Shown here one piece after another: positions 1 to 64,000 of a DNA stretch of 64,000 nucleotides. The position numbers were made by a program, and so were the translations under genes. The notes beneath the pieces are model-generated. The model saw only the letters and a program-made list of their open reading frames with translations, ran no database searches and was not told the DNA's origin. The stretch is from Promethearchaeota archaeon (GTDB taxonomy: Archaea > Asgardarchaeota > Lokiarchaeia > Sigyniarchaeales > SOKP01), in assembly GCA_048937405.1 (NCBI GenBank), contig JBHLNF010000015.1, positions 661 through 64,660 on the forward strand, written 5' to 3'. Numbering within the stretch: position 1 is the first letter of the stretch; the number at the start of each line of letters is the position of its first letter.

Positions 1-146
1 CCTCGAATTCCAATTTTCATTAATCTATTGACAGTGTTATTCCCAGCACCACCACATCCTATTATTTTAATATTAGCATAACCGAAATTTTCCATCTGTG
101 GTCTAATGATTTCTCTCTTACGTGCGTTCTTGATAAATGATTCCAT
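1..146 (-). CDS. ftsZ: FtsZ (tubulin-family division GTPase). Only the N-terminal 48 codons are present; the gene runs off the left edge.
   Basis: My translation of the minus strand from ATG at 146..144 gives MESFIKNARKREIIRPQMENFGYANIKIIGCGGAGNNTVNRLMKIGIRG. IKIIGCGGAGNNTVNRL is the FtsZ N-terminal nucleotide-binding signature. It is absent from the ORF track because it is truncated. Confidence 0.8.
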   Translation of the reverse strand, partial: MESFIKNARKREIIRPQMENFGYANIKIIGCGGAGNNTVNRLMKIGIR

Positions 147-252
147 ATCTATCAAATTTTAATATATTCTGCTAAAAGAATCATAATTAAAAAATTAGAA
201 TTAATGTAATATCGAAGTATTACAACCTAACAGTCATTAATTCAATTTGAAT

Positions 253-1473
253 TCAATTTAATGAAAAATCTCCATTGAGCCTAGGATCAAAGATTATAGT
301 ATAGCTATCGTTGCTAACAAGAAGAATTTTTGGTAATAAATACGGAAATCTGTTTGAAAATGTAAGACAATATGCTCCTGTATTTGTTATTAATACTTTA
401 TCTCCCTTAACTAAATTTTCAGTAAAAAAGAAATCTTTAGCTAAAACATCCTGATCAGTTGGTATAATTCCAAAAAATGTTGTTGGTTCGTTATGAGAGA
501 GAGAGATTTGAGATGCATTATAAAACCTTAGAGAACATTTGGCAAATTTAGGACAAATATGATTTCCAATATTTAAAAAAACCTTACGATTTTTAGATAC
601 TTTTATAATATTTGCGATAAAAAAGCCAGCATCTCCAAGAAAGTACCTACCAGGTTCAAAATAAATATTGTTGAATTGTATATTTTGTTTAATAAGGGTT
701 GATTTAATTTCTTGGGCTATTCTTTTTAATTGATTTTTATTCATTACTGTTGCTTCAGGAAATCCTCCTCCTAAATTAATACTTTCAATGTTAATCCCAT
801 TTTTTGACAAATAATTCAAATTTTTAGCTAAATTTTCAACATTCTTTATGAATAGTTCGACATTATTCATTTGAGTGGAATAGTGGGATAAAACAGTTGT
901 TATTTTGATATTATCACATTCTTTGATGATTTTTTTTAAATTTAACAAATTCTGTTTATTAAAATATACTCCTAAATTGCTATTATATTTCCCAGAATTT
1001 ATCCGAATACATATATTTTGTATAGAATTATGTTTTTTAGCAATCGAGTCTACTTCTCTTATATCATTTAAATCATAAATTACAATTTCTTTTACTTGAT
1101 TTTCTAAACATATCTTAATTAATTCTTTTGGTAAATAAGGCCCGCCAACAATGATATTATGAGGGGAAAATTTTAATTTTAGGGCTAATTTTAGCTCTAG
1201 TAATCCGACAACCTCAGCTCCAATATTTTCTGATTGAATAATATTACAAATTTCAGGCAAATAATTTGCTTTAAACGAATATAAGCAACTAAAATTCTCA
1301 AATACAGAATCAAAAATTTCTAAAAACGTCTTAATGTTTTCTCTTATACGATTCTCTAAAAAAACTAATATTGGAGTTCGATTTTTGGTTAATATTTCAT
1401 TTAAGGGAATTAAATCTAATAATATATTATCTTCCTCTTTTTTTAAATATGAATTTCCCGCTATAGTTTTCAT
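253..1473 (-). CDS. PLP-dependent decarboxylase, Orn/DAP/Arg decarboxylase family 2 (alanine-racemase fold)
   Basis: 406 aa with ATG start. YSFKANYLP holds the PLP-lysine motif. INLGGGFP and FEPGRYFLGDAG are typical family motifs. Substrate (diaminopimelate, ornithine or arginine) cannot be assigned by eye. Confidence 0.75.
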   Translation of the reverse strand: MKTIAGNSYLKKEEDNILLDLIPLNEILTKNRTPILVFLENRIRENIKTFLEIFDSVFENFSCLYSFKANYLPEICNIIQSENIGAEVVGLLELKLALKLKFSPHNIIVGGPYLPKELIKICLENQVKEIVIYDLNDIREVDSIAKKHNSIQNICIRINSGKYNSNLGVYFNKQNLLNLKKIIKECDNIKITTVLSHYSTQMNNVELFIKNVENLAKNLNYLSKNGINIESINLGGGFPEATVMNKNQLKRIAQEIKSTLIKQNIQFNNIYFEPGRYFLGDAGFFIANIIKVSKNRKVFLNIGNHICPKFAKCSLRFYNASQISLSHNEPTTFFGIIPTDQDVLAKDFFFTENLVKGDKVLITNTGAYCLTFSNRFPYLLPKILLVSNDSYTIIFDPRLNGDFSLN

Positions 1474-1614
1474 AATTATATCAAAGTTATTTATTAGTTA
1501 AATTTTAACTTTAAACTATTTTCTAAAAGGAGAGGTTTTCTTGAGTAAACTTGACATATAATTAATTAATTTTATTAATTAGATAATCCCTAATTTCAAA
1601 CTAACTAACAATTA

Positions 1615-3024
1615 TTAAATTCTTTTTTCTGCTTTTTTCATTTTTTTTTGAATTAATGAATATAAATTTGTAATAAAATCTTTTAAATCATCAGATTCAA
1701 TACAAATTCCTAATTTTGTTGTTAATAAGGGGGGGATATCATTTTCATTTTCAAAAATTGGAATAATTTTCTTTTTCATTTTATGAGCAGCCATCCATTC
1801 AGTTCTTACTGCTTCTGATTTATTAGCATTTTCAGAACAAAAAACTAATACAACATCTGCTAATGCTAAATTATCATTCATATAAACATAGATATCATCA
1901 TCCATGTATTCCTCCCAATATAATACGGCTCCAATTTCTGGATAAGAGCGACTTAATAATTTTGCAATTTTCGGTATTTGAAATTTTTCAGAATCTAAAG
2001 TGGCATAACTTATGAATACAGTTAACTTTTTTTGAGGTTTAGCTTTTATTTTATTATGTTCTTCTTTAGAATTCAATGCGGATGATATATCCATGTATTC
2101 TTCAAGAAAATCCCAAACTCTTATTATTCCATTAAAATCACCTGAAACAACAAGATGAGAATTTGGTATAAATTTTACACATTGAACATAAGTATCATGT
2201 GGAAATGGTCCATATTTATATCCATCATTAAAATTCCAGACAATTAATGATTTATCACCAGATCCAGAGGCAATATATTGTCTATCATCCGATAAAGCTA
2301 CAGAATTAATTGATCCTTTATGTCCTTCAAAAGTATTTATTAACTCTTTAGATTCTAAATTCCAAATTTTTATCAATTTATCATATGATCCAGAAACTAA
2401 ATAATCCCCTTTTGACCCTATCGCAATCGATCTAATTGGAAAATTATGCCCTTCAAGAGAAAATGCTGGTTCTTTAGTACCCCATTTCCAAATTTTAATA
2501 CTTTTTTCTCCACTTGTTGCTATAAATTTACCGTCTGGAGTGATATCGACTGAATTAATACTATATTCATGACCTTCTAGTGATCTTAGTAATTTTTTAT
2601 TGAACCAATTCCATATTTTTGCTGTTTTATCTTCTGAAATACTTATTATATATTTATCATTCGGAGTAATTAGGGTTCCGAAAATTGCCCCTTTATGTCC
2701 GGTAAAGTTTCTCAGTAAATTTCCTGTTTCTAATTTCCATAGTTTTACTGTTTTATCTTCAGAACCAGTTACTATTCTGCTTCCATCAGAACTAATGTTT
2801 ACTGAGGTTACTTCTAGTTCATGACCTTCTAATATCTGAAATGAATTTCCGGATTCGAGCTCCCAAACTTTTACTGTTTTGTCTGCTGATCCAGTTATAA
2901 TGTATTTCCTATCAGGTGATATTGATAGTGAATAGATTGCATAATCATGAGGTTTAAATTCTTTCAATAAACCTTTGATTCTTGGTGTATCCTCATCTGA
3001 AATACTATAATTAAGTTGCTCCAT
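1615..3024 (-). CDS. WD40-repeat protein (about 7 blades) with a C-terminal TIR-like domain
   Basis: Repeated GH...x...D.T.K(I/V/L)W units, e.g. TGSADKTVKVWEL, TGSEDKTVKLWKL, SISEDKTAKIWNW, SGSYDKLIKIWNL, SGSGDKSLIVWNF, GDFNGIIRVWDF. The C-terminal ~135 aa read KKLTVFISYATLDSEKF...ADVVLVFCSENANKSEAVRTEWMAA...IIPIF. This fits the TIR_2 pattern: FISY start, a hydrophobic strand + S, then S-x-W/V-x2-E. Confidence 0.7.
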   Translation of the reverse strand: MEQLNYSISDEDTPRIKGLLKEFKPHDYAIYSLSISPDRKYIITGSADKTVKVWELESGNSFQILEGHELEVTSVNISSDGSRIVTGSEDKTVKLWKLETGNLLRNFTGHKGAIFGTLITPNDKYIISISEDKTAKIWNWFNKKLLRSLEGHEYSINSVDITPDGKFIATSGEKSIKIWKWGTKEPAFSLEGHNFPIRSIAIGSKGDYLVSGSYDKLIKIWNLESKELINTFEGHKGSINSVALSDDRQYIASGSGDKSLIVWNFNDGYKYGPFPHDTYVQCVKFIPNSHLVVSGDFNGIIRVWDFLEEYMDISSALNSKEEHNKIKAKPQKKLTVFISYATLDSEKFQIPKIAKLLSRSYPEIGAVLYWEEYMDDDIYVYMNDNLALADVVLVFCSENANKSEAVRTEWMAAHKMKKKIIPIFENENDIPPLLTTKLGICIESDDLKDFITNLYSLIQKKMKKAEKRI

Positions 3025-3047
3025 TTTAAATTCTATTTTGTATTTAT

Positions 3048-4631
3048 TTAAAAATTATATCTTTTTTGTGTTTCAGGTAAAATTATCTTTCCTGATAATC
3101 CAAACTCTTCGAACGTTTCCGGATGTTCTGTATGGATTGGAATTATATTATCAGCGTCAATTTTTTGAAGCGCATCTATTAAATCATCCACATTACAGTG
3201 TCCTGAAGAATGAATCGTTTCAGTTTTCAAAATTCCAAATCTTTCTAACCATGCGTTTAATTTTTCTTCTTGTAAAGTCATTTCTTCCGTAAATGGGTCT
3301 GTTGTAGAATTTATATATATAACCGTATTAGGATCTTGATTTAAATCGATTAATTGCCCCAGCATATAGTAATCTAAGTATATAAGATATCTATCAGGGT
3401 CCATTTGTATATCTTTATAAGTAATATAATCAAAATTTTCAAAAATTATTTTTTCATAAGTTTTATAATCTTGTGTTTCATATTTACCCCAACCTTTACG
3501 TGGTAAATATATTTTAAAATATTCATCATCAAACTTTGGAAAATTATAATCAGAGTAAAATTCCTGAATTACTTTTTCTTCCATATTATCAAGTCTTGAT
3601 CTAAAACTATCAATTAAAAGGAAGTTTTTAGGGGTTATTGTAAAAATTCGATCATATTTTCTAGCTAAATCATAATAGAGTAGAATTCTATCTAGATTTC
3701 TTGTTGGAAAATTAACAATTAACAGACCAGGATGCCTACGAATGAGATCTCTAGAACGCATTTCGACATCTTGTTCTGTTTGATCATTACTTCTATATAC
3801 CCCACTACGAAACTCTTCTACAGAAGGAACTCTGGTTCCTTCGGTGATTATTGATATAGGATTAGAGTTATGAGCGTATTCTATAAATTTATTGATCCAT
3901 TCACTATGAAATCCATGTCTTCTAAAATCTCCTGTATATATGATGCTCCTTCCGTTATTTTCTATAATATAAGCACATGCTCCAGGTATGGAATGATCGA
4001 CAGTATATTGAGTTATATTTATATTACCATTAGAAGTTTTGAAAGTATATGGTTTTTCAGTGTCCATAATCTTTATGTTTCTTTTTATTTCCTTGTGGGT
4101 ATAATCATTCTTATTAGCCCGTTTGTATTCAATCTCTCCTTCCTTTTTTTGCCTTTTTTTTGGAACAAGTTTAAATATCTCATAAAAGTTTAAAATTTCT
4201 GGAATTAAATAATCATTAGTGGTATTTGATAAATATTCTAGAATTGAATTTGTTATCCAATTCATATAAATAGGAACATGTTGTTTAAGAAATCCTAAGA
4301 ACTTATAGTGATCTATATGAGCATGTGATAAAAAAGCCGCTTCAATTATGCTACTATCAGAATTCACAATTTTATATGGTTCTTTTTTTAAGAGATCTTC
4401 AAATGGAGCGACTAAATCTTTTCTATAGAGTCCACTTATAGGAGGAATTAATCCTAAATATAAGTAATCGATGATTCCATTAAACCTACGTGGACTAAGG
4501 AATTCTGAAAAATATTGATTACTTTCATTGAAGGACAGACCAAAATCAAAGAGAAATTTTTTATTCCCTACAGTAATAAAGATCTTATTTCCCCCAATTT
4601 CACTCACTCCACCAAATATTTCAATTTCCAT
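3048..4631 (-). CDS. Metallo-beta-lactamase / beta-CASP ribonuclease (RNase J-like)
   Basis: 527 aa. N-terminus GGVSEIGGNKIFI. HxHxDH motif in FLSHAHIDHYKF. YTGDFRRHG resembles beta-CASP motif. HSSGHCNVDDL is the C-terminal His motif. Confidence 0.7.
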   Translation of the reverse strand: MEIEIFGGVSEIGGNKIFITVGNKKFLFDFGLSFNESNQYFSEFLSPRRFNGIIDYLYLGLIPPISGLYRKDLVAPFEDLLKKEPYKIVNSDSSIIEAAFLSHAHIDHYKFLGFLKQHVPIYMNWITNSILEYLSNTTNDYLIPEILNFYEIFKLVPKKRQKKEGEIEYKRANKNDYTHKEIKRNIKIMDTEKPYTFKTSNGNINITQYTVDHSIPGACAYIIENNGRSIIYTGDFRRHGFHSEWINKFIEYAHNSNPISIITEGTRVPSVEEFRSGVYRSNDQTEQDVEMRSRDLIRRHPGLLIVNFPTRNLDRILLYYDLARKYDRIFTITPKNFLLIDSFRSRLDNMEEKVIQEFYSDYNFPKFDDEYFKIYLPRKGWGKYETQDYKTYEKIIFENFDYITYKDIQMDPDRYLIYLDYYMLGQLIDLNQDPNTVIYINSTTDPFTEEMTLQEEKLNAWLERFGILKTETIHSSGHCNVDDLIDALQKIDADNIIPIHTEHPETFEEFGLSGKIILPETQKRYNF

Positions 4632-4843
4632 AATAAAATCATTCTTAGAGAACTAGATTTCATTCATGCTATATCTAATATTCTATTATATAAATTTAAT
4701 AAAATTTTGGAAACAATAACTATAATGAATATAGAGTATTATTTTGCTGAATCTTAATTTTTTATTATGAACATAAATTATTTCCAAATTATATAATAAG
4801 AATCTGATTTATTTAATAGAAAAAGAATTCCAGAAATACTTTT

Positions 4844-6151
4844 CTATACAACATTATCTTTATTTATTAAAGCTTGGTAGGTATAATGTGTTTCTTCAGC
4901 AACATCTTCCCAGGTGTAATTTCGAGAGACTTTTAATTTCCCAGCTAAGCCTAATTTTTTACTTAGACGCTTATTTTTTAGAAGAGTTATTACTTTATTT
5001 GCAATATCTTCCGGATTATCAAATTCAACTAAGAATCCATCAATATTTTCTCTAATTACTTCTGGAGTTGCTCCGATTCTAGCGCCGATAACTGGTTTTC
5101 CCGCAGACCAAGCTTCAAGAAATGCTATTCCAAAAGCATCACTTCTACTTGGCATTAAATAAAGATCTGACTCTTGAAATGCTGATATTTTTTTTTTATC
5201 AAAATACCCTGTCATATTATCAGGAGTGAAATTTATAATTCTTACATTTCTAAGTTTTTGAATTTTCGATAATTCTTGATTGAAAGCTATTGTTGAAGGA
5301 CCAATGAATACAAAATAAGCCTTTTTTATTGTTTTAATTATATAAGGGATTGATTTTAGAATTGATAGAGCACCTTTTTCATAATTTTTATACCCACAAA
5401 ATAGTATAAGTTTGTATTTCTTCTCACCCTTTTTAAAAAAATGTTGTTTTAATGAATAATTAGAGAATGCTTTTTTTTCCTTATTATCGATTCTGTTGTA
5501 ATCAACACCCATTGGAATAACTTTTATTTTCTCTGATTGAATTTTGCATTTCTGGGTAAGAAACTCTCTCTCAAGATTTGTGCAAGCAATTAATAAATCA
5601 AATTTTTTTAGGAGATTTATTGACTTTAAATCCGTATAACGAGGATTTGAAAAATGAAAAAAGGGTGTACAAACTGTTGGTTTTTTAATAAAATATCCAA
5701 CAATTAAACTGATAACACAATTAAAATAAGGAAAATAAGTGGTGTGGATTAGATCGTATTCTTTTTCCTGTTTTTTTAATAGTTCATCTAATAAATCACC
5801 CAAATAAGGTCCATTTTTTAATATATCTTTTATAGTATCATCATGGAGATTTAATTCTTTATAGGCTGGAATCAATTTTAATTTTTTTAGGATCTCATCA
5901 TTAGAGATATTATAATTTACTTTGAATCTATGTATCTTCAAATTATTTACTTCATTGAAATATTTATTATCTTGAGTTATTGTTTTACCAGACATATCTC
6001 TTAAAGCTTTAAAATCAAGAGCATTAGAAGTGTATATCTCTATATTATAGTTCTTTTTTGTGGTTAATAGCTCCGCCACCCGTTGAAAATAGAATTCTGC
6101 TCCGGAAATAGAAGGAAAATATCTAGTTGGGAGATATAAAATATTATTCAA
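4844..6151 (-). CDS. Glycosyltransferase, GT-B fold (GT4 family-like)
   Basis: 435 aa. C-terminal MPSRSDAFGIAFLEAWSAGKPVIGARIGATPEVIRENIDGFLVEF is the classic GT4/GT1 E-x7-E nucleotide-sugar binding region. Confidence 0.75.
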   Translation of the reverse strand: MNNILYLPTRYFPSISGAEFYFQRVAELLTTKKNYNIEIYTSNALDFKALRDMSGKTITQDNKYFNEVNNLKIHRFKVNYNISNDEILKKLKLIPAYKELNLHDDTIKDILKNGPYLGDLLDELLKKQEKEYDLIHTTYFPYFNCVISLIVGYFIKKPTVCTPFFHFSNPRYTDLKSINLLKKFDLLIACTNLEREFLTQKCKIQSEKIKVIPMGVDYNRIDNKEKKAFSNYSLKQHFFKKGEKKYKLILFCGYKNYEKGALSILKSIPYIIKTIKKAYFVFIGPSTIAFNQELSKIQKLRNVRIINFTPDNMTGYFDKKKISAFQESDLYLMPSRSDAFGIAFLEAWSAGKPVIGARIGATPEVIRENIDGFLVEFDNPEDIANKVITLLKNKRLSKKLGLAGKLKVSRNYTWEDVAEETHYTYQALINKDNVV

Positions 6152-6196
6152 AGAGTTTATAATCCGTTTATTTATATGTTATAATTTACTAATTTT

Positions 6197-6388
6197 TCAT
6201 TTTTTTTGTTTTTTCCTTTTTACTTCGGTTTCTATAATTTTCGTAATTTTATCTCTAATCTCATCTTTATTATTCTCATATACCGTTTTAGCTATCCGGA
6301 ATGATATAACCTTACTTTCTTCATCTCCAAATTTCTTTTTTCGATGTCCACGTTTTTCTAATTTTTTACTATTTCTATGCTCTGACAT
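6197..6388 (-). CDS. Small, very basic hypothetical protein (possible ribbon-helix-helix)
   Basis: 63 aa, K/R-rich at both ends. Its start abuts the upstream gene's stop (6388/6390), suggesting co-transcription. No recognisable family. Confidence 0.35.
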   Translation of the reverse strand: MSEHRNSKKLEKRGHRKKKFGDEESKVISFRIAKTVYENNKDEIRDKITKIIETEVKRKKQKK

Positions 6389-6389
6389 T

Positions 6390-6896
6390 TTAAATTCTCT
6401 TTTTTATTTCAAATTTTTTTGTCTTGGGTTTTATAGAAAAAAGTATGCATTTATCACATAAGAGTAAATTTCCCATTTCACATTTAAAACATTCTTCTAA
6501 ATTTGTATTCTTTTTTGATATAATACACATAAATTCGGTCTTAAATGTCTTTTTTACACATTTATACACGAGAAAGTCTCGTATTTCACTTAGATCATTT
6601 TCGAAATCTGTTTCAAATCCTTGTTCTATTGCTATTTTTTTTTCTTGTTCAATAGCGCAAATTGGTTTTTTAAGAAATTCTTCAAATTTTGCATTATTTT
6701 TATTCTCGAAATAATGTTGTAATGTTTCTAAAAAACATTTATAATGTTGAAAATGGAAAAACAATAGAGTAGGTGGTACTGTGAGGACTTCTAAAATTAT
6801 ATGGATTTTGTTGAATTCAACAAATTCATTGCATATCGAACATATACGTTTTTTATTTTTGGTTTCAAAAATTCTCAGCATTGCTAATTTTTTCAT
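6390..6896 (-). CDS. Cys-rich hypothetical protein
   Basis: 168 aa. CSICNEF near the N-terminus and CFKCEMGNLLLCDKC near the C-terminus suggest zinc binding. No family recognised. Confidence 0.4.
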   Translation of the reverse strand: MKKLAMLRIFETKNKKRICSICNEFVEFNKIHIILEVLTVPPTLLFFHFQHYKCFLETLQHYFENKNNAKFEEFLKKPICAIEQEKKIAIEQGFETDFENDLSEIRDFLVYKCVKKTFKTEFMCIISKKNTNLEECFKCEMGNLLLCDKCILFSIKPKTKKFEIKKRI

Positions 6897-7011
6897 TCGT
6901 ATTACAAATCATTATTTTTTCAAATATTAAAAGTCCTAAAAATCTCAAGTTGGATACAAATATTTTTTTTGATATGGAGTATAATATATTTAAGAATTTT
7001 CAACAGATATT

Positions 7012-7404
7012 ATGTCAAAAGATTTATTAAATCAAGTTTTTTTAAAGGCAAGAGATAAGCAATTAATTGATGAAGAATTTATTTCCTTTTTAGAGACTAT
7101 TTTTCCGGGAAGATCTACAAATGTAATTAAAGTTTTAAAAAAAGGTATTACAAAATATATCTTTATGCCTTCGAATAGAACCTTATGGGCTGCGAAAGGT
7201 GAAAACCAAGAACATTTGATTTATCCAAAATTATTTTGTTCATGTCAAGATTTCTACAAAAATGTTGTTATAAAGAGAAATCATAATTTTTGTAAACATC
7301 TATTAGCTCAGATAATTAGTGAAGCTTTGAATAAATTTAGAACCATAAACCTAGAAGATAGCAAATTTAAAGAGTTCATCCAAGATTTAAAACTGAAAAT
7401 TTAA
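7012..7404 (+). CDS. SWIM zinc-finger protein
   Basis: 130 aa. CSCQDFYKNVVIKRNHNFCKHLLA matches the SWIM CxC-x(n)-CxH signature. Confidence 0.6.
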   Translation: MSKDLLNQVFLKARDKQLIDEEFISFLETIFPGRSTNVIKVLKKGITKYIFMPSNRTLWAAKGENQEHLIYPKLFCSCQDFYKNVVIKRNHNFCKHLLAQIISEALNKFRTINLEDSKFKEFIQDLKLKI

Positions 7405-7418
7405 AAATCTTTTTATAA

Positions 7419-8024
7419 TTATTTAACTGAAATATTCTCTCTATCCCAATCTTTTAAATATTTATTAAATTCTTCCAAACTTATTTGATGGGGGATATTT
7501 ATTTTTTTTAATGTCTCTAACTTCCTTATTTTAAAAATTAGTCGTTTATTTTTTCTAAAAAAATTTTCCGCTTTTGGATACTCCTCTTTAAAAATTTCTT
7601 TCAATTGGTCTATTTCTATTTTCTTTAACTTATCATAATGGTGAATAACAAAATTACAGAGAGGATCAATTGAAATCTCAAAATTAAAAGCATCAATACG
7701 TTTTAAGGCAAGAGGATATGCCTGACATGCTAATGGTTTATTATCATGGACAGTACATCCAAAGGAAGAATTATAAAAAGGACACCCCTGATTTTCATTA
7801 TCTAATCTTATTCGATAAGTAATAATCAAAATTTTTTTATTTTTAATATCAGGAAATACAAGATCTTCAATAATTTTAAATTCAATACCACGTTCTTTTG
7901 CTATCTCGATTAGTCTATCAGCTTCTTCTGGATATATTGGGATTCTTTTTACATATCCATATTCATTATTTTCTACCTGATGACAACATGTACCACACAT
8001 TTTACATATATATTTTAGGGTCAT
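7419..8024 (-). CDS. YkgJ/UPF0153-family cysteine-cluster protein
   Basis: 201 aa. N-terminal CKMCGTCCH is the CxxCxxCC motif. A second Cys group (GCPFYNSSFGCTVH...ACQAYP) is typical of the family. Confidence 0.6.
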   Translation of the reverse strand: MTLKYICKMCGTCCHQVENNEYGYVKRIPIYPEEADRLIEIAKERGIEFKIIEDLVFPDIKNKKILIITYRIRLDNENQGCPFYNSSFGCTVHDNKPLACQAYPLALKRIDAFNFEISIDPLCNFVIHHYDKLKKIEIDQLKEIFKEEYPKAENFFRKNKRLIFKIRKLETLKKINIPHQISLEEFNKYLKDWDRENISVK

Positions 8025-8203
8025 CTTATGATCTTATAATTAGTGTTAAGGATTATAAGAGTATGGATTAAATTTAATTTTCTGGTATTATGTTTATATT
8101 ACTTTTACAATAAATCTTGTGTCTACTAGGATAATACATCGTTTTTAAACTGATAAAAACACCCTATTCTTATGCATGTTTATCAATAAATAAGGTTTAA
8201 GTT

Positions 8204-9013
8204 ATGGAAGGAATAAGAATTATAAAAAATGCAAATTTGGAGGAAAAAGATTTTATAAGACCTATTTGTATAATAGGAATGCCAGGGATAGCTGATGTTG
8301 GGAAATTTGCTTTGGATTCTCTTATTGGTCAATTAGGTGCTCAAAATTTAATAGATATTATTTTTGATGATTACCCTGCCGGAGCTATCGTAGATGATAG
8401 TCTCTTAACTGCTCCTAAAGCTGAAATCTTATATTGGAAGGATCCAAATGAACTACGAGATATACTATTAATTACTGCTGATGCCCAGAGTCTTTCACCG
8501 AAAGGGATTTACAAGATATCTAATTTCCTGACTGAAAAAATTCATCAATATGGCATAAAACTAATCATAGCTTTAGGGGCTTATCCTGTAAACACTAGAA
8601 AACTCTCCTCAAAGCTTCCTAAAATCTATCTTAGCTCAACTAATCGAGAGTTATTAGAACATTACTTAGTAGAAAATAATTGTGAGAAGATTCAGAAAGG
8701 AGTAATAATCGGAGCAAATGGTTTAATTCCAACATTAGCAAAAGCAAGGTTTAATATTGATGGTCTGGTTTTTCTCGCAGAAACAGACAATATTGCCATG
8801 ATTAATGAAGATATTACCGATCTTAAAGCTTCAATTACTCTTTTAGAAATGCTTAAAAAATCCTTTACCTTGCCAATAAAGAAGAAATATTCACTGGAGA
8901 GTATTGAAGACCTTACAAAAAATCTACAAATTAAAAGAGATCAACTAGAAAAAGATCTTGATACAATCCAGCTTGTTGATACTGATGATAAACGAAAATC
9001 ATTATATATCTGA
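8204..9013 (+). CDS. PAC2-family protein (proteasome assembly chaperone 2-like)
   Basis: 269 aa. ICIIGMPGIADVGKFALDSLI resembles the PAC2 N-terminal motif. Length and the coiled C-terminal tail fit the archaeal PAC2 family. Confidence 0.6.
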   Translation: MEGIRIIKNANLEEKDFIRPICIIGMPGIADVGKFALDSLIGQLGAQNLIDIIFDDYPAGAIVDDSLLTAPKAEILYWKDPNELRDILLITADAQSLSPKGIYKISNFLTEKIHQYGIKLIIALGAYPVNTRKLSSKLPKIYLSSTNRELLEHYLVENNCEKIQKGVIIGANGLIPTLAKARFNIDGLVFLAETDNIAMINEDITDLKASITLLEMLKKSFTLPIKKKYSLESIEDLTKNLQIKRDQLEKDLDTIQLVDTDDKRKSLYI

Positions 9014-9112
9014 GTTTCACTAATTTTTACCAAATTATTCTCACTTATAGATTAGCATAACTAAATAGAATCAAACAAAAAGTATTTTAATTATGGGGAA
9101 TTTAGAAGATAT

Positions 9113-9262
9113 ATGAGATATGTCTGTGCCAGGAAAAGCTGTGGAAAGGAAGTTAGCAAAAAAGAATTAAGTGCGCTTCCAGGTATTAAATGTTCTCACT
9201 GTGGATTTCGGATTTTATACAAAAAGCGTCCAGATGTTATAAAACGAATTAAGGTTCGCTAA
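9113..9262 (+). CDS. rpoP: DNA-directed RNA polymerase subunit P (Rpo12/RPABC4)
   Basis: My translation gives MRYVCARKSCGKEVSKKELSALPGIKCSHCGFRILYKKRPDVIKRIKVR (49 aa). It shows a C-x3-C...C-x2-C zinc ribbon followed by GFRILYK(K/E)RP, which is characteristic of RpoP. Too short for the supplied track. Confidence 0.7.
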   Translation: MRYVCARKSCGKEVSKKELSALPGIKCSHCGFRILYKKRPDVIKRIKVR

Positions 9263-9330
9263 TTCTTATTCCCCTTTGTAAAAATACATAAATCAAAAGT
9301 TTTTTTAAAATTAAAAGAAGGATATGTTCT

Positions 9331-10260
9331 CTATATTTTTATTTCGAATTTTAAATGATTAACTAATTCTTTATATCGATTACGAATTGTTGCTTCTGTA
9401 ACTCCCGCCGCCATTGAGATTTCTTTTTGTGTACGACGTTCTCCTTCTTGTATTGCTGCAACATATAAAGCTGCGCCTGCTAAACCTGTTGGTGCCTTTC
9501 CTGCAGTAATGCGATGTTTTTTAGCTAGGTTTAGTATTGAAGCAGCTCTATTTTGTGTTTTACCAGAAAGTTTTAATTCTGCACAAAATCGAGGAATAAA
9601 ATTTATGGGGGATGATACTTTTATGTTTAAATTTAGCTCATTTAGAATTAACCTATAACAACGTGCCACTTTTTTTTTATCAACCGAAGCAAATTCTATA
9701 AAGTCGTCTAATGTTTTTGGTATAGTATTTAATCTACAAGATAAATAAATTGAGGCAATTAACATTGCTTCAATAGATCTACCTCTAATTAAATTCTTAT
9801 TAGCCATTTTTCTATATATATGGGCTGCTGATTCTTTCAAATCTTTAGAAAGGTTTAGTTGAGAAGAAAATCTGTCTAATTCATTCATAGCATAAGCCAA
9901 ATTTCTATCAATAGATTTGTTAGTACGTGTCCTTACATGCCATTTCCTTAAACGATAAACTTCAGCTTTCATTTTAGGGCTTATTGTCTTTCCAAAGGCA
10001 TCTTTATTCTTCCAACCAATCATTGTACTCAAACCTTTATCATGAAGTGTAAGTGTTGTAGGCGCTCCCACTCTTACTTTTTTATTTGCTTCTTCTGAGG
10101 TAAAGGCACGCCATTCTGGTCCTGAATCTATAATTCTTTGACTTAAAACTAAACCACATAAATTACAAATGATCTCACCACGTGATTGATCAGAGATCAA
10201 TTCTTTGTTACCACATTCTGGGCATAAATTGAAATTTTTTTGAGACAATGAAAGATCCAA
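9331..10260 (-). CDS. tfb: Transcription initiation factor B (TFIIB homolog)
   Basis: 309 aa. Zinc ribbon CPECGNKELISDQSRGEIICNLCGLVL, B-reader/linker GPEWRAF, two cyclin repeats and C-terminal GVTEATIRNRYKEL. The only available start is TTG at 10260; an in-frame TAA lies immediately upstream. Confidence 0.9.
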   Translation of the reverse strand: MDLSLSQKNFNLCPECGNKELISDQSRGEIICNLCGLVLSQRIIDSGPEWRAFTSEEANKKVRVGAPTTLTLHDKGLSTMIGWKNKDAFGKTISPKMKAEVYRLRKWHVRTRTNKSIDRNLAYAMNELDRFSSQLNLSKDLKESAAHIYRKMANKNLIRGRSIEAMLIASIYLSCRLNTIPKTLDDFIEFASVDKKKVARCYRLILNELNLNIKVSSPINFIPRFCAELKLSGKTQNRAASILNLAKKHRITAGKAPTGLAGAALYVAAIQEGERRTQKEISMAAGVTEATIRNRYKELVNHLKFEIKI

Positions 10261-11018
10261 TTATAATAACCCTTTAAAAAATCTCTTCTTTAATTTTCAT
10301 AATTATTTTTGCACATTTAAATGTTTGCGTTTTGAGGATTTATCCGTTAATAATAAACACTGATTTGGATTTTTGAATTTTAAATAAAATTGAATAAATT
10401 TAATAAGTTCTTTCTTTCTTCTAATATAATGCGACATTATTATAGAATCTCTGGAAAATATTATTATATGTGTTTTTTTTGCTTCAAATGGTCAATAAGT
10501 GAGATAGGATTACGATTTTTCGGATATACTGATGGAAATTAAAGTTATTTTAAGTATTATTTCGATAAAAAATTATAAAAATCTTTTTTGTCGGAATGAT
10601 CCGAGATTATATGATGAAAGGAGATCAATTTAGAATATTTTCAAAAAACAAATTGAGCTATTATATTAAATAGCAAACTTTCAAATTACACAGAATATAG
10701 AATACGAATCTAAAACTTTAATATTTCAGAAAATCATATGGAGTATCAAAAAATAAGATTTTCTAAAAATTATTTTTCTAAGGTTGATCTCGCTTTAAAG
10801 ATGAGTTTAGCATAACAAATATGAAGATTTTGATCTGACTGAGTAAAAAAATACTGACCGAAAATTTTGAAAGTTTAGTGTTAAAAAAGAGAAAAAATAT
10901 GATTAAAATTATGTTATCGATAAATTTTTAATAAATTAGTATATAATTATTTTATAAGATTATGCAATGACTTTAATATTATTTTATTTATAAATCCCCA
11001 GAAGAAAGAGGAAATTAA

Positions 11019-11654
11019 ATGCCATTAGACCCGCAAACCGCTGTTTATAATTTAATGCAAGCTGATCCTCATATTATTGCTGTAGCTGTAATTAAAGGTA
11101 AAGAAATTATCTATTCAACAGATAATTGGGATATAAGTGCTGATGTTGATAGAGTAATATCAAGTTGGGTTGGTCAAAATGCTCAGTTTATAATGGTTTC
11201 AGGAGTAAAATATTCTGTACTTCAAATGGAAGCAGAAAGATTGGTTGCAATGTCTTATAAAGGTGATGGAAGCATTGTTGCAGCAAAAGATAATGAACAT
11301 AAATTAATTGCCTACTTAGATCCTGATGGTTATGCTTTAGGTGCCGCTATGGATGTTCAAAGAGCTGTAGGGACTATGAGTTCACAGGGGCCGTATATGG
11401 ACTCAAGCGCTCAAATGGGTCAATCAGGAACTCAGATGAGCGGGACTGCACCTACAGGGGCTGCTTTTTCACAAGGAGCTGGTCCAAGTATTGATTCTCA
11501 GCTTAAAGGTGAAATTCAATCTTTTTTAGACTGGGTTAAAGATAGTGAAGGATTAGCGGGTTATATTAATTATTATCTTCAACAAAATAATTCTCAAATA
11601 ATTTCTGAATTATCAAAAATATATAATGAGTTAAGGCAAATCTTTGGAGTTTAA
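11019..11654 (+). CDS. Profilin-like protein (Asgard-type) with a low-complexity and helical C-terminal extension
   Basis: 211 aa. ATG is preceded by a GAGG-containing purine tract. Residues 1-120 (..AVAVIKGKEIIYSTDNWDISADV..IMVSGVKYSVLQMEAERLVAMSY..KLIAYLDPDGYALGAAMDVQRAV) resemble my recollection of the block pattern of published Asgard profilins. Then comes an S/G/Q/M-rich segment and a helical tail. Confidence 0.65.
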   Translation: MPLDPQTAVYNLMQADPHIIAVAVIKGKEIIYSTDNWDISADVDRVISSWVGQNAQFIMVSGVKYSVLQMEAERLVAMSYKGDGSIVAAKDNEHKLIAYLDPDGYALGAAMDVQRAVGTMSSQGPYMDSSAQMGQSGTQMSGTAPTGAAFSQGAGPSIDSQLKGEIQSFLDWVKDSEGLAGYINYYLQQNNSQIISELSKIYNELRQIFGV

Positions 11655-11775
11655 AGAATTGGTATCCTAGTCATTTAACAATACTGTTCATAAGCATGTA
11701 ATAGATATTTTCTTATTATCGTATGTAGAAATAATTTGTTTGAATTCAAAATATATAAATTTTTTATTATTTTAG

Positions 11776-12318
11776 ATGATCTTAAGAATTAGATTCTTAA
11801 TAAATCTAATAATTGTGAGATTTTTGGCTAAAAAAGATAAAAATCAGAATAAAAAGAATTCTTCAATTAAAAAGGAGATAGATAAGAGGGATGGAAACAA
11901 AAAAGACAGAAAAGATATTAAAGCAATTCCTTTGAATAAAGAACAAGAAAAAAAATTAGGATATTCAACAGATGAAGATCTGGAATTAGGGATACCAATT
12001 GTTCCCGAAGCTCCTAAGCAAAAGAATAAAATAACTTTGGATACTTTCAATTTATCCTCTGATGTATTAGAAAGAATGAAGAAGTATGAATCTCCCAATA
12101 TTAAGGTAGTATTAGTAAATTGTGAACGATGCAAAGCCATTATTCCTGTTCCCGTTCCTAAAAAAGCGGTAATAAATTCAGAATTACCAGTAGTTCCTAT
12201 TAGTTATGTTCACAGAAATCTACATAAAAAGGATCAACATTGTATAACAATTCATCTTGATCATGATTTTGATATTCGAAGACAGAGGATATCTGATGTG
12301 GTTATATCTCCAGATTAA
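11776..12318 (+). CDS. Hypothetical protein with a Lys-rich disordered N-terminus and a Cys/His-containing C-terminal domain
   Basis: 180 aa. C-terminus reads VVLVNCERCKAIIPVPVPKKAV..PISYVHRNLHKKDQHCITIHLDHDFDIRRQRI. Co-oriented 121 bp downstream of the profilin-like gene. Start uncertain. Confidence 0.4.
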   Translation: MILRIRFLINLIIVRFLAKKDKNQNKKNSSIKKEIDKRDGNKKDRKDIKAIPLNKEQEKKLGYSTDEDLELGIPIVPEAPKQKNKITLDTFNLSSDVLERMKKYESPNIKVVLVNCERCKAIIPVPVPKKAVINSELPVVPISYVHRNLHKKDQHCITIHLDHDFDIRRQRISDVVISPD

Positions 12319-12332
12319 AATTTCTGAAAATT

Positions 12333-12560
12333 TCATAAGAAAAGATTTACCAGAAAAATAATTAATAAAGGAAAAATACATAGACAGCATAAAAATCCAT
12401 ACCAACTTTGTTTCCAATTGATATAGGTATTAGGATTCAAAATTACTTGGCAATTTGGGCATAATTTTGGTTTTTGATCATCAACTTGAAATCCACAATT
12501 ATAACAAATAAGAACGTCATTATTAGTTTTTTCGTAATTTTTAGCCTTGATTGTTGACAC
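12333..12560 (-). CDS. Small zinc-ribbon membrane protein
   Basis: 75 aa, GTG start. CYNCGFQVDDQKPKLCPNCQ zinc ribbon followed by a hydrophobic C-terminal helix (GFLCCLCIFPLLIIFLVNLFL). Confidence 0.4.
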   Translation of the reverse strand: MSTIKAKNYEKTNNDVLICYNCGFQVDDQKPKLCPNCQVILNPNTYINWKQSWYGFLCCLCIFPLLIIFLVNLFL

Positions 12561-12719
12561 TTTAGAATTTCTTTTGAATTTTATTTAAAATAATACCAAA
12601 CTGGTAGAAGCAATTAAAATATAATTTTTAAATTTAATTAAACAATATAAGCATTGTCAAAACAAAAAAACTATGTTTAATTGCAAAACTAAATTCTAAA
12701 ATAATTTTTATTACTGAAA

Positions 12720-13079
12720 ATGAAAATTTTAGCTGAAGAAAGTAAAAAAATAGAGGATATCACAGTTTATCTGTGTTTATTTAAATTACACAAGAGTTTT
12801 CTTCTATTAATATCTGATCAACCAGAGATGGGAATAGGGAATGTTACTTTAGGAAGTCCACCTATTATAGAAGGGATGAGGGTACCAAAAGCATCATACA
12901 ATCTATTTGGGATGAATGAAAAATTGTTGAGCACAATCATTGTGGAAAGAGCCTCGAATACCCTTAAATCTCCAGTACTTCTCCTATTATTTTTAAAAGG
13001 CAAAAAAGATGATGCTGAACTAATAAAACCTTTAATTAAATTTATAAGTAAAGTTCTAAATAAAATATCTATAAAATAA
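12720..13079 (+). CDS. Hypothetical protein
   Basis: 119 aa, ATG start. Coding-like composition, no confidently recognised family. Confidence 0.4.
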   Translation: MKILAEESKKIEDITVYLCLFKLHKSFLLLISDQPEMGIGNVTLGSPPIIEGMRVPKASYNLFGMNEKLLSTIIVERASNTLKSPVLLLLFLKGKKDDAELIKPLIKFISKVLNKISIK

Positions 13080-13085
13080 AAAGAA

Positions 13086-13277
13086 TGCAGGGAGTGGGAT
13101 TTTTGAAAACTCCTTTTCAAGTCGTTTTTTTCGAACCCACGAAGAGCTATCTCACCGGATATCTCATTAATCATTGCCTTAATCAACGGGTAAAATATTG
13201 ATTAGATCTTGAGTTCGTTTATTGGAAATTTTGTTCCAAAAAAGTCCGGCACCGTTGACCAGCTTGGTTATCCCTGC
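13086..13277 (-). tRNA. tRNA-Leu (probably anticodon CAA), 192 nt, interrupted by a T-loop intron plus one or two introns around the anticodon loop
   Basis: - Acceptor: minus strand 5' GCAGGGA ... TCCCTGC + A73.
- D-arm: TA ACCAAGCTGGTCAACGGT, archaeal Leu-like.
- Anticodon stem: CCGGA ... TCCGG, separated by 85 nt.
- Anticodon loop: the heptamer CTCAAGA (plus-strand 13207..13213) is a perfect Leu-CAA loop with G37.
- Variable arm: long, T GAGA TAGC TCTT C (type II tRNA).
- T-arm: GTGGG TTCGAA[~30 nt with hairpin TTGAAAA/TTTTCAA]T CCCAC.
- An oligo-T tract follows the 3' end. Confidence 0.65.
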
Positions 13278-13396
13278 CTGAAAAATTGTTAAATAGTTCA
13301 TATTTTCATAAAATGAAATTATATTATTAATTTTTTCAAAAAAAAGATCAGAGAAAATCTAAAATATAAAAAATTCTAATTCAGTTTTAAAATTTA

Positions 13397-13636
13397 TTAT
13401 CCTCCAAACATAGGAAGTACTACCATCATTAGCATCATTACTACTAACATAACTATTAAAAAAGCACATTGTATTCTCCCTTTTTTTTTTTGCTTTCTTT
13501 CCTGGTTAAGATAGTTATCTCTGCATGCTTGACTACAAAATTTTTTATCTGTTGACATAGCCTTACCACATATAGGGCAATGGCTATGAGGCCCCCATTT
13601 CTTTTTTATTTGATCTTTCCATGAAGATTGAGACAT
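13397..13636 (-). CDS. DUF2116-like zinc-ribbon protein with a C-terminal TM helix
   Basis: PHSHCPICGKAMSTDKKFCSQACRDNY matches the DUF2116 pattern (HKHC.xCG...FCS..C). Hydrophobic tail. I prefer the ATG at 13636 to the track's TTG at 13684. Confidence 0.5.
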   Translation of the reverse strand: MSQSSWKDQIKKKWGPHSHCPICGKAMSTDKKFCSQACRDNYLNQERKQKKKGRIQCAFLIVMLVVMMLMMVVLPMFGG

Positions 13637-13707
13637 TTTTAAACTATTTTTAAAATATATTTTATTAGGATAATTAAATATCAAAGATTAAAATATTTTA
13701 TTAAATA

Positions 13708-14418
13708 TTATCTGTGAGAAATAAGAGAGCACTTAATATCTTTTTCTCCTTTCCAATATTTTTCAAATTCTTTTAGATCCTTTCCAGACATAACTCTGAT
13801 TTTGATCCTACTTCGTTTTAATATTTGTAGAGAAACGGCATCAAATATTCGATATTCTCCCGCTGCTGCTTGTTTATCTCCAGAGGATTTAATAATAATT
13901 TCTTGTAAGTCTGCATACGTCAAGTTTTTCAAGAGCTTAGCATCATTATATTTTTTTGGATCTTTATCATAAATCCCTTCTACATCTGTGAGAATCACTA
14001 ATTCTTCTGCATTTATGAATTCTGATACTTCAACTGCAACAGAAGTTGTTGATTGTCCTGGTTGTAGTCCTCCCATGATAACAATCTTTCCAAAAAGTAA
14101 TGCTAATGAAAGTTCTTCCATTGATTTTGGAACTATAGGATAAGCATAATCTTGAAATGAAGATATTAATAGTTTTGAATTTATTCGAGATAGTTCTATT
14201 CCAAAAATATCACATAATGCTTCATTTCCTTGAAAAGATCTTACTGTATCTATATATACTCTAGCGATTTTCCCCCCACCACACACAATAACATGAGTTC
14301 CAGTGTATTCGATTTTTTTAAAGATTTGACAGAATCCTTGAATCCATGTTTTATCAAGTTCTTTATCCTTTGTAAATAATAATGAACCACCAATTTTAAT
14401 TACACTTTTTCCTTTCAT
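13708..14418 (-). CDS. pyrH: UMP kinase (archaeal type)
   Basis: Amino-acid-kinase fold: VIKIGGSLLF, VIVCGGGKIAR, GGLQPGQSTTSVAVEVSEF, ILTDVEGIYDKDPKKY. I chose the ATG at 14418 (MKGKSVIKIGGS) over the track's TTG at 14433. Confidence 0.85.
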   Translation of the reverse strand: MKGKSVIKIGGSLLFTKDKELDKTWIQGFCQIFKKIEYTGTHVIVCGGGKIARVYIDTVRSFQGNEALCDIFGIELSRINSKLLISSFQDYAYPIVPKSMEELSLALLFGKIVIMGGLQPGQSTTSVAVEVSEFINAEELVILTDVEGIYDKDPKKYNDAKLLKNLTYADLQEIIIKSSGDKQAAAGEYRIFDAVSLQILKRSRIKIRVMSGKDLKEFEKYWKGEKDIKCSLISHR

Positions 14419-14478
14419 AAACTTTTCATTCAATTTATCTTTTTAATAATATATAGTTGGTTAGATAAATTAAATTTC

Positions 14479-15459
14479 ATGAGATTTATGTCTGAAGGTA
14501 AGAAAGTAGTAATTGTAAAAGTACCACATAGAATATCTGGATTCTTTGAAATAGTTGATACAATTGATGGTATTAAAATTAGAGATCCAGAAAAAGTAGG
14601 ATCAAGAGGTGCCGGTTTTTGTGTTAATGATTTAGGAACTACGGAGATAAATGTCCAAGATTTTGATAAAAATAGTGAGCTTGAGGTTGAAATTTATATT
14701 AATGGTAAAAAGTTGAATCAAGGTGCTGAAACCACATATTTTATTGTTGATTACTTAAAAAAATATATCAAAAAATCCTGTAAAATAAGAATTAATCATT
14801 TTTTTGATTTACCTGTAGGATGTGGATTTGGTGCTAGTGGATCAGGTGCTTTAGGTACTATTTTTGGTTTAGACTATTTATTTAACTTAAAACTATCTTT
14901 TCAAGAAAAAGGAAAAATAGCTCATATATCAGAAGTTGTAAATCATACAGGTTTAGGAACTGTATGTGGACAATTAGGTGGTGGAATCGGGATTTTAAAA
15001 GAACCAGGATATCCATGTATATATGACAAAATAAAAGTTCCAAAAGGATTAAAGATAATTTGTGGCTCATTTGGAATGATTCATACAAAATCTATCTTAA
15101 CAGATCCTATTTTGAGTCAAAAAATAAAAGAAGCAGGAAAAGAAGCACTAAAAAAGTTAGTTATAGAACCAAATATTAAAGTCTTTATTAATGAATCTAT
15201 TGAATTTGTAAAAAAAACCGAAATCCTTGAGATTCTTGAATTATTTAAAGTTCAAGAACTAATGGATAATTTAAATAAATTAAATATTCTAGGGGCTAGT
15301 ATGAACCAATTGGGACGTTCAGTTTATGCAATATGCCGAAAAGATGATGAAATGGATGTAATAGATACTTTTGAATCGTATAAACCAAACATAAAAATAT
15401 ATTACACAACTTTTCATGAGGGAAAATCTATCTCAATAGAGAAAACGAGAATAATTTAA
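14479..15459 (+). CDS. GHMP-superfamily kinase, archaeal pantoate kinase-like
   Basis: 326 aa. N-terminal VPHRISGFFEIVD and GHMP motif II DLPVGCGFGASGSGALG. Pantoate kinase assignment is by resemblance only. Confidence 0.55.
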   Translation: MRFMSEGKKVVIVKVPHRISGFFEIVDTIDGIKIRDPEKVGSRGAGFCVNDLGTTEINVQDFDKNSELEVEIYINGKKLNQGAETTYFIVDYLKKYIKKSCKIRINHFFDLPVGCGFGASGSGALGTIFGLDYLFNLKLSFQEKGKIAHISEVVNHTGLGTVCGQLGGGIGILKEPGYPCIYDKIKVPKGLKIICGSFGMIHTKSILTDPILSQKIKEAGKEALKKLVIEPNIKVFINESIEFVKKTEILEILELFKVQELMDNLNKLNILGASMNQLGRSVYAICRKDDEMDVIDTFESYKPNIKIYYTTFHEGKSISIEKTRII

Positions 15460-15475
15460 AAAAGAATATAAACTA

Positions 15476-16291
15476 TTATTTTGAAGAATTTAAAGAGGCT
15501 GATTTAATCGTAGCAGCTTCTACGGCTCTAATTAATGTTGCTCTTAATTTTGCTGATTCAAGTTCGTGAATTGCAGTAATTGTTGTACCCCCTGGTGTAG
15601 CAACCATGTCTTTCAATTCTCCTGGATGTTTTTTCGTTTCTAATAATAATTTTGCTGCTCCTAAGACCGTTTGAGCTGCTAATTTTTGAGCAATATCTCG
15701 CGGTAATCCCATTTTTACTCCTCCGTCAGCAAGAGCTTCAATTATAATAAAAATATACGCAGGACCACTTCCAGATAATCCAGTTACCGCGTCTATATGC
15801 TTTTCTTCAACTTCAACAACCATACCTACTGCATTAAAAATATCCCTCACATATGCTAATTCTTCTTCAGTTACATTATCATTATGGGCGATTGCTGTAG
15901 CAGCAGCTCCTATGAGGGCAGGAATATTCGTCATGATCCTTATTACACTCATACGCTCATCGATGAATTTTTTTATGTGATTCAACGAAATCCCTGCTGC
16001 TATTGAAATAAGAGTTTGTTCTTCCGTTAATACGGGACTTATTTCCTGTAAAACCTTATCGATTACTTGTGGAATAACTGCAATTAAAATATATTGAGAA
16101 GTTTTAACTAATTCTATATTATTTTTCGCGATATCAATGTTAAATTCAAGTGCTCGATCTTTAAGTCGATTTTCATCAATATCATAAATTATAATATTAT
16201 TTTCCTTTACAGTGTTCGTAGAGATTAATCTTTTTAAAAGAGTAGATCCTATTTTTCCAGTTCCTATTATTCCTATTTCCTTATCATACAT
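15476..16291 (-). CDS. proC: Pyrroline-5-carboxylate reductase
   Basis: 271 aa. Rossmann IGIIGTGKIGSTL. C-terminal signature GSGPAYIFIIIEALADGGVKMGLPRDIAQKLAAQTVLGAAKLL...PGELKDMVATPGGTTI. Confidence 0.9.
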   Translation of the reverse strand: MYDKEIGIIGTGKIGSTLLKRLISTNTVKENNIIIYDIDENRLKDRALEFNIDIAKNNIELVKTSQYILIAVIPQVIDKVLQEISPVLTEEQTLISIAAGISLNHIKKFIDERMSVIRIMTNIPALIGAAATAIAHNDNVTEEELAYVRDIFNAVGMVVEVEEKHIDAVTGLSGSGPAYIFIIIEALADGGVKMGLPRDIAQKLAAQTVLGAAKLLLETKKHPGELKDMVATPGGTTITAIHELESAKLRATLIRAVEAATIKSASLNSSK

Positions 16292-16420
16292 ATCACTAGA
16301 CTATATTAATAACCAAAAGAAGTTTATCATTTTTTTTGAAAAAATTATTTGAAATTTAAGATTAAAAGATTAATCAATTGAAATTTTTCATCCTTTAATT
16401 TTTACAGAAGAATTATATTT

Positions 16421-17179
16421 TCAGAGATCCTTGATATAATCTGCTTGTTTTTCATATAATTCAGTTTTTAAATCTTCAATTAAATCTGATTTAATTGATC
16501 CATTATTTCTGTCATATCCTTCACATACAACTGATCTTACACCTATTATATCTGGTGAAATATTTATTAAATGGGGAATATCTTTTTTCTTTAAATTTCC
16601 AGCGAGTGCTACGTCTATATCTAAATCTTTTGCCACATTTTTAAACTTAATTAGTTGTTCTACTGTTAAAAAATCAAATAATCCAAATTTATCTTTTATG
16701 AACGTATCAAGCATAGCAATATCACAACCGGATTCTGATGCTATGATCGGGATACTCATAAACTCAGGTGATGAGCTCATTCTTACACGATCCGCATATC
16801 CTGCTGAAACAATTTTAATTTGATTATTATAGTCTTTTACAGATTTAACAACTTTTTTCATTAGTTTTATCGCCGTTTTCTCGTCTTGAGGTCCTTTCAA
16901 TCCAACTTTTATTATATCTGCCCCAGAAAACGCCGCTCCTAAAGCTGCTAGTGAAGCTGAACCAGGAAGATTTGGGAAATCGCCAATTGTTGCGCTTAAT
17001 AACTGAGGACTATTGGAAGGAATTAATTTTTTCATTTCTTTAATGATCCAAGGAAAATTTGCCCCTAATGAACCCTCTTCTGGATTTTTACAATCAATAT
17101 ATGGTATATGATTATCTATAACAATTTTTGCTTCTTCAATCGTTCTAGGGCTAATTAAAAGCTTGATTTTATGGGTCAT
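16421..17179 (-). CDS. mfnB: MfnB-like (UPF0264 / (5-formylfuran-3-yl)methyl phosphate synthase family)
   Basis: 252 aa. LLISPRTIEEAKIVIDNHIPYIDCKNPEEGSLGANFPWIIKE closely matches the family N-terminus as I recall it (..DVKNPKEGSLGANFPW..). Confidence 0.65.
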   Translation of the reverse strand: MTHKIKLLISPRTIEEAKIVIDNHIPYIDCKNPEEGSLGANFPWIIKEMKKLIPSNSPQLLSATIGDFPNLPGSASLAALGAAFSGADIIKVGLKGPQDEKTAIKLMKKVVKSVKDYNNQIKIVSAGYADRVRMSSSPEFMSIPIIASESGCDIAMLDTFIKDKFGLFDFLTVEQLIKFKNVAKDLDIDVALAGNLKKKDIPHLINISPDIIGVRSVVCEGYDRNNGSIKSDLIEDLKTELYEKQADYIKDL

Positions 17180-17442
17180 AGTCCATCATATATAATATAT
17201 AATTATTAAAAAACTTATTTAGGATTTATATTCATAAATTTTATTCAATTTGATTATTTAATGAAACTACTTCATTATTTCCAATTTAACTTTAAAATTA
17301 TTAATTTAAAATACAGATATTTTAATTTTTAAATTCATAGTAAGAACAAGTAAATTCAAAACATTTATTTTTGTTTAATTTTATATTAAAATTTAAATTA
17401 AATCATTATTATTAAATATAAAAAATAAATCAGGATTAAATT

Positions 17443-17970
17443 ATGTCACCTAAAGAAATTACAAAAGTGGACCTTACTGAGGAAGTATTTAAAGAACCAA
17501 TAGAGGTTGTTAAACAGCTATCTGGAAATTTAGGATTGAAATATACTAAAGTTATACAAACTTATGTAATGGAAGATAGAAGGCTTAACTTATCACTAGA
17601 GGATAAAGGATCCAGTTATTTTAAAGGCAAGGTTGTTTGGATCGGTAATAAAAAAGATGATACAGAGGGAACAGTATTTTGTGTCGATACAAGAGATGAA
17701 TTAAAAAAAATAAATCCCAATGCAGAAAACACCGAACAAGTAACACTTGATATAAAAAAAGAAATAATTAAAATATCTACTGCATCAAAAACAAAATGTT
17801 CTGTATGTGGCAAAAATATCGAAATTTTTGATGAAGTAACAGGCTGTCCTATGTGTGAGGCAAAAGCACATAAAGAACATTTAACGGACTGGGTCAGAAT
17901 GAAACATACTTGTCCAGTTTGTAAGAAATCTCTAAACGTATCGAGTACCGGTGTAATTTTTATTGATTAA
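17443..17970 (+). CDS. RING-H2-like zinc-finger protein
   Basis: 175 aa. The C-terminus CSVCGKNIEIFDEVTGCPMCEAKAHKEHLTDWVRMKHTCPVCKK gives C-x2-C-x12-C-x2-C-x4-H-x2-H-x10-C-x2-C. That is eight cross-brace ligands, with the conserved Trp three residues after the second His. Confidence 0.55.
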   Translation: MSPKEITKVDLTEEVFKEPIEVVKQLSGNLGLKYTKVIQTYVMEDRRLNLSLEDKGSSYFKGKVVWIGNKKDDTEGTVFCVDTRDELKKINPNAENTEQVTLDIKKEIIKISTASKTKCSVCGKNIEIFDEVTGCPMCEAKAHKEHLTDWVRMKHTCPVCKKSLNVSSTGVIFID

Positions 17971-18718
17971 ATTCTTTAAATAAATCAAATGTTCTTAATT
18001 TTTCAATATCTATTGTTCCATCATATAAAGCTGTAGCTAATAACACCCCTGCAAAGTTATGTTTTCTAATCTCTAATATATTTTTAAGATTTTTAATTCC
18101 ACCACCCACAAAAACATTTCCGTTAAAATTGTGCAAGAGTTTTAGATATAATGGTGGAATCCCACCAAGTTTCTGGCCTACTCTATATAAATCTAAAAGA
18201 ATAATATTTCTAACACCCAAAGAATAAAATTTTTTTGTAAGTTTAATTGGATTTTGATTTTTTATATCTTTAGCATTGGATAAAATTTTTCCTTTATACA
18301 TATCAAAACTGATAATAATTTCATTCTGGTTTAGGATTTGTAAGCATTTAAAGACTTCTTTAAAATTTTTAATTGTTTCCAGTCCTAATATTAGTTTTTC
18401 AATTTCTAATTTTTGAAATTGATAAATATTCTTATGTTCAACAATTCCAGGGTCTAAAATCACTTTAATGCCAGAAATTTCTAAAATTTGTTCTAATATT
18501 TGAAAGTTAGGGGTTTTTTTTATTATGGAATCCAAATCTGCAATATAAAACAAATCAAAATGGTAATTATTTTTAAGTATTTTAATAATTTCAACTGGAT
18601 TTGATGAATTAAACAAATGTGATTTTAGTGGATGATAATCGGATCTTTCTCCCTTTTTAGCATGAACTGCTTTTGAATTTAAAATATCAATTACAGGTAT
18701 TATTTTAAATCTTTTCAT
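17960..18718 (-). CDS. HisA/HisF-family TIM-barrel protein
   Basis: 252 aa. IIPVIDILNSKAVHAKKG at the N-terminus and VFVGGGIKNLKNILEIRKHNFAGVLLATALYDG at the C-terminus match the (beta/alpha)8 phosphate-binding pattern of HisA/HisF. Confidence 0.6.
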   Translation of the reverse strand: MKRFKIIPVIDILNSKAVHAKKGERSDYHPLKSHLFNSSNPVEIIKILKNNYHFDLFYIADLDSIIKKTPNFQILEQILEISGIKVILDPGIVEHKNIYQFQKLEIEKLILGLETIKNFKEVFKCLQILNQNEIIISFDMYKGKILSNAKDIKNQNPIKLTKKFYSLGVRNIILLDLYRVGQKLGGIPPLYLKLLHNFNGNVFVGGGIKNLKNILEIRKHNFAGVLLATALYDGTIDIEKLRTFDLFKEFNQ

Positions 18719-18934
18719 TTATATCATTAGAAGATAATTAATAAGATTAATAAAAAGAATTTGAAAATTTTATATCTCTTATAGGAGTTTCAACTTATAT
18801 AAATTGATAAATTACCTTTATGGAATACTCTTTGATTTTAAAAGTGGAACTTTTTTTAATTACAATTAAATAATTTTTTTTTTAAATAATCCCTACTAAA
18901 ATATTTTTAAAACTCAAGTAATTTTTTTAGTGAA

Positions 18935-27818: not shown

Positions 27819-28018
27819 CAAGTGATAATAATGGTTTGTCTTCAATAGTTCGAACTTAGCATATTTAAACATAGTTTTTTCATTTTTATTCTTAAAATTT
27901 ATTAGACCCCCATAATTTTTTGATTTTTTTTCTCGTTGGTTGAGTTTAAATAAACTATTCAAAATAAAGAAGTGTAATATATGAATTAATAATTTATTAC
28001 AAGTGATAATAATGGTTT
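27819..28018. repeat. Pair of perfect 19-nt direct repeats (CAAGTGATAATAATGGTTT) 181 bp apart, in an 868-bp non-coding gap
   Basis: Copies read directly at 27819..27837 and 28000..28018. Each contains GTGAT followed by ATG, resembling a duplicated translation-start region. Confidence 0.6.
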
Positions 28019-28413
28019 TAAGACTGTCCTACCGTTTTGATACCATATTTACTGTACTACAAATTAGTTTGTATGTGGTAAGAATCATATTCTACTTGGT
28101 TCTTATTTATACAACAATTTGTTAATACAGCTAATATGGTAGTTCTATTTTTCTTTTTTTTAAAATTTCTACACTCTATTCAAAGTAATTAAAAATCGAA
28201 AATTCTTTTAGAATTTTATCAAATTAATATTTATTAATTTGAATATTTTTAAGTTTTTTCTCTAATTTCAATGGAAATAACTTAATTAACGCGTTTTTTT
28301 AATTATTTAGGAGTTCAAGATTTTTAATTTTGTAAAACCTTAAATTTTACATTTTTTTCAAATAATTGTAATTGATTTCATAACACTCATATAAACGTAA
28401 TTGAAACAGAAAT

Positions 28414-28695
28414 ATGAATTTGATTAATATTAATTTAGAGGACATCACAGAATCGGATTTGACTTATTTAATCAATGAAGGAATAATAGAAAAAAAAAAT
28501 TTAGAATATAATTATGTTCCTTCAGAAAGATTTGTCAAACAAGAAGAATTAGATTGGATTAACATGCAAATAGTTGCAGAATCATATAGGTTGATCTTTA
28601 CTAAGAGAAATGATTTTCAATTTGTCAAACAAATATTAAAGAAATTTCCTGAACTTAAGAATATTGAAAGAAATAGAATTTTCATAATAAACTAA
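28414..28695 (+). CDS. Hypothetical protein. The N-terminus weakly resembles the AlbA_2/Schlafen-type DNA-binding domain start.
   Basis: 93 aa. ITESDLTYLINEGIIEKKNLEYNY resembles the ..L..LI..GE...lE(F/Y)K opening of AlbA_2 domains. Far too short for a full domain, so possibly a remnant. Confidence 0.3.
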   Translation: MNLININLEDITESDLTYLINEGIIEKKNLEYNYVPSERFVKQEELDWINMQIVAESYRLIFTKRNDFQFVKQILKKFPELKNIERNRIFIIN

Positions 28696-28800
28696 TAAAG
28701 ATATTTTAAAACTGTTTAATTTCATAAAAATGTAAATTATCTAAACTTTAAAGCGAAATAATGTCGTAAGTTTTAAAAAGGAGTTAGAAACAATTAGAAT

Positions 28801-29385
28801 TTATTTTCCACGCCCTTTATTAGCGCCAAGACTTGGTCGGGTTTTTTCAGAACCCCATCCTTTTTTATGTAAGCCTCTAGCTCTCTTACCCGCAGAGGTA
28901 AGACCTCGAGTTACTCTTTTTTTATGCTGAGGTTCCGAGATCCAATTGATGTTAGGATCTGATTTAATTACCGGATGATGAGGATCAACTAGGATAACTT
29001 CATAATACCAATGTCTCCCATCAGAATAGACTTTATATGAATTTAGAACCTGCATGTTTGGATACTTTCTTTGAACACGTTCTTCTGCTATCCATTGAAG
29101 GTTTTTACCTGTGGTATACTTAGAAACACCCATCGCTCTTGGTTTCCTTCCTCGTTTAGGGCGGACTTTATGCATTCCTCCTTTCCTGATTCTTGCTCGT
29201 ACGATAATAAATCCTTGTTTCGCCTTATATCCTAATGTTCTTGCTCGATGAAGTTTGGTGGGTTTTTCAACTCTTTGGATTGATCTACCCTTTCGATATT
29301 CTATTCCACGATCCCAATGAGGTGTTTTATATCCTTTTTCGTGTTTTTCAAAAGTTTCTTTAACATAACTATATCCAGACTTCAA
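28801..29385 (-). CDS. rpl15e: Ribosomal protein eL15 (L15e)
   Basis: 194 aa. MKSGYSYVKETF..., PTKLHRARTLGYKAKQGFIIVRARIRKGG, VILVDPHHP. The only possible start is TTG at 29385; an in-frame stop lies 3 codons upstream. Confidence 0.9.
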   Translation of the reverse strand: MKSGYSYVKETFEKHEKGYKTPHWDRGIEYRKGRSIQRVEKPTKLHRARTLGYKAKQGFIIVRARIRKGGMHKVRPKRGRKPRAMGVSKYTTGKNLQWIAEERVQRKYPNMQVLNSYKVYSDGRHWYYEVILVDPHHPVIKSDPNINWISEPQHKKRVTRGLTSAGKRARGLHKKGWGSEKTRPSLGANKGRGK

Positions 29386-29542
29386 TTTATATCAACACAT
29401 CCATAGTATAATATAAATAAAAAATAAGCATATTTTATTATTTTTTTGGTCAAAAAATTTTTTAAATACTATTTATTTAATTAACTCGTTATTTTACGTT
29501 TTTTAAAATATACCTTTTTTGCATTTTTAACACTCCTGCTAA

Positions 29543-29616
29543 GGGAGAGTGGCTTAGCCTGGTATAGCGCACGGCTGATAACCGTGAGGTCGGGGGTTCA
29601 AAGCCCCCCTTTCCCA
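29543..29616 (+). tRNA. tRNA-Ile (GAU), intronless
   Basis: - Acceptor: GGGAGAG / CTTTCCC (one G-U) + A73.
- Anticodon arm: CACGG CTGATAA CCGTG.
- Variable loop: AGGTC.
- T-arm: GGGGG TTCAAAG CCCCC. Confidence 0.9.
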
Positions 29617-29849
29617 CTATTCTGGTATATATGTTGTATATATCATCCCTATATTTTTTTACGTTTCACCTTCTTAAAGGTAAATAAATCGTTTCCATAA
29701 TAAAAGGAAATATTACGTTAAAAAATCCTAATCCAAAATGCCGAGATCATATTCCTAAATATCATTAATGGTATAGTTAGATTCTTGGAGATTAATAGAA
29801 AATAGGTTTTGAAAAAAAAATTTGTTTCTTTCTTTTTTTAATAAAAAAA

Positions 29850-30749
29850 TTATATTTGTAAGGATTTGATATATTTAAGATAATTTCTCATAAACCATCC
29901 TACAAAATGCATCTTATCATCTTTTACATTGCTTTTTTCTAATGCTTTATAATAAGATTTTCGAATATTATAAGGGAGATCCCACATAGGATAATTATTA
30001 TCATACAGAATATAGTTCATAATTAATCTACATATTCTCCCATTTCCATCCCTAAAAGGATGGATTGATACAAACGTAAAATGCATCAAACATGCTAATA
30101 AAACTGGATGCATCGAGTCTTTTTTATCATTATACCAATCAAATAAATCATTCAATAAAGGTATTACCAACTGTGGTGGAGGAGGAACGTGATCACTTCC
30201 AGAAATATAGACTTGTTCTTTTCTGATTAATCCAGCAAAATCTTCTCCAAGAGGATGTAAGTTAAATAATCTTTTATGCCAATCTTGAACTATTCCCATA
30301 GATAATTTCGTGTATTCTTCGGATTTTATAATGTCTTCATATATTTGATTATGTATCCTAGCTTCTATTATTTCTCTCGTAGGTTTGTTAATAGGAATAT
30401 TTGGTTCTTCTATGATTAAAGCAACTTCTCTATGAGTTAAAGTAGATCCTTCAATTTTATTTGAATGATATGTAAATCTAATCCCAAAATTTTTTAAATA
30501 TTTAACTTGAACTGGAGTTGGTAGTAACTCAAATTTCTTTTGATATTTATTATTTCTCTCTTCTATTGATTGTTTCCATCTTTTTTGAAATATTTCTTTG
30601 ATGAATTCTACTTTAATATCATCAATTTCTTCAGGGATTTCTGTTCCAATCCCTTTCTCTATTAATTTGATGCTATTATTCTCTCTATAAGAATATCTTA
30701 GGTAGTAATAATCTTTTCCCTTAACTTGTTTTGTTTCCACAGATACCAT
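29850..30749 (-). CDS. Fic-domain protein (AMPylase/Fido family)
   Basis: 299 aa. Canonical Fic motif HPFRDGNGRICRL. Confidence 0.85.
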   Translation of the reverse strand: MVSVETKQVKGKDYYYLRYSYRENNSIKLIEKGIGTEIPEEIDDIKVEFIKEIFQKRWKQSIEERNNKYQKKFELLPTPVQVKYLKNFGIRFTYHSNKIEGSTLTHREVALIIEEPNIPINKPTREIIEARIHNQIYEDIIKSEEYTKLSMGIVQDWHKRLFNLHPLGEDFAGLIRKEQVYISGSDHVPPPPQLVIPLLNDLFDWYNDKKDSMHPVLLACLMHFTFVSIHPFRDGNGRICRLIMNYILYDNNYPMWDLPYNIRKSYYKALEKSNVKDDKMHFVGWFMRNYLKYIKSLQI

Positions 30750-30880
30750 ATGATAATATTATCCATACAAATATATAAATATATGTTATTTTTTTAAAAA
30801 TATATGGATAATTGTCCATACAAATATGTTTATTAAATATCTTTTTTGTCGAATGTATGGATAATTCATTGTAACTATAT
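30747..30880. promoter_or_regulatory. Three phased (~53 bp) operator-like repeats upstream of, and overlapping, the fic start codon
   Basis: - TCCATACAAATAT at 30762..30774 and 30815..30827.
- TATGGATAATT at 30803..30813 and 30856..30866.
- The middle copy forms the palindrome TATGGA-TAATTG-TCCATA. Confidence 0.35.
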
Positions 30881-30976
30881 TCGATTGAGAATCATTCCTT
30901 TGATTTACAGCTTGAATAAAATTCAATTATGTTCATTCACTTTTTTTAATTATCAATCTCTATTATAAACTTAGAA

Positions 30977-31570
30977 ATGAAAAATATCATAATCTCCGGG
31001 ACACCAGGTTGCGGAAAGACGTTAGTAGCAAGGAAAATCTCTGAGTTAATTGATGCTAAAATACTTTCTTTAAATGAGTTAGCAATTTCAGACAATTTCT
31101 CATTCGAATATGACAAAGAAAGAAAAACACACATTGTAGATTTTGAAATATTTTTGCCTTATGTCATAAATAGGATTGAAGAAATAAAAAAAGAAAGTCC
31201 ACCTTACCTGATAATAGAAAGTCATTTCTCTGATATAATTCCAGAAAAATTTATTGACTATGCATTTATTTTAAGATGTGACCCGGATGAGTTATTTAGA
31301 AGATTAGAAAAAAAAAAATATAATACAAAAAAAATTACTGAAAATATTCAAGCAGAGATATTGGGTAATTGTGTTAATTATTTTATCCAAAAGCAAATCA
31401 ATGTACCTATTTTTGAAATCGATACAACAAATATAAATATTGAAGAAATAGTAAAAATCATACTTGAGATCGTAGTTGAGCATAAAAAAGGAGAAAATTA
31501 TCATATTGGAAAAATTGATTGGCTTGAAAAATTGTTTGAAGAAGATCGTTTAAAAGAATTTTTTAATTAA
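30977..31570 (+). CDS. Adenylate kinase isoenzyme 6 / Fap7-like NTPase
   Basis: 197 aa. P-loop IIISGTPGCGKTLVARKI. Size and layout fit archaeal Fap7/AK6. Confidence 0.7.
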   Translation: MKNIIISGTPGCGKTLVARKISELIDAKILSLNELAISDNFSFEYDKERKTHIVDFEIFLPYVINRIEEIKKESPPYLIIESHFSDIIPEKFIDYAFILRCDPDELFRRLEKKKYNTKKITENIQAEILGNCVNYFIQKQINVPIFEIDTTNINIEEIVKIILEIVVEHKKGENYHIGKIDWLEKLFEEDRLKEFFN

Positions 31571-31597
31571 TAAGAATAAATTCTTATAGGAAAGCAT

Positions 31598-33244
31598 ATG
31601 AATTATGAAGTTATAGATATCGACGCTCTAGGCAGAATTGGTAAACTAGAAGTTAATAATAAGCAAATGGTCACCCCTAATCTTTTTCCTGTTGTACACC
31701 CCTTTAAAAATGTAATTCCGCCCTCAGAATTAAAAAATTTCGGAGCCCAAGCTGTTTTTACAAATGCTTATATCCTTTTTCAAAATGAAACTGTAAAAAA
31801 TGATGTGCTAAAGAAGAAGCTTCATCAATTTCTTGATTTTGATGGTCTTATTGCCACAGATAGTGGAGCTTTTCAGCAATATATGTATAGTACTTCTGAT
31901 ATGAAGATTAAACCAGAAGAAATCGAAAGGTTTCAGGAAAATATAGGATCAGATTTCCCGGTTATCCTTGACATTCCTGTTCAGCCAGATGACGCATATG
32001 AAGTAGCAAACAATAAAGTAAATACTACAATTGAAAGAGCACGAGAGAATATCAAAAGAAGAACTAATCAAATCTGTGTTTGGTTCGGACCAATTCATGG
32101 CGGTAAATACCAAGACCTTTTAAAAAGATGTATTAATGAAATGAATAAATTAGATTTTGGTGTCTATGCAATTGGGGGATTAGTAAAATCCTTTCTTGAT
32201 TATAGGTTTGACATTGCTATTCAAACTTTATTGAATGTGAAAAAAAGCATAAATCCTGCTAAACCACTACATATGTTTGGATTAGGTTTACCTCAATTTT
32301 TTTCTTTAGCTGTCGCATGTGGTTGCGATTTAATGGATTCTGCAGCCTATATTTTATATGCTAATGAGAATAGGTATTTTACATTGTCTACTGGTACTAA
32401 AAATCTTGAGGATTTAGAAGAATTTCCATGTCACTGTCCGATTTGCACAAAATTTAGTCCTAATGAGCTTAAGAAATATGAGGATAATTTACGAATCAAA
32501 CTATTGGCGGAACATAACCTATATATTTCTTTCTCTGAGCTAAAAACAATTAGACAAGCTATAAGAGAGGGTAATTTATGGGAACTGGTTGATCAACGTA
32601 TAAAAGCACACCCAAATTTGGTCAGAGCAGCTCATATTTTAAAGAAAGAATTTCCAACGTTTGAATGGTATGAAAAAATCTATAAGAAAACTGGGCGAAT
32701 GTTTGTTTCTTCTGAGAATATCCATAGGCCTTTGATTAAAAGATATGAGAAAAGGATTAGTAATAATTACCGGGTCCCAAAAGAAGCAAAATTTTTAATT
32801 ATTTTACCAGAATTAGATGCTAGAGGTCAAAATTCTCCTACTATTCAAAATTGGCTTGAAGAAATAAATGAGAATACAATAATTCCTCGGAAAGATTTAC
32901 ATATTGTTTTTAATTCTTTGTTTTTTGGAATAATACCTCTTGAATTAATAAATACATATCCTTTAGGGCAATTTGAATCTATAACAATTTTAGATGAGAA
33001 TGATGATCTTTATAAGAATTCAATAAAAAAATCATCTCATTTTATTAATCAATTTTATCAAAATTATATTAAATGCGGTGTTCTAATCCCTGAGAATTAT
33101 ATAAATCAATTTAATGAAACGGTAGAATTTTGTCTTATAAATTCAATTCGAGGATTAGATCCTGTTTTGAAATCTAAATTTCAATCCAATTATTCTGGAT
33201 TTACTGATTTAACTGATTTGCTTCAATTCTTTAAAGATGAATAA
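31598..33244 (+). CDS. tgtA: Archaeosine tRNA-guanine transglycosylase (ArcTGT). It appears to lack a C-terminal PUA domain.
   Basis: 548 aa. DALGRIGKLEV..VTPNLFPVV, ATDSGAFQ, AIGGLV, LHMFGLGLP and the zinc site CHCPIC...H. Confidence 0.85.
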   Translation: MNYEVIDIDALGRIGKLEVNNKQMVTPNLFPVVHPFKNVIPPSELKNFGAQAVFTNAYILFQNETVKNDVLKKKLHQFLDFDGLIATDSGAFQQYMYSTSDMKIKPEEIERFQENIGSDFPVILDIPVQPDDAYEVANNKVNTTIERARENIKRRTNQICVWFGPIHGGKYQDLLKRCINEMNKLDFGVYAIGGLVKSFLDYRFDIAIQTLLNVKKSINPAKPLHMFGLGLPQFFSLAVACGCDLMDSAAYILYANENRYFTLSTGTKNLEDLEEFPCHCPICTKFSPNELKKYEDNLRIKLLAEHNLYISFSELKTIRQAIREGNLWELVDQRIKAHPNLVRAAHILKKEFPTFEWYEKIYKKTGRMFVSSENIHRPLIKRYEKRISNNYRVPKEAKFLIILPELDARGQNSPTIQNWLEEINENTIIPRKDLHIVFNSLFFGIIPLELINTYPLGQFESITILDENDDLYKNSIKKSSHFINQFYQNYIKCGVLIPENYINQFNETVEFCLINSIRGLDPVLKSKFQSNYSGFTDLTDLLQFFKDE

Positions 33245-33686
33245 AAAAATGGTGGTAGTAGAAACAATTTCTGCATATGGACACGAAAATATCTTGTGTT
33301 CGCACAGTACTACTATAGAAATTACAAAAGAAAAGAATTTAACTAAGAAAGGAAGCTGTATTATAGGTATTAATGCTTCGAAAGCTTGTTTTGATTTGAA
33401 CCCTAGTTTGAAGAAAAATATAAAAGAAGGGAGTAAAATAAAAATCACTTTAAAATTGGGAAAATTCCAAGATTCATTCATCGGTTTTGGAAATAAAAAT
33501 TTAAGATTATTGGATAAAAAGGACATGGTTTTTCGTAAAAGCAATTTTATTTGTGATAGAACGGTACTAATAAATTGCACGAAATCTTCCGAGGAAATAA
33601 ATCGTGAACTGATTAAAAATCTAAAAGTTCCAGGGAAAAAATTAACAATCATATTTGAAATAAATGAGAGAAATGGGAAACAATAG
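33237..33686 (+). CDS. DUF371-family protein
   Basis: 149 aa. ISAYGHENILCSHSTTIEITKEKNLTKKGSCIIGINA matches the DUF371 opening (GH.NI.A.H.TT.E.T....LT..GDCI.GV). Overlaps the tgtA stop by 8 nt. Confidence 0.6.
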   Translation: MNKKMVVVETISAYGHENILCSHSTTIEITKEKNLTKKGSCIIGINASKACFDLNPSLKKNIKEGSKIKITLKLGKFQDSFIGFGNKNLRLLDKKDMVFRKSNFICDRTVLINCTKSSEEINRELIKNLKVPGKKLTIIFEINERNGKQ

Positions 33687-34821
33687 TCAAGCGGAGATCT
33701 TGTATTTTAAATGTAAAGAGGAAGATGGACAAACTTTCGTCGATTTATTAAAAAATAAGTTTAAGAATATCCAATTTGTTAAGCAAAAATTTAAAACTTT
33801 ACATGAACATGGCAATATATTATTTCCAATAATAAATAATCAAGCTTTAATAAATAGAGTAGCTTCATTAGTAGATAAAAAGATTAATTTTGAAATAGTT
33901 TCTAAAAAAGGAATACCCAATAAAAGATATCAATCTAGAACCCTTCAGGAAGCATTAGAAGATAAAATACCAGAAGATTTTTCAGAATTAATTCCAAAAT
34001 CATATGATATTGTTGGACATATAGCTATCATTGAATTTAATGAGTTTAATTACATTAATGATAAAAAATTTAGTACTTACAAACAGGAAATCGCTAAAGC
34101 TATATCAAGCATAAATAAAAGTGTGAAAACTGTTTATGAAAAAAAGAGTCAAATAAAAGGGAAATATCGTTTAAGAGAATTTGCGTTATTATATGGTGAC
34201 GATAATTCTGAGACAATATATAAAGAAAATGATTGTGTTTTTAAGTTTGATATTAAAAATACATACTTCTCTCCAAGATTAGTTTTCGAACGACGTAGGA
34301 TTGCTTCATCAGCAATAAAAGAAAATGAGATAATCATTGATATGTTTGCTGGTGTTGGAACATACTCTATTCAAATTGCGAAAGAAAAGAAAGTCAAAAT
34401 TTATGCCTTTGATATTAATCCTTATGCTTTTAAATATCTGAAAGAAAATATCATTTTAAATAACCTAAAGGGAGAGATTTTCCCAAAAAATATTAATGTT
34501 AAAGATCTTCTTGAATCTAAATCCCAATTTGGTCAATTATTACGTCACAAAGCAAGTAGGATAATAATGAATTTACCTGAAGCTTCGATCAAATTCATTG
34601 ATGTAGTTTGCATTTTAATGAAGGAATCTGGTGGTATTTTGCATTTTTATCAATTCTCTGAAAAACCAAATCCTATAGAAAAATCTTTAAAGAATCTTGC
34701 AGAGGAACTTTCTCTTTTTAATTGGGAAGTAGAGTCTATTATTGATTCGAAAATTGTAAAACCTTATTCCCCCAAATCTGAATTGGTTGTTGTTGATTTA
34801 AGAATAAAAGCATCAAAATAA
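33664..34821 (+). CDS. tRNA methyltransferase, Trm5/Taw2 (Met-10+) family
   Basis: 385 aa. SYDIVGHIAIIEF, SAM-binding DMFAGVGTYSIQIA, AFDINPYAFKYLKENIILN, IIMNLPE. Confidence 0.75.
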   Translation: MREMGNNSQAEILYFKCKEEDGQTFVDLLKNKFKNIQFVKQKFKTLHEHGNILFPIINNQALINRVASLVDKKINFEIVSKKGIPNKRYQSRTLQEALEDKIPEDFSELIPKSYDIVGHIAIIEFNEFNYINDKKFSTYKQEIAKAISSINKSVKTVYEKKSQIKGKYRLREFALLYGDDNSETIYKENDCVFKFDIKNTYFSPRLVFERRRIASSAIKENEIIIDMFAGVGTYSIQIAKEKKVKIYAFDINPYAFKYLKENIILNNLKGEIFPKNINVKDLLESKSQFGQLLRHKASRIIMNLPEASIKFIDVVCILMKESGGILHFYQFSEKPNPIEKSLKNLAEELSLFNWEVESIIDSKIVKPYSPKSELVVVDLRIKASK

Positions 34822-34824
34822 GAA

Positions 34825-34899
34825 CGGACCTAGCAGGATTCGAACCTGCGACTTTCGGATTAGAAGTCCGACGCCCTATCCAGGCTAGGCTATAGGTCC
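34825..34899 (-). tRNA. tRNA-Arg (UCU), intronless
   Basis: Minus strand reads GGACCTA TA GCCT AGCCTGGAT AGGG C GTCGG/ TCGGA CTTCTAA TCCGA AAGTC GCAGG TTCGAAT CCTGC TAGGTCC G. Confidence 0.9.
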
Positions 34900-35012
34900 A
34901 TTGTTTCCACATAATATATCTTATACTTATAAAAATATTTTATATAATGTTTAAATTTTATGACCTTACAAATTATGTAGGAATTTAAATAGAGAATAAC
35001 AGACTATTTTTT

Positions 35013-35156
35013 ATGTATTTTCATAATATTATTTATATTAAATGCCCTTTATGTAAAATATGTGTACAGTTAGATTCAAAATTTAATTTTTGTTATGTCT
35101 GTGGAAGAGCTATTAATATTCTCGAAATTAATGATTTAAAATACAAACAACCTTAA
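35013..35156 (+). CDS. Mini zinc-ribbon protein (47 aa)
   Basis: My translation gives MYFHNIIYIKCPLCKICVQLDSKFNFCYVCGRAINILEINDLKYKQP (CPxC...CxxC). Too short for the track; coding status unproven. Confidence 0.35.
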   Translation: MYFHNIIYIKCPLCKICVQLDSKFNFCYVCGRAINILEINDLKYKQP

Positions 35157-35268
35157 TCAGTGTATATAAAACGGTTATTAGGAGGATTCAATTAAAAATT
35201 AAGAAATTTGAATGAATAAAAATCTTATCTATCCTATTAATTTTAAAAAAATTATTGAAGCCTGAAGA

Positions 35269-35418
35269 TCAGTAGGAATAAGAATTCTGATTTATGATTT
35301 TTGGTTTCTTATTGATATTTTTGTTTAGAGGAATACCACACATTGGACATAAATTTTCTTTGAATAAATTATTTGAATCTATGCACATTCTACAATTAGG
35401 ACATTTATATATTATCAT
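35269..35418 (-). CDS. Mini zinc-ribbon protein (49 aa)
   Basis: My translation gives MIIYKCPNCRMCIDSNNLFKENLCPMCGIPLNKNINKKPKIINQNSYSY (CPxC...CPxC). Convergent with the previous mini-ORF. Confidence 0.35.
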   Translation of the reverse strand: MIIYKCPNCRMCIDSNNLFKENLCPMCGIPLNKNINKKPKIINQNSYSY

Positions 35419-35521
35419 AAAATTTATTCAAAAATTATCTTTTTAAACTCCAATGCAAATTTCAATGGACTCGATATAAAATATTCAATTAGTTTAATTA
35501 GATCTTCTTGAATAAAATAAT

Positions 35522-36835
35522 ATGCTCACTCATGAAAAATTAGAAAAAAAATTAAGTAGGTCAAATATTAAAAATGTACTTAAAAAAATAGCTAAAAGAA
35601 GGACAAATTATCCTGTTTTCTCAATAGTTTATTTCATAATTAGTTTAATAGAAATTTACGTTATCGTTTATATTCCTTTGTTTCATTTTGATGTTTTAAA
35701 TGTGAATAGATTAAATTTATCTTTAATTCAATTTTTTTCTTATCTAGTTCTATTTTCATTTCCTGCTTTTGGTTTTTTTTTTGATAAATATTCAATACAT
35801 AAGAAAATAATAATTATTATATTCAGTTTTTTACTATTCCTTGGCTTTTTAGTATTCATTTTATTTAGTCAATCTCTTTTTAGTTATTCTATTTTCTTAA
35901 TTCTATTCTTAATTAGTCAAGCAGTAATTAGAACAGGAATGTCAAAACTACTTTTAGAGACTCCTGATAAAAAAAGCGAAAGAAATATAATTATCCTAAT
36001 TAATTCTAGCTCCTCTATAGGAATCTTATTTTCCTCATTTCTATTCAGGTTTTGTGTTCAAAAAATTGATTCGATACATTTTTGGAATATTTTCTTTGTC
36101 GTTGGGTGGCTAATATCTTCCCCTTTATTATTAATATTCCTTTTTATGAGAAAAACACTTTTAAAAGAACCAAATCAATATCCTTCCAAAATAATCTTTA
36201 GACACCAGAATAATTTGGAAGATTTTTCACCTTTTTTTATGATTTTCACATTTTTAGCCTATTTCTTTTTATGGAGCGATAAATTAATAGCTTATCCCTT
36301 TAGTTCTTACATTCTCTCTCGATTTGGAAAAATAGGTTTTATTATATATTCAGATTTTTATGTTATTTTTACAGTTTTAAATATAACGGGATTTTATTTA
36401 GCTAGGAAATTATTAAATAAAATTGATTCCAAAAAAAACCCCGGTCTTATTCAAAACAAAAAAATTTTACAAATTATTTTTTATATCACTTTAATTTATA
36501 TATTAAATTTAATTTCACTGCTATTTTCAAATTTTATCCTCCTAATATTTTCCTATTTGATTATATACTTTTTAGGAGGATTATTTGTAGTATTATATAC
36601 ATCAATCTTTCTCCAAATTTCTAGAGCTGGAAAAAATGAGAATTTACGGTATTGGATTATGTTATTATCTTCCAATTTAGCGAGTATTAGCTTTTTACCT
36701 CTCGGAACATATTTGTCTCAGTATTTATCAATGGAAATTTTAATTATTATAGTTATTTGCCTAACATTATTGTCATTTATTTTAATTAATTTATCTAATC
36801 TTGTAATTAAATGTATCAATTTTTATCACAGTTAA
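35522..36835 (+). CDS. Polytopic membrane protein (MFS-like transporter topology, ~10-12 TM helices)
   Basis: 437 aa of alternating long hydrophobic segments and short basic loops. No diagnostic motif seen. Confidence 0.5.
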   Translation: MLTHEKLEKKLSRSNIKNVLKKIAKRRTNYPVFSIVYFIISLIEIYVIVYIPLFHFDVLNVNRLNLSLIQFFSYLVLFSFPAFGFFFDKYSIHKKIIIIIFSFLLFLGFLVFILFSQSLFSYSIFLILFLISQAVIRTGMSKLLLETPDKKSERNIIILINSSSSIGILFSSFLFRFCVQKIDSIHFWNIFFVVGWLISSPLLLIFLFMRKTLLKEPNQYPSKIIFRHQNNLEDFSPFFMIFTFLAYFFLWSDKLIAYPFSSYILSRFGKIGFIIYSDFYVIFTVLNITGFYLARKLLNKIDSKKNPGLIQNKKILQIIFYITLIYILNLISLLFSNFILLIFSYLIIYFLGGLFVVLYTSIFLQISRAGKNENLRYWIMLLSSNLASISFLPLGTYLSQYLSMEILIIIVICLTLLSFILINLSNLVIKCINFYHS

Positions 36836-37086
36836 AATTAGTTCTAAGATAAGAATCTTATAGAATATTATACAATTTAATAAGGAAAAAGAAAAATAGA
36901 ATGTTAATGTCCTATGGACATTACATTATCAGTTTAAGGTCTACCTTCGGAAGCTGGCATACTGTTATTATTCTCTAGAAACTTTTTTAAACTACACATA
37001 AATTTTAATTTTAATTTTATTTTATTATAGTTTTCTAATATAATTCCAATGAATTATGTTTTAGGAATATATTACTTTTTAGTAAA

Positions 37087-40000
37087 TTAAATCAGATCTT
37101 TACCAAAAAAAAGATCTGGATAAATTCTTTCAAATTTTTCAGTAAAAAGCTTATGATTCATCCAAATTTTATCCTTATTATTCCATTTTAGATTAATTAA
37201 TGGATTATAAGATTCTAAAAAACTTAAATCTCCATAAATATCTCTAAGAAGATTGTTCCCATTAATTAAATCTATTAAAACAATATAATTATTTATTTCC
37301 AAATATTCAAATAATCTGTCGAATAACCTAAGAAATTCATCCACTTCACACTGTGGAAGGTATAACTTAACTATTAATCCATTTTCAAATCTAATTTGCT
37401 CTGTAAATCCATAGATATAATATTCTCCTTCAATTTCATATATAAATCCATAATTAAAGAAATTGAAGATTTTTATGATTTTAGAATTCAATTCTTCCTT
37501 TACATTAGGAATAATTATGTATATATTATCTTGAAAGTCTAAATTTTTTAATGAGAGATAAGGAAAAATTAGGTTTTTTTTTTGAAGTGTTGTTATATTA
37601 TTAATAAATGAATAATTTCGTGTACCCAAGAATGATTTTAAATCAATAGAGGTCCTATTAAATAATTCTGTTAATGATTGGAAATATATTGAATTGGGTC
37701 CAAGAAATTCTTGTTCTGATGATTTCTTTAGATTAAATTCTCTTATTTTAAAAAATTCAATTTTATAATTGGGATTAAATAATATATTTTGCATGTATAT
37801 TTTAAATCGATTTGAATCATAATTCCAACCATTACTACTTAAATTAAAATTAAAATTAAGTATTTGATATATTTTCTTAACAGAACATAGACAATACTCC
37901 CGTATTATATGTTTAGTTTTAGCATACCAATTAAGATGTTTCATATTAGGTTTGCCATAAGGAAAGATGTATTTGATTAATAAAGAGTTAGTATCATTTA
38001 TAACTGTTGAAAATTTAATAGATTGAAAGGTATTGATTAGAAGATGTTTAAAATCAATTTGATCTATACTTGATGGGTGAATATATAAAAAATATTGATT
38101 TAAACCAAAAAACTGAAAAGCAGGTATAAATTTTATCGATTTAATATAAAATTTAAAGAATTGTTCTTGCTGAGCCATTTTAAATCTTTCAGGATTAATG
38201 AGAATAATATTTAAATTTCTATAGAATTCATTTAATTTTTTTATCATACTGATGTTGAAATCACGTTGTTCATATGAAACGCGTTTATCTACTTCTTTTA
38301 CTAAATTGAAAATATTAATTTCTTTAATCCAAAATTTATCTTGAGAAGACGGTTTAATTTCTTGGGTTGGATAAACTAAATCTCCAAATACTTTTTGAAT
38401 ATAAAGAAAACTCTGTTCAAATAAGTCTTTTGTATAAAAAAACTCTTTTCTATTAAAATCATAGAATTCTTTTATTACAGCAAAAGGGACTAAACCACTT
38501 GTGAAATATCTCTTAAAGCTAATGAGTTCGTCTTTAAATAGGTAATAAAGAATCGAGGAGAACAAATCTTTTTCCTTAATATTAAGAAAATACATAAAAA
38601 TCATTATAATGGATTCGTTATTGAATAAATTTCTCATTCTTTCTAAAAATATTCTTGGAAAAAATTTAATAAGCTTCTTTATTTGGTTTTTAACTCTTTT
38701 TGTGTCTTTTAATAATAATATTGGATGATATTTTGCGAAAGAACTTACAATAATAGTATTGATTAATTCTGGTGAAATTAATCCTTTTTCAAGAAATTTT
38801 TTAAATATAGAATCAAGCAATTGATTTGTAATTTTATAAGGTTTAAATTTCTCAAAAGATTGTTTAAGTTTATTTTCTCGAGTAGAATAAATTCTTTGAG
38901 GAAATTTCTCATTTTTGATGATTTTTCTCATCGAGTCAATACTAAATATCTTTAATTTTCTGAAACTTCTAAAAAGATTGTGAAAATGGTAATATTTTTC
39001 TTTTAAAGCGTTATATTCTTTATTTGATTTAAAATATAACGGAATTATGTCTCTAAATACAATTGATTGAAATTCTTTACTTTTAAAAATTAAATTTTCT
39101 TCAATTAACCGTGAAAATTGGTAAGACTTAAAAAATATTTGGAATTTATTTAAATTCACAATTTCAGGATTTTGTTTAATTATCCTTTCAATAAGATCTA
39201 AGGAGTTTAATATTCGTCGTAGCATTTCTTCTATATAAAAAAATCCAAACCTCTTATTCGCTTCTATGAAATCTAGTAACTCATTTCTTAATCTCAAAGA
39301 TTCATAAAATATACTTAGAGATGTCCTTAGGTCTGAAATTAATCCTTTTTCACTTTCGATATAATTTAGCAATTCATCTTTAAGAGAATGGAGTGTTTCT
39401 TCTCTACGTTCGAATCCAAAACCTGTAATACCTACTTGTCTAGATCTTTCAAAAACAAGCCAATCTAATAGATTCATCTCAATAGCTTTATGAGGTTCAT
39501 CATATAATCTTGAAAATTTTAGTTCATATAAATTATTATATTCTTTATGATTTGGATTTATAATTTTACGCAGATCATTAAAATATTCCCTAAAATAATT
39601 CAGGTTCAGAGTATTATTATGTTCTTTCCAGATAAAGCATTCCTTATTAATGATATAACCAAAATTGTATAAATTTTCAAATAAATTCAATAGATCTTTT
39701 AAATAAATTTTGGGTATTAGAAAAGTACATTGAATTTCCTCAGAAAATCCATTTCTCGAAAAAACGGGATTATGTAGAAATGGAATTCTATCTAGGACAT
39801 TATAAATATCCTTTCGATATAAAATTGGATTAAACTTTATAATCGAATATACCACTGCTACATTTATATTATGATGTGTTAACTGAAATGAGGGAGATAT
39901 AATAGTAGAATTACTAATCCACCGTAAATTTTCACTAAACTTTCTCTTACTTAAAAATGTGGAAATAACACCATTGTCTTTAAATTCTTGAAAATAATCT

Positions 40001-40698
40001 TCAAATTCGTTATATCTTCTAAAGATTTTAACACGATAAAAAATATCTACTAAAACCCTGATTGTTTCTACTATTTCATCATTATAAAGCGATTTTGAGG
40101 TCTTATATATAAATTCTTCAAATAATGTATAGTAAAAATCATCCATTTTATCTTGGATTAAAGAGATATTTCTTCGAATAAACTCAAAAAAGAACTGTGT
40201 GGGACTTTGAGTTCTTTCTGTTGCTTCAAGCTTAAAAAATTTATTCAACTTATCATATTGTGCTGATAAGTAATCATAATTTATTATTTTGCTCCGAATA
40301 TGGGTTTTCCACTCATCCATTACCAGTAATTTTGAAAGATCATTTTCAATAATTTCATGAAGAACAATTTGAATACTCTGCTTTTCTCTTAGTTCATATG
40401 GTATAAAGCATAAGTAGGCTTCTCTGAGTAAAATTAGATGTATGAATTTCAAATAATTTTCAAAGATTTCAATTTGACATAAATTTCCTGTCAATTTTCT
40501 TCTAACACCAGTATCATAAAAATTATTCAAGTCTTCATTTAGATTTTCTATAATAATGATTGTTACATTTGAATTAATTGCCTCCAAACCTATGTAATTT
40601 TCAATTTCATTTAAAAGATAACTGAATATTTGGTTAATATCACTAACAATTTTTTCTTTTGATGTAGATATTAAAATATCTAAATTTAGATTATTCAT
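37087..40698 (-). CDS. Giant hypothetical protein (1203 aa), N/I/F/K/Y-rich ORFan
   Basis: Uninterrupted 3.6-kb ORF with ATG start in DNA of ~20% G+C (12 of 60 in 37141..37200), where random ORFs this long are implausible. No P-loop, HNH, zincin or other catalytic motif found by eye. Confidence 0.6.
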   Translation of the reverse strand: MNNLNLDILISTSKEKIVSDINQIFSYLLNEIENYIGLEAINSNVTIIIIENLNEDLNNFYDTGVRRKLTGNLCQIEIFENYLKFIHLILLREAYLCFIPYELREKQSIQIVLHEIIENDLSKLLVMDEWKTHIRSKIINYDYLSAQYDKLNKFFKLEATERTQSPTQFFFEFIRRNISLIQDKMDDFYYTLFEEFIYKTSKSLYNDEIVETIRVLVDIFYRVKIFRRYNEFEDYFQEFKDNGVISTFLSKRKFSENLRWISNSTIISPSFQLTHHNINVAVVYSIIKFNPILYRKDIYNVLDRIPFLHNPVFSRNGFSEEIQCTFLIPKIYLKDLLNLFENLYNFGYIINKECFIWKEHNNTLNLNYFREYFNDLRKIINPNHKEYNNLYELKFSRLYDEPHKAIEMNLLDWLVFERSRQVGITGFGFERREETLHSLKDELLNYIESEKGLISDLRTSLSIFYESLRLRNELLDFIEANKRFGFFYIEEMLRRILNSLDLIERIIKQNPEIVNLNKFQIFFKSYQFSRLIEENLIFKSKEFQSIVFRDIIPLYFKSNKEYNALKEKYYHFHNLFRSFRKLKIFSIDSMRKIIKNEKFPQRIYSTRENKLKQSFEKFKPYKITNQLLDSIFKKFLEKGLISPELINTIIVSSFAKYHPILLLKDTKRVKNQIKKLIKFFPRIFLERMRNLFNNESIIMIFMYFLNIKEKDLFSSILYYLFKDELISFKRYFTSGLVPFAVIKEFYDFNRKEFFYTKDLFEQSFLYIQKVFGDLVYPTQEIKPSSQDKFWIKEINIFNLVKEVDKRVSYEQRDFNISMIKKLNEFYRNLNIILINPERFKMAQQEQFFKFYIKSIKFIPAFQFFGLNQYFLYIHPSSIDQIDFKHLLINTFQSIKFSTVINDTNSLLIKYIFPYGKPNMKHLNWYAKTKHIIREYCLCSVKKIYQILNFNFNLSSNGWNYDSNRFKIYMQNILFNPNYKIEFFKIREFNLKKSSEQEFLGPNSIYFQSLTELFNRTSIDLKSFLGTRNYSFINNITTLQKKNLIFPYLSLKNLDFQDNIYIIIPNVKEELNSKIIKIFNFFNYGFIYEIEGEYYIYGFTEQIRFENGLIVKLYLPQCEVDEFLRLFDRLFEYLEINNYIVLIDLINGNNLLRDIYGDLSFLESYNPLINLKWNNKDKIWMNHKLFTEKFERIYPDLFFGKDLI

Positions 40699-40976
40699 AC
40701 AGACCTTTTTATTATATAACCCTATTTTTGATTGTTAGTCTATTTTTATAATTAAAATACAAATCAATTCTTATTCTTCGTTAAAATATTACCACTAATA
40801 TATTTAAAATTTTGGGAAACTTCTGCAAGATTTTTCTAAAGTGTAATTTGAGATTATTAAATTATGATTACTAAAAATTAGTAGAAGGTATAGGATACTA
40901 AAATTCAAAAAATTAAGAATCCTAAAATATAATAGTTTAAAGGAGCATTTTATAATTAATTAACAATAGAAGAAAA

Positions 40977-41408
40977 ATGCCAAAAATTTTAAATTATTCC
41001 ATAGTCGGTCTTGAAGATTATACAATTAGTTTTGAGAGTTATTGCTCCTTATGTGAGATTCAGCAGTTTTGCAAATACGGGAAAGATGAGCCTTTCTCGA
41101 TTAAGATTAGTTGTGGGGATTTAAATCGGGCTAAAGAGAAGGTAAAATTTGACCAACTTCAAAAGCTCCAGAAAACTGAGGATGTTTCAGTTCCTTATGA
41201 AGAACTAATTAAAAAAGTAAAAATTAATCTAACCAATATCATTTCTCAAATTTGGAAAGGGAAAATAAAAACCCATAAAGAAGAAATTAGATGTTTAGAC
41301 ACTCGTAAGTTGGATCCTATCTTGGTGAGTCAACAAGGTCAGGACTGGTGGGCTGATTTTAATGCTACAATGAAAGTAATAAATGAAGAATGTGAAAAAA
41401 TTACATAA
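40977..41408 (+). CDS. Hypothetical protein
   Basis: 143 aa, ATG start, several Cys, no family recognised. Confidence 0.4.
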   Translation: MPKILNYSIVGLEDYTISFESYCSLCEIQQFCKYGKDEPFSIKISCGDLNRAKEKVKFDQLQKLQKTEDVSVPYEELIKKVKINLTNIISQIWKGKIKTHKEEIRCLDTRKLDPILVSQQGQDWWADFNATMKVINEECEKIT

Positions 41409-41464
41409 ACAGTCTTCTAAGATTTTGTAGACTTTAAATATACAATATTAGATAATATTGTGTT

Positions 41465-42097
41465 ATGGTTCTTTTTGGACAAATAAATAAGAATTTACTA
41501 TCAGCAGAAGTAATTTTTGAAGATTTAATTGGTGGTTTGGAAAATTGGTGCATTGCTTTTAATAATTTCTTCTTAATTTTTTGTAGATACTTGAAATATA
41601 TTTTTGTTTTCATCATAATAACCATTGGAATTTTTACATTATTGAAGTTAAGTGGGGATTATAACCAATCTAAATCAACTATCATGGAAAATCAAGAGGA
41701 TCACCAAATGAAATCTAGAATAACTTTAGGGTGTTTTTATATTGTTTTAGCTATTGGGATTTTATTTGATTATTTTACCTATTTTTTGTTAATTATATTA
41801 GATCCAATACCAGATCGCTTAATTTATAATTTTATTACATTTAGTGGAATAGATCCTTTTTATTTGAATGGGATAAGGGATATTAGTGCTTCACAATTTG
41901 CTCATGAAAAGACGATTTATTATTGTTTTTCCTTTATTTCATTAATTTCGATATTGGATATATTATTGAGTCTCTGGTATCTTATTAGTAACAACCGGAT
42001 AACTCATAATCCAAGGAGAGCTATCATATTTCTAATTTCGGGCATTATAGGGGGAATATTATTTGGATTTAATACGTTTCTTCCTTTTTTTCTTTGA
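41465..42097 (+). CDS. Hypothetical membrane protein
   Basis: 210 aa with about 5 hydrophobic helices. Start uncertain. Confidence 0.4.
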   Translation: MVLFGQINKNLLSAEVIFEDLIGGLENWCIAFNNFFLIFCRYLKYIFVFIIITIGIFTLLKLSGDYNQSKSTIMENQEDHQMKSRITLGCFYIVLAIGILFDYFTYFLLIILDPIPDRLIYNFITFSGIDPFYLNGIRDISASQFAHEKTIYYCFSFISLISILDILLSLWYLISNNRITHNPRRAIIFLISGIIGGILFGFNTFLPFFL

Positions 42098-42331
42098 TAT
42101 TCAAATTTTAAAAAAGATATAGTTTCTAATCTATATATCATCACATTTTGAGCGAAACATTTATATATTATAATGTAATATTAACTATGCATCTAGAATA
42201 TATTAGATTCAGTCACATTTAGTTCCAAAACAATATTTTATACGCTACACGGGTTAATTGTTACTTGGACAAGTTCGTATGTAAAAGAATTGGTATTTAT
42301 ATATTTTTAAAAATAAAATAGGGTTAGTATT

Positions 42332-43219
42332 ATGGAAGTTGAATCAGATTTAAGTAATTTTTCAAATTTATGCCCAGAATGTGGGGGCAAGATTATTTTA
42401 CTTCATGAGAAGGGGGAAACTGTATGTGGACAGTGTGGTTTAGTAATTAATGAACGAATCGTTGATATTTCTCATAGTGGTAAAAGAGCTTTTACCAAAC
42501 AGGAAAAGGAATCTAGAGAAAGAACAGGATCTCCAATTTCAATTTTATTGCCTGATATGGGCTTAAGTACGATTATAGATAAATCAAATATTAAAAGTCC
42601 TGATTTGAAGAGAGCAGCTAAATGGAATTCTCGAATGACTTGGGATAAACGAAATATGTTGATTGCCACAACAGAATTAAAGAGGATTGGGAGTAACATG
42701 AATTTGCCAAATCATGTAAAAAAAGCGGCAATAAGATTGTACATCGAGGCATTCAAAAAGAAATTACTGAGGGGTAGATCTATTAATGGGATGGTTGCTG
42801 CTTGTTTATATTTTGCTTGTCGAGAGAGAAAAATCCCACGAACTCTGCAAGAAATATTGGATCAAACAGCCGTCAATGCAAAGAATGTTAGAAGATGTTA
42901 TAGAACATTGATTAGGGAATTGAATTTAAAGGTTCCCTCAACAGATCCCATCTCTCTTATTCCAAGATTCATTGCGGAATTAGATTTAGATGCAGATGCT
43001 GAAAATACAACAATAAAGATACTACAAAATTTTACTTCTAAATATTCTACAAGTGGTAAAGATCCAAAAGGTTTATGTGCTGGGGCATTATATCTTGTTT
43101 GTAAAAAGAAAGATAAAAAGATTTCTCAGAAGGATATTGCAAATTTAGTTGGAGTAACTGAAGTAACTCTTCGTTCAAGATATAAAGAACTTGTAAAAAT
43201 GCTAAATATTATGGTATAA
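42332..43219 (+). CDS. tfb: Transcription initiation factor B, second paralog
   Basis: 295 aa. Zinc ribbon CPECGGKIILLHEKGETVCGQCGLVINERIVD, two cyclin folds, C-terminal GVTEVTLRSRYKEL. Confidence 0.85.
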   Translation: MEVESDLSNFSNLCPECGGKIILLHEKGETVCGQCGLVINERIVDISHSGKRAFTKQEKESRERTGSPISILLPDMGLSTIIDKSNIKSPDLKRAAKWNSRMTWDKRNMLIATTELKRIGSNMNLPNHVKKAAIRLYIEAFKKKLLRGRSINGMVAACLYFACRERKIPRTLQEILDQTAVNAKNVRRCYRTLIRELNLKVPSTDPISLIPRFIAELDLDADAENTTIKILQNFTSKYSTSGKDPKGLCAGALYLVCKKKDKKISQKDIANLVGVTEVTLRSRYKELVKMLNIMV

Positions 43220-43240
43220 TTAAAAAATTATTCTTTTTTT

Positions 43241-43822
43241 TTATTCTTCTTTTTTTAACATTAATTTTATAAAATCTGGTAAAGTTAATAGATAACTTTG
43301 GGCATGAGGTAAGTGATCCTTGATTTTTATAAAGAGTTGAGAATAATTTTCTGCTGTTTCTTTCTGTTTCAACATATCATTACGAGTTTGTTCTCGAACC
43401 GGCTCAACTGGAATTCCCCTCATTACAGCTCGTGCAGGAATAATTAAACCTGGAGGAACCTCGCTATGGTTTAAAATTATTGCACCCTCCCCAATTGAAG
43501 CTTCTTCATAGATTAATGACCCCTCCTTTACTTGAATATAATCCTCTAAAAAACAACCTAGGAGAGTTGCTCCTGATTCAATAATACAATATCTCCCTAT
43601 ATTTATAGAACTTTTTTGTGAACGTGTAAACATGATAACTCCATCAAAAATCGTTGTAAATTCACCGATATTTATTGGTGAGTTTTCTGCTCGAATAATT
43701 GCTCCCGGCCAAATTATTACATTATCATTAATATGAATATCTCCAATTAATGTAGCCATTGGTGAAACATAACTATTCGGGCTTATTTCCGGTCTTTTTC
43801 CGTTATGTTCAATTATAGGCAA
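43241..43822 (-). CDS. Gamma-carbonic-anhydrase-like / left-handed beta-helix (hexapeptide repeat) protein
   Basis: 193 aa, TTG start. YVSPMATLIGDIHINDNVIIWPGAIIRAE...INIGEFTTIFDGVIM...INIGRYCIIESGATLLGC shows hexapeptide periodicity typical of the YrdA/PaaY/CamH family. Confidence 0.75.
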   Translation of the reverse strand: MPIIEHNGKRPEISPNSYVSPMATLIGDIHINDNVIIWPGAIIRAENSPINIGEFTTIFDGVIMFTRSQKSSINIGRYCIIESGATLLGCFLEDYIQVKEGSLIYEEASIGEGAIILNHSEVPPGLIIPARAVMRGIPVEPVREQTRNDMLKQKETAENYSQLFIKIKDHLPHAQSYLLTLPDFIKLMLKKEE

Positions 43823-43918
43823 ATTAATCTCACTTAATTTTTTTATTAAAAACTACAAAAAATAATTTTATATAAATTCAAAATATATCTGAAAAGATTT
43901 AAACTTTTATTAAAGCTC

Positions 43919-44734
43919 TTAGATAATAGTTTTAATGGGATTTTCTGATTCAAATAAAAAGAATTCAACATCAGGAAACTCTAAACTCAAGAAATTACAA
44001 AATTTTTTCATTGTTAATAATACATTCTGATAATGAGATGTTTCTATTAAATTGATTCCAATATCTCTAGCAAAAACAGCATCAAAATAATCAATTTTCC
44101 CTGAAATAAAACAATCACATCCTCCTTTCATTGCCTTCTTAATATAATTTGTTTTTGATGTTGTACCACCGATGATACAAATTTTTTGAATTATTTTTTT
44201 GAGATTCCCTACATATGATACATAAGGTAAATTTAAATTTTTTTTTACTCTGTTTACTAAGTCCTCAAAGGTAAAAGTTTTTTTCTGATGTAAGTAATTT
44301 AAAGGAGAACAAATCCTACCAATAGGTATTTTTACTCCATCTATAAATTTTATTTCAAAGGTGTTATCTATTTTTAAATAGAGGGCCTTTGCAATTGTAT
44401 CCGTAATACCTTCTTCAGCTGATATAAATGTCGAATTTAAAATAAATATTGAAAATGGGTATTTAGACAGTAATGCTAGTTTATTTATAATATTTTGATC
44501 GAATTTTTTTATTGGATCATTAAATAAACTATGACTAGATATTATCAAATTAACTTTCTGTTTTAAAGCAAAATGTATCGCTTCTAATGTTAAATCTATT
44601 GTTAGCATTCCTTTCTTAATTATTTTATTTTTCCTATTTTTATCATAATATAATCCATATGCTTCGGAATTTATTTTAAATGCCTTGGGAGATAATTTTT
44701 TTTCTAAAAGCGCTGTTATTTCTTGAAGCATCAT
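43919..44734 (-). CDS. NIF3-family (dinuclear metal centre) protein
   Basis: 271 aa. NLIISSHSLF and ...LIETSHYQ resemble the conserved NIF3 metal-binding His motifs. Confidence 0.7.
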   Translation of the reverse strand: MMLQEITALLEKKLSPKAFKINSEAYGLYYDKNRKNKIIKKGMLTIDLTLEAIHFALKQKVNLIISSHSLFNDPIKKFDQNIINKLALLSKYPFSIFILNSTFISAEEGITDTIAKALYLKIDNTFEIKFIDGVKIPIGRICSPLNYLHQKKTFTFEDLVNRVKKNLNLPYVSYVGNLKKIIQKICIIGGTTSKTNYIKKAMKGGCDCFISGKIDYFDAVFARDIGINLIETSHYQNVLLTMKKFCNFLSLEFPDVEFFLFESENPIKTII

Positions 44735-44877
44735 TTAAATCACTCTATAAAACTACTATTATGAAAAATCTGTTTATTTTAATATGATATAACTGAGTAA
44801 AGGTTTTTTAATTTGAAATTAAAATATATATATGAAAGTAAAGGTATCTTAAAATCAACAAGATTAGTTGTAAAGTT

Positions 44878-45291
44878 ATGAAAGAAAAAAATTGTATTTT
44901 TTGTAAAATAGTGGAAAAAGAGATTCCTTCAAAAATAGTATTTGAAAATGATTTAAGTATTGCATTTTTAGATATTGCTCCTATTTCTAAAGGTCACACA
45001 ATCGTTATTCCTAAAAATCATTATTCAAATCTAGAAGATATACCTAATAATGAATTAACTGAACTTTATAAGATAGTAAAGTTGATAGGAATAAGAATTC
45101 ATCAAAAATTAAATATAGATGGGTACAATATCCTTCAAAACAATTTTAAAGCCGCTGGTCAAGTAGTTAATCATTTTCATGTTCATATTATTCCAAGAAA
45201 TTTAGATGATGAAAAATTTCATATTAAAATCCCCAGAACTCAAAGTTCAGATGAGGAACTTGATAATATCTTAGAGATCTTAAAAAAATAA
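44878..45291 (+). CDS. HIT-family (histidine triad) nucleotide hydrolase
   Basis: 137 aa. CIFCKIV N-terminus and the triad NHFHVHIIPR. Confidence 0.85.
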   Translation: MKEKNCIFCKIVEKEIPSKIVFENDLSIAFLDIAPISKGHTIVIPKNHYSNLEDIPNNELTELYKIVKLIGIRIHQKLNIDGYNILQNNFKAAGQVVNHFHVHIIPRNLDDEKFHIKIPRTQSSDEELDNILEILKK

Positions 45292-45364
45292 ATCCTCATT
45301 TGATATCCTCTCAGACTTTAAAACTGTTTAGTTTATAAGAAAAATTTATAAAAATAAAATAGTA

Positions 45365-45565
45365 ATGAGTCTAAGAAAGTTTATTAGGAAATTATGTTCT
45401 AAAACTAGAGATTTCTTTAGAGATGAATTTGGAGGTAATATAATAGAATATGCTTTATTAGTTGGATTTGCTTTATTCATTTTTTTTATAATCATTAGTG
45501 TGATTACCTCAATGTTAGATTGGACAGTGGGATTATCCGAAGATTTTTTTGATATTTTTAAATAA
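45365..45565 (+). CDS. Flp-like / class III signal peptide pilin candidate
   Basis: 66 aa. Basic N-terminus, then DEFG|GNIIEYALLVGFALFIFFIII fits the G-x4-EY Flp prepilin motif followed by a hydrophobic helix. The overlapping antisense track ORF (45346..45591) is judged spurious. Confidence 0.45.
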   Translation: MSLRKFIRKLCSKTRDFFRDEFGGNIIEYALLVGFALFIFFIIISVITSMLDWTVGLSEDFFDIFK

Positions 45566-45601
45566 ATATTCAAATATAAGCAAATTTCCACTTATGAACT
45601 C

Positions 45602-45973
45602 TTATTTATTTTTAATAATCTTGTTATCAATATACATGAAATCATATTTTTCGGCCCACTCATCAAGATGATCTATTACAAATTCAATATCTAATTTTAA
45701 ATGATCAATAAATACATTAAATGGTATTTTATCAGCACTTTTTAGATATCTCCTTATTCTCTTATCAAGATCCAAACTTTCAGGTGGATTTTCTTTTCTT
45801 TTTCTGGCTCTTAATTTCTCTAAAAGAGGATCATTTTTACTGTCGTTAAAAAAATATTCAACAATATTGCTTATAACTTGAGCTTTTGTGGCTCCAAAAA
45901 CGTCAACTAATTCAGTAATTAACTTCATATAACTTTTATTCAGAGTAACTGTTGTTCTTGTTGTTTCAGTCAT
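45602..45973 (-). CDS. Hypothetical protein, possible ribbon-helix-helix N-terminus
   Basis: 123 aa. TTVTLNKSYMKLITELVDVFGATKAQVISNIVEYFF looks like a strand-helix-helix. Confidence 0.4.
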   Translation of the reverse strand: MTETTRTTVTLNKSYMKLITELVDVFGATKAQVISNIVEYFFNDSKNDPLLEKLRARKRKENPPESLDLDKRIRRYLKSADKIPFNVFIDHLKLDIEFVIDHLDEWAEKYDFMYIDNKIIKNK

Positions 45974-46183
45974 TTTTCAGTTTAAAAATTTAATTATCCA
46001 ATAATTATAGAAAAACTTATATTTTTAAATCTTATGCTTATTGATGATAATAATACATAAATAAGCATCATTTATATATCAATTGACTTTATTAGATCAT
46101 ATGAACACAATTTTTCACTTTAAAATTTAAAAAGTCGAAAAAATGTCGTTTTAAAATTCAAAATTAATGTAGAGGAATTCACT

Positions 46184-46438
46184 TTGGGAAATAATATATC
46201 TGTTGATAAAAATTTTAATCTCAAAGAATTTTTATCACCAATAGAGTTTAACTTATTAAGAGCTTTAAGAGAGGTTGGACCTTTAACTCGCAAAGATTTA
46301 GTAAAAGAATTAAAAACTCCTAGAACAACCATTTATGATAATCTAGTTAAACTTCAAAAAAGAAAACTAATTGAAAAATTCACTCGCAATAATGGAACAA
46401 GAGGACGACCTCTTGTCTTTTGGAAATTTAAAGAATAA
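46184..46438 (+). CDS. Small winged-helix transcriptional regulator
   Basis: 84 aa, TTG start. LSPIEFNLLRALREVGPLTRKDLVKELKTPRTTIYDNLVKLQKRKLIEKF...GRPLVFWKF is a MarR/TrmB-type wHTH. Confidence 0.6.
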   Translation: MGNNISVDKNFNLKEFLSPIEFNLLRALREVGPLTRKDLVKELKTPRTTIYDNLVKLQKRKLIEKFTRNNGTRGRPLVFWKFKE

Positions 46439-46744
46439 TACAATCCCATTTTTTTTTAATCTAGTAAGAAAGATAATTTGAAATTGAATATTAATTTCAA
46501 TAGATACTCCTATATTTCTATTGCAATTTTTTTTAAAATAAGATAAGAAAAAATTCTTAATATATTTTAAAATAGGACCCAGTAAAAAATTTTTAAAAGA
46601 TATATAAATAATTCTATTTACTTTTTAATAAATGAATTTATCCCTTTAGTTTATCTAGTCTTGAATTCTCCACTCGAAAAAATGGAGTATAAAATAAGTT
46701 TGATGAAAATAAAATAGCCTATTAATTCCTTAAAAATTAATATT

Positions 46745-48577
46745 CTATTTTGGAATGTAATAATACTCATTTATTCTTTTTTGATAAATATCCTTATTAC
46801 TTCCTAATTTATTTACACGAGGTCTTTTAGTTGTAGGATCTCTCCTAAATGTTATTTCCATCATTCTGAGAAATGAATTAAATCCATCTCTTAAATTCTG
46901 AGGAGGATTTGCTTTACCTTCTAACCCTGGGATCCCTTCAAAAACTAATATAGAATCAGCTATAAAATCTTGTGTTATAATGTCATGTTCCACTACGAAA
47001 CTGGATTTTTTCAATTCTTCAATAGATTTTCTTATCAGCTGGGCTACTTGTAGTCTCATCTCAACATCTAAAAATGCTGAAGGCTCATCTAATAAATAGA
47101 TATCAGCGTCCTCTGAAAGACAAATAGCAATGGCTACTCTTTGCAATTCTCCTCCACTCAACTCGGAGAAATTACGTTCTCTTATATTCTCTAGGTTTAG
47201 ATTATTTATCAATCTCTTTTTATAGGAAGGACTAAGATGAGGTGATAATTTTATTTGAGTTATAAGATCAGAAACAGAATTATCATTATTAATTTTAATA
47301 TATTGAGATTTTACTGAAACCCTTAATTTTTGGGCATTATCTTCACGATATTCCTCTATTTTTTCATCAGAAACTTTATTTTCTGCATTAATTGCTCCTG
47401 CTATTGAATTAATAAAGGTAGTTTTACCGATTCCATTAGGTCCTAAAATTCCTATAATTTCACCAGCATGAAGTTCACTCCCAGAACCAGTTAAATGAAA
47501 ATTCCCCATAGAAGTATCAATATCTTCATATGTATAAGTAACGTCTCCAGAATCAAATAATGATTCTTGAGGTGGACGTTCATGGAATATGATAGGCGTT
47601 TCTCTGAATCGGACATTTTCATCTTTAATATATCCATTTAAATATATATTGATTCCAACTCTAACACCTTGGGGGTGAGAAATGATTCCATAGACACCAG
47701 GTTGACCATATAAAATCGATACATAATCACTTAGATAATCTAAAATTGCTAAATCATGTTCTACAACAATTACCGTTTTATCCTTTTCTGATAAAGTACG
47801 GATTAATTTAGCCATATTAATACGTTCACTCACATCTAAATAAGAACTTGGTTCGTCAAATAGATATATATCTCCATTTTTGAGATAAGCAGCAGCAATC
47901 GCCACTCTTTGTAATTCTCCTCCAGATAATACCTCAATCTCTCTATCCAAGATTTCTGAGAGATTTAAATTTTCTGAAATCTGATCTAGTTGTCCTTCAA
48001 TGTCGTTTTTATTTAATAGATCGTTAACTTTTCCAGCTACAAATTTTGGTATCCTAGTAATATCTTGAGGTTTATGAATAATCTTGCTATTTCCCTTTTT
48101 CAATTCAATAAAGTATTGATGTAATTCAGAACCTTTAAAATACTCGATAATTTCTTTCCAGTTAGGTGATTCATCTTCAAATTTTCCAAAATTTATAGTT
48201 AGTTCATTAGATAATATTTTTAACAATGTACTTTTACCTATTCCATTTTGACCTATTATCCCAAGTACTTTTCCTTTTTTAGGAATCGCCATACGAAATA
48301 ATGAGAATTGATCTTGACCATATCGATATGTTATTTGATTCTCTAATGGATCTGGTAAATTTACGATAGTAATGGCATTAAAAGGACATTTTTTAACACA
48401 AATACCTTCACCAGAACATAAACTTTCTGTAATTATTACATTTTTCTCGTCTGGACTTAACACGATAGTTTTATCTCCTGTTCTCACCCTAGGACAATAT
48501 TTTATACATGGTTTTTCTCCAAAAGGACTACATTTATCAGGTTTACAAAAATCCTTATTTAAAACAGCAATCCTCAT
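46745..48577 (-). CDS. ABCE1 / RNase L inhibitor (ribosome recycling ATPase)
   Basis: 610 aa. N-terminal 4Fe-4S ferredoxin motifs (CKPDKCSPFGEKPCIKYCP, CSGEGICVKKCPFNAI). Two ABC cassettes (GQNGIGKST / LSGGELQR / LFDEPSS and GPNGIGKTT / LSGGELQR / LLDEPSA). Confidence 0.92.
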   Translation of the reverse strand: MRIAVLNKDFCKPDKCSPFGEKPCIKYCPRVRTGDKTIVLSPDEKNVIITESLCSGEGICVKKCPFNAITIVNLPDPLENQITYRYGQDQFSLFRMAIPKKGKVLGIIGQNGIGKSTLLKILSNELTINFGKFEDESPNWKEIIEYFKGSELHQYFIELKKGNSKIIHKPQDITRIPKFVAGKVNDLLNKNDIEGQLDQISENLNLSEILDREIEVLSGGELQRVAIAAAYLKNGDIYLFDEPSSYLDVSERINMAKLIRTLSEKDKTVIVVEHDLAILDYLSDYVSILYGQPGVYGIISHPQGVRVGINIYLNGYIKDENVRFRETPIIFHERPPQESLFDSGDVTYTYEDIDTSMGNFHLTGSGSELHAGEIIGILGPNGIGKTTFINSIAGAINAENKVSDEKIEEYREDNAQKLRVSVKSQYIKINNDNSVSDLITQIKLSPHLSPSYKKRLINNLNLENIRERNFSELSGGELQRVAIAICLSEDADIYLLDEPSAFLDVEMRLQVAQLIRKSIEELKKSSFVVEHDIITQDFIADSILVFEGIPGLEGKANPPQNLRDGFNSFLRMMEITFRRDPTTKRPRVNKLGSNKDIYQKRINEYYYIPK

Positions 48578-48716
48578 TATTTAACTCACCATTAATGAAA
48601 AATAAAAATGAAAAATATAATTTGCTAACGTTAAATATACTATTATACATAATAGAAAAATTTTTGTAAAACAGAATATTACTTCATTAGTCAAAAAGCT
48701 GTTTAGTGAAGAAAAT

Positions 48717-50423
48717 ATGAGTAATAATTTTCCAGTTCATTGGTTAGAAGAAATAGTTAAGGAAATTTTGTCACGTAAACCTAAAGAAATTACGCTTTCT
48801 ACTGGTAAAACTCCTTCAGGGCATATTCATTTAGGAATTTTACGTGAAATTATAATTTGTGATGCATTACGAAGAATATTCGAGGATAAAGGTAAAAAGG
48901 TTAATAATTTATTATTCTTTGATAGTTTGGATGCAGCTAAAAGGTTTCCTGGATATATTCCTAAAAGTTTTCAAAAAATTCATTTAGGAAAGCCATTTTC
49001 AATGATACCATGTCCATATGAAGATTGCAATTGTGAAAGTTATGCTCACCATTTTGGTAATGAACTAATAGAAGTATTACCTCAATTTGGAATTCAGATA
49101 ACTATAATTTGGACTCATGAGTTATATAAAAAAAAAAAAATGCAAGAAAAAATAAAAATTGCTCTTGAAAAAACTGATAAAATTAAAGAAATCTTGAGGA
49201 AATATATTATTCCTACTTTAAGAGAAGAAGATAAGGAGGAATTCATAGAAATGCAAAAAGATTGGATGCCAGTAATGGTGATTTGTGAGAAATGTGATAG
49301 AATTCAACATCGCAGTATTGATGGATCTATAAAACCAAATAGAGTTAAAAAATATATAGGAAATAAAGAGATCGTCTCATATGTATGTCAAGCTTGTGGG
49401 TATTCCGGAAACCTTTCGATTTGGAGCGGAAGATTGAAATTAAATTGGCGTGTAGATTGGCCTGCAAAATGGGCTTTATATGAAACCACTTGTGAACCTG
49501 CAGGTAAAGATCATAGTGTCAAAGGTGGTGCTTATGATACAGGAATTGAATTATGTCAAGAATTATATAATTATGTTGGACCAGTTAAAGTGCCTTATGA
49601 ATGGCTAAGATTAGGTGAACAAGACATGGGAACTTCAAAAGGTCATATATTTACACCAAAAAATTACTTAGAAATGGCTGATCCTGAAATTTATCGAACA
49701 ATAATTTTAAGAACTAATCCATTAAAACATATTACTTTTAGAATTGAAGAAATTTCCCAGTATTATGACTATTATGAAAGAATGGAAAACATTTATTATA
49801 AATTGGAGAAAACAGAAAACTCTGAGGAGAATAAGATTTTTAATTATCTATATCCCTTAACTCAGATATCTAAGATATCTGAGGTAAAAACGAAAAGATT
49901 ACCTGTAAAACTTTTAACTTTTTTAACACAACTTAAAAATATTCTCAGTATTGATAAGCTCTACCAGAAAGCAAAAATGTTTATGGAAAAAAACAAATTT
50001 AAAAAAATAATTACAAAAAATGAATTCGAAATACTCATCAACCAAACACAAAATTGGCTAGAAGAAGTAAACAAAATATTAGAAAATGAAAAGGATCCAA
50101 AAGTTAAGAGGGAAATAATACAAAAGGTAGAAATCTTTACAATCCCAAATGAAATTGATAATAATTTTGTGAAAAATATGAATGAAAAACAAGTTGAAGG
50201 AATAAGATTACTTAAAGATTATTTAGAGAAAACTGATTTCTTAGATGCTGATTCTATTCAAAATAAGATTTTTAATATTGCTAAAAATGATCTAAAAATT
50301 CCTCCAAGAAAATTATTTGAAACACTTTATCAAATTATCCTAAGTAAAAAGAATGGTCCTCGAATGGGACCATTTTTATCTATGTTAGATAAAGAGTGGT
50401 TATTGAAGAGAATCAGTATATAA
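48717..50423 (+). CDS. Lysyl-tRNA synthetase, class I
   Basis: 568 aa. TPSGHIHLGILREI (HIGH-type), cysteine cluster CEKCDR...CQACG, GKDH, and a KMSKS-like MGTSKG. Confidence 0.85.
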   Translation: MSNNFPVHWLEEIVKEILSRKPKEITLSTGKTPSGHIHLGILREIIICDALRRIFEDKGKKVNNLLFFDSLDAAKRFPGYIPKSFQKIHLGKPFSMIPCPYEDCNCESYAHHFGNELIEVLPQFGIQITIIWTHELYKKKKMQEKIKIALEKTDKIKEILRKYIIPTLREEDKEEFIEMQKDWMPVMVICEKCDRIQHRSIDGSIKPNRVKKYIGNKEIVSYVCQACGYSGNLSIWSGRLKLNWRVDWPAKWALYETTCEPAGKDHSVKGGAYDTGIELCQELYNYVGPVKVPYEWLRLGEQDMGTSKGHIFTPKNYLEMADPEIYRTIILRTNPLKHITFRIEEISQYYDYYERMENIYYKLEKTENSEENKIFNYLYPLTQISKISEVKTKRLPVKLLTFLTQLKNILSIDKLYQKAKMFMEKNKFKKIITKNEFEILINQTQNWLEEVNKILENEKDPKVKREIIQKVEIFTIPNEIDNNFVKNMNEKQVEGIRLLKDYLEKTDFLDADSIQNKIFNIAKNDLKIPPRKLFETLYQIILSKKNGPRMGPFLSMLDKEWLLKRISI

Positions 50424-50462
50424 GTTTTTAAAGTTGTATTTTTTATAAAAAAAAAGTACTAA

Positions 50463-50741
50463 TTATAAATTCTCATTTTCTCCAGAATCATCAGTATTTT
50501 CATAGATTCTTTCTTTTTCACCATTTTTATCTTTCTTTCGAAAAAACCTTCTCTTTTTCTTTTCTTTAAGGATTTTATAACATTCAGGACAATATGTAAA
50601 AGCTTCAGATATCATTTCTCCACATTTTTTACAATGTTTATGTGGATATACATAGATTTCTGTTTTTTTTTTATATCTTTCAAATTTACTCAAGTTAAAT
50701 CTCCATAGTTTGAAAGTATATAATTGCTTAAGAATTATCAC
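50463..50741 (-). CDS. Small zinc-ribbon protein (DUF2116-like) with a basic/acidic tail
   Basis: PHKHCKKCGEMISEAFTYCPECYKILKEKKKRRFF. Start uncertain: track GTG at 50741, or an internal TTG giving MSKFERYKK. Confidence 0.4.
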   Translation of the reverse strand: MIILKQLYTFKLWRFNLSKFERYKKKTEIYVYPHKHCKKCGEMISEAFTYCPECYKILKEKKKRRFFRKKDKNGEKERIYENTDDSGENENL

Positions 50742-50905
50742 TTTTTTGCTTCAATTATATCACTGGAATTAATTTTATATTGATTTATAGTGAAATTATT
50801 TGAATAAAATCCTAAGTAAATAAAAAAAATTAATCTTAAGGCGTTTCAACACCATATTTTAAAAAAAAATATGTTTATATAAATTCTATTAAAATTATTA
50901 GTGCA

Positions 50906-52027
50906 ATGGTTAAAAAGGCCAAATATAGACTTTTTTCATATATGATTGAAGATCAGCTAATTTACTATAAGAGCATAAAAAAGAAAGACAAAATTCTTGC
51001 TTTTGCAATTTTTGAATTTATGGATTTTAATTTAGTAGAATCTCTATTAGGTGATTATTTAAGGAAACGAGTCATTCATTATTTTTCTATTCAGATAGAT
51101 ACAGAGGAAAATAGTAAAAAAGTCTTACTTCTTAATTTTGAGGATTACAAGAAAGAAAATATAATTAAGAGCTTTAACATTATTAACCAAAATTTATCCG
51201 AAATTGAAAATTCTATCAATTTTTTAAAAGATAAAATATTGGAAAAGAAATTTTTAACTATTTTCTTTCAAGATATTAATTCTAATACAATTATCTCTAA
51301 AATATCTGAAGCTATTACAATTAAAACTGAAGATAAATTTAACATTTTTAATTTTTATAAAATTAATCTTGATTTAATTGAACAGAGAAAATCATTTATC
51401 ATAAATTTCTTAAATTTAATCGAAAGTCTTAATAGAAGAGGATTTTTAATCTTTAATTTTCAAATAGAGAATAATAAAGATATACAAATTTCTGCCTATT
51501 TTGCAGATATATCTGAAAAAAATGTGGAAAATTCTAATCTTGAAAAAGACATTAATAATTTCTTTGATTGTACTTTAATAAACAGGCAGAATATTAAAAT
51601 TCAGCAAATTTTTAACTATTTTTGGAGATTAGGAGTAACAAATACTTTCTTTTTCCTCAAAGATTTACATAATCTATTTTCTCTGAAAAGGAACACAAAC
51701 TCACTAAATTTAACTGATATTAATAAACACATTGAAAAAAATTTAGCAAAAAATAATATCGAATATGTACGACTAAGTACTAATCTATTATTTATTGAAT
51801 ATTACTATTTATTTTTAATATTAGAAAATATAGATTCTGAGTATATTCATCGTATTTTACAAGAACGCTATCCTAAATACTTTATATATATTTTAATATT
51901 AAATAATTTTGGTTATGAAAAATTATTGAAAATGGAATCAATTAAATCTCTAGATAATATTACAATAATCCATCCAGAAGAAATTCAAAAATTAAATTAT
52001 CAAGAATTTAAAAAAGTTAATAGCTAA
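50906..52027 (+). CDS. Hypothetical protein (N/I/F/K-rich)
   Basis: 373 aa, ATG start, no motif recognised. Its 3' end overlaps the uL23 gene by 4 nt in convergent orientation. Confidence 0.45.
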   Translation: MVKKAKYRLFSYMIEDQLIYYKSIKKKDKILAFAIFEFMDFNLVESLLGDYLRKRVIHYFSIQIDTEENSKKVLLLNFEDYKKENIIKSFNIINQNLSEIENSINFLKDKILEKKFLTIFFQDINSNTIISKISEAITIKTEDKFNIFNFYKINLDLIEQRKSFIINFLNLIESLNRRGFLIFNFQIENNKDIQISAYFADISEKNVENSNLEKDINNFFDCTLINRQNIKIQQIFNYFWRLGVTNTFFFLKDLHNLFSLKRNTNSLNLTDINKHIEKNLAKNNIEYVRLSTNLLFIEYYYLFLILENIDSEYIHRILQERYPKYFIYILILNNFGYEKLLKMESIKSLDNITIIHPEEIQKLNYQEFKKVNS

Positions 52028-52287
52028 AAGATCCCTAAATCAATAGCAATATCTTGAGCCGAAAAATCAGGATGTAGTTTAATAAAAGCCTTTTTCTCAC
52101 CCATAGGAGTAATCAAGGTGTTAACTTTTATAACTTTGACATGGTGCAGTTTTTCGATTACTCTTTTAATTTGATTTTTATTTGTTCTTCTATCCACAAT
52201 AAATACAAGTTTATTCTCTTTTTCGATCAAGTCAAATGTTTTTTCGGTGATTAGAGGTTTTTTAATAATTTTATAAAAACTCTCCAC
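52024..52287 (-). CDS. rpl23: Ribosomal protein uL23
   Basis: 87 aa, GTG start directly after the uL4 stop. IIKKPLITEKTFDLIEKENKLVFIVDRRTNKNQIKRVIEKL..VKVIKVNT. Confidence 0.85.
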   Translation of the reverse strand: MESFYKIIKKPLITEKTFDLIEKENKLVFIVDRRTNKNQIKRVIEKLHHVKVIKVNTLITPMGEKKAFIKLHPDFSAQDIAIDLGIF

Positions 52288-53076
52288 TTATACACTCACC
52301 TCGATATTATTCAATTCGTTAAAAGCAGATTGGGTCCAAAGAATTAGCCTTCCAGATGTTCCACCAGGAGCTAAAGCAGCAATTGATAAATTTTCGACTT
52401 TAATAACATCTGTTCCAGGAATATTTCTTGACGCTTTAACAATTCCAAAATCATCTTTAATTACCATTAATATTCCTTTCTTTTTTTTATATTTTCTACC
52501 TCTAGATTTACCTTTTCCAGCTCTAATCTTTCTTGAATTCTTTATTTTAACCAAATCTTCTTTTAATCCTAAATTACATAAAATGGAATAGATTCTTGCA
52601 GTTTTTTTTATTGTTTGGATTTTATCATCAATAACTAATGGGATTTCAGGTATATTCTTAAGATTAAAACCACCCTTTTTAACCCATAATTCATCTCCAG
52701 AGGCTGCAATAGCAGAAAAGATGGAATGCTTATTCAATTGTTTATTAACCTTTTTTTTAATCTTTTTATCGGATTTTATAGGATGTGTTTGTCGACCTCC
52801 TTTAGAAAAGGGAACACGTCCTACATGTCTAGCTGTTATAAAACCCCCTCCTTTAATTCTAGGTGCTCTTGACATACCATGTCCAGTCCCCCAACTTTCA
52901 GCGGTATTTCTTAATCCTGCTCTTTTATCTCTTCCTTGTATTTGCTTATTTTTACCTTGAGATATCGAATTAACCATCTGAATTAAGTCTATTCTCGGTT
53001 TAAGTTCAAATATTTTAGGTTTATCTACAAGACTTTTTTTCTTTCCTTCTAAATTATAAACATTAATCTTTTCCAT
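52288..53076 (-). CDS. rpl4: Ribosomal protein uL4 (L4/L1e)
   Basis: 262 aa. ESWGTGHGMSRAPRIKGG, ...ARHVGRVPF.KGGR..HP, position between uL3 and uL23. Confidence 0.9.
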   Translation of the reverse strand: MEKINVYNLEGKKKSLVDKPKIFELKPRIDLIQMVNSISQGKNKQIQGRDKRAGLRNTAESWGTGHGMSRAPRIKGGGFITARHVGRVPFSKGGRQTHPIKSDKKIKKKVNKQLNKHSIFSAIAASGDELWVKKGGFNLKNIPEIPLVIDDKIQTIKKTARIYSILCNLGLKEDLVKIKNSRKIRAGKGKSRGRKYKKKKGILMVIKDDFGIVKASRNIPGTDVIKVENLSIAALAPGGTSGRLILWTQSAFNELNNIEVSV

Positions 53077-53096
53077 AAAATCACGGAATTTAGGTA

Positions 53097-54116
53097 TTAT
53101 CTCTTTTGTTGGCTTTCTCGGCTTACAAACGTTATTTCTGGGGTATTTAAAATAAAAGATCTTATAGGTCTGATAGTTTTTCTTATTCTAATTAATCTTT
53201 TTTTAGGTCCAGGAATAGAACCCAAGATTAATAAATAATCTCCATTAATTCTACCATATCTTATAAATCCCCCTTTTGTATTAATTTCTTCTTCATTTTC
53301 CCCTATTAACATAATTCTTTTATGGTATTCTGTTCTTTGATGAAATCCTAATTGACCAGCTCTTGGAACAGTATAAAGAACTCTAGCGGGGTGCCATGGA
53401 CCAATACACGCAACAGCTCTCTTTATTTTATTATTTTTTCGAGTTAAAATTTTAATTCCAAATCTTTTAACAGGTCCCTGAAATCCTTTTCCCTTAGTCA
53501 CTGCAATAACATCAACTAATTCTCCATTTTTTAAAACATCACGCACTCTAATTTCCTTCCCTAAATGTTCATAGGCATAATTGAATTGATCTTTAGAAAT
53601 TTGTTTTGAATTAATTTTTATTTCAATAATATCTGGTTTTTTTCTAGGGATCGAAGTTTTGTAAGGCTGTGTTTGAAAAACTCCTCTAACTTCGCTTGTT
53701 TCATCTAAATTTTTTAAAATTTTCTTTTTAATATCATTAGGATTATATCTGTCTAAATTTGGTAGATTTATTTTTCGAGATAAATAATGGTTGAATTCTT
53801 GAGTATACAATTCTCCAATAATATATTTACCATATTCATCTTCATTATAAATCCTTATACCAATAAGAATTAACGGTGGAACTTCAATAATGGTAACTGG
53901 TTTCATTAATTCCTTTCCAAAATAAGGACTATTTTTTTGGTCTTCAATATATGAAATATGGGTCATTCCTGCTTTAAATCCAGCAAAACCAAGAAAATTA
54001 ATCTCATCTGAATTATCCAACCAATGTCGAACACGAGCTTTCATTTGTGTTGCTCTCTTTCTAGGGAGAAATGCTAATGATCCATGTCTCGGTGCGTGTT
54101 TTTTACGATGAGCCAT
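53097..54116 (-). CDS. rpl3: Ribosomal protein uL3
   Basis: 339 aa. MAHRKKHAPRHGSLAFLPRKRA, FKAGMTHI, VTKGKGFQGPVKRFG, GPWHPARV, AGQLGFHQRTE. Confidence 0.92.
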   Translation of the reverse strand: MAHRKKHAPRHGSLAFLPRKRATQMKARVRHWLDNSDEINFLGFAGFKAGMTHISYIEDQKNSPYFGKELMKPVTIIEVPPLILIGIRIYNEDEYGKYIIGELYTQEFNHYLSRKINLPNLDRYNPNDIKKKILKNLDETSEVRGVFQTQPYKTSIPRKKPDIIEIKINSKQISKDQFNYAYEHLGKEIRVRDVLKNGELVDVIAVTKGKGFQGPVKRFGIKILTRKNNKIKRAVACIGPWHPARVLYTVPRAGQLGFHQRTEYHKRIMLIGENEEEINTKGGFIRYGRINGDYLLILGSIPGPKKRLIRIRKTIRPIRSFILNTPEITFVSRESQQKR

Positions 54117-54273
54117 TATTTATCACAAATACTTTTGGAAATGAATTATTGAAAATAAATAAATTTTTTCATTTGAATTTCAATTTTGACATATCCGCGA
54201 ATATATAAAAGGGGGTTATTTAAATCTTTCTTTATATAAATAGTACAAATGGCTCTAAAAAATCTGACTTATT

Positions 54274-54879
54274 TTGAAGAAAGAGAGAATTTTGATGGAA
54301 AAAAAGAACCTTTTTTTTTTAAAAAGTAAATTTTTATATACACTAGAATTGCTAGAAAATATTATAGAGAAAAAAAAGCTGTTAATAAATATGAAAAATT
54401 TAAAATTAAAAGGACTGAAATATAATAAAGGAAAATATTTTTTATTTAGCGATAGATTTGTATTTTTTCCTCCTCAAGTTATAGATGTATTATCATCTAT
54501 TTATGGAGAGGGAGTAAAATCTTTATTAGTCTGGCTTGGAAAGAAAGCAGGTTGGACACTAATACAAAATTGGGATGAAAATCTAAAATCGAAAACCCTG
54601 GAAGATTTGATTAATCAGTGTTGTAATATATTAAATAATCACGGTTGGGGAAGATTTGTTCCTCGACAAATATCTGCTGAATTAATTATAGTGAATTTAT
54701 TTCACAATATTTCTTCAGAATTAGAAAATAAATCAAAATATTTTTGTTATTTTGTTAAGGGATTACTCACAGGTATAGGAGAATTCGCATTATATAGAGT
54801 TAACGTTAATGAAACTCAATGCTGTTTAGAATTATTGAATTTGGATTTTTGTGAATACAAAATAGAAAAAATAAAATAA
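54274..54879 (+). CDS. V4R-domain protein (Bet3/TRAPP-like 4-vinyl-reductase fold)
   Basis: 201 aa (TTG at 54274, or ATG at 54295). GEGVKSLLVWLGKKAGW, HGWGRF, CYFVKGLLTGIGEFAL..VNVNETQCCLELLNLDFCEYKI fits the V4R C-terminal pattern (C.f..G...G....v.v.E..C...G...C.f.I). Confidence 0.55.
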   Translation: MKKERILMEKKNLFFLKSKFLYTLELLENIIEKKKLLINMKNLKLKGLKYNKGKYFLFSDRFVFFPPQVIDVLSSIYGEGVKSLLVWLGKKAGWTLIQNWDENLKSKTLEDLINQCCNILNNHGWGRFVPRQISAELIIVNLFHNISSELENKSKYFCYFVKGLLTGIGEFALYRVNVNETQCCLELLNLDFCEYKIEKIK

Positions 54880-54880
54880 T

Positions 54881-55276
54881 TCACCAAGGATCCCACTCTT
54901 CAGGATTTAATTCATCACTGTTCTTATTTTCAAGATTTTTTTCCATAGAATCAGAAGGTATTTGATATAAATTATCTTTCAAATTTGGAATCTGTTCTTT
55001 AACTTCTTCCTGATCTTTTTCAATTAAAGATAATTCTTCTTCTAGTGTAAAAGATTCTTCTCCAATAACCACATCTTTAAAAGCCAAGATTAGAGAAAGA
55101 AAATTAAAAAATTCCTCTTTATTCATCTTAACTCTTACTGAACTATCCCCATTCATAAGTGCTAGTTTAATAATCCGAACTTCACCACTAATCTCAACAG
55201 AAGTAAGTTCAATATTTTCCTTTTGGTCTTTTAGTTGAATTTTCCAAGAAGTTTCTCTCGATTTTTCAATCTCCAT
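54881..55276 (-). CDS. Acidic hypothetical protein
   Basis: 131 aa, ATG start, Glu-rich C-terminal half, no family recognised. Confidence 0.4.
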   Translation of the reverse strand: MEIEKSRETSWKIQLKDQKENIELTSVEISGEVRIIKLALMNGDSSVRVKMNKEEFFNFLSLILAFKDVVIGEESFTLEEELSLIEKDQEEVKEQIPNLKDNLYQIPSDSMEKNLENKNSDELNPEEWDPW

Positions 55277-55361
55277 GTTATATTTATCACATTAATAATT
55301 TATTAAATTACATTAATTTAATAAAAATTATTAAATTTAAAATTAATTCCAAATTTATCAA

Positions 55362-55993
55362 TTATACTGTAAGGTTTATTAAACAAACGAATAAATATGC
55401 AAGAATAATTAATACAATGAGTGGTGAACGAATCTGAACCAATATTTGAAATTTCGCTTTTTTATAATTATAAACTAAAAATAAAGACCTATAAATATAT
55501 TTATCTTCTTTAGAAATGGTTAGTTTTGAATAATCTAAGAACTTATAAAAACTCATAATAAAAAGTTTTTGAAATCTTGAAAATCTTGAAATAAAGCTAA
55601 AGAAAGTTATGAATGAACAATTATCTTTTATTATTCTATTTAAAAAATAATTAAATATAAATTTTAAGATAATAATAAAAGAAAAGAATAAGTAGAAAGA
55701 CGTTATAATGTTAATACTTAGATATTTTATTGGATGTGTTAAAAATATCAAAATAATGAGTTTTCCATCACTACCTCCAATAATCTTTATATTAAATAAA
55801 AGGAGTGATGTAAGAAATGTGAGGAAAAAAAAAAAAAAAACCCAAAGATAATGATTATAAAATAATATGGAAAATATAAACACTCAAATATATTTAGGAA
55901 AAAACTTAGACCGAACGCTAATTTAAAAAAAGAATTTGGAATTTTTCGATATTTTATATCAAAATAAGCCACAATTAAAAATGAAATTTCCAT
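55362..55993 (-). pseudogene. A24-family prepilin/preflagellin peptidase (FlaK/PibD/TadV-like), split by a frameshift inside a 16-nt homopolymer
   Basis: - Track ORF 55787..55993 carries the first catalytic-Asp motif AYFDIKYRKIPN.
- Track ORF 55362..55883 carries the second, IIGGSDGKLII.
- The two frames meet at A16 (plus strand 55825..55840), which encodes a poly-Phe run.
- Shifting by one nucleotide joins them into one polytopic peptidase. Confidence 0.6.
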
Positions 55994-56031
55994 AAAAAAT
56001 TATATTTAATAAAATTATCAGTGAAACCATA

Positions 56032-56283
56032 TTATAAATAATCCCCTTCCCAGATTTCTATAAACTTCTTAAGACTTCTTGCTTTAATATTTTCCATTCT
56101 AAATCTAAATATTTTTATTCTCCCAAACTTCTTTTCTTGTATTAAATTATTCATCACAAGGAATCTTAAATGCTTTGAAACACAGTTATAGTTTAACTTT
56201 GTTTTACTAATTATTTGTGAAATTGTTAATTCTTCATTTATAGCGAGAAATTTTAAAATTTTGACTCTGGCTCGTGAACCCAT
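56032..56283 (-). CDS. ArsR-family winged-helix regulator
   Basis: 83 aa. RARVKILKFLAINEELTISQIISKTKLNYNCVSKHLRFLVMNNLIQEKKFGRIKIFRF. Confidence 0.65.
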   Translation of the reverse strand: MGSRARVKILKFLAINEELTISQIISKTKLNYNCVSKHLRFLVMNNLIQEKKFGRIKIFRFRMENIKARSLKKFIEIWEGDYL

Positions 56284-56324
56284 TAGATCTTCAATTAATT
56301 TTTTTTTTTCAAGGGGATTTACAA

Positions 56325-57524
56325 TCAGACTTCAACACCTTTCGAATTTAAAATCTCTATCGTATTTTTTTCCAAATTTCGTAAACTTAAATCAGGAATC
56401 TTAATAATAGCACGCCTACCTTTTATTTTTTCACTAATAATTTTGGTAGCAATAATATTTTCTCTTTTAAATTCTTGGAGATAATGCCATAATTGGGAAT
56501 CAGATCTAGGGTTTAACCCGCTATTTTCACATATAATATAATACCTCTTTATGACATCATTAAATGAAATTTCTATTTTATCGCCATTAGATAAAGCTTT
56601 AATAATGGCAAGTAAGAAGATTAATTTTTGTGAATTCATATACTCTATTATATCTAGTGTCGAGAAAGGAAGCAAATCCTGGTTACCAAGCCTAATGCAT
56701 TCAGGATCTATGTATTTTAAGCTCTTGCTCTCAGCTATTTTGCATGATCTCCATAAAATGTTTAAACCATATCTAATATCGCCAGAAGTATACGTGTTTT
56801 CCGATATCATTTTTACAATATTATCAGAAATTACATTTTTTTTAAGACTGATGTCAGCTCTATATTTTAAAATATCAAATATCTGATCTCTAGAATAATT
56901 ATCAAATTTTATAATATTTCTCTGGAGAGTACTAATTGTACTGTTATCTAAATGGTTTAAACATGAAATATCACGGACAATTCCGATAATTGATATCCTT
57001 TGATCGCCTTTCACGTTGTCATCGTTAATTCGGGTCAATGAATAGATTAAATCTTCATTCTTATTTATCAAATAACTTAACTCATCTAAAACAATTAATA
57101 TATGCAAATTATATCGATTTAGAAATTCAATTAAAAAATCTAATAAATCTTGAGGAGAATACCCTCTTTTTGGAAACTTATTGTCAATTAATTGAACTAA
57201 CCTAATCAATACTTTATAGCTTGTTTTTTCTTTTCTACAATTCACATGAATATATTTTACATTTACATCTCTTTTCTTTGAAGCTTTTTCTAATATTTCT
57301 CCAAATAATTTTACAGTTACCGTTTTTCCTATTCCTGTTTTCCCTGTTATTAAAATTTTCCTTGATATTGAACTTGGATTTGTAATTAATCCCAGAAAAA
57401 GTTGAGATAATAATGAGAGCTCTTTATCTCTGTGCGGTAATTTTTCTGGTATATAATTAATATCAAGTTTACTCTCATCCTTGAACAACGATGGTCTTTT
57501 TAATAATTCTTCAAAATATTCCAT
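56325..57524 (-). CDS. Orc1/Cdc6 replication initiator
   Basis: AAA+ Walker A ILITGKTGIGKTV, Walker B ILIVLDELSYL, sensor region, and a C-terminal winged helix. I prefer the ATG at 57524 (MEYFEELLKRPSLF) to the track's TTG at 57539. Confidence 0.9.
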   Translation of the reverse strand: MEYFEELLKRPSLFKDESKLDINYIPEKLPHRDKELSLLSQLFLGLITNPSSISRKILITGKTGIGKTVTVKLFGEILEKASKKRDVNVKYIHVNCRKEKTSYKVLIRLVQLIDNKFPKRGYSPQDLLDFLIEFLNRYNLHILIVLDELSYLINKNEDLIYSLTRINDDNVKGDQRISIIGIVRDISCLNHLDNSTISTLQRNIIKFDNYSRDQIFDILKYRADISLKKNVISDNIVKMISENTYTSGDIRYGLNILWRSCKIAESKSLKYIDPECIRLGNQDLLPFSTLDIIEYMNSQKLIFLLAIIKALSNGDKIEISFNDVIKRYYIICENSGLNPRSDSQLWHYLQEFKRENIIATKIISEKIKGRRAIIKIPDLSLRNLEKNTIEILNSKGVEV

Positions 57525-57795
57525 TGTCTTATCATTCAATCTTTGGGATTTTTTAATGATTTAAGAGAATAATCATTTATAATAAAAGACGGAGTATTAG
57601 TTTTTTAACAAAAATTCTTATTTAAACTTCTATAATACATAGCTGAGTATTTTAACTATCTAGAAAATTTATTTGGAATCTGTCTGAAAACCTATACAAT
57701 AAGAGAACCTTTTCAGAATTTTGTCGATTTTAATAATTTCATTATTTGGAATAATAAAAATCTAATAAACAAATTTTTCCTATTTTTTAAATTAA

Positions 57796-59064
57796 TTAAT
57801 ATTTAATTATTAAGTCAGTTAGTAGTTTGTCAATTCTTTTTTTCTTTTCAGATAGGAAATATGAAATTAGTACCAAGATTACAGCCAAAACAGACACAAA
57901 AGATATAATCCTCATCTGTAACAAATTTTTATTATCAGAATTGAACTCTTGTTTTATCTTAAGATTGAGTGATAATGTTTTATTTTCTAGAGAATCAGTT
58001 CCATTAAAGATAAGGTTGATATTAAAATCTCGACATTCTTGATTATAATTAAATAATTCTTGAGCAATTATTATGGTTAAAATTCCAAACTTATTTGTAT
58101 TATATTCATTAATATAGGTAAGTGTGTCGTTTTTAAAGATTTTTAATTGGATTGAATGATATACAAGCGGTTTAATGGACTGATTCATATTATAGTAATA
58201 TGACAATTTGATCACTAAATCTTCATGTTGTTCTAGAGTATTATTAAAACTAATTATATCTATCATTAGATGATTTTTTTCAACGAATAATCCATAAATA
58301 AATTTTGTATCATTATAAATTCTATTCTCTCTTATAGAAAAGATTAAGTAATTCTGTCCCAATTTTAAATCTGTAATTGAGGATAAACTTAAGCCTATCA
58401 TTCCTGAGGAATTTGTTATATAACTATATTCATGTCTTATAATATCATTGAAAGATATCATAAAATCAATTGTATGATTAATTAAATTAGAATTATCCAC
58501 CAAGACATCTTCATAAAATTTTGCTATAAAGTTTACACATTCACCATATTTTAGATGATCTCTAAACCCTACTAACTGACATAATGGCTCTTTTTTTAAG
58601 ATTCTAACTTTAATTGTTTCTAGAAAGGTACTCACTGTATTTGTAGTATCAATATGAAAATAAAAAAAATATAGTTTAATATAGAGGGTATTAGTATAAT
58701 TTGCAAAATTAATATTTAAATTTTGAATCTCTAAAGTCCAATTTTTTTCAAAAAGACCTATTTCAGCATACTCGGAAGAATTCCAAATTTTAAAATCAGA
58801 ATTATTAAATATTTGCACTTGGATATATGCTAATTCATTGACGGGGTTGTAATCTAGTTCCCAAGATGCGTTAATTTTAATATTTTCATCAATAAAATAT
58901 AATGTTTTATTGGTTTCCAAGAAATGTAAGTCAAAGAAAAAACTATTAACAAAACTAACTATACTCAATAGATCTATAAATATTAATAGTGGAAATATCA
59001 GAAAATATTTTTTTTTCACACTATTTTTCTCTAATCTAATATATAAAAACCTAAATAATTCCAA
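57796..59064 (-). CDS. Membrane-anchored, probably extracellular, protein with many N-x-S/T sequons
   Basis: 422 aa. N-terminal hydrophobic signal/anchor (FLIFPLLIFIDLLSIVSFV). C-terminal TM helix (IISFVSVLAVILVLISYFL) followed by basic residues. Numerous NxS/T sites. Confidence 0.45.
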   Translation of the reverse strand: MELFRFLYIRLEKNSVKKKYFLIFPLLIFIDLLSIVSFVNSFFFDLHFLETNKTLYFIDENIKINASWELDYNPVNELAYIQVQIFNNSDFKIWNSSEYAEIGLFEKNWTLEIQNLNINFANYTNTLYIKLYFFYFHIDTTNTVSTFLETIKVRILKKEPLCQLVGFRDHLKYGECVNFIAKFYEDVLVDNSNLINHTIDFMISFNDIIRHEYSYITNSSGMIGLSLSSITDLKLGQNYLIFSIRENRIYNDTKFIYGLFVEKNHLMIDIISFNNTLEQHEDLVIKLSYYYNMNQSIKPLVYHSIQLKIFKNDTLTYINEYNTNKFGILTIIIAQELFNYNQECRDFNINLIFNGTDSLENKTLSLNLKIKQEFNSDNKNLLQMRIISFVSVLAVILVLISYFLSEKKKRIDKLLTDLIIKY

Positions 59065-59126
59065 AAAAATTTATTTTATTAAATATTTAATTACAAAATA
59101 AGAAAAGAATAAAATCTGTAATTGAA

Positions 59127-59321
59127 ATGGGAAAGGTACGAACAGTTTTAATAAAAAATGTATCAAAGGAATTAATAACAAAATATCCAAATGTATTTAC
59201 TACTAATTTTGAAAAAAATAAAAAACTATTGGATAAGTATCTCGAAATAGATTCAAAGCATTTAAGAAATAGAATCTCTGGATATATTGTAAACTTATTA
59301 AAAATTAGAGAAAAAGATTAG
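59127..59321 (+). CDS. rps17e: Ribosomal protein eS17 (S17e)
   Basis: 64 aa. MGKVRTVLIKNVSKELITKYPNVFTTNFEKNKKLL...SKHLRNRISGYIV. Confidence 0.85.
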   Translation: MGKVRTVLIKNVSKELITKYPNVFTTNFEKNKKLLDKYLEIDSKHLRNRISGYIVNLLKIREKD

Positions 59322-59406
59322 GTAATCTAATATATAATTATTTTAATTTATAACTAATTTGATTAGATCTAAAGAAGGGATAAAAATCAACGAAAATATT
59401 AAAAAA

Positions 59407-59796
59407 ATGGCAGATCTTCTTAGATCAGGTAATACAATGTTGAATATGGCTTGTCCTATTTGTAGTAACCCTATATTTCGAAATAGCAAAGGTTTAACTT
59501 TTTGTCCTACTTGCAATAGAGAAATAATAATCGTTAATGATAAGGATAAGATAGTCCATGAAAAAATCAAGCGAGAAAAAAAAACAAACAACAATGGAAA
59601 ACAAATAGAATTAAACCAAAATAAATATATTGAATTATTAAATTCATTGGAAAATATAATTTATCAAAAAATAAAGATGATTTCTACCAAATTAGAAGAT
59701 GAAACTCACTTACAGGTAATAGAACAATCTACTAAGATTTTATCCAACTTTTTTGACATTCTAGATAGAATCGCTGATCTGAAAAATAAAAAATAA
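59407..59796 (+). CDS. UPF0148 / SSSCA1 (autoantigen p27) family zinc-ribbon protein
   Basis: MADLLRSGNTMLNMACPICSNPIFRNSKGLTFCPTCNREI matches the family opening (..LL..GATML...CP.C..PLF....G...CP.C). I prefer the ATG at 59407 to the track's TTG at 59359. Confidence 0.6.
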   Translation: MADLLRSGNTMLNMACPICSNPIFRNSKGLTFCPTCNREIIIVNDKDKIVHEKIKREKKTNNNGKQIELNQNKYIELLNSLENIIYQKIKMISTKLEDETHLQVIEQSTKILSNFFDILDRIADLKNKK

Positions 59797-59863
59797 ATAT
59801 AATCACATAAACCTAAATCACTTAAACTTCAATTTATAGATTAAAATTGGTTTTTCTGAAAAA

Positions 59864-59975
59864 TGCTTCTGCCGGGATTCGAACCCGGGTTCCGAGGGTG
59901 AGAGCCTCGGATGCTAAATCCTGATCATAGGTTTTTGAAAACTATGTCAGATTGACCGAACTACACTACAGAAGC
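59864..59975 (-). tRNA. tRNA-Glu (CUC), 112 nt, with a 37-nt intron at the D-loop / D-stem junction
   Basis: Minus strand reads GCTTCTG TA GTG TAGTTCGGTCAAT [CTGACATAGTTTTCAAAAACCTATGATCAGGATTTAG] CAT C CGAGG CTCTCAC CCTCG GAAC CCGGG TTCGAAT CCCGG CAGAAGC A. The intron lies at plus-strand 59914..59950 and folds as CTGA-CATAG ... CTATG-A-TCAG. Confidence 0.8.
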
Positions 59976-60145
59976 AGATATTTATTATTAAATACTCTGA
60001 AAGCTAATATTAATAAATCTATATAATTTAAAAAATTTAATATGATCTAAATCCAACTTTTCAAACTATAATGGAATTGGTAATGGATCTAACTCAAGAT
60101 AACCGAAATTACAATTAGAAGATCCAGAAAAATGTTGATTTAAAA

Positions 60146-61168
60146 TTATTTAATGAAAATTGGCTTTAAAAGATTTACATAATGATCTCGTATAGAATAT
60201 TCCGCTATTTTAGTAGCTTCAGAAATAATTTTCTGTGTTAAAATAGCTTTATGATTATACTCTTTTGCCAATAATTTATCTGCGAGATATATTATTGCCC
60301 CCATTAAAATAAAAGGATTTCTACCACCTCTCTTCCACATTGGTAAATCTTTTAATATTTTACGACATTTCATAATTAATTCATTTTGGTATTCGGTTTT
60401 TGACCAAATCACTCCTTTTTTATCAATTCTTTCTTTTAGACATTGATGTTTAGTAACCTCATCAATTAATCTAATGAGATAATCCTCACTCTTGTGTGGT
60501 ATAGAATCATTGTTTAAATAATGTTTATATTTAATACCATCTCTTAGAATCAATCTTGGATTTACTCGATGTCCAAAATTTTGAAATGCTTCAGAAATTT
60601 CATTAATCGTTATAGGTGCATTATGATATTCTTTCCGAGCAGCAAAGAAAATACAAAAAGCAATAAGTGAAATATTATTAACCACTTTTTCTTCATATTT
60701 AACTATTTTTTTATAGTAATAAGCAGCATTATTTCTAATATTTTTATTAACATTAAGATATAGTGAAATTTTATTTAAAATATTAAAAATTCTGTATTCA
60801 GTTTCATGATTTTTAATTCGTAAAAATTGAGCATAATTCTTTTTTAACCTTCTAAATAATTTTTGATCACTAGGAGGTAATAGTTTACCGCTTTTATCTT
60901 TGAGATATTTAGTTTTTTCGTAATCAATAAAAGAACCTAATCCGCCTACGAAATCTGTGCGTTCTCCAAGTGCCACATATTGTTTACTCATAGAATTTTT
61001 ACTTTTTAAATTATGATAAATAAATGAAGATTCTCGATAAAAATTATTAATTACCAATCCACATTCTTTGCAAATTTTTTCAAAGCTATTTAGGATAATT
61101 TTTCCTCCACACTCTGGACAATCATCAGATTCTCTTTGAATATTATCTGTCAAATTAATTTCAAACAC
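60146..61168 (-). CDS. Divergent TFB-like protein, third paralog
   Basis: 340 aa, GTG start. The zinc ribbon CPECGGKIILNSFEKICKECGLVINN is nearly identical in pattern to the TFB at 42332. The remainder is helical with cyclin-like spacing but poorly conserved, and the GVTE..R.RYKEL tail is lacking. Confidence 0.6.
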   Translation of the reverse strand: MFEINLTDNIQRESDDCPECGGKIILNSFEKICKECGLVINNFYRESSFIYHNLKSKNSMSKQYVALGERTDFVGGLGSFIDYEKTKYLKDKSGKLLPPSDQKLFRRLKKNYAQFLRIKNHETEYRIFNILNKISLYLNVNKNIRNNAAYYYKKIVKYEEKVVNNISLIAFCIFFAARKEYHNAPITINEISEAFQNFGHRVNPRLILRDGIKYKHYLNNDSIPHKSEDYLIRLIDEVTKHQCLKERIDKKGVIWSKTEYQNELIMKCRKILKDLPMWKRGGRNPFILMGAIIYLADKLLAKEYNHKAILTQKIISEATKIAEYSIRDHYVNLLKPIFIK

Positions 61169-61405
61169 TTTAAAGCTTTAATTTTAAGTATAAGACTTAT
61201 GGTACCTGTTATTTTAATTTTGTAGAACCACATAATTATGAAAAGACATTCAATTTCTATAAAATGGAAGAATCTTCTATAGAGGAAGAGAGAGGTGATA
61301 AAAAATGAAAAAGTATGAATTTAAAATATCCAATTTAGATTAATAATAATCTATTATGTGAATCTGTAATAATTATGAGGATATTTTCAAATTGGTTAAA
61401 TTAAA

Positions 61406-61645
61406 ATGAGTCAAATTTCAAGAAATATAGAAAAGATAAAAAGTTACCCAATTAGGAATGGTAAGACATTAGAAAATATCATTAGAAGACTGAAACAAAT
61501 CATAGATGGAAAAAGAGAGATTATGTACTCAGATATTATAAATTTAATTATTCGAGAAGGATATCTCGGAGAAGAATATAAACAATTAATAATATGGTGT
61601 AATTATAAAATTAGACTAGGAAATCTCTATGTAGAATTTGGATGA
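61406..61645 (+). CDS. Hypothetical small protein
   Basis: 79 aa, ATG start, no motif. Confidence 0.35.
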   Translation: MSQISRNIEKIKSYPIRNGKTLENIIRRLKQIIDGKREIMYSDIINLIIREGYLGEEYKQLIIWCNYKIRLGNLYVEFG

Positions 61646-61861
61646 ACCCTAAATTGTTTCAATAGAGTTGAGCTTTAACTTTAAATAAATAGTTTAATCA
61701 AAAAGTTAAAATATCACAAAGGAATTATAAATACTAAATTATAATAATACGTATTAATATAATTAAATAAAAATTATTAGAATTATTCATAATTGACAAA
61801 TTATTTGTCACATAAGTTCAAATGTGCGTTTTTTTTTACTTTTAAACTAAATAATTAAGGT

Positions 61862-62557
61862 ATGATTTCAATGGTTCGGTTCACAGCAGATCATAAAGTA
61901 TATATTAAACTTTTATATTGGGGAATGGCAGGTTCAGGAAAAACAACAATAGTAGATACACTTTATAGGTATACAAAAGAAAATGAAATCGATATTGAAC
62001 CTACGGGAAATTTAACAAAAATCTCGATGGCAAGTGGATCAACATTATATTTTGATAGAGGTATTTTTCAATCAACAAAACAAAAGAGTAGAGGTAAGGT
62101 ATTCTATCATGTTTATACTGTTGCCGGTCAAAGAAGATTTTCTCCTTTACGAAAAAAGATATTCAAAGGAACGGATGGAGTTATTTTTACAGTCGATTCA
62201 CAAACTCACTTTTTTGAAGATAATATTGAATCTTTAAAAGAATTGAAAAATGTAACAAGAGGTAAATTAATCACAGAAATTCCACTTATTATAATGCTCA
62301 ATAAACAAGATCTTAAAGAAGTAATCGGAGAAGAAGATTTTAAACAAGTTCTTAAAGATGAAAAATTATGGTATGAGCCTGATCATAAGTTATATATATG
62401 GAATCCAATAATTTATAAAACTTGTGCATTATATGAACAAAGAAAAAATGTGTACCGTAGTTTTTCTGAATGTGCTAGAAGAACAGGATTATATCAAATA
62501 TATGGAGACGGAGAAGCTCCTATTGGAGATAATTTAAAAGAATTTCGTGATATTTAG
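61862..62557 (+). CDS. MglA/Arf-like small GTPase
   Basis: 231 aa. G1 GMAGSGKTT. G3 with Thr in place of Asp, YTVAGQRRF (MglA-like TxxGQ). GTDGVIFTVDSQ. G4 NKQD. Confidence 0.7.
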   Translation: MISMVRFTADHKVYIKLLYWGMAGSGKTTIVDTLYRYTKENEIDIEPTGNLTKISMASGSTLYFDRGIFQSTKQKSRGKVFYHVYTVAGQRRFSPLRKKIFKGTDGVIFTVDSQTHFFEDNIESLKELKNVTRGKLITEIPLIIMLNKQDLKEVIGEEDFKQVLKDEKLWYEPDHKLYIWNPIIYKTCALYEQRKNVYRSFSECARRTGLYQIYGDGEAPIGDNLKEFRDI

Positions 62558-62906
62558 ATTTAAAATATGGAAATAAAATTTTTAAAATTATTGTGAATTT
62601 ACCTTATTTTAATCAATCTATAATTAAATTCCAATTTTTTGAATATCATAGGAGATATAGGTTGTAAACATTCAATGAAAAAAACTAGACAAGGATGATC
62701 TACAGCAAGTAGGAATGATAAGTTATAGTTACTTTGAGAATTATAAAAACCTAAACTCCTCCTAATAAACTCTAGGACTTAAAAAAAATATAAAAATATG
62801 TTTTCATTTTTTTGAAATATATTAAAAAAATTAATGTGAATGAAAAACGGGATTATATAATAATATTGAGCAAAATTTACCAAAACAATTTTCAATATTT
62901 CAACTA

Positions 62907-63038
62907 ATGAGTGTTTTGGGGATAGACGCTGTAGAAGTACGCAAAGTTCGTAACTTGTTAAAACAATTTTATTTACAAGGTTATGTAAAAAGAATATCAA
63001 AAAATATGTACCAAAAAATTGAAAAGAAAAATAGCTAG
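62907..63038 (+). CDS. Short wHTH-like ORF, possibly the 3' part of a frameshifted small regulator
   Basis: My translation gives MSVLGIDAVEVRKVRNLLKQFYLQGYVKRISKNMYQKIEKKNS. The frame is open upstream to 62844 (..NLPKQFSIFQL) without a canonical start. An ATG at 62840 lies in another frame (MKNGII*). Confidence 0.3.
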   Translation: MSVLGIDAVEVRKVRNLLKQFYLQGYVKRISKNMYQKIEKKNS

Positions 63039-63040
63039 TT

Positions 63041-63652
63041 TTAGTTACTTATACAAAGATTAATGCTTAATTGTGGAAAAATAAATTTAATCAATTCACT
63101 GAAAGACTTTAAAACGCCTTGTCCTTTTATAGCTGCTGTAGCCTGAATAGAAATTTTTCTAAACCTATTATATTCTATATATGATAAAAATTTGTTATTC
63201 TCTTGATTTTCATCCATAATTAAATCACTTTTGTTTAATGAAATTACAATGGGGATATTATAAAATTCTGCTCCAAATAATGTTTTTAACTCTTTCCATG
63301 ACCTAATATTGTGCTTTAAAAACTTGATTTGTGAATCAACTACGAAAATTAACCCATCTACACCATTTAAAGTTGCAGGACGAGTGCTTGCATAGAAGTC
63401 TTGACCTGTTGCTGAATAAATTAAGAATTTTATACCCCATTCTGTTCCTTGAAAATGCAATACACCAAAGTCAAAAAACAAGGTACGTCCTACTGTACTA
63501 TCAATTGATTTTACAGAATCTTCTTTTTTAAAATGAGAAAATAGAAATTTTATTGATGTGGTCTTCCCAGACATTGCTGGTCCATAATATACTATTTTAA
63601 CTTGGAAAGTTTTACTATCATAATTTAAAATCATAATATCATCTAACCCCAT
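63041..63652 (-). CDS. MglA/Arf-like small GTPase
   Basis: 203 aa. G1 GPAMSGKTT, switch I T in VGRTLFFDF, G3 variant YSATGQDFY, GVDGLIFVVDSQ, G4 variant NKSD. Confidence 0.7.
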   Translation of the reverse strand: MGLDDIMILNYDSKTFQVKIVYYGPAMSGKTTSIKFLFSHFKKEDSVKSIDSTVGRTLFFDFGVLHFQGTEWGIKFLIYSATGQDFYASTRPATLNGVDGLIFVVDSQIKFLKHNIRSWKELKTLFGAEFYNIPIVISLNKSDLIMDENQENNKFLSYIEYNRFRKISIQATAAIKGQGVLKSFSELIKFIFPQLSINLCISN

Positions 63653-64000
63653 AGTGAGACTATTTTATCGCCAATAAAAGCTTTCTTTCCATCTTCAATT
63701 AAAGATATATAATCTTCTCCCCATTCCTTCTTAATAAACGTAAGTATCCTTTCAATTGGCGCAACCTCATAATCAATAGTTTCAAAAAGAGTTTGACTAC
63801 CAATACAAGTTTGAATTCCAATATCATTCAATAAATTCAATCTTGATAATATAAAAAAAGCACGTTTTGAACCAGAATAAAAATTTTGTATTTCTCTTTT
63901 AAAAATATTCTTTTTTAGTTCATTTTTTTCCTCTTCAAAATCAAGCAGTGTCTTTAAAAGATCACTATCTAGTTGAGAAGTTTTTATTTTATCTGATAGC
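63643..64000 (-). CDS. Partial ORF (C-terminal >=119 codons) overlapping the downstream GTPase gene by 10 nt; candidate GTPase partner
   Basis: I checked that the frame stays open from the TAG at 63643 to the window edge. The track's TTG at 63840 is therefore probably internal. The sequence ends ..KRAFFILSRLNLLNDIGIQTCIGSQTLFETIDYEVAPIERILTFIKKEWGEDYISLIEDGKKAFIGDKIVSLWG. No family assigned. Confidence 0.45.
   Translation of the reverse strand, partial: LSDKIKTSQLDSDLLKTLLDFEEEKNELKKNIFKREIQNFYSGSKRAFFILSRLNLLNDIGIQTCIGSQTLFETIDYEVAPIERILTFIKKEWGEDYISLIEDGKKAFIGDKIVSLWG

Follow-up and report, generated by a model that had tools for sequence, protein, structure and literature searches.

A vertically inherited Lokiarchaeial protein that joins a seven-bladed WD40 propeller to a TIR domain with a predicted catalytic glutamate

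TIR effectors paired with repeat-type sensors (WD40, LRR or TPR) are known from plant TNLs, from bacterial TIR-STAND/Avs-like proteins and from TIR-NB-ARC-WD40 proteins (PMC9153377). In SPARTA, the NADase is activated by oligomerisation through a fused or associated sensor, and a mechanism of BB-loop insertion has been described for the SPARTA TIR, the BB loop of TIR-APAZ being Asp40-Trp46 (10.1101/2023.09.23.559129). Furthermore, a bacterial SEFIR protein guards against phage phi29 (10.1101/2022.05.11.491447). In the window analyzed here, a stretch of 64,000 nucleotides from a Promethearchaeota archaeon, the first-pass annotation had proposed that a WD40 propeller of about seven blades is joined directly to a C-terminal TIR domain, with no intervening NTPase. 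The position and strand given for the open reading frame were exact, and both domains were borne out by profile and fold, although their boundaries, put earlier at roughly 2110..2952 for the propeller and 1618..2028 for the TIR domain, were shifted to those listed in Table 1. Only the linker lies between the two domains, and no NTPase domain was matched in the protein by Pfam, NCBIfam or PADLOC profiles. No membrane segment was found, and NCBIfam gave zero matches for either the full protein or the TIR part alone. WD40-TIR is a soluble cytosolic protein made up of one seven-bladed propeller, a short flexible linker and a TIR domain that, judged by alignment, keeps the catalytic-type Glu of NADase TIRs.

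Table 1. Features of the WD40-TIR locus, in coordinates of the window.
Feature	Position	Strand	Details	Basis
WD40-TIR gene	1615..3024	(-)	ATG start; 469 aa; stop codon 1615-1617	ORF list
Seven-bladed WD40 beta-propeller	2113..2970	(-)	aa 19-304	Pfam WD40, AlphaFold2 model, Foldseek
Inter-domain linker	2026..2112	(-)	aa 305-333 (29 aa); variable and partly disordered	pLDDT, orthologue identity
TIR domain	1636..2025	(-)	aa 334-463; TIR_2 type with SEFIR-like affinities	Pfam, PADLOC, AlphaFold2, Foldseek
BB-loop motif WEEYMDDDI	1891..1917	(-)	aa 370-378	Orthologue alignment, SPARTA alignment
Glu409 codon	1798..1800	(-)	Predicted catalytic Glu, helix alpha-C, in TEW	Alignments; coordinates checked
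Subfamily signature IPPLLTTKLG	1708..1737	(-)	aa 430-439, after strand beta-D	Conservation
Spacer from MBL gene to WD40-TIR start codon	3025..3047	(-)	23 nt, AT-rich	Sequence
RNase J-like metallo-beta-lactamase (MBL) gene	3048..4631	(-)	527 aa; MBL fold and RMMBL domain; conserved upstream neighbour	Pfam, PDB sequence matches

Like the TIR-NBD-repeat STAND receptors, WD40-TIR pairs a TIR domain with a repeat-type sensor; however, it lacks the NTPase oligomerisation module, has the reverse domain order (sensor N-terminal, TIR C-terminal) with one propeller in a short chain, and falls outside the STAND, Avs and TNL proteins. The best structural match is the SPARTA TIR-APAZ (Foldseek TM-score 0.65 on the query for 8oz6 and 0.67 for 8i88), with which the predicted catalytic Glu and the BB loop align and which also lacks a Trp four residues before the Glu. 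WD40-TIR differs from SPARTA in having no APAZ and no Argonaute gene nearby, in its N-terminal propeller as the sensor and in an identity of only ~22%, and it is not a member of that system. Among solved structures, the best sequence-profile match is the bacterial SEFIR domain BcSEFIR (5y8e; E = 1.1e-5, over the whole domain), and bSEFIR and WD40-TIR both belong to the STIR superfamily. Pfam SEFIR, however, gives WD40-TIR no match at E<=1, whereas TIR_2 scores above its cut-off; moreover, bSEFIR carries its SEFIR domain at the N-terminus with another region C-terminal, whereas the TIR domain of WD40-TIR is C-terminal, and the bSEFIR model is matched over positions 38-185 of 412 only, which places WD40-TIR outside that family. 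The ThsB_TIR model is matched above its cut-off and the fold search also retrieved ThsB, but no ThsA-type gene (SIR2/SLOG or Macro) lies by WD40-TIR and ThsB has no WD40 fusion, so that the locus is not a Thoeris system. A third PADLOC model, HEAT-ARM_XIII, matches the WD40 part. The PADLOC matches are only partial and at the level of domains (bSEFIR, ThsB, HEAT-ARM_XIII), which indicates that WD40-TIR is not a recognised system.

TIR and WD40 domains are also combined in the absence of an NTPase in bacterial proteins from Bacteroidales (P0122) and Symploca (P0113); however, these proteins carry a TIR domain of the canonical 'SxWCxxE' type at their N-terminus, set apart from the WD40 part by a membrane or coiled-coil segment, and they are not orthologous to WD40-TIR. 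The earlier description of the architecture as unusually minimal was overstated in light of these TIR-TM-WD40 proteins, of the other NTPase-free fusions of this TIR subfamily (to LRR, TPR, Roc/Ras and PCI domains and to transmembrane receptors with ligand-binding domains), and of the label 'TIR domain-containing protein' that the orthologues already bear at NCBI.

Seventeen full-length orthologues (465-473 aa, 45-81% identity) have a common architecture, so that an artefact of chance or of assembly can be excluded. All come from Promethearchaeota/Lokiarchaeota metagenome-assembled genomes (MAGs), in agreement with the Asgard origin suggested in the first-pass annotation, and they form a 1:1 orthologous family in Lokiarchaeia, where inheritance is vertical and single-copy-like. 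Searches of the literature for Asgard or Lokiarchaeota together with TIR domains or with TIR plus WD40, or for 'TIR-WD40', returned nothing specific, and a survey of Asgard defence names TIR solely inside system names. Newly seen here are the orthologous Lokiarchaeia family, its pairing with an MBL gene, its housekeeping context and a large TIR subfamily with multiple partners.

The propeller was matched by Pfam WD40 over seven stretches (E = 1.1e-73). In the full-length AlphaFold2 model (pLDDT 88, pTM 0.81), the propeller region contains 28 strands, that is, seven blades of four strands each, and it superposes on the solved seven-bladed structures 7big, 5yzv and 2ymu with an rmsd of 1.3-1.5 A (Foldseek). 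Conservation among the orthologues is even across all seven blades (0.61-0.76), and a diversifying sensor surface was not apparent in them. Mean pairwise identity among orthologues is highest in the TIR domain (66.5%), followed by the WD40 region (56%) and the linker (34%), and the pLDDT of the linker drops below 50 at aa 321-330.

The TIR domain starts LTVFISYATLDSEKF and includes VVLVFCSENANKSEAVRTEWMAA. A Pfam search of the C-terminus had been suggested as a check, and TIR_2 was matched above its curated cut-off (E = 1.1e-11; 45.7 bits, gathering cut-off 28); ThsB_TIR was likewise matched (26 bits, cut-off 21.2), and the PADLOC bSEFIR model matched the TIR part at 4.8e-8. An AlphaFold2 model of the TIR domain alone (pLDDT 88.5) has alternating strands and helices in flavodoxin-like order, and its best Foldseek matches in the PDB, with a probability of 1.00 and TM-scores of 0.57-0.67, are nearly all TIR domains, including SPARTA TIR-APAZ, Hydra TRR-2, ThsB, SARM1, RPS4, BtpA, AbTir and MyD88. 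Matches to the DNPH1/nucleoside deoxyribosyltransferase fold were rejected as a rival identity, because this fold is a known distant relative of TIR and because of the TIR_2 score. Seven residues of the BB loop (W370, E371, E372, M374, D376, D377 and I378) do not vary among the orthologues, and the motif aligns with the SPARTA stretch 'DKG..ADFW' in the HMMER alignment; nowhere else in the TIR domain is the confidence of the full-length model as low, which suggests that the loop is probably flexible. The signature IPPLLTTKLG is invariant in the orthologues and near-invariant across the other architectures of the subfamily.

Glu409 is invariant in all 17 orthologues, and the Glu of this column is kept in 24 of 24 subfamily TIRs and in ~99% of 147 representatives. 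In the HMMER alignments it falls on the Glu of 'VLKE' in the BabSPARTA TIR-APAZ, which we take to be the E77 position, and on the Glu of 'SEWVKKE' in the TIR-TPR protein 9m0n; the earlier placement of an enzyme-type Glu in TEW therefore stands as a prediction from these profile alignments. The E77A substitution in the MapSPARTA TIR yields a catalytic-dead mutant (10.1101/2023.09.23.559129). The residue four positions before Glu409 is Ala405, both in the sequence and in the orthologue alignment. In SARM1, AbTir and plant TIRs, this position relative to the catalytic Glu is occupied by a Trp, and W204 of AbTir is discussed elsewhere. That discussion is found in PMC10937652. The Ala in place of this Trp counts against an NADase; in the alignments, SPARTA and SEFIR have no Trp here either, which indicates that it is not universal.

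The TIR subfamily is large (324 representative clusters at E<=1e-30, whose records yielded hardly any taxonomy), and all 114 of 114 representatives match Pfam TIR_2. Some of its receptor-TIR genes are tandem duplicates. The occurrence of one TIR module on many sensor-type partners, together with these tandem receptor genes, fits a shared effector or output module.

The best explanation, to which we assign a probability of about 45%, is that the propeller of WD40-TIR controls the assembly of an NAD+-cleaving TIR domain, the protein being an immune-like sensor-effector of stress or conflict that operates without a STAND NTPase and is encoded by a fixed chromosomal gene. A partner or trigger would bind to the propeller, and occupied or clustered propellers would bring the TIR domains together head to tail, with the BB loop of one TIR entering the pocket of the next. 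The composite active site formed around Glu409 would then cleave the nicotinamide-ribose bond of NAD+, and the outcome would be either NAD+ depletion or an ADP-ribose-derived signal, in a stress or conflict sensor-effector that the Lokiarchaeia lineage would have fixed on its chromosome and that would not be a mobile defence cassette. The invariant Glu409 and BB loop, together with the ~99% conservation of the Glu in the subfamily, count for this explanation, as do the matches to the defence-protein models bSEFIR and ThsB and the better conservation of the TIR domain compared to the propeller.

The neighbourhood of the gene bears on a different role. In the window, WD40-TIR is accompanied by genes for a PLP-dependent decarboxylase, the RNase J-like MBL and a GT4 glycosyltransferase. 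The MBL gene, on the same strand, is directly upstream of WD40-TIR in 11 of 13 loci, with a spacer of 23-63 nt in 9 genomes, while the other neighbours are all different. The MBL protein (Lactamase_B_2 40.2 bits and RMMBL 22.4 bits in Pfam) retains the HxHxDH motif and matches EF2904 (2az4) and RNase J2 among PDB sequences, and its pairwise divergence is correlated with that of WD40-TIR (r = 0.96). These data count for a possible RNA-linked role alongside the nuclease, in which the TIR domain would deNAM the 5' ends of NAD-capped RNA, or mark or sense RNA, while its propeller would be the docking site of the nuclease or of an RNA-protein complex, and the pair would act in 5'-end-dependent RNA turnover or surveillance. 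In support of such a role, TIR proteins including the archaeal TcpA strip nicotinamide from NAD-RNA in a manner dependent on the catalytic Glu (PMC10937652), and NAD- and ADPR-capped RNAs are reported from archaea (PMC10663502). However, members of the MBL family are found widely in Asgard and related archaea and, in loci L027-L029, have no WD40-TIR partner, and paired and unpaired MBL proteins do not differ in length, so that a module specific to the pairing cannot be seen; two WD40-TIR lineages (L005 and L031) are not adjacent to an MBL gene, and the co-divergence would also follow from simple vertical inheritance. Furthermore, ahead of the WD40-TIR gene a TATA-like element, TTTTAAATAAATA, overlaps with the stop codon of the MBL gene, and the locus, which was found only in sediment DNA metagenomes, was contained in no RNA run. 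We regard the RNA-linked role as unlikely, though ahead of the other alternatives. The idea that the MBL protein is an effector of a TIR signal was also considered and ranked low, as the MBL family is far wider than its TIR partner and is equal in length with or without it.

WD40-TIR could instead be a non-enzymatic scaffold or adaptor, similar to those of animal TLR/MyD88 or IL-17R/Act1 SEFIR signalling, in which the TIR domain would mediate homotypic TIR-TIR assembly, or bind a conserved partner by way of the invariant IPPLLTTKLG, and the propeller would recruit proteins. The top PDB sequence match is a SEFIR domain, a fold originally described as an interaction module, the extremely conserved motifs are common to cytosolic and membrane-receptor TIRs, and the absent Trp also counts for a domain of this kind; in addition, related Asgard genomes encode membrane-spanning receptors that combine a ligand-binding ectodomain with a TIR domain in the cytoplasm. 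The ~99% conservation of the catalytic-column Glu, however, speaks against a scaffold. Such conservation is unusual for purely scaffolding TIRs; MyD88 and the TLRs, which are TIRs of this type, are not known to keep the Glu. None of the MAGs from 21 genome loci has both WD40-TIR and a receptor-TIR, a point limited by MAG incompleteness, and for this reason the more specific idea of WD40-TIR as an adaptor for receptor-TIRs in the same cell was ranked low. A scaffold is, in our estimation, distinctly unlikely.

The flanks of WD40-TIR are housekeeping in 7 genomes; outside the window's own genome, they carry cobalamin, redox and lipid genes. No PADLOC matches were obtained near WD40-TIR, a scan of viral contigs yielded no relatives of the family, and no mobile copies were found; neither the defence-gene neighbours nor the patchy mobile spread of a defence island was seen. 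Least probable is a mobile, Avs-like minimal abortive-infection gene, in which the propeller would sense a viral protein, the TIR domain would kill by NAD+ depletion and the gene would spread horizontally among islands: the combination of sensor repeat and TIR, the matches to defence-protein models and at least one transfer of the TIR subfamily between domains (to the planctomycete Ca. Uabimicrobium) favour it, but the lack of a defence island at the locus and in the flanks of the other genomes, a strictly vertical pattern with fixed protein length, the lack of viral-contig copies and the evenly conserved propeller argue against it. The Avs-like defence role implied in the first-pass annotation is likewise left without contextual support by the housekeeping neighbours, the lack of PADLOC matches, the vertical inheritance and the lack of viral copies. 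The context, the vertical co-divergence, the viral-contig result and the even blades also weigh against the sensor-effector that we prefer; what they oppose is a classical mobile gene of abortive infection, whereas the preferred sensor-effector is, as stated above, a fixed chromosomal one.

In a more far-reaching view, which we consider unlikely, WD40-TIR would be the most stably inherited cytosolic member of a large Asgard TIR signalling or immune network and would partner the adjacent RNase J-like nuclease. In this network, one Glu-bearing TIR module may be wired to eukaryote-like WD40, LRR, TPR, Roc/Ras and PCI domains and to single-pass receptors, whose ligand-binding ectodomains may give them the topology of Toll-like receptors. 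As an example, removal of nicotinamide from NAD-capped RNA may license 5'-end-dependent decay, in an RNA-surveillance or antiviral pathway. WD40-TIR represents a sensor-TIR design free of an NTPase that is now a fixed vertical gene beside an RNA-degrading enzyme of RNase J-like type. If the TIR domain is active, the protein, which is small (469 aa), soluble and made of two well-predicted domains, would be a model in which to study the gating of TIR assembly by no more than a repeat sensor; if it is inactive or purely housekeeping, WD40-TIR would be an ordinary lineage-specific domain fusion. The larger Asgard TIR repertoire, including the receptor-like transmembrane proteins, bears on the origin of eukaryotic TIR signalling architectures.

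A second Lokiarchaeial family (P0025, P0040 and P0044) consists of multi-propeller WD40 proteins with a helical linker and a C-terminal TIR domain. It shares the phylum and the domain order of WD40-TIR, and its TIR domain is of a related subfamily (YWQxxMxDNI, IPPLLKSRLG, KEW); however, these proteins are longer (~600-780+ aa), with two or more propellers and ~170 aa of helical insert (judged by eye). The family is a paralogue of WD40-TIR, with 30-36% identity in the WD40 region only.

The WD40-TIR gene encodes a protein in which a seven-bladed WD40 propeller is joined by a linker to a C-terminal TIR domain (see table). The first-pass annotation had given the ORF exactly, had counted about seven blades, and had set the domain limits very close to those found here. 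Seven WD40 repeats were recognized by Pfam (E = 1.1e-73), and the full-length AlphaFold2 model, made from 17 aligned orthologues (pLDDT 88, pTM 0.81), shows 28 beta-strands at aa 19-304, i.e., seven four-stranded blades. Superposed on solved structures of seven-bladed WD40 propellers, this propeller gives an rmsd of 1.3-1.5 A. The sequence holds no hydrophobic segment that qualifies as a membrane helix, and the protein is therefore assigned to the cytosol. When the last 151 aa were scanned alone, TIR_2 matched at 45.7 bits (E = 1.1e-11; curated cut-off, 28 bits) and ThsB_TIR at 26 bits (cut-off, 21.2 bits), so the Pfam search suggested in the first pass placed the C-terminus in TIR families; an NCBIfam scan of the protein returned zero matches. 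The top PDB fold matches of a TIR-only model (pLDDT 88.5) were almost all TIR domains (probability 1.00, TM-scores 0.57-0.67), among them SPARTA TIR-APAZ, Hydra TRR-2, ThsB, SARM1, RPS4, BtpA, AbTir and MyD88, in agreement with the proposed TIR; DNPH1, a known distant relative of the fold, ranked below them.

Features of the WD40-TIR locus and of related loci (nucleotide positions in the window unless a locus is named)
Feature	Position	Strand	Basis or remark
WD40-TIR gene	1615..3024	-	ORF list; ATG start, 469 aa
Seven-bladed WD40 propeller, aa 19-304	2113..2970	-	Pfam, AlphaFold2 model
Linker, aa 305-333	2026..2112	-	AlphaFold2 model; residues 321-330 disordered
TIR domain, aa 334-463	1636..2025	-	alternating beta/alpha domain in AlphaFold2 model
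MBL gene, 527 aa	3048..4631	-	Pfam; metallo-beta-lactamase fold + RMMBL 'RNA specificity' domain
TATA-like TTTTAAATAAATA	3042..3054		overlaps MBL stop codon, ~25 nt before WD40-TIR ATG
Core-chromosome genes	8204..9013, 18935..20659, 31598..33244, 46745..48577, 48717..50423		
tRNA-Ile(GAT), tRNA-Arg(TCT)	29543..29617, 34824..34900		
Large ORF, 883 aa	22799..25450	-	no Pfam match at E<=1e-5
Large ORF, 672 aa	25527..27545	-	no Pfam match at E<=1e-5
Large ORF, 1203 aa	37087..40698	-	no Pfam match at E<=1e-5
Giant receptor-TIR genes	L019 2863-7077; L024 1594-7089		
Giant receptor-TIR, two tandem genes	L022 2-4219 and 4215-8483		
244-aa TIR protein genes	L018 5995-6729; L021 5995-6723		Ca. Uabimicrobium chromosomes

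A profile of 24 TIRs of the same subfamily (alignment A3) was run against PDB sequences; the best match was the bacterial SEFIR domain 5y8e (E = 1.1e-5), followed by the TIR-TPR protein 9m0n and BabSPARTA TIR-APAZ. In these alignments Glu409, within an 'xEW' motif, is matched to the Glu of 'SEWVKKE' in 9m0n and to that of 'VLKE' in SPARTA, which we take to be the E77 position. The alignments thus suggest that Glu409 occupies the catalytic-Glu column of enzymatic TIRs, as the annotation had predicted. In SARM1, AbTir and plant TIRs, a Trp lies four residues ahead of the catalytic Glu; WD40-TIR has Ala there, and the aligned SPARTA and SEFIR sequences likewise lack the Trp. The catalytic-dead mutant of the MapSPARTA TIR is E77A, and in enzymatic TIRs the BB loop enters a neighbouring TIR and completes its active site (10.1101/2023.09.23.559129); WEEYMDDDI of WD40-TIR aligns to the SPARTA BB loop (Asp40-Trp46).

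Among 5.8 billion proteins searched, full-length orthologues formed 17 clusters (465-473 aa, 45-81% identical), and every named source was a Promethearchaeota/Lokiarchaeota MAG. Nine more copies, full-length or truncated, were found with one genome taken per GTDB species, all in uncultured Asgard MAGs, and none of the viral contigs scanned encoded a relative. Within the orthologue alignment, conservation is highest in the TIR (mean pairwise identity 66.5%; propeller, 56%; linker, 34%) and about equal across all seven blades. Glu409, the FCS that closes beta-C, the entire BB loop and the signature IPPLLTTKLG are invariant. Truncated copies on two Hermodarchaeota-labelled contigs, L014 (JBHLLI010000031.1) and L026 (JBHLLE010000094.1), share ~70% identity with the window protein, a value inside the Promethearchaeota orthologue range; these could reflect mis-binning or recent transfer.

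The MBL gene lies on the same strand, directly upstream of WD40-TIR, with a gap of 23 nt. The pairing recurs in 11 of the 13 loci with enough sequence (window, L001, L002/L010, L004, L006, L007, L008, L011, L012, L013 and L030; unpaired in L005 and L031), and all other neighbours differ. In nine genomes, 23-63 nt separate the two genes, and the pairwise identities of one protein correlate with those of the other (r = 0.96). The MBL protein retains an intact HxHxDH motif, and its matches in the PDB are EF2904 (2az4) and RNase J2; EF2904, the closest, is itself uncharacterised. The MBL family extends to Hodarchaeota- and Hermodarchaeota-labelled MAGs and other Promethearchaeota, with 50-86% identity across Asgard lineages and ~34% to Methanobacterium proteins, and is found without WD40-TIR in L027-L029; it looks like a ribonuclease family that is widely conserved in archaea but uncharacterised. 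Because this family is much wider than that of WD40-TIR, WD40-TIR is an addition specific to one clade, placed behind a gene with wide conservation. The two genes may be co-transcribed; a search for RNA runs that contain the locus found none. The TATA-like TTTTAAATAAATA could drive a leaderless WD40-TIR transcript or could be a chance occurrence in a genome of ~27% G+C.

We favour, at a probability of roughly 0.45, a stress- or conflict-type sensor-effector whose NAD+ cleavage is gated by the propeller, encoded by a gene that has become fixed in the chromosome. The propeller would act as a binding platform; its occupancy, or the clustering of several propellers, would bring the TIRs into a head-to-tail assembly, the BB loop of one would complete its neighbour's pocket, and Glu409 would cleave the nicotinamide-ribose bond of NAD+. 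Such cleavage by TIR assembly is established for SPARTA, SARM1 and AbTir (10.1101/2023.09.23.559129). An RNA-linked function exercised together with the neighbouring nuclease is unlikely, though it draws some support from TIR proteins, including an archaeal one, that strip nicotinamide from NAD-capped RNA (PMC10937652). Rather less probable is a non-enzymatic scaffold, which is hard to square with a Glu that is nearly universal. The most doubtful reading is a classical mobile abortive-infection gene, given the genomic surroundings, the vertical inheritance and the even conservation of the blades. The surroundings are ordinary chromosome, with genes for a PLP-dependent decarboxylase, a GT4 glycosyltransferase and PAC2, and a PADLOC scan of the neighbourhood gave no credible matches; this context, together with vertical inheritance and the lack of viral copies, speaks against the Avs-like defence role implied in the first pass. 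Further core genes in the window encode an RPA-like multi-OB protein, an archaeosine-type TGT, ABCE1/RLI and class I LysRS, and the PAC2 protein is proteasome-assembly-like.

WD40-TIR fits none of the known systems compared. It lacks the NTPase that defines STAND/Avs/TNL receptors, the ThsA partner gene that Thoeris requires, and the APAZ domain and Argonaute gene of SPARTA; PADLOC gave domain-level matches only (bSEFIR, 4.8e-8; ThsB, 2.7e-4), and the bSEFIR model is covered only partly and in the wrong domain order. Its predicted working mode is nearest to that of oligomerisation-gated TIR enzymes. The orthologues already carry the NCBI label 'TIR domain-containing protein', and 'repeat sensor plus TIR' is itself a known class of architecture (PMC9153377). 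What is new is the definition of the Lokiarchaeial family, the stable pairing of its gene with one of RNase J-like type, and the finding that it belongs to a large Asgard TIR subfamily, of which our literature search found no published description.

A TIR-only profile run against 1.84 billion representatives matched 1596 proteins at E<=1e-3, of which 324 reached E<=1e-30. In the best 147, the TIR is C-terminal behind another region in 83, N-terminal in 34, mid-protein in 10 and tandem in about 10, and the Glu-Trp pair is ~99% conserved. TIR_2 matched all 114 members scanned, in which the partners include LRR (12), PCI (8), Roc/Ras/Arf GTPases (7), TPR (4) and WD40 (2). An SMC_N fusion also occurs (P0248-P0394, alignment A5), and P0248 has four tandem TIRs.

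Subfamily TIRs 50-57% identical to the window TIR occur in giant single-pass Asgard membrane proteins, ordered as signal peptide, NosD/beta-helix, ligand-binding ectodomain, TM helix, TIR and a ~230-aa domain without assignment (also L017, L023, P0250 and P0253). These proteins (~900-1830 aa) resemble a Toll-like receptor in topology; the ectodomains are of Peripla_BP_6, ANF_receptor or SBP_bac_5 type, and a basic stretch (RRKKRR) separates the TM helix from the cytoplasmic TIR. The subfamily TIR is also present in an Asgard TIR-LRR protein, and a second, paralogous Lokiarchaeial family (P0025, P0040, P0044; Promethearchaeota) combines at least two propellers with a helical insert and, at the C-terminus, a related TIR; bacteria carry N-terminal TIR-TM-WD40 proteins. 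Sensor-TIR fusions free of an NTPase are therefore common; of the first-pass view of a minimal architecture the missing NTPase stands, but the unusual minimality is overstated. In the second Lokiarchaeial family the insert is roughly 170 aa (by eye) and the TIR carries IPPLLKSRLG and KEW; L020 may hold a further member.

The subfamily TIR also occurs in a 244-aa protein, with a ~110-aa C-terminal domain without assignment, a version of which, present in two Ca. Uabimicrobium (planctomycete) species, looks like an inter-domain transfer. The protein is 52-57% identical to the window TIR, and Asgard MAGs encode it as well (P0003, P0005, P0249). Its gene in both Uabimicrobium species adjoins those for an NAD kinase, a metallophosphoesterase and a PRK/uridine-kinase-family protein, possibly an NAD-related context.

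What the first reader, a model, noticed from the sequence alone, without database searches (positions are those of the whole stretch)
11019..11654. Asgard-type profilin carrying a ~90-aa low-complexity and helical C-terminal extension
The first ~120 aa resemble my recollection of the block structure of published Asgard profilins: ..A(V/I)A(V/I)I.K...I..T.NW..S.D.., ..(S/Q)G(V/I)KY.., ..LIAY(L/V).P... Those proteins are roughly 130-150 aa, whereas this ORF continues in frame. It runs through an S/G/Q/M/T-rich segment (QGPYMDSSAQMGQSGTQMSGTAPTGAAFSQGAGPS). It then enters an amphipathic helical tail (IQSFLDWVKDSEGLAGYINYYLQQNNSQIISELSKIYNELRQIFGV). A profilin with an appended disordered linker and extra domain could tether actin-monomer delivery to another partner. 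I am not aware of this arrangement being described.
Basis: partly seen in the sequence, partly recalled or inferred. Interest (0 to 1): 0.7.

Follow-up and report, generated by a model that had tools for sequence, protein, structure and literature searches.

The report
Asgard profilin with conserved C-terminal helical domain
This gene from a Loki-type Asgard archaeon encodes an actin-regulating profilin joined by a floppy linker to a small, very strongly conserved three-helix domain that I found described nowhere, which suggests these relatives of eukaryotes steer profilin in a way not yet studied.

Summary
Window 11019..11654 (+) is a 211-aa ORF. Residues 1-120 are an Asgard profilin: PDB sequence hits to Heimdall and Odin profilins at E about 1e-10, and Odin profilin is the best structural match. 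The roughly 90-aa extension is not an artefact. Full-length relatives exist in 651 protein clusters and at least 124 species-level genomes. In the 80 loci kept, the gene order is the same, next to TFB. The extension has three parts: a short conserved motif (YMDxxAQ[M/L]G), a variable linker that always stays in frame (24% identity), and a 54-aa C-terminal domain. That domain is more conserved (84%) than the profilin domain (72%). Modelled alone, it gives a confident three-helix bundle (pLDDT 94). It has no Pfam, PDB-sequence or Foldseek match. The same domain sits on a second profilin paralogue. It also occurs, rarely, without a profilin on Ras-type GTPase/polyproline/zinc-ribbon, leucine-rich-repeat and an uncharacterised N-terminal-domain proteins. 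I read it as an autonomous docking module that acts in trans and tethers profilin-actin to a partner. The partner and the actin binding are inferred, not shown. I found no published description, so I rate it a new variant of a known kind.

The parts
10984..10995 (+). A/T-rich TATA-like element (ttatttataaat) about 25-35 nt upstream of the start codon; possible archaeal promoter
   Evidence: Read directly from the sequence. Inference only; not tested against a promoter model or for conservation.
11008..11011 (+). GAGG Shine-Dalgarno-like motif 7 nt upstream of the ATG
   Evidence: Read directly from the sequence. Inference only.
11019..11654 (+). Complete ORF, 211 aa plus stop: profilin with C-terminal extension
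   Evidence: There are 651 homologous clusters; the best 120 are 203-219 aa with 99-100% query coverage. At least 124 species-level genomes encode a relative.
11019..11378 (+). Profilin domain (aa 1-120)
   Evidence: PDB phmmer: Heimdall profilin 7pbh E=1.8e-10, Odin profilin 5zza E=4.6e-10. Pfam PF00235 E=1.1e-4. The AF2 model shows an N-terminal helix, seven strands and a C-terminal helix. Foldseek best hit is 5zza_P, E=6e-6, TM 0.71. Identity among 81 orthologues is 72%.
11379..11423 (+). Conserved short motif after the profilin C-terminal helix (aa 121-135, SSQGPYMDSSAQMGQ; family pattern S-S-K/Q-x-x-Y-M/L-D-x-x-A-Q-M/L/F-G)
   Evidence: Y126 and G134 are invariant in alignment A1. The segment is 51% identical among orthologues, against 24% for the rest of the linker. 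The motif recurs in distant members and in GTPase fusions that have lost the profilin core.
11424..11489 (+). Variable, low-complexity, predicted-disordered linker (aa 136-157)
   Evidence: 24% identity and about 6 indel columns per pair, yet the tail stays in frame in all 80 loci. AF2 pLDDT is below 50 for aa 127-158. In more distant members it is replaced by G-rich or K-rich linkers of about 20-110 aa.
11490..11651 (+). C-terminal three-helix domain ('tail', aa 158-211; helices 160-174, 179-188, 192-209); consensus DPxLKxEIxxFLxWIKDPxGLxxYIxYYLxQNDxxxISxLAxIYxxLRxIFG(V/F)
   Evidence: 84% identity among orthologues, higher than the profilin domain. Between paralogues it is 46-56% identical against 31-41% for the profilin domain. 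AF2 on the domain alone with a 39-sequence alignment gives pLDDT 94 and pTM 0.68. It has no significant Pfam, PDB-sequence or Foldseek match. It is also found on non-profilin proteins.

Best explanation
This is a genuine, vertically inherited profilin gene of Lokiarchaeia-type Asgard archaea (Promethearchaeota). The protein has three functional pieces. (1) A profilin domain that, by homology to Odin and Heimdall profilins, binds actin monomers. (2) A short conserved motif followed by a disordered linker of free length and composition. (3) A 54-residue C-terminal domain that folds on its own as a three-helix bundle. I propose that the C-terminal domain is a docking module acting in trans. On its flexible leash it attaches profilin, and therefore profilin-actin, to a conserved partner or to another protein carrying the same domain. 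This would concentrate polymerisable actin at particular sites. That role would stand in for the polyproline-mediated recruitment that Loki and Odin profilins were reported to lack. Shown here: the ORF, profilin homology and fold, in-frame conservation, conserved gene order, the autonomous high-confidence fold of the tail, its stronger conservation than the profilin domain, and its presence on other protein types. Inferred: actin binding by this particular protein, and everything about what the tail binds.
For: Profilin identity. The extension is real and old. The best 120 of 651 clusters cover 99-100% of the query. At least 124 species-level genomes encode a relative, and in the 80 loci kept the order PAC2 / TFB(-) / profilin-tail(+) / orf180 / DUF2116 / AA-kinase is conserved. 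A 36%-identical orthologue still sits next to TFB, DUF2116 and AA-kinase. Segment conservation is tail 84% > profilin 72% > motif 51% > linker 24%. The tail is also the better-conserved part between paralogues. The tail alone folds with pLDDT 94. The tail works without a profilin in cis. It is found on Ras-GTPase + polyproline + zinc-ribbon proteins (P0129, P0291, P0292), on an LRR protein (P0168), and on P0298, whose long N-terminal region is uncharacterised (its precomputed Pfam hits PF24807/PF24796 were not looked up). In one case it lies N-terminal to a profilin domain (P0124). Linkers vary from about 20 to about 110 residues and from S/Q-rich to G-rich to K-rich, as expected for a passive tether. 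A second tail-bearing profilin paralogue exists in the same MAG. Published work reports that Loki and Odin profilins do not bind VASP polyproline (stated in PMC8410842).
Against: No partner has been identified. The flanking genes are housekeeping genes and give no functional hint. The non-profilin carriers are rare: about 10 GTPase clusters, mostly single short metagenomic contigs. Some clearly derive from an inserted profilin-tail gene whose profilin core later decayed (P0293 and P0295 keep the profilin C-helix and the motif). This weakens the argument that the tail is independently mobile. The tail is mildly acidic (net charge about -3 here, mean -1.9 across the family), which gives no clue to a ligand. 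The AF2 profilin model is only moderately confident in its centre (pLDDT about 50 for aa 41-80). Actin binding was not tested.
Confidence: 0.5

Rival explanations
1. The tail is a filament-binding 'headpiece'. It would be a functional analogue of the villin headpiece (a small helical F-actin-binding domain on a flexible linker after an actin-binding core). In that case the protein holds profilin-actin on or near Lokiactin filaments.
For: The tail is small, has three helices, sits at the C-terminal end and follows a disordered linker on an actin-binding core. Its very high conservation (84%) would fit a very conserved ligand such as Lokiactin. For Thor 1DGelX, a C-terminal extension after a gelsolin domain was likewise proposed to bind filament sides (PMC7444086). 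One fusion protein places the tail next to a gelsolin repeat (P0131).
Against: There is no match to the villin headpiece or any actin-binding family in Pfam at E<=10 for the window's tail or E<=1 for the 39 family members, and none in PDB sequences or structures. The domain is acidic and lacks the basic patch typical of filament binders. It also occurs on LRR and GTPase proteins that have no actin-binding domain.
Confidence: 0.2
2. The tail is a self-association module. Tail-tail contacts would dimerise the profilin, pair the two profilin paralogues, or join profilin to GTPase-tail proteins, giving multivalent profilin-actin carriers.
For: At least two tail-bearing profilin paralogues exist in one MAG. 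In the GTPase fusion family the same position after the polyproline stretch holds either a profilin domain (P0294, P0296) or a tail (P0129, P0291, P0292). By Rosetta-stone logic, the tail could recruit a profilin in trans. The domain carries many conserved aromatic and hydrophobic residues, which I count by eye from the invariant and nearly invariant residues listed as about 18 of 54. That may be more than a 54-residue core needs.
Against: AF2 folds a single chain into a closed bundle at pLDDT 94, with no sign of an extended coiled coil. No multimer prediction or covariation test could be run.
Confidence: 0.15
3. The tail is a cis-acting regulator. It would fold back on the profilin domain, for example on the face formed by the N- and C-terminal helices or on the actin-binding face, and so gate actin binding.
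For: The tail and the profilin domain have stayed together through deep divergence (30-40% identity). The helix-pair face of profilin and roadblock folds is a known docking site for partner helices (PMC10933270). The conserved motif directly after the profilin domain could act as a hinge.
Against: The tail is retained at about 75% identity on proteins with no profilin domain at all (P0129, P0291, P0292, P0298, P0168). Linker length is unconstrained. The full-length AF2 run returned no inter-domain (PAE) information, its pTM was only 0.50, and the tail scored lower there than when modelled alone.
Confidence: 0.1
4. The N-terminal domain is not a working profilin. It would be a roadblock/longin-like regulator of small GTPases, and the whole protein would belong to GTPase signalling rather than actin control.
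For: Foldseek also returns MK-D1 roadblock and MglB structures at E about 5e-4 to 5e-3. The closest fusion partners are Ras-family GTPases. The Pfam profilin score is just below the gathering threshold.
Against: Every significant sequence hit in the PDB is a profilin, the best being the biochemically validated Odin and Heimdall profilins. The best structural hit is Odin profilin bound to actin. Several family members carry precomputed PF00235 hits. The fusion proteins also carry polyproline tracts and, in one case, a gelsolin repeat, which are actin-system features.
Confidence: 0.05

Closest known systems
Odin profilin (PDB 5zza) and Heimdall LC3 profilin (PDB 7pbh, 6yrr)
   Same: They are the closest characterised relatives of residues 1-120 (E about 1e-10; Foldseek E=6e-6, TM 0.71). 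They share the NWD(I/L)S, VKYS and ERLVA-type blocks.
   Different: These proteins are single-domain (119-148 aa as crystallised). Heimdall profilin has a disordered N-terminal extension, not a C-terminal one (PMC8410842). Neither has the motif, linker or three-helix domain.
Loki profilin-1 and -2 (PDB 5yed, 5yee, 5zzb)
   Same: They are profilins from the same class of archaea, and they are homologous (E about 1e-4).
   Different: They are only distantly related to this protein and belong to a different paralogous group. They are 136 aa with no C-terminal domain. The protein studied here is the TFB-linked orthologue with a tail.
Villin and other headpiece-bearing gelsolin-family proteins (eukaryotes)
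   Same: The design logic is the same: an actin-binding core, a flexible linker, and a small all-helical C-terminal domain (my own knowledge of villin; this protein's architecture).
   Different: There is no detectable sequence or fold match to the headpiece. The core here is profilin, not gelsolin repeats. F-actin binding by the tail is untested.
Thor/Loki 1DGelX (gelsolin domain + linker + unknown 'domain X')
   Same: It is an Asgard actin regulator with a C-terminal extension of unknown function, predicted to be helical and proposed to add a second binding activity (PMC7444086; bioRxiv 10.1101/2025.11.30.690169).
   Different: From the report that 1DGelX migrates like actin, I infer that domain X is far larger than 54 aa. 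No 1DGelX-type protein appeared among the 49 representatives that match the tail.
Eukaryotic profilin recruitment by formin FH1 / Ena-VASP polyproline tracts under small-GTPase control
   Same: The functional problem is the same: bringing profilin-actin to a defined site. Rare relatives fuse this profilin and/or its tail to Ras-type GTPases and polyproline tracts.
   Different: In eukaryotes the link is made by profilin's own polyproline-binding face. Here a separate appended domain is proposed to make the link. No formin or VASP homology was seen.

Membership tests
Profilin (Pfam PF00235) | Significant sequence similarity to experimentally validated profilins | tested here: met
   phmmer against PDB: 7pbh E=1.8e-10, 5zza E=4.6e-10, 5yed E=1.2e-4, 5zzb E=4.2e-4. 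Apart from one chance-level kinase match at E=0.35, every hit is a profilin.
Profilin (Pfam PF00235) | Score above Pfam's curated gathering threshold | tested here: inconclusive
   The score is 22.7 bits against a cut-off of 25 (E=1.1e-4), covering profile positions 8-117 of 127. Some close and distant family members do carry precomputed PF00235 hits (P0008, P0177, P0178, P0139).
Profilin (Pfam PF00235) | Profilin fold: central antiparallel sheet with N- and C-terminal helices on one face | tested here: met
   The AF2 model has H5-15, seven strands and H106-120. The Foldseek top hit is Odin profilin 5zza_P, E=6e-6, TM 0.71, followed by many eukaryotic profilins. The central strands are only moderately confident (pLDDT about 50).
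Profilin (Pfam PF00235) | Binds actin monomers and modulates polymerisation | not testable with these tools
   This needs biochemistry. It is inferred only from homology to Odin and Heimdall profilins.
Profilin (Pfam PF00235) | Binds polyproline and phosphoinositides | not tested
   Not examined here. Published work reports no VASP-polyproline binding for Loki and Odin profilins (PMC8410842).
Profilin (Pfam PF00235) | Single-domain protein of about 120-150 aa | tested here: not met
   The protein is 211 aa, with 91 residues beyond the profilin domain, conserved across the family. This is a usual property rather than a defining one, so it does not exclude membership. It marks the protein as a variant.
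Villin headpiece (Pfam PF02209) | Sequence match to the headpiece profile | tested here: not met
   No VHP hit at E<=10 for the window's tail, and none at E<=1 for any of 39 family tails. Foldseek against PDB gave no match at all.
WH2 motif | Amphipathic helix followed by an LKKV/LKKT-type motif in an unfolded segment | tested here: not met
   The conserved L-K-x-E-(I/V) lies at the start of helix 1 of a folded bundle, with no preceding amphipathic helix. This is read from the alignment and the model.
Asgard 1DGelX 'domain X' | Homology to the C-terminal domain of Thor 1DGelX (KXH72031.1) | tested here: inconclusive
   The reference sequence could not be fetched. Among the 49 representatives that match the tail, only P0131 contains a gelsolin repeat, and its layout is GTPase-tail-gelsolin, not gelsolin-X.
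Roadblock/LC7 - longin superfamily | Sequence or best structural match to roadblock/MglB/longin proteins | tested here: not met
   There are structural hits only, and they are weaker than the profilin hits (9jq8 E=5.6e-4, 6hjm about 3e-3, against 5zza at 6e-6). There are no sequence hits.

The most novel reading that the evidence does not exclude
The three-helix tail is a dedicated docking domain of an Asgard actin-assembly network. Through tail-tail or tail-partner contacts it would couple profilin-actin to Ras-type GTPase proteins that carry polyproline tracts. That would be a simple archaeal counterpart of the eukaryotic small GTPase -> formin/WASP -> profilin-actin logic. The rare GTPase-polyproline-profilin and GTPase-polyproline-tail fusion proteins would then be 'Rosetta stone' records of that interaction.
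Probability: 0.15. Interest if true: 0.85.

Novelty: new variant of a known kind. Interest (0 to 1): 0.62.

Why it matters
Asgard profilins are central evidence that a regulated actin cytoskeleton predates eukaryotes. All the profilins whose characterisation I found are short, single-domain proteins. The protein here belongs to a widespread, syntenic profilin orthologue group found in at least 124 species-level genomes. Its most conserved part is not the profilin domain but an appended domain with no detectable relative. If that domain recruits or oligomerises profilin, it offers a concrete, testable answer to an open question: how are profilins that do not bind polyproline targeted in these cells? 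It would also define a new domain family tied to actin regulators and Ras-type GTPases in the closest archaeal relatives of eukaryotes. Both cultured Lokiarchaeia and Lokiactin reagents now exist, so the experiments are feasible.

Tried and rejected
1. Assembly artefact, lost stop or frameshift: rejected. The best 120 of 651 clusters cover 99-100% of the query. The tail is in frame in all 80 species-level loci despite linker indels, and the gene order is conserved.

2. Tail as a known domain: Pfam on the tail alone and on 39 family tails, a PDB sequence search with the single sequence and with a profile, and Foldseek against PDB and BFVD all gave nothing significant. NCBIfam gave nothing for the whole protein.

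3. Hits of the tail to giant 1,200-3,400-aa proteins with several matched stretches: rejected as spurious. They are summed weak matches to a bacterial adhesin-type repeat (DGLSGTINYQWQRNGSDI).

4. 'ProGel' as a profilin-gelsolin fusion: rejected. The name means prototypical gelsolin.

5. Tail-only small proteins (44-170 aa representatives): most that can be judged are fragments beginning at an internal Met of profilin-tail genes or of the GTPase/polyproline/zinc-ribbon fusions. No clear stand-alone tail protein was found.

6. A second copy of the tail in the 64-kb window: none found.

7. Functional clues from neighbours: the flanking genes are housekeeping (PAC2, TFB, DUF2116, amino-acid kinase, GHMP kinase) and uninformative.

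8. Taxonomic names for the distant members: cluster look-ups gave only 'Promethearchaeota/Promethearchaeati archaeon'.

9. Literature: Akil & Robinson 2018 and Ponlachantra et al. 2023 are not held and could not be checked. Searches for 'Loki profilin-3' and 'three profilins' found nothing.

10. dN/dS by segment was not attempted, because synonymous sites are likely to be saturated at 60-83% protein identity. Segment identities were used instead.

Full report
**Observation.** The window is 27% G+C, so about 8.3% of random codons are stops. A 211-codon open frame therefore has a chance probability near 1e-8. A TATA-like A/T box and a GAGG motif lie just upstream of the ATG (reading only, not tested).

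**N-terminal domain.** Residues about 10-119 match profilins.
- Pfam PF00235 scores E=1.1e-4, 22.7 bits, just under the cut-off of 25.
- phmmer against all PDB chain sequences returns only profilins with significance: Heimdall profilin 7pbh (1.8e-10), Odin profilin 5zza (4.6e-10), and Loki profilin-1/-2 5yed/5zzb (about 1e-4).
- An AF2 model built on 69 homologues has the expected layout of N-terminal helix, seven strands and C-terminal helix. Confidence is high at both ends and about 50 in the central strands.
- The best Foldseek match in the PDB is Odin profilin in complex with actin (E=6e-6, TM 0.71). Eukaryotic profilins follow, and roadblock/MglB folds score more weakly.

I conclude that this is a profilin-family domain. 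Actin binding is inferred from homology only.

**The extension is real.** A search of 5.8 billion clustered proteins found 651 clusters. The best 120 are 203-219 aa, 72-100% identical, and cover 99-100% of the query. They include proteins from 2.27-Mb and 3.34-Mb MAG chromosomes. A scan of one genome per GTDB species found 124 genomes that encode a relative. All 80 loci kept (60-83% identity) match residues 1-211. In those loci the neighbourhood is conserved: CxxC protein, PAC2, TFB on the opposite strand (78/80), the profilin gene, a 180-aa ORF (71/80), DUF2116, amino-acid kinase and GHMP kinase. A 36%-identical relative (P0145) still lies between TFB and DUF2116/amino-acid kinase. The orthologue group is therefore old.

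**Anatomy of the extension.** I aligned 81 orthologues extracted from the loci and computed all-against-all identity by segment:

| Segment | Residues | Identity |
|---|---|---|
| Profilin domain | 1-120 | 72% |
| Short motif | 121-135 | 51% |
| Linker | 136-157 | 24%, with about 6 indel columns per pair |
| C-terminal tail | 158-211 | 84%, with no indels |

- The motif (SSQGPYMDSSAQMGQ here; Y126 and G134 invariant) recurs in distant members as YMAADQQMG, YMAEDSHFG and YLDENAQLG.
- The linker is predicted disordered (pLDDT <50). In more distant relatives it is replaced by glycine-rich or lysine-rich stretches of about 20 to 110 residues.
- The tail has three helices (160-174, 179-188, 192-209). 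Modelled alone with a 39-sequence alignment spanning 33-77% identity, it gives a closed three-helix bundle at mean pLDDT 94, pTM 0.68.
- Its consensus is DPxLKxEIxxFLxWIKDPxGLxxYIxYYLxQNDxxxISxLAxIYxxLRxIFG(V/F), with the Trp and one Gly invariant.

**Is the tail a known domain?** I found no evidence that it is.
- Pfam on the tail alone: nothing better than E about 0.09.
- Pfam on each of 39 family tails: no consistent family.
- PDB sequences with the single tail and with the profile: nothing below E=0.05.
- Foldseek of the high-confidence model: no PDB match at E<=10 and nothing meaningful in BFVD.

Foldseek is weak for 50-residue helical queries, so a structural analogue cannot be excluded.

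**Where else the tail occurs.** I ran an exhaustive HMMER search of 1.84 billion representative proteins with the tail alone. It found 49 representatives.
- Five giant proteins are spurious repeat-summed matches to bacterial adhesin-like repeats.
- Most of the remainder are profilin-plus-tail proteins or fragments of them.
- These include a second paralogous family of 215-233 aa. It is about 32-35% identical overall, but 46-56% identical in the tail against 33-38% in the profilin domain.
- Both paralogues occur in the same MAG: DZ3M.111, contigs JBHLOC010000041 and 042.

A small set of proteins carries the tail in other contexts:
- Ras-family GTPase + polyproline + zinc ribbon + tail (P0129, P0291, P0292).
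- GTPase + tail + gelsolin repeat + the start of a profilin domain (P0131).
- Leucine-rich repeats + tail (P0168).
- P0298: a long N-terminal region that I did not characterise (precomputed Pfam hits PF24807/PF24796, not looked up) + polyproline + zinc ribbon + tail.
- Sister proteins with GTPase + polyproline + profilin + zinc ribbon and no tail (P0294, P0296).

On contig L082 a GTPase-zinc ribbon-profilin ORF overlaps, out of frame, an ORF that encodes coiled coil-tail-polyproline-profilin-zinc ribbon. This is probably one gene split by a frameshift.

Two caveats apply. These fusions are rare: about ten clusters, mostly single short contigs. Some of them (P0293, P0295) retain the profilin C-terminal helix and the motif in front of the tail. 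They therefore descend from an inserted profilin-tail gene whose profilin core was later lost. Their profilin and tail sequences resemble those of the 200-202-aa members of the same orthologue group (P0302, 62% identical to the window protein).

**Mechanism.** The facts to be explained are these:
- The tail folds on its own.
- It is better conserved than the actin-binding domain it is attached to.
- It hangs on a linker of arbitrary length and composition.
- It is kept at about 75% identity on proteins that have no profilin domain.
- It is nearly always at the extreme C-terminus.

Together these point to a module that acts in trans on something conserved, rather than a structural appendage or a purely cis-acting lid. 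My favoured reading (confidence about 0.5) is a docking or tethering domain that localises or concentrates profilin-actin. This would substitute for the polyproline-based recruitment that Loki and Odin profilins reportedly lack (PMC8410842).

I cannot tell which partner is involved. The candidates are:
- Lokiactin filaments, as a villin-headpiece-like analogue (0.2).
- Another tail, giving self- or hetero-association with the paralogue or with GTPase-tail proteins (0.15).
- The protein's own profilin domain, as cis-regulation (0.1). This is disfavoured because the tail exists without a profilin.

The domain's mild acidity (net charge about -3; family mean -1.9) argues weakly against binding to anionic lipids or a classical basic filament-binding surface. 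A minor rival is that the N-terminal domain is a roadblock-like GTPase regulator (0.05). Against this, all significant sequence hits are profilins.

**Comparison with what is known.** The profilin domain is a member of the Asgard profilin family and is closest to Odin and Heimdall profilins. The architecture differs from every Asgard profilin whose characterisation I found: Loki-1/-2, Odin, Heimdall and Thor are all single-domain, and some carry an N-terminal extension. The survey of 256 Asgard profilins in PMC8410842 discusses only N-terminal extensions and never a C-terminal one. Papers on Lokiarchaeum ossiferum mention three profilin-like proteins, and two (Pro1, Pro2) in a Lokiactin co-IP study, without describing a C-terminal domain. 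The nearest design analogues are villin (actin-binding core, linker, small helical headpiece) and Asgard 1DGelX (gelsolin domain plus unknown domain X, proposed to bind filament sides; PMC7444086). Neither is related by detectable sequence. I could not read Akil & Robinson 2018 or Ponlachantra et al. 2023, so prior mention there cannot be excluded.

**Verdict.** The protein is a conserved, syntenic Lokiarchaeial profilin orthologue with a bipartite extension. Its end is a new, autonomous three-helix domain, more conserved than the profilin domain and shared with a second profilin paralogue and a few GTPase/polyproline/LRR proteins. I rate it a new variant of a known kind, with interest about 0.6. 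The mechanism is open but directly testable now that Lokiarchaeia can be cultured.

Noticed in passing
window 11776..12318 (+): This 180-aa ORF lies directly downstream of the profilin gene, after a 121-nt gap. It has a lysine-rich N-terminus and a conserved C-terminal half, and no Pfam hit. It is conserved at the same position in 71 of 80 related loci, so it is a real gene of unknown function and possibly co-transcribed with the profilin gene.
   Followed up: partly
L082:2356-4231: Two ORFs overlap out of frame at an A-rich run. One encodes Ras GTPase + zinc ribbon + profilin. The other encodes coiled coil + tail + polyproline + a second profilin + zinc ribbon. This is probably one large multidomain gene split by a frameshift. 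It is a striking GTPase-polyproline-profilin combination in an Asgard metagenome contig.
   Followed up: partly
L084:6716-8666 and L085:2530-4480: The second tail-bearing profilin paralogue (P0216, 221 aa) lies directly downstream of a gene with a methyl-accepting chemotaxis signalling domain (MCPsignal) and near a multi-PAS sensor gene. The arrangement is the same on contigs from two sources, an NCBI assembly and a Logan assembly of a sequencing run. A link between sensing and actin regulation was not examined.
   Followed up: no
window 11379..11423 (aa 121-135): The short motif S-S-K/Q-x-x-Y-M/L-D-x-x-A-Q-M/L/F-G just after the profilin C-terminal helix is conserved far beyond the rest of the linker. 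It is retained in GTPase fusions that have lost the profilin core. It could be a short linear binding motif in its own right.
   Followed up: partly
L072 (DATKTW010000006.1) and protein P0322: A contig and a protein labelled 'Candidatus Nanopelagicaceae bacterium' (an actinobacterial family) carry this Asgard profilin-tail gene. Locus L072 is among the 80 related loci, 78 of which have the TFB and PAC2 neighbours; L072 was not checked individually. This is most likely a mis-binned Lokiarchaeial contig in a bacterial MAG.
   Followed up: no
proteins P0128, P0144, P0160, P0164, P0167: These giant repeat proteins (checked for P0128 and P0167) have tandem ~100-aa repeats containing DGLSGxINYQWQRNGSDI. 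They score E down to 2e-19 against the 57-aa tail, purely by summing many weak repeat matches. This is a reminder that whole-sequence E-values for short queries against repeat proteins mislead.
   Followed up: yes
window 9331..10260 (-) and 8204..9013 (+): A TFB (TFIIB) gene is transcribed divergently from the profilin gene across a 758-nt, 19% G+C spacer (measured over the 200 nt nearest the profilin start). A PAC2 proteasome-assembly-chaperone-like gene lies beyond it. This trio is conserved in 78 of 80 related genomes.
   Followed up: partly
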